Sequence record: NC_001417.2 | Strand: one strand, 5' to 3' | Source: Escherichia phage MS2 | DNA length: 3,569 bases | In this document: piece by piece, positions 1 to 3,569 of the stretch | How positions within the stretch are numbered: the stretch's first letter is position 1 | Layout of the letters: every line of letters begins with the position of its first letter | Position numbers and translations under genes: made by a program | Notes under the pieces: model-generated | Databases searched by the model: none | What the model saw: the letters and a program-made list of their open reading frames with translations, nothing else | What the model was told of the DNA's origin: nothing

Positions 1-4
1 GGGT

Positions 5-24
5 GGGACCCCTTTCGGGGTCCT
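5..24 (+). promoter_or_regulatory. 5'-terminal stable hairpin (RNA structure)
   Basis: Read directly: 6-12 GGACCCC pairs with 17-23 GGGGUCC (seven Watson-Crick pairs), closed by G5-U24 wobble, loop UUUC at 13-16. Matches the known stable 5' hairpin of MS2-like RNA. Confidence 0.8.
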
Positions 25-115
25 GCTCAACTTCCTGTCGAGCTAATGCCATTTTTAATGTCTTTAGCGAGACGCTACCATGGCTATCGCTGTAGGTAGC
101 CGGAATTCCATTCCT

Positions 116-122
116 AGGAGGT
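116..122 (+). promoter_or_regulatory. Shine-Dalgarno sequence of the maturation gene (AGGAGGU)
   Basis: AGGAGGU at 116-122, 7 nt upstream of the GUG start at 130-132. Confidence 0.85.
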
Positions 123-129
123 TTGACCT

Positions 130-1311
130 GTGCGAGCTTTTAGTACCCTTGATAGGGAGAACGAGACCTTCGTCCCCTCCGTTCGCGTTTACGCGGACGG
201 TGAGACTGAAGATAACTCATTCTCTTTAAAATATCGTTCGAACTGGACTCCCGGTCGTTTTAACTCGACTGGGGCCAAAACGAAACAGTGGCACTACCCC
301 TCTCCGTATTCACGGGGGGCGTTAAGTGTCACATCGATAGATCAAGGTGCCTACAAGCGAAGTGGGTCATCGTGGGGTCGCCCGTACGAGGAGAAAGCCG
401 GTTTCGGCTTCTCCCTCGACGCACGCTCCTGCTACAGCCTCTTCCCTGTAAGCCAAAACTTGACTTACATCGAAGTGCCGCAGAACGTTGCGAACCGGGC
501 GTCGACCGAAGTCCTGCAAAAGGTCACCCAGGGTAATTTTAACCTTGGTGTTGCTTTAGCAGAGGCCAGGTCGACAGCCTCACAACTCGCGACGCAAACC
601 ATTGCGCTCGTGAAGGCGTACACTGCCGCTCGTCGCGGTAATTGGCGCCAGGCGCTCCGCTACCTTGCCCTAAACGAAGATCGAAAGTTTCGATCAAAAC
701 ACGTGGCCGGCAGGTGGTTGGAGTTGCAGTTCGGTTGGTTACCACTAATGAGTGATATCCAGGGTGCATATGAGATGCTTACGAAGGTTCACCTTCAAGA
801 GTTTCTTCCTATGAGAGCCGTACGTCAGGTCGGTACTAACATCAAGTTAGATGGCCGTCTGTCGTATCCAGCTGCAAACTTCCAGACAACGTGCAACATA
901 TCGCGACGTATCGTGATATGGTTTTACATAAACGATGCACGTTTGGCATGGTTGTCGTCTCTAGGTATCTTGAACCCACTAGGTATAGTGTGGGAAAAGG
1001 TGCCTTTCTCATTCGTTGTCGACTGGCTCCTACCTGTAGGTAACATGCTCGAGGGCCTTACGGCCCCCGTGGGATGCTCCTACATGTCAGGAACAGTTAC
1101 TGACGTAATAACGGGTGAGTCCATCATAAGCGTTGACGCTCCCTACGGGTGGACTGTGGAGAGACAGGGCACTGCTAAGGCCCAAATCTCAGCCATGCAT
1201 CGAGGGGTACAATCCGTATGGCCAACAACTGGCGCGTACGTAAAGTCTCCTTTCTCGATGGTCCATACCTTAGATGCGTTAGCATTAATCAGGCAACGGC
1301 TCTCTAGATAG
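130..1311 (+). CDS. mat: Maturation (A / assembly) protein; binds genomic RNA and the F-pilus
   Basis: 393-aa ORF starting with GUG (MRAFSTLDRENETFVPS...) preceded by a strong SD. UAG stop at 1309-1311. Translation recognised as MS2 A protein. First gene in the canonical levivirus order. Confidence 0.96.
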   Translation: MRAFSTLDRENETFVPSVRVYADGETEDNSFSLKYRSNWTPGRFNSTGAKTKQWHYPSPYSRGALSVTSIDQGAYKRSGSSWGRPYEEKAGFGFSLDARSCYSLFPVSQNLTYIEVPQNVANRASTEVLQKVTQGNFNLGVALAEARSTASQLATQTIALVKAYTAARRGNWRQALRYLALNEDRKFRSKHVAGRWLELQFGWLPLMSDIQGAYEMLTKVHLQEFLPMRAVRQVGTNIKLDGRLSYPAANFQTTCNISRRIVIWFYINDARLAWLSSLGILNPLGIVWEKVPFSFVVDWLLPVGNMLEGLTAPVGCSYMSGTVTDVITGESIISVDAPYGWTVERQGTAKAQISAMHRGVQSVWPTTGAYVKSPFSMVHTLDALALIRQRLSR

Positions 1312-1322
1312 AGCCCTCAACC

Positions 1323-1326
1323 GGAG
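1323..1326 (+). promoter_or_regulatory. Shine-Dalgarno-like GGAG for the coat gene
   Basis: GGAG at 1323-1326, 8 nt upstream of the coat AUG at 1335, within the 23-nt mat-coat intergenic region (1312-1334). Confidence 0.7.
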
Positions 1327-1334
1327 TTTGAAGC

Positions 1335-1727
1335 ATGGCTTCTAACTTTACTCAGTTCGTTCTCGTCGACAATGGCGGAACTGGCGACGTGACTGTCGCC
1401 CCAAGCAACTTCGCTAACGGGGTCGCTGAATGGATCAGCTCTAACTCGCGTTCACAGGCTTACAAAGTAACCTGTAGCGTTCGTCAGAGCTCTGCGCAGA
1501 ATCGCAAATACACCATCAAAGTCGAGGTGCCTAAAGTGGCAACCCAGACTGTTGGTGGTGTAGAGCTTCCTGTAGCCGCATGGCGTTCGTACTTAAATAT
1601 GGAACTAACCATTCCAATTTTCGCTACGAATTCCGACTGCGAGCTTATTGTTAAGGCAATGCAAGGTCTCCTAAAAGATGGAAACCCGATTCCCTCAGCA
1701 ATCGCAGCAAACTCCGGCATCTACTAA
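1335..1727 (+). CDS. cp: Coat (capsid) protein; also the translational repressor of the replicase gene
   Basis: 130-aa ORF MASNFTQFVLVDNGGTGDVTVAPSNFANGVAEWISSNSRSQAYK...SGIY, recognised as MS2 coat protein. AUG at 1335. UAA stop at 1725-1727 immediately followed by in-frame UAG at 1728-1730. Confidence 0.98.
   Translation: MASNFTQFVLVDNGGTGDVTVAPSNFANGVAEWISSNSRSQAYKVTCSVRQSSAQNRKYTIKVEVPKVATQTVGGVELPVAAWRSYLNMELTIPIFATNSDCELIVKAMQGLLKDGNPIPSAIAANSGIY
1427..1433 (+). promoter_or_regulatory. 5' arm of the long-range 'Min Jou' interaction inside the coat gene
   Basis: UGAAUGG at 1427-1433 is the exact reverse complement of CCAUUCA at 1738-1744, just upstream of the replicase RBS. This is the known pairing that keeps the replicase start closed until ribosomes traverse the coat gene. 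Confidence 0.85.
1665..1686 (+). promoter_or_regulatory. Candidate hairpin sequestering the lysis start codon
   Basis: GGUCUCC at 1665-1671 can pair with GGAAACC at 1680-1686 (six of seven pairs, one internal mismatch). The loop region holds the lysis AUG at 1678-1680. Consistent with known coupling of lysis translation to coat termination. Fold not computed. Confidence 0.4.
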
Positions 1728-1905
1728 TAGACGCCGGCCATTCAAACATGAGGATTACCCATGTCGAAGACAACAAAGAAGTTCAACTCTTTATGTATTG
1801 ATCTTCCTCGCGATCTTTCTCTCGAAATTTACCAATCAATTGCTTCTGTCGCTACTGGAAGCGGTGATCCGCACAGTGACGACTTTACAGCAATTGCTTA
1901 CTTAA
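1678..1905 (+). CDS. lys: Lysis protein L (single-gene lysis protein)
   Basis: 75-aa ORF in a different frame from both coat and replicase, overlapping the coat 3' end (1678-1727) and the replicase 5' end (1761-1905). Basic N-terminal half (RRRPFKHEDYPCRRQQR) followed by a hydrophobic segment (LYVLIFLAIFLSKF...LLLSLLEAVI) containing Leu-Ser dipeptides. Translation recognised as MS2 L. Confidence 0.93.
   Translation: METRFPQQSQQTPASTNRRRPFKHEDYPCRRQQRSSTLYVLIFLAIFLSKFTNQLLLSLLEAVIRTVTTLQQLLT
1738..1744 (+). promoter_or_regulatory. 3' arm of the 'Min Jou' long-range interaction
   Basis: CCAUUCA at 1738-1744, perfect complement of 1427-1433, immediately 5' of the operator hairpin. Confidence 0.85.
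1746..1764 (+). promoter_or_regulatory. Translational operator (TR) hairpin: coat-protein binding site, replicase RBS and packaging signal
   Basis: ACAUGAGGAUUACCCAUGU read directly. Lower stem 1746-1750 with 1760-1764, bulged A at 1751, upper stem GG 1752-1753 with CC 1758-1759, loop AUUA 1754-1757. Contains the replicase SD (GAGGA) and AUG (1761-1763). This is the textbook MS2 operator. Confidence 0.96.
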
Positions 1906-3398
1906 GGGACGAATTGCTCACAAAGCATCCGACCTTAGGTTCTGGTAATGACGAGGCGACCCGTCGTACCTTAGCTATCGCTAAGCTACGGGAGGCGAAT
2001 GGTGATCGCGGTCAGATAAATAGAGAAGGTTTCTTACATGACAAATCCTTGTCATGGGATCCGGATGTTTTACAAACCAGCATCCGTAGCCTTATTGGCA
2101 ACCTCCTCTCTGGCTACCGATCGTCGTTGTTTGGGCAATGCACGTTCTCCAACGGTGCTCCTATGGGGCACAAGTTGCAGGATGCAGCGCCTTACAAGAA
2201 GTTCGCTGAACAAGCAACCGTTACCCCCCGCGCTCTGAGAGCGGCTCTATTGGTCCGAGACCAATGTGCGCCGTGGATCAGACACGCGGTCCGCTATAAC
2301 GAGTCATATGAATTTAGGCTCGTTGTAGGGAACGGAGTGTTTACAGTTCCGAAGAATAATAAAATAGATCGGGCTGCCTGTAAGGAGCCTGATATGAATA
2401 TGTACCTCCAGAAAGGGGTCGGTGCTTTCATCAGACGCCGGCTCAAATCCGTTGGTATAGACCTGAATGATCAATCGATCAACCAGCGTCTGGCTCAGCA
2501 GGGCAGCGTAGATGGTTCGCTTGCGACGATAGACTTATCGTCTGCATCCGATTCCATCTCCGATCGCCTGGTGTGGAGTTTTCTCCCACCAGAGCTATAT
2601 TCATATCTCGATCGTATCCGCTCACACTACGGAATCGTAGATGGCGAGACGATACGATGGGAACTATTTTCCACAATGGGAAATGGGTTCACATTTGAGC
2701 TAGAGTCCATGATATTCTGGGCAATAGTCAAAGCGACCCAAATCCATTTTGGTAACGCCGGAACCATAGGCATCTACGGGGACGATATTATATGTCCCAG
2801 TGAGATTGCACCCCGTGTGCTAGAGGCACTTGCCTACTACGGTTTTAAACCGAATCTTCGTAAAACGTTCGTGTCCGGGCTCTTTCGCGAGAGCTGCGGC
2901 GCGCACTTTTACCGTGGTGTCGATGTCAAACCGTTTTACATCAAGAAACCTGTTGACAATCTCTTCGCCCTGATGCTGATATTAAATCGGCTACGGGGTT
3001 GGGGAGTTGTCGGAGGTATGTCAGATCCACGCCTCTATAAGGTGTGGGTACGGCTCTCCTCCCAGGTGCCTTCGATGTTCTTCGGTGGGACGGACCTCGC
3101 TGCCGACTACTACGTAGTCAGCCCGCCTACGGCAGTCTCGGTATACACCAAGACTCCGTACGGGCGGCTGCTCGCGGATACCCGTACCTCGGGTTTCCGT
3201 CTTGCTCGTATCGCTCGAGAACGCAAGTTCTTCAGCGAAAAGCACGACAGTGGTCGCTACATAGCGTGGTTCCATACTGGAGGTGAAATCACCGACAGCA
3301 TGAAGTCCGCCGGCGTGCGCGTTATACGCACTTCGGAGTGGCTAACGCCGGTTCCCACATTCCCTCAGGAGTGTGGGCCAGCGAGCTCTCCTCGGTAG
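1761..3398 (+). CDS. rep: RNA-dependent RNA polymerase (replicase beta subunit)
   Basis: 545-aa ORF MSKTTKKFNSLCIDLPRDLSLEIYQ... with the catalytic YGDD motif. AUG sits inside the operator hairpin. UAG stop at 3396-3398. Last gene in levivirus order. Confidence 0.98.
   Translation: MSKTTKKFNSLCIDLPRDLSLEIYQSIASVATGSGDPHSDDFTAIAYLRDELLTKHPTLGSGNDEATRRTLAIAKLREANGDRGQINREGFLHDKSLSWDPDVLQTSIRSLIGNLLSGYRSSLFGQCTFSNGAPMGHKLQDAAPYKKFAEQATVTPRALRAALLVRDQCAPWIRHAVRYNESYEFRLVVGNGVFTVPKNNKIDRAACKEPDMNMYLQKGVGAFIRRRLKSVGIDLNDQSINQRLAQQGSVDGSLATIDLSSASDSISDRLVWSFLPPELYSYLDRIRSHYGIVDGETIRWELFSTMGNGFTFELESMIFWAIVKATQIHFGNAGTIGIYGDDIICPSEIAPRVLEALAYYGFKPNLRKTFVSGLFRESCGAHFYRGVDVKPFYIKKPVDNLFALMLILNRLRGWGVVGGMSDPRLYKVWVRLSSQVPSMFFGGTDLAADYYVVSPPTAVSVYTKTPYGRLLADTRTSGFRLARIARERKFFSEKHDSGRYIAWFHTGGEITDSMKSAGVRVIRTSEWLTPVPTFPQECGPASSPR
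2775..2786 (+). other. Codons for the replicase catalytic YGDD motif (RdRp motif C)
   Basis: In-frame UAC GGG GAC GAU (Y-G-D-D) within ...TIGIYGDDIICPSE...; the GDD core is the hallmark of RNA-dependent RNA polymerases. Confidence 0.9.
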
Positions 3399-3430
3399 CT
3401 GACCGAGGGACCCCCGTAAACGGGGTGGGT

Positions 3431-3446
3431 GTGCTCGAAAGAGCAC
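3431..3446 (+). other. 3' UTR stem-loop with GAAA tetraloop
   Basis: GUGCUC (3431-3436), GAAA (3437-3440), GAGCAC (3441-3446): perfect 6-bp stem with a GNRA loop. Confidence 0.6.
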
Positions 3447-3467
3447 GGGTGCGAAAGCGGTCCGGCT

Positions 3468-3481
3468 CCACCGAAAGGTGG
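3468..3481 (+). other. 3' UTR stem-loop with GAAA tetraloop
   Basis: CCACC (3468-3472), GAAA (3473-3476), GGUGG (3477-3481): perfect 5-bp stem with a GNRA loop. Confidence 0.55.
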
Positions 3482-3483
3482 GC

Positions 3484-3495
3484 GGGCTTCGGCCC
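3484..3495 (+). other. 3' UTR stem-loop with UUCG tetraloop
   Basis: GGGC (3484-3487), UUCG (3488-3491), GCCC (3492-3495): 4-bp stem with a UNCG loop. Confidence 0.55.
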
Positions 3496-3538
3496 AGGGA
3501 CCTCCCCCTAAAGAGAGGACCCGGGATTCTCCCGATTT

Positions 3539-3564
3539 GGTAACTAGCTGCTTGGCTAGTTACC
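3539..3564 (+). other. 3'-terminal hairpin preceding the single-stranded ACCCA tail
   Basis: GGUAACUAGC (3539-3548) is the exact reverse complement of GCUAGUUACC (3555-3564), giving a perfect 10-bp stem with loop UGCUUG (3549-3554). Followed by ACCCA at 3565-3569. Confidence 0.8.
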
Positions 3565-3569
3565 ACCCA

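Follow-up and report, generated by a model that had tools for sequence, protein, structure and literature searches.

The genome of phage MS2, the best-known RNA phage, is represented by the reference record NC_001417.2/V00642 (Fiers et al. 1976), and MS2 was sequenced in the 1970s by direct reading of its RNA through RNase fingerprinting (PMC4727787). A 2026 preprint (PMC13596492) reported that the RefSeq replicase codons AAT-GGT-GAT-CGC-GGT stand where isolates carry AAT-GAT-CGG-TGC-GGT, and that MS2 rebuilt from RefSeq is non-infectious and gives no plaques, while correcting this cluster (GDR for DRC; cluster A below) restores them (section 3.3), which demonstrates experimentally that it is a lethal defect of RefSeq. 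The same work cites the VSV and TMV references as also being non-viable when rebuilt synthetically, and explains the MS2 discrepancy by drift and by composite curation of different studies; ordering errors are not its explanation. Modern laboratory MS2 is represented here by MK213795 (from E. coli ATCC 15597), GQ153927 ("MS2_ancestral"), and the ENA metagenome contigs L009 to L018, whose MS2 resembles a spike-in.

The window, which is the whole stretch of DNA that we analysed (3569 nt), contains a full-length MS2 genome in which all four genes and the operator hairpin are present and both termini are the true ones. Alignment of positions 1–3569 with 3569-nt MS2 records gave 99.0–99.5% identity with no indels (99.5% for GQ153927), the best full-length match remaining below 100% because NC_001417 and V00642 are absent from the "phages" collection used. 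The gene order mat, cp, overlapping lys, and rep on a plus strand of about 3.57 kb is that of MS2 (Emesvirus zinderi), the ORFs of all four genes coincide with the annotated MS2 coordinates, and each of the four proteins matched a Pfam family (E values from 1e-40 to 1e-209). The features are as follows.

1–3569, plus strand: complete MS2 (Emesvirus zinderi) plus-strand genome, from the full-length alignment, the protein matches, contigs L007/L008, and the RefSeq-specific codons.
1–129, plus strand: 5′ UTR with a 5′-terminal hairpin at 1–28 (−24.1 kcal/mol, z −3.5 by folding) and the true 5′ end GGGUGGG.
130–1311, plus strand: maturation (A) protein gene with a GTG start, 393 aa (PF03863, E 3e-207).
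1335–1727, plus strand: coat protein gene cp, 130 aa (PF01819, E 2e-68).
1678–1905, plus strand: overlapping lysis protein gene in the +1 frame, 75 aa (PF11125, E 2e-40).
1729–1764, plus strand: coat-protein operator hairpin spanning the replicase start codon (Rfam RF02359, 61.3 bits, E 3e-13).
1761–3398, plus strand: replicase beta-subunit gene (545 aa), whose product is the form peculiar to the reference, with G81-D82-R83 and P134 (PF03431, E 2e-209).
3399–3569, plus strand: 3′ UTR ending in ...ACCACCCA (folding z −5.2).

The operator hairpin, for which the gathering score of RF02359 is 40 bits, folds with the bulged A present at −6 kcal/mol. This hairpin acts both as translational repressor site and as packaging signal. 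A second Rfam match, RCNMV_TE_DR1, was dismissed as chance, its 18 bits (E 0.6) falling well short of the gathering score of 80.

In 5 unrelated metagenome contigs (L009, L010, L012, L013, and L016), the junction between foreign sequence and MS2 falls precisely at base 1 of the window (GGGTGGG...), and MS2 sequence terminates at base 3568/3569 (...ACCACCC[A]) in L009, L012, and L017. Both termini, 5′ GGGUGGG and 3′ ACCACCCA, are authentic, with support that is independent of the reference. The alignment, ORFs, Pfam and Rfam matches, and chimeric junctions bear out the preliminary description of the window as complete, end-exact MS2, and its statement that leviviruses have no DNA stage agrees with our searches for a DNA copy of MS2, which returned no match in 72,556 plasmids or in 5,426 complete E. 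coli genomes.

Comparison with the reference proteins revealed that the window replicase is identical, letter for letter, to CAA23991.1, YP_009640127.1, and P00585 (P00585.3), including N-GDR-G at residues 80–84 and P134. The mat, cp, and lys products are exact matches to CAA23988-90, and all four proteins match the YP_0096401xx entries. The RefSeq codons quoted in PMC13596492, which also quotes Rep P134S, correspond exactly to window positions 1999–2013, and the window sequence recurs without a mismatch (3569 of 3569 positions) in two RefSeq-like contigs from the Logan runs SRR34883053/54, L007 and L008. No difference was detected from NC_001417.2/V00642 in length (3569), termini, the four proteins, or the RefSeq-specific codons. 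These results very strongly suggest that the window is that MS2 reference record, the identity of the UTRs and synonymous sites being read through L007, L008, and the proteins. A "database record" had been among the origins listed beforehand, and it is the answer to which the exact protein matches and PMC13596492 lead. The record is a known one, and biologically nothing new is encoded in the window.

Compared with other MS2 sequences, the window differs at 19 sites grouped in five clusters, 17–18 of these sites being private depending on the comparison set.

2002–2007, plus strand: cluster A, window AAUG/G/UG/AUCG/CG, all others AAUG/AUCG/G/UG/CG.
2159–2160, plus strand: cluster B, window CUCCUAUG, elsewhere CCUCUAUG.
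2426–2429, plus strand: cluster C, window CUUUC, modern MS2 CCUUU (2425–2429).
2591, plus strand: site D, window A, all relatives U.
3451–3463, plus strand: cluster E, window GGG/UG/CG/AAAG/CG/G/UCCG/G, elsewhere GGG/UCCG/CG/AAAG/CG/G/UG/G.

These clustered sites, which are decisive for provenance, were overlooked in the preliminary description.

In cluster A, three RNase T1 products are reordered, giving replicase GDR in place of DRC at residues 81–83, and in cluster B the pyrimidine order is swapped within one T1 oligonucleotide, giving P134 in place of S134, a residue conserved as far as phage fr. Cluster E corresponds to an exchange of the T1 products UG and UCCG. Site D is synonymous (Pro277) and is the sole reference-private difference that is not an anagram. 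Cluster C consists of two synonymous sites, each of them variable among relatives, and could therefore be either an ordering error, as in B, or a real polymorphism. Modern laboratory MS2 shares the genome organisation and ends of the window, and the mat (AZS06103.1), cp, and lys proteins of MK213795 are identical to those of the window, whereas DRC81-83, S134, U2591, CCUUU at 2425–2429, and UCCG...UG at 3451–3463 set modern MS2 apart. The outgroups R17, M12, DL1, and fr (77% identity) all display (D/E)-R-C, S134, U2591, and the UCCG...UG order. Folding energy did not discriminate between the two versions of the 3′ UTR (MFE −76.4 vs −77.6 kcal/mol). The isolate 3′ UTR folds into a tidier row of tetraloop hairpins, an observation that alone is not evidence.

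We assessed the distribution of the two sets of alleles in public collections. None of the 47–104 deposited MS2-group records covering the sites carries the window alleles; in the "phages" collection, the window allele of cluster A was present in 0 records vs 47 for the isolate allele, and that of cluster E in 0 vs 104. The window allele of cluster A was also absent from viral contigs, and that of cluster E from the viral, metagenome, and genome collections (IMG/VR, JGI metagenomes, and GTDB genomes). The JGI and GTDB zeros carry little weight because both collections hold essentially no MS2; the isolate allele of cluster E, our positive control, was likewise found in none of the JGI metagenome or GTDB genome contigs. 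The informative negatives come from "phages", IMG/VR, and the ENA/Logan protein index. The isolate alleles were present in 10 of 10 ENA metagenome contigs and in the single IMG/VR contig, and by contig count the isolate version of the replicase occurs 943 times and the window version 2–5 times.

The exact window sequence was found in a number of Logan runs, among them SRR34883053 and SRR34883054; no paper mentioning the accession SRR34883053 was found in a literature search, and the reads with the window alleles are most likely simulated or synthetic. The complete match of L007 and L008 raises the alternative that the window itself is a contig of RefSeq-simulated or synthesised reads, or a cDNA or synthetic insert built from the reference (e.g. 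pJLC194, PMC13596492). We consider this very unlikely, since the Logan contigs are 3599 nt long, rotated, and circular with an A3569/G1 junction while the window is linear, ends exactly at G1 and A3569, bears no vector, promoter, or ribozyme flank, and found no match in the plasmid search; in either case its information content would be that of the reference record.

Analysis of the form of the differences revealed that 4 of the 5 clusters (A, B, C, and E) are anagrams, in which base composition and the RNase A product set are preserved and only the order is changed; in clusters A and E, the RNase T1 product set is preserved as well. The joint chance of composition preservation is 8.5e-6. Among the 19 sites, 14 of the 18 gaps between neighbours are of 3 nt or less (random maximum 5 in 200,000 placements), and 10 of the 19 window-specific changes are transitions, vs 69–100% between real isolates. 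Correcting the 19 sites leaves a single nucleotide of difference between the window and MK213795; with the sites set aside, it is 5 nt from GQ153927. The preliminary description had proposed that divergence from laboratory strains would support an environmental phage, a criterion that misleads here if the kind of divergence is left out of account, as the window does differ from every laboratory strain, but artefactually, and its corrected form is almost that of a laboratory isolate.

These properties bear on a second alternative, that the window is a genuine variant, either a 1970s Ghent stock or an environmental strain with the 19 alleles, recorded faithfully or as a composite of drifted populations. 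RNA phages mutate fast, the record was built over several years from different preparations (PMC13596492), and the synonymous differences of cluster C and site D may represent real polymorphisms. However, drift is scattered and rich in transitions, with few adjacent sites, and mutation would not be expected to yield runs of five and nine contiguous changes that leave composition and RNase catalogues intact (P about 8.5e-6). The residues concerned do not vary among relatives as far as phage fr, cluster A is lethal in the rebuilt genome (PMC13596492), and the window lacks the divergence typical of evolution, which would be scattered, transition-rich, and shared with another isolate or contig. 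We regard this alternative, too, as very unlikely.

The anagrams coincide with the blind spot of the RNase-fingerprint method, and we infer that they originated as ordering errors. The 17 anagram sites among the 19 are probably errors in the ordering of T1/RNase A products during direct RNA sequencing in the 1970s, and not the outcome of drift or composite curation. The literature-abstracted PRF entry likewise has GDR and P134; therefore, the anomalies are older than the RefSeq curation. The preprint (PMC13596492) contains no discussion of the anagram form of the MS2 errors, and a literature search for earlier papers naming the reference differences as sequencing errors returned nothing relevant. 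Unlike the VSV and TMV comparison, the MS2 reference errors have the form expected of pre-Sanger RNase-catalogue sequencing, namely digestion-product anagrams.

In the origin that we propose for the record, the sequencing method and the lethality are taken from the literature, and the record identity, the absence of the alleles from real data, the anagram property, and the outgroup states from our own comparisons. The sequence was put together in Fiers' laboratory in 1972–76 by direct RNA reading, in which labelled oligonucleotides from RNase digests were separated by two-dimensional fractionation. Such a catalogue did not always allow the digestion products to be ordered, which probably left the rearranged clusters in 4 of the 5 cases, and the replicase GDR for DRC makes the rebuilt sequence non-viable. 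The underlying biological sequence is ordinary laboratory MS2, and its appearance as DNA is notation only, U being written as T by databases. The earlier argument that a precise end-to-end copy is "therefore" reverse-transcribed does not follow for the window, as its error signature is that of direct RNA sequencing by RNase fingerprinting.

MS2 is, as had been pointed out, very common as a spike-in and contaminant. It is used as an internal quality control (PMC6206636), its exact coat protein sequence turned up in 4,996 index blocks of public assemblies, with at least 1000 contigs carrying it, and MS2 contigs often have 2,400–16,000x coverage and are fused to gut-bacterial genes, a TruSeq adapter, or the random-amplification primer GTTTCCCAGTCACGATA; MS2 fragments are also annotated within Vibrio, Salmonella, Klebsiella, and E. 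coli assemblies. Nevertheless, the suggestion that the window was itself assembled from reagent or spike-in MS2, added as internal control or carrier RNA to a clinical or environmental sample and read through an RT step, was excluded at the level of sequence because real-world MS2 carries other alleles: the isolate alleles occur in each of the 10 contigs from real data, in the one from IMG/VR, and in the 943 replicase contigs, window clusters A and E are missing from every collection scanned, and no propagated control stock could carry the window replicase allele because it is non-functional (PMC13596492). Laboratory-propagated or reagent MS2 was rejected on the same sites, as the window lacks the alleles of replicating MS2 at 2002–2007, 2159/60, 2591, and 3451–3463. 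Origins as cDNA, as the insert of a clone, as a spike-in assembly, or as an isolate from the environment are thus all rejected for the window.

About 19 sites separate the reference record from every real MS2. An origin in silico or by synthesis is indicated for any contig that matches NC_001417.2 completely, whereas these "variants" will always appear in real spike-in MS2. Because NC_001417.2 is in routine use as a mapping reference for quality control, variant calling, and the calling of RNA modifications (e.g. PMC6206636, 10.1101/2025.03.30.646209), clusters A–E will give false variants or modification signals in reads mapped to it, and four residues of UniProt P00585 are wrong. If the differences are indeed ordering errors, the first genome ever sequenced and the Swiss-Prot entry P00585 have for 50 years contained errors specific to the method, including a lethal one, and an "anagram test", searching for private differences that leave the nuclease product catalogues unchanged, could reveal similar errors in other RNA sequences from before 1977 that still serve as references.

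Full-length alignment of the window with the 3,569-nt MS2 records GQ153927, GQ153924, GQ153925, and EF204940 required no indels and gave 98.9-99.5% identity, and R17 likewise aligned end to end, with no indels, at 96.5%. The open reading frames coincide with the annotated MS2 coordinates, all four encoded proteins matched Pfam families (E 1e-40 to 1e-209), and Rfam recovered the operator hairpin (61 bits against a gathering score of 40), whose predicted fold is the classic bulged-A hairpin:

130-1311, + strand: maturation protein, ORF with GTG start (PF03863)
1335-1727, + strand: coat protein, ORF (PF01819)
1678-1905, + strand: lysis protein, ORF (PF11125)
1729-1764, + strand: MS2 operator hairpin (Rfam)
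1761-3398, + strand: replicase, ORF (PF03431)

Foreign sequence adjoins base 1 exactly in 5 metagenome contigs, and MS2 ends at 3568/3569 in 3. These results confirm that the window is a complete, end-exact MS2 genome, as the preliminary description had stated, and that its termini are real, being backed by reference-independent data. Searches of 72,556 plasmids and 5,426 complete E. coli genomes found no DNA copy, in keeping with a viral life cycle that lacks a DNA stage. The hairpin-rich 3′ UTR (3418-3513) also matched the Rfam family RCNMV_TE_DR1, but only weakly and below threshold (18 bits, gathering score 80; E 0.6), and we considered this match due to chance.

The phage collection held no record identical to the window, which is explained by its leaving out NC_001417 and V00642; the nearest record differed at 24 positions. 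Exact-sequence look-up showed that the replicase is letter for letter that of CAA23991.1 (EMBL V00642), YP_009640127.1 (RefSeq NC_001417), and Swiss-Prot P00585, and that CAA23988-90 are the other three proteins. We identify the window as the MS2 reference record, which is already known, and regard the finding as ordinary; among the origins proposed earlier, a database record was the right one, given these exact matches. The maturation, coat, and lysis proteins are also identical in the modern isolate MK213795, which leaves the replicase as the one unusual protein. P00585 (RDRP_BPMS2), a reviewed UniProt entry, thus carries GDR and P134, as against DRC and S134 in all isolates and relatives.

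Comparison with six full-length records identified 18 positions at which the window allele is absent from all six and a nineteenth, 2426, at which it is shared with R17 only. These 19 record-specific positions fall into five clusters:

2002-2007, + strand: cluster A
2159/2160, + strand: cluster B
2426/2429, + strand: cluster C
2591, + strand: site D
3451-3463, + strand: cluster E

Clusters A and B coincide exactly with the RefSeq/isolate differences given in a preprint (PMC13596492, September 2026, section 3.3), in which NC_001417.2 reads AAT-GGT-GAT-CGC-GGT (N-GDR-G) and isolates read AAT-GAT-CGG-TGC-GGT (N-DRC-G), and Rep residue 134 is S in isolates and P in RefSeq. In the experiment reported there, the RefSeq sequence yielded no phage, and correction of cluster A alone restored it.

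We scanned for the alleles with 31-mers that had cluster A or cluster E at their centre. In the phage collection the window versions were found in 0 records, against 47 and 104 records, respectively, for the other versions. Neither window allele was found in IMG/VR, whose only MS2 contig carries the isolate alleles. The isolate allele was present at all five clusters in 10 of 10 ENA metagenome contigs with the MS2 coat gene, and the isolate replicase sequence occurred in 943 contigs (NCBI, IMG, ENA, Logan) versus 2-5 for that of the window. JGI metagenome contigs and GTDB genomes contained neither allele, and these scans are therefore uninformative. R17, M12, DL1, and phage fr (77% nucleotide identity to the window) all have (D/E)-R-C at replicase residues 81-83, S134, U2591, and the UCCG...UG order in the 3′ UTR. 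Cluster C is exceptional and may be a real polymorphism, since its two sites are synonymous and differ among relatives.

MS2 serves as an internal control (PMC6206636), and an index of public assemblies lists its coat protein in 4,996 blocks. The ENA metagenome contigs L009-L018 (ERZ2184xxxx, ERZ27284499) are chimeric, with MS2 k-mer coverage of 2,400-16,000x; MS2 is fused to gut-bacterial genes, 16S rRNA (L017), internal MS2 pieces (L011, L013, L016), a TruSeq adapter (L018), and the random-amplification primer GTTTCCCAGTCACGATA (L014), as is typical when a spike-in is heavily over-represented in RT-based libraries. Deposited proteins P0006, P0009, P0021, and P0035 comprise MS2 replicase and maturation fragments and a full-length (130 aa) coat protein, labelled "hypothetical protein" or "coat protein" and assigned to Vibrio parahaemolyticus, Salmonella enterica, Klebsiella pneumoniae, and E. 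coli, indicating MS2 contamination in bacterial genome assemblies and in a WP_ RefSeq protein. The earlier caution about reagent origin is sound in general, MS2 being widespread in public assemblies, but does not apply to the window, whose alleles are absent from propagated MS2. Divergence from laboratory strains, proposed as a sign of a genuine environmental phage, would wrongly classify the window as environmental.

Six samples assembled in Logan (SRR34883053, SRR34883054, and sibling runs) yielded contigs identical to the window (3569/3569). Assembled as rotated circles of 3,599 nt (3569 + k-1, with k-1 = 30; L007 and L008, each 1-3599), these contigs join A3569, the last base of the record, directly to G1. 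In contrast, the head-to-tail junction in real data, seen in two independent ENA metagenome assemblies (L009 1-60; L012 7700-7730), joins ACCACCC to GGGTGGG (3568 to 1) and skips the terminal A; possible sources are ligation or template switching during library preparation, with MS2 at very high coverage, or the replicase. The Logan contigs match a non-viable record exactly and join its end to its start, which suggests that they derive from RefSeq through read simulation or DNA synthesis.

We then wrote the clusters as RNA and split them after G, as in RNase T1 cleavage. The set of T1 products is unchanged in clusters A (window AAUG/G/UG/AUCG/CG; others AAUG/AUCG/G/UG/CG) and E (window G/UG/CG/AAAG/CG/G/UCCG/G; others G/UCCG/CG/AAAG/CG/G/UG/G), and order alone differs. 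Clusters B (window CUCCUAUG; others CCUCUAUG) and C (window CUUUCAUCAG; others CCUUUAUCAG) differ only in pyrimidine order within one T1 product, with the same RNase A product set in both versions. Base composition is kept in all four clusters (joint probability 8.5e-6 under random substitution at the changed sites). Gaps between neighbouring differences were ≤3 nt in 14 of 18 cases (maximum of 5 in 200,000 random placements), and transitions made up 10 of the 19 changes, compared to 69-100% between genuine isolates (pooled 189/206, about 92%). Resetting the 19 sites leaves the window 1 synonymous base (in 3,526) away from MK213795 (host E. coli ATCC 15597) and 5 bases away from GQ153927.

The weakest inference of the RNase-fragment method is the order of short products inside one fragment. 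Fiers' laboratory sequenced both the coat gene and the whole genome of MS2 from RNase digestion fragments, which were fractionated in two dimensions by Sanger's method (PMC4727787). Fractionation of this type reads RNA directly, and we infer that the record-specific differences are ordering errors of that original RNase-fragment analysis. The claim that an end-exact copy must be reverse-transcribed fails for the window, because the record predates MS2 cDNA sequencing and carries a direct-RNA-sequencing type of error; the T in the window is notation. PMC13596492, which makes no mention of RNases or oligonucleotides, explains the discrepancy by drift and composite curation. The literature-abstracted PRF replicase entry (P0012) has GDR and P134, as in the window, which dates the anomalies to the original publication and not to later RefSeq curation. 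At about residue 171, the motif is QCAAW in this entry but QCAPW in the window and in all isolates. At least one alteration was thus made later, either a correction to the database record following publication or a transcription error by PRF. Nuclease-product anagrams provide a more specific account than the explanation in the current literature, and the provenance of the record is readable from the sequence itself.

Follow-up and report, generated by a model that had tools for sequence, protein, structure and literature searches.

The closest described system is the maturation-gene 5' UTR of the genus Emesvirus (formerly Levivirus), in which a long-distance interaction between an upstream complementary sequence (UCS) and the SD sequence was reported by Groeneveld 1995, Poot 1997 and van Meerten 2001 (reviewed in PMC4615214). 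The leader examined here is the same molecule, and it showed no substantive difference from the system described there. In that account, the equilibrated MS2 leader is a cloverleaf made of a 5' hairpin and the West, South and East arms, and chemical and enzymatic probing as well as phylogeny are consistent with this structure (PMC4615214). Synthesis of the maturation protein increases when the UCS is deleted or destabilised. When Groeneveld et al. varied the stability of the helix, they could rule out that the protein comes mainly from the equilibrated cloverleaf, and the longer the co-transcriptional delay in helix formation, the higher is the protein yield (PMC4615214). A metastable hairpin is held responsible for this delay in folding; plaques are lost upon its disruption and restored by compensatory changes or by evolution, and a role in replication has also been assigned to the same hairpin. 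Folding of the cloverleaf in vitro takes minutes (PMC4615214). Among other sources, a preprint on X-ray footprinting of MS2 contained nothing on the leader, and a paper on phage M covers 3' structures only.

Long-distance occlusion of a maturation-gene SD in folded RNA is also described for the A2 gene of Qbeta (Qubevirus), for which translation is limited to nascent chains because the SD is occluded in the folded RNA (Beekwilder et al. 1996, cited in PMC4615214). Type I toxin mRNAs such as H. pylori aapA1 share with MS2 the co-transcriptional metastable hairpins and the long-distance occlusion of an SD by a complementary sequence upstream, and the aapA1 paper itself cites MS2 (PMC6733600). 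The difference lies in the effect of the transient structure, the logic being reversed: in toxin mRNAs of the hok/sok type, translation is blocked by transient structures during synthesis, whereas the MS2 structure permits it. This comparison draws on PMC6733600 and on established knowledge. Qbeta differs from MS2 in the position of the SD partner, the SD at 46-51 being predicted to pair downstream with 462-473 (p ~0.97-1.0 at 600 nt), so that the delay in Qbeta would be expected to come from the time needed for synthesis of the partner and not from a metastable hairpin.

The window, the whole stretch of 3,569 nucleotides analysed here, is the complete genome of the RNA phage MS2, as judged from 99.5% identity to GQ153927 from end to end and 100% identity of nt 1-420 to the MS2 records GQ456168 and MK213795. 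The ORF list included the four expected genes in the order maturation, coat (1335-1727), lysis (1678-1905) and replicase (1761-3398), and Rfam model RF02359 matched the MS2 operator hairpin at 1729-1764. The gene for the maturation (A, assembly) protein is located on the plus strand at 130-1311 and encodes 393 aa from a GUG start, both by the ORF list and by the annotation of matching MS2 records. Its SD, AGGAGGU, is located at 116-122, and a spacer of 7 nt separates it from the GUG codon at 130-132. A curated alignment of the leader was published in 2015 (Zhu & Meyer 2015, PMC4615214). The leader is well studied in the literature, yet it is without a family in Rfam 15, and no model of this release matched nt 1-200, even at E <= 10.

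The earlier note had marked CUUCCU at 31-36, the SD at 116-122 and the GUG at 130, all of which are present in the sequence, and had proposed that CUUCCU pairs with the SD core AGGAGG using one wobble. The pairing was confirmed, but the position given for the core was not correct, as AGGAGG occupies 116-121 and 117-122 reads GGAGGU. The register was found to be C31-G121, U32·G120 (the sole wobble), U33-A119, C34-G118, C35-G117 and U36-A116. These are the six pairs already proposed, but folding gave a helix of 8 bp, two pairs longer, by the addition of A30-U122 and A29-U123. The UCS, AACUUCCU (29-36, plus strand), is thereby the 5' strand of the long-distance interaction in both MFE and ensemble folds, and the SD together with U123, AGGAGGUU (116-123, plus strand), is its 3' strand. 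The upstream partner, which the note had flagged as its own inference, came out of the folds exactly as 31-36, within 29-36. Folding paired the SD with 29-36; neither the MFE nor the ensemble left 116-122 single-stranded, and no different upstream partner was detected; 29-36 is the only site upstream that is able to pair with the SD. Upon comparison with published leader structures, this pairing was identified as the UCS-SD interaction described in PMC4615214. The interpretation offered in the note, that the SD is sequestered in the folded leader and that translation is restricted to nascent chains, is supported and essentially right, and what it missed is the metastable hairpin at 25-43 and the strain-specific GUG start. 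The feature was already known in detail from the mechanism published in the 1990s, to which the present analysis adds nothing new.

The MFE was −60.2 kcal/mol for nt 1-132 (z = −6.4 against dinucleotide shuffles) and −62.6 kcal/mol for nt 1-150 (z = −5.0). In a growing-chain scan, the helix entered the MFE structure once nt 120-123 had been made. In this structure, the 5'-terminal hairpin (1-28; 12 bp, loop UUUC, with G·U in three of the five bottom pairs) is followed directly by the UCS, which starts at nt 29. The hairpin was part of the MFE of the full genome and of all chains of 30-150 nt, and it carries compensatory changes in KU1. The helix between 29-36 and 116-123 then encloses three arms, all on the plus strand and all in the MFE, to form a cloverleaf 3' of the 5' hairpin, and the same cloverleaf was observed in the full-genome MFE. 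The West arm (37-73) consists of 37-39/71-73, 42-46/64-68 and an inner stem, and appeared when the chain reached 69-75 nt in the growing-chain scan. The South arm (74-100) has 11 bp with one bulge, and compensatory changes were found at four of its pairs in group II phages. The East arm (102-114) is formed by the 5 bp of GGAAU/AUUCC, of which one pair is changed from G-C to C-G in fr.

The anti-SD at the 3' end of E. coli 16S rRNA is ACCUCCU. The UCS core ACUUCCU is only one C-to-U change apart from it, so that the leader carries a near copy of the ribosome's anti-SD, and this C-to-U difference is the reason for the G·U wobble in the UCS-SD helix. The genome contains only one other 8-nt complement of the SD strand, the perfect AACCUCCU at 2100-2107 within the replicase gene, and pairing of this site with the SD was not predicted in the full-genome fold.

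Conservation of the helix was examined on eight aligned leaders, those of MS2, R17, M12, DL1, FrSaffron and fr (group I) and of KU1 and GA (group II). Among these, 90.6% of the helix cells were paired; three of the helix pairs were invariant, two showed one-sided changes via wobble and two showed two-sided changes. Pair 29/123 is changed from A-U to G-C in fr, and both 29/123 and 30/122 are changed from A-U to U-A in KU1. The variant SD of fr, AGGGAG, still pairs with the unchanged CUUCCU, the wobble being shifted from U32 to U33. The structure as a whole scored better than all 500 column shuffles and all slid registers, and the helix was recovered by RNAalifold without being supplied. Since the group I leaders are nearly invariant, most pairs are uninformative. 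By these comparisons, the helix is conserved with covariation across groups I and II, but only modestly; the independent sequences are few, and the GA record does not form the core.

In the GA record (X03869 / NC_001426), no upstream complement to the SD was detected. The first ~33 nt of this record are unlike KU1 and the group consensus and are without the GGGU...5' hairpin consensus. KU1, which belongs to the same species as GA, has both the 5' hairpin consensus and the SD complement. The leader of GA may truly be exceptional, or its 1986 sequence may contain an error. In the BZ13 strain DL20 (FJ483839), an MS2-like stretch of 78 nt at the 5' end precedes a GA-like remainder; this 5' end could be primer-derived, a chimera or a recombinant. 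On account of the MS2-like stretch, DL20 was omitted from the covariation set. In this record, the group II SD, GGAGG, would still find a pairing partner in the UCS of MS2 type. Searches for further Emesvirus leaders gave little: a protein-seeded scan of viral contigs yielded nothing beyond MS2, GA and one fragment, and a metagenome scan gave 80 loci, among which the close relatives were 5'-truncated and the others had just 25-40% protein identity. Two DNA pattern scans returned only GA or MS2 themselves and chance matches in DNA-phage contigs.

The metastable hairpin at 25-43 (plus strand) competes with the UCS, the West arm and the base of the 5' hairpin. It is formed by the pairs G25-C43, C26-G42, U27-A41, C28-G40, A30-U38 and C31-G37, with an A29/C39 mismatch and the loop UUCCU; both the UCS and the West arm's 5' strand are engaged in it, and it cannot coexist with the lowest 4 bp of the 5' hairpin. 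Its local free energy was −5.3 to −6.5 kcal/mol. At 45-47 nt, the state including this hairpin, with the 5' hairpin cut to 5-24, was the second-best structure, within 0.7 kcal/mol of the MFE (−22.5 versus −23.2 kcal/mol for the full 5' hairpin). The hairpin is a near-optimal fold of the nascent chain, and as such the model predicts that it is able to sequester the UCS there. Its equilibrium occupancy was 13-16% at 45-66 nt and fell to zero once nt 68 was made, when the West arm becomes able to form. By findpath, the trap state is separated from the cloverleaf by a barrier of ~3.9 kcal/mol, versus 3.2 for closure of the helix from an open UCS. In fr, the trap stem is composed of 3 bp, C·A and 3 bp, with the mismatch shifted and the local energy the same. 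In nascent KU1 chains, the equivalent hairpin is the MFE structure, and it remains populated up to the emergence of the SD. The kinetics were gauged by growing-chain MFE, ensemble occupancy and findpath, which are weak substitutes for a stochastic co-transcriptional simulation, and a strong trap in MS2 was not reproduced by this landscape estimate. As these crude kinetics do not reproduce it, the kinetic step of the explanation below was taken from the literature.

We consider it very probable that the UCS-SD helix silences the folded RNA, that translation takes place on nascent strands, and that the hairpin at 25-43 delays closure of the helix. Pairing of the UCS with the SD strand would close the three-arm cloverleaf, and, because the 8-bp helix includes the SD, the ribosome-binding site would be occluded in the fully folded RNA and the maturation gene would be silent. 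Such silencing would prevent ribosomes from occupying the 5' region of the template and would limit the yield to roughly one maturation protein per virion. Ribosomes would then load only on nascent plus strands, in the interval after the ribosome-binding site has been made (to ~nt 145) and before the helix closes, and the metastable hairpin would prolong this interval by temporarily engaging the UCS as well as the strand on the 5' side of the first arm. The leader is a classic example of a gene regulated by the kinetics of RNA folding: in a virus without transcriptional control, a ribosome-binding site that is open only during RNA synthesis would provide about one protein copy per genome. Of the parts of this explanation, the repression of translation by the helix, the kinetic and not equilibrium nature of expression and the role of the hairpin as a trap come from the literature. 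The present analysis established the sequences, the register, the dominance of the helix at all but one of the scales folded, the fact that fr and KU1 conserve the helix, and the place of the hairpin among the near-optimal folds of the nascent chain. Because the model makes the MS2 trap minor and low in barrier, and the KU1 equivalent is dominant, the minutes-long delay in MS2 may need something beyond the hairpin; tertiary or protein-assisted effects, or a second lock between 124-134 and the downstream coding sequence (364-369 or 819-831), could be considered, although we regard such an addition as rather unlikely.

The explanation that survives next best is breathing at equilibrium, according to which the helix forms at once and ribosomes catch the SD during its transient opening, with neither a delay nor a hairpin being needed. 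The energies leave some room for it, as closure of the helix is worth just −8.3 kcal/mol in the model versus ~ −11.4 kcal/mol for the duplex between the SD and the 16S 3' end, and the computed MS2 trap is weak in both occupancy and barrier. The published experiments, however, speak against it: in the helix-stability series, the equilibrated cloverleaf was ruled out as the principal origin of the protein, the yield increases with the co-transcriptional delay, mutants without the hairpin are plaque-negative and are rescued by compensatory changes, and folding of the cloverleaf in vitro takes minutes (PMC4615214). Breathing as the source of the maturation protein is therefore considered very improbable, and kinetic control through the UCS-SD helix is retained.

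A second alternative is that the main partner of the SD is another site, such as the downstream AACUUCC at 877-883, as in other RNA phages, and that the upstream match is incidental. The five core pairs of the UCS-SD helix showed probabilities of at least 0.99 at chain lengths of 123-150 nt and of 0.84-0.97 at 200-600 nt, and the helix dominated the thermodynamic folds at all scales tested with the single exception of the 1000-nt fold. In that fold, 117-123 paired with 877-883 with a probability of 0.74, and downstream partners are also predicted for the SD of Qbeta and of PP7 (462-473 and 200-219, respectively). Pairing with 29-36 was, however, restored in both the MFE and the partition function of the whole genome (p 0.97 for the five core pairs), as it was present in the folds of 123-600 nt; the site at 877 lacks conservation in fr, KU1 and GA, whereas the upstream helix covaries; and deletions of the UCS derepress the gene (PMC4615214). 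The candidate at 877-883 was rejected, since the full-length fold does not contain this pairing and the three related phages lack the site, and we give a main partner other than the UCS hardly any credence. The AACUUCC at 877-883 lies in the maturation gene (codons N-F-Q) and repeats the UCS heptamer 29-35, probably by chance.

The strength of the UCS-SD complementarity itself was evaluated by use of shuffled leaders. Of the dinucleotide-shuffled 115-nt leaders, 41% contained six nucleotides complementary to AGGAGG with no more than one wobble, and the 6-mer match by itself is not significant; an 8-bp match was present in 2.7% of the shuffled leaders. For occlusion, nt 1-115 were shuffled 400 times with 116-145 kept. 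The mean pairing probability of the SD core in these leaders was 0.81, and in 8% of the 400 shuffles the core was paired at native strength or more strongly, so that the predicted occlusion of the SD by itself is unexceptional. Since shuffled leaders still pair the SD, a purine-rich SD behind a structured leader is often occluded in silico. Because of the 6-mer matches in 41% of the shuffles and the native-strength occlusion in 8%, the computational evidence alone is not compelling. The correct partner of the SD was recovered from the sequence alone, and complementarity and thermodynamic folding by themselves were not statistically convincing. On sequence alone the feature is barely more than chance, and the case for the UCS-SD helix stands on context, conservation and experiment. 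What lies above chance is the context, namely the sole upstream site, the z of −6.4 for the cloverleaf, the high pair probability and the compensatory changes in fr and KU1. That the complementarity arose by chance in a leader structured for replication (plus-strand 5' end and minus-strand 3' end), with no role in translation, would agree with the frequency of such matches and of predicted occlusion in shuffles, with the near-invariant group I leader and its mostly uninformative pairs, and with the replication role given to the metastable hairpin, but it is extremely improbable given that the compensatory changes in fr and KU1 sit exactly in the helix and that published mutants tie the integrity of the UCS to the yield of maturation protein (PMC4615214).

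Leaders of other Fiersviridae were also folded. As in MS2, the SD of the maturation gene was predicted to be paired in all of M, PRR1, C-1, Hgal1 and PP7. The predicted partner is local and downstream in M and PRR1, local and upstream within one hairpin in C-1 and Hgal1, and far downstream, at 200-219, in PP7. A UCS that adjoins the 5' hairpin and closes a cloverleaf was absent from the predicted structures of these five phages. Since the UCS-abutting cloverleaf was seen only in MS2, fr and KU1, this arrangement looks like an Emesvirus solution, as far as the predictions go.

The spacer and start codon of the maturation gene (124-134) were predicted to pair with the downstream coding sequence. 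At 600 nt, the predicted partner was 364-369 (p ~0.9), with a corresponding pairing in fr at 355-365. Folding of the full genome favoured 819-831 (p ~0.6) over 364-369 (0.14). Downstream pairing of the ribosome-binding region 110-145 is likewise mentioned as a possibility in PMC4615214. Within the South arm, an AUG at 80, ahead of which no SD was seen, opens a mechanical ORF of 49 aa (80-229) that overlaps both the leader and the beginning of the maturation gene. The start codon of the maturation gene itself varies within the species: it is GUG in MS2 and fr, and AUG is found at the same position in R17, M12, DL1, FrHenna, FrSaffron and isolate K20.

Follow-up and report, generated by a model that had tools for sequence, protein, structure and literature searches.

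Analysis of positions 3399–3569 of the window, the complete 3569-nt genome of Escherichia phage MS2 (Emesvirus zinderi), indicated that this stretch is the 3'-terminal RNA domain of MS2, serving both replicase initiation and attachment of the maturation protein (Mat); we assign this reading a probability of about 0.9. The feature is already known in detail as the published 3'-terminal domain of the Leviviridae (PMC3561173). The original prediction, a highly structured 3' end arranged for replicase initiation on both strands, was supported but incomplete with respect to the closing helix (ld IX), the insufficiency of the untranslated region (UTR), the role of Mat, and generality. The MS2 3' domain, the rule of GG...CCA ends with an added A, and the link to Mat are textbook material and of little discovery value.

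A megablast search of the window against 50,697 phage records returned 299 matching records, including several full-length MS2 records of 3569 nt with 98.9–99.5% identity to the window. The ORF listing contained the canonical set in the order mat-cp-lys-rep, with ORFs for the maturation protein (130–1311, GUG start), the coat protein (1335–1727), the overlapping lysis protein (1678–1905), and the replicase (1761–3398, UAG stop at 3396–3398). This mat-cp-(lys)-rep order is that of a levivirus, and the 3' domain comes after the replicase stop codon, the flagged stretch being the 171-nt 3' UTR (3399–3569). The only Rfam match above threshold in the window was the MS2 operator hairpin (1729–1764, 61 bits). 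A classic model virus, MS2 had the first genome to be sequenced.

All structural elements described here lie on the plus strand. Folding of 3399–3569 recovered the four hairpins named in the original prediction, and a mechanical check confirmed the position of each. The terminal hairpin U1 (3539–3564; GGTAACTAGC/TGCTTG/GCTAGTTACC) consists of 10 perfect Watson-Crick pairs and a UGCUUG loop (3549–3554) containing the family-conserved UGCUU, which is common to MS2, SP, and AP205 (PMC3561173). Its stem had a pair probability of 1.00 and reaches 11 bp with U3538–A3565; an alternative inward extension through a U3549–G3554 wobble leaves a GCUU loop. The three tetraloop hairpins were GUGCUC-GAAA-GAGCAC (3431–3446; 6 bp, GNRA loop), CCACC-GAAA-GGUGG (3468–3481; 5 bp), and GGGC-UUCG-GCCC (3484–3495; 4 bp, UNCG loop). 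Beyond those listed originally, hairpins were found at 3390–3408, 3412–3425, 3497–3522, and 3523–3533. That at 3390–3408 in the MFE structure is the last replicase hairpin, of the R1 type (7 bp, CCUCGGU/ACCGAGG), with the UAG stop codon at its stem-loop junction. The hairpin CCCCG-UAAA-CGGGG (3412–3425) lies outside the closing helix, and its stem was kept in all 12 sequences compared. Hairpin V (3497–3522) had an interrupted stem (GGG.CCUC/GAGG.CCC) in the MFE structure and a large adenine-rich loop region (CCCCUAAAGA), followed by a short hairpin (GGGA-UUC-UCCC, 3523–3533; MFE) that was invariant in group I.

Folds were also begun at 3385, which keeps the last replicase hairpin intact. For the resequenced MS2 isolate GQ153927, the junction then comprised exactly seven hairpins (3431–3446, 3451–3462, 3465–3483, 3484–3495, 3497–3522, 3523–3533, and 3539–3564), and U1 adjoined the closing helix with zero unpaired nucleotides between them. 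The UUCG hairpin (3484–3495) was missing from the MFE structure of the window when the fold began at 3385, and was present in those of GQ153927 and fr. According to the literature, the domain usually holds hairpins U1, U2, and V, with "seven hairpins in phage MS2", and the A-rich loop of hairpin V may bind the MS2 maturation protein (PMC3561173). The domain published for MS2 (van Duin and Riga groups) is the same object in the same genome, of the same length and at the same coordinates, and shares the closing helix, the hairpin count, the A-rich hairpin V, the UGCUU loop, and the CCCA end.

Comparison with relatives corroborated these structures. The 3' ends of fr, R17, DL16, ST4, DL54, GA, KU1, and three BZ13 strains were aligned, for a total of 12 sequences, and RNAalifold recovered the same closing helix and terminal hairpin from the alignment. 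Standard pairs occupied 96.7% of the cells, compared to 33–48% when the partners were slid by 1–3 columns, and eight pairs had changed on both sides vs. 0–2 in the slid controls. The UGCUU-containing U1 loop was invariant in 12 of the 12 sequences while its stem carried compensatory changes, at two positions; hairpin 3431–3446 had three stem positions with compensatory changes in the group II phages. Single-sequence folds of fr, DL54, GA, and KU1 each gave the same layout. Since MAFFT aligned fr with MS2 without regard to structure in the hairpins peculiar to fr, independent folds of the two were compared helix by helix, and fr was found to preserve each MS2 hairpin by double changes. Thus, hairpin 3468–3481 is CAUCA-GAAA-UGGUG in fr, with pairs kept and both sides changed, the UUCG hairpin is GAGGG-UUCG-CCCUC, and the stem of hairpin V is CUGGCC/GGUCAG. 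In fr, a G-C pair of hairpin 3390–3408 is replaced by A-U in a compensatory way, and GA and KU1 have a corresponding hairpin at the stop codon. The 3' domain was also closed by the terminal nucleotides in the MFE structures of phages further removed from MS2 (SP, M, C-1, and a Qbeta-like record).

The termini of the genome agreed with the original prediction that the 3' CCACCC mirrors the 5' GGGUGG, with a single A left over. Bases 1–6 (GGGTGG) are the reverse complement of 3563–3568 by mechanical check, and A3569 falls beyond this match. The minus strand would also start with GGGUGG, as had been proposed from the sequence, and this is consistent with the initiation mechanism of Qbeta on both strands (PMC4200798, PMC10610835). 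The 5'-terminal GGGUGG (1–6) is the complement of the minus-strand 3' end before the added A, and the 3' tail ACCCA (3565–3569), which also forms the 3' side of ld IX, provides the terminal A and the C residues that template initiation. The window starts with GGGUGG and ends with ACCACCCA, in keeping with the GG(G) and CCA ends of the family, by which both strands share their ends. The 5' GGGUGG was common to fr, R17, DL16, and ST4, and the end ...ACCACCCA was shared by all records complete at the 3' terminus (10 of 11 distinct phage records, FrBlood being the one trimmed record), with the reservation that some record ends may be primer-derived. The 5' ends of group II (GGUGG in GA, GGUUGG in KU1, and exactly as MS2 in BZ13-DL20) were not used because they may come from primers or from early sequencing mistakes. 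Identical termini were found in independent MS2-like records with a length of exactly 3569 nt, and fr and group II matched at the 3' end. The termini of the window look native and complete. In a nanopore direct-RNA study the RNA was poly(A)-tailed, which makes the terminal A not resolvable.

For six nucleotides to match exactly in a fixed terminal register, the chance probability is approximately 2.4e-4 (4^-6, an arithmetic estimate). As a word, GGGTGG was not enriched in the genome, where its four sites were reached in 19 of 200 shuffles; its non-random aspect is the placement at both exact termini rather than its frequency. Judging from the sequences, the full 6-nt terminal match is specific to the MS2/fr group, as in other genera only 2–4 terminal nucleotides are shared between the ends, and the family as a whole has just GG(G)/(C)CCA in common. 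At the 3' end of both strands, ACCC-A comes after a stable hairpin, as ...GUUACC-ACCCA in the plus strand and as ...GGGGUCCC-ACCC plus the added A in the minus strand. The 5'-terminal hairpin (1–28; core 5–12 paired with 17–24, loop UUUC) was recovered in the full-length MFE structure and in the fold of the minus-strand 3' end, and its complement forms the minus-strand 3' hairpin, followed by CCCACCC-A. A stable 5' hairpin matters for replication across the family (PMC3561173).

The original prediction missed a closing helix that is predicted to sequester the 3' end. In this helix, ld IX, UGGGU (3426–3430) pairs with the ACCCA of the 3' tail. It was predicted by the RNAalifold consensus, its three G-C pairs having probabilities of 0.84–0.96, and was present independently in the MFE structures of MS2, fr, DL54, GA, and KU1. 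A helix in which the very 3' terminus pairs with an upstream stretch and closes the domain has also been published (PMC3561173). As ld IX was invariant among the 12 sequences, covariation speaks neither for nor against it; its support derives from thermodynamics and conservation, since no pair varies, and full-length folds were ambiguous. UGGGU was invariant inside an otherwise variable non-coding stretch, in both groups I and II. The MS2 3' ACCCA is predicted, on the basis of folding models, to be paired with UGGGU rather than free.

Several other explanations of these features were weighed. The 3' structure could be a composition effect of a G+C-rich tail, with the 6-nt match being coincidental or an assembly artefact; the G+C content of the 3' region is indeed 63%, compared to 52% for the genome, and the absence of GGGTGG over-representation in the genome also fits. 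Against this, the MFE of 3399–3569 was −85.8 kcal/mol vs. −68.7 ± 4.5 kcal/mol in 200 dinucleotide shuffles (z = −3.82), none of which (0/200) was as stable, and a perfect 11-bp stem arose in only one of 2000 dinucleotide shuffles; together with the compensatory changes in relatives and the identical termini of independent 3569-nt MS2-like records and of the fr and group II 3' ends, this effectively refuted the composition artefact, to which we attach next to no probability. At least four tetraloop hairpins of at least 4 bp were found in 33 of 2000 shuffles. U1 is the sole 100%-complementary close-range inverted repeat of at least 10 nt in the genome, and the 3' UTR ranked second in stability among 137 segments of 171 nt, the most stable of which fall in the last 300 nt. 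A different arrangement of the ends was also considered, in which the 5' GGGU(GG) and the 3' (CC)ACCC form a short genome-circularising panhandle, stacked between the terminal hairpins and recognised by the replicase. In the full-length MFE structure of GQ153927, 5' GGGU (1–4) paired with 3565–3568 (a 4-bp panhandle), and in constrained full-length folds the forced panhandle was 2.6–3.2 kcal/mol better than forced ld IX, out of ~1520 kcal/mol. A terminal helix with "functional circularity" has moreover been proposed for Qbeta replicase templates, in work cited in PMC6847885. The energy gap is, however, only ~0.2% of the total and within the error of the model, so that a difference of ~3 in ~1520 kcal/mol is not meaningful; the partner of ACCC flips between near-identical sequences, and in the full-length MFE structure of the window the ACCC tail paired with 832–834 instead of forming ld IX. 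The high local probability of ld IX in the isolated domain and the invariance of UGGGU also argue against the panhandle, as do the six 3'-terminal nucleotides of Qbeta virion RNA, which pair locally and not with the 5' end (PMC8880383), the MS2 minus-strand templates without the other terminal domain, which were transcribed equally well or better (PMC6847885), and the mere 2–4 terminal nucleotides shared in other family members. We regard the panhandle as improbable, and local pairing of the 3' end through ld IX is favoured here.

Binding of Mat offers a further explanation of the domain, which could serve mainly in packaging and protection as a nuclease-resistant knot of tetraloop hairpins for Mat and coat dimers, with the terminal match as a by-product of end-copying. 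The Mat sites mapped by RNase protection in MS2 are 3510–3527 and 388–414 (PMC5007439), and hairpin V (3497–3522) overlaps the former. As stated in two reports, the 3' end of the MS2 genomic RNA is attached to Mat (PMC6635492), and Mat binds next to the 3' end, blocking the replicase site (bioRxiv 2021.08.10.455819). Solved MS2 structures containing Mat include PDB 5TC1 and 6NM5. According to the literature, Mat binds this domain in the virion, the exact hairpin contact being taken from secondary citations. A packaging function would also agree with Qbeta, in which Mat is bound by U1 and a coat dimer by U2 (PMC8880383), with the stability of the last 300 nt and the G+C content of the 3' region described above, and with the failure of the 3' UTR alone to drive minus-strand synthesis (PMC6847885). 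Such a function is nevertheless compatible with a role in replication, as Qbeta replication needs the CCA end and the U1 loop (PMC3561173, PMC4200798, PMC10610835). Furthermore, members of the family have anywhere between two or three and seven hairpins, but the terminal helix, U1, and CCA persist (PMC3561173), and because of this persistence the end-proximal elements look like the core of the domain. A mainly packaging function is a possible but less likely alternative to the dual reading, in which the domain serves both replicase and Mat.

The replication mechanism proposed for this dual-purpose domain draws on Qbeta, where both strands have 5'-GG and CCA-3' ends, de novo initiation places GTP across from the penultimate C as the first templating base, the terminal A merely stacks on the first G-C pair and is uncopied, and the replicase adds a 3' A without template at the end of each round (PMC4200798, PMC10610835); the penultimate-C start and the A addition were solved for the Qbeta replicase, not for that of MS2. 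In the MS2 sequence, the domain comes after the last replicase hairpin with its stop codon, and the predicted UGGGU/ACCCA helix encloses a seven-hairpin multi-branch junction, with many hairpins capped by extra-stable GAAA or UUCG tetraloops and U1 stacked on the closing helix. By analogy, a replicase composed of the phage beta subunit and host EF-Tu, EF-Ts, and S1 would begin with GTP at the penultimate C, leaving uncopied the terminal A, which stacks on the first base pair, and would add an A again on completing each strand it makes. With GGGUGG as the 5' end, the minus strand, too, would end with ...CCACCC-A after a stable hairpin, and both strands would consequently present the same kind of 3' end.

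In cell-free experiments with MS2, the complement of the 5' UTR was sufficient for plus-strand synthesis, while plus strands with both UTRs were not copied into minus strands, implying that the 3' end is buried or that internal elements are missing (PMC6847885). With the CCC sequestered in the closing helix, and with long-range contacts to the replicase gene, plus-strand initiation may depend on the global fold, and this may be why the 3' UTR alone is insufficient as a promoter. Initiation on the plus strand would then depend on the global fold and host factors, and capture of the 3' end by Mat would switch the template into a packaged genome. According to published work on MS2, Mat holds the 3' end in the virion, bars the replicase, and carries the RNA into the next host.

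A candidate long-range partner of the U1 loop UGCUUG was located in the replicase gene, ~1340 nt upstream, as CAAGCA at 2211–2216. In Qbeta, a pseudoknot between the U1 loop and a site ~1200 nt upstream, together with an S1-bound M-site, is experimentally proven, and is predicted for MS2; the essential Qbeta-type pseudoknot was predicted in other phages as well and, as of 2012, was unverified outside Qbeta (PMC3561173). Positions 2211–2216 contain the only AAGCA whose replicase coordinate is constant throughout the 12 Emesvirus genomes, and lie within an 11-nt invariant run, although MS2 and GA share just 57% nucleotide and 42% third-position identity. The site is coding, and protein constraint thus confounds its conservation. 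In PP7, the loop is changed to GCUCAG and its complement CUGAGC, one of only two 6-nt loop complements in that phage, lies 3 nt from the homologous position, 1249 nt upstream (a placement chance of ~0.004 by rough estimate); this covariation would give the pseudoknot some support. Loop complements of 5–6 nt were located within ~20 nt of the homologous position in M, C-1, and AP205, and none was detected near the homologous replicase position in PRR1. The proven Qbeta/SP site falls at a different alignment column from 2211–2216, and the predicted accessibility of 2211–2216 was above the median but unremarkable (68th–96th percentile). Pairing of the MS2 U1 loop (3549–3554) with 2211–2216, which instead of the 3' UTR by itself would position the sequestered CCCA for minus-strand initiation, is a proposal for which we see even odds from these comparisons. 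If true, it would explain why MS2 plus strands with UTRs only go uncopied, and 2211–2216 would be a candidate element to add to self-replicating MS2 plus-strand templates.

Among related systems, Qbeta (Qubevirus durum) is similar to MS2 in having a CCA end, and its replicase adds a non-templated A and starts at the penultimate C (PMC4200798). The final six nucleotides of Qbeta RNA, with the CCA among them, pair with 4124–4129 in the virion, a fold-back as predicted for MS2, and U1 binds the maturation protein (PMC8880383). The loop of the Qbeta U1 contains UGCUU, as in MS2. The Qbeta domain counts far fewer hairpins than that of MS2 with its seven, and the closely similar SP has three (PMC3561173). 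Moreover, the plus and minus strands of Qbeta share only GGG at the 5' end.

The tRNA-like 3' structures (TLS) of plant viruses such as BMV and TYMV resemble the MS2 domain as structured 3' UTRs with a CCA end that act in minus-strand initiation, and the BMV structure is also needed for assembly (PMC6466141). MS2 differs from them in lacking a tRNA-like fold and, by analogy, in the addition of the A by the viral replicase rather than by a host CCA-adding enzyme. A tRNA-like structure was excluded, since ARAGORN found 0 tRNA genes in the window and a search against all 4227 Rfam families (E up to 1) gave no match to a TLS nor to any 3' UTR family; the sole 3' UTR hit, RCNMV 3'TE-DR1, scored 18.2 bits against a gathering score of 80 and was attributed to chance. 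Segmented negative-strand RNA viruses have panhandle promoters with inverted complementary termini, which give both strands similar ends. In contrast to these, the complementarity in MS2 amounts to just 6 nt, is offset by one nucleotide, and involves a 3' end that is predicted and reported to pair locally.

The window differed from GQ153927 at 24 positions, with local transpositions at 2002–2007, 2159–2160, 2426/2429, and 3451–3463. At the last of these, according to the alignments and the list of differences, the window reads GGGTGCGAAAGCGGTCCGGCT and every resequenced isolate, as well as fr, reads GGGTCCGCGAAAGCGGTGGCT. No record in the phage collection exceeded 98.5% identity to the window over 3300–3569. 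This probably goes back to an old sequencing mistake in the original reference, and it matters for designers of MS2-based replicons or structure probes since it alters the predicted structure. The window version destabilises the prediction and as a result the UUCG hairpin drops out of one MFE structure. It keeps only GC-GAAA-GC at 3451–3463, so that one GAAA hairpin is lost from the prediction, compared with CCGC-GAAA-GCGG in the resequenced version, which forms a clean fourth GAAA hairpin that is hidden in the window.

The loop of the terminal hairpin U1 (UGCUUG, 3549–3554) is complementary to the hexamer CAAGCA within the replicase gene, at 2211–2216 (context 2196–2221). All 12 Emesvirus genomes compared carry this motif at an identical position in the replicase gene, and in PP7 the loop and the site covaried as a pair, at the position homologous to MS2 2211–2216. 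CAAGCA and the U1 loop were considered a candidate counterpart of the essential long-range pseudoknot of Qbeta. At the 3′ end itself, when 171-nt windows were ranked by stability, five of the top six among those tested fell in the last ~300 nt (3276–3569), a region that includes the 3′-terminal part of the replicase gene, and the high degree of predicted structure is therefore not limited to the UTR.

Comparison of the window with the resequenced MS2 genome (GQ153927) showed 24 differing positions, the clusters of which represented local transpositions (2002–2007, 2159–2160, 2426/2429, and 3451–3463). The last of these resulted in the loss of a 3′ UTR hairpin (CCGC-GAAA-GCGG) that was kept in all other isolates and in phage fr, and a search of the phage collection yielded no record matching the version of the window at 3451–3463. 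This version probably goes back to an old sequencing mistake made when the original reference was determined.

Several terminal differences among the related phages look like matters of record quality rather than biology. In the U1 stem of the R17 record (EF108465), the third base, counting back from the 3′ end, is a G in place of U3561 of MS2, which introduces an A-G mismatch into an otherwise perfect stem. The records of GA and KU1 start with GGUGG and GGUUGG, respectively, vs. GGGUGG (positions 1–6) in MS2, and the terminal complementarity is consequently broken in both. The 5′ start of BZ13-DL20 was exactly that of MS2, so this end may be primer-derived.

Isolate DL54 (JQ966308) is filed under MS2, but the C-terminal part of its replicase (3260–3398) was only 59% identical. 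Its 3′ UTR comprised 125 nt, with three hairpins between the closing helix and U1, and its U1 stem (GGUGACUA...) matched that of group II (GA, KU1, BZ13). Taken together, these features give DL54 the appearance of a mosaic of, or an intermediate between, groups I (MS2, fr) and II.

Elsewhere in the genome, an imperfect inverted repeat at 387–418 (CGAGGAGAAAGCCG / CGGCTTCTCCCTCG; 79% complementarity) lies where published work places the second binding site of the maturation protein, at 388–414 (PMC5007439). The hairpin that serves as the MS2 coat-protein operator was recovered at 1729–1764, around the start codon of the replicase gene (Rfam RF02359, 61.3 bits).
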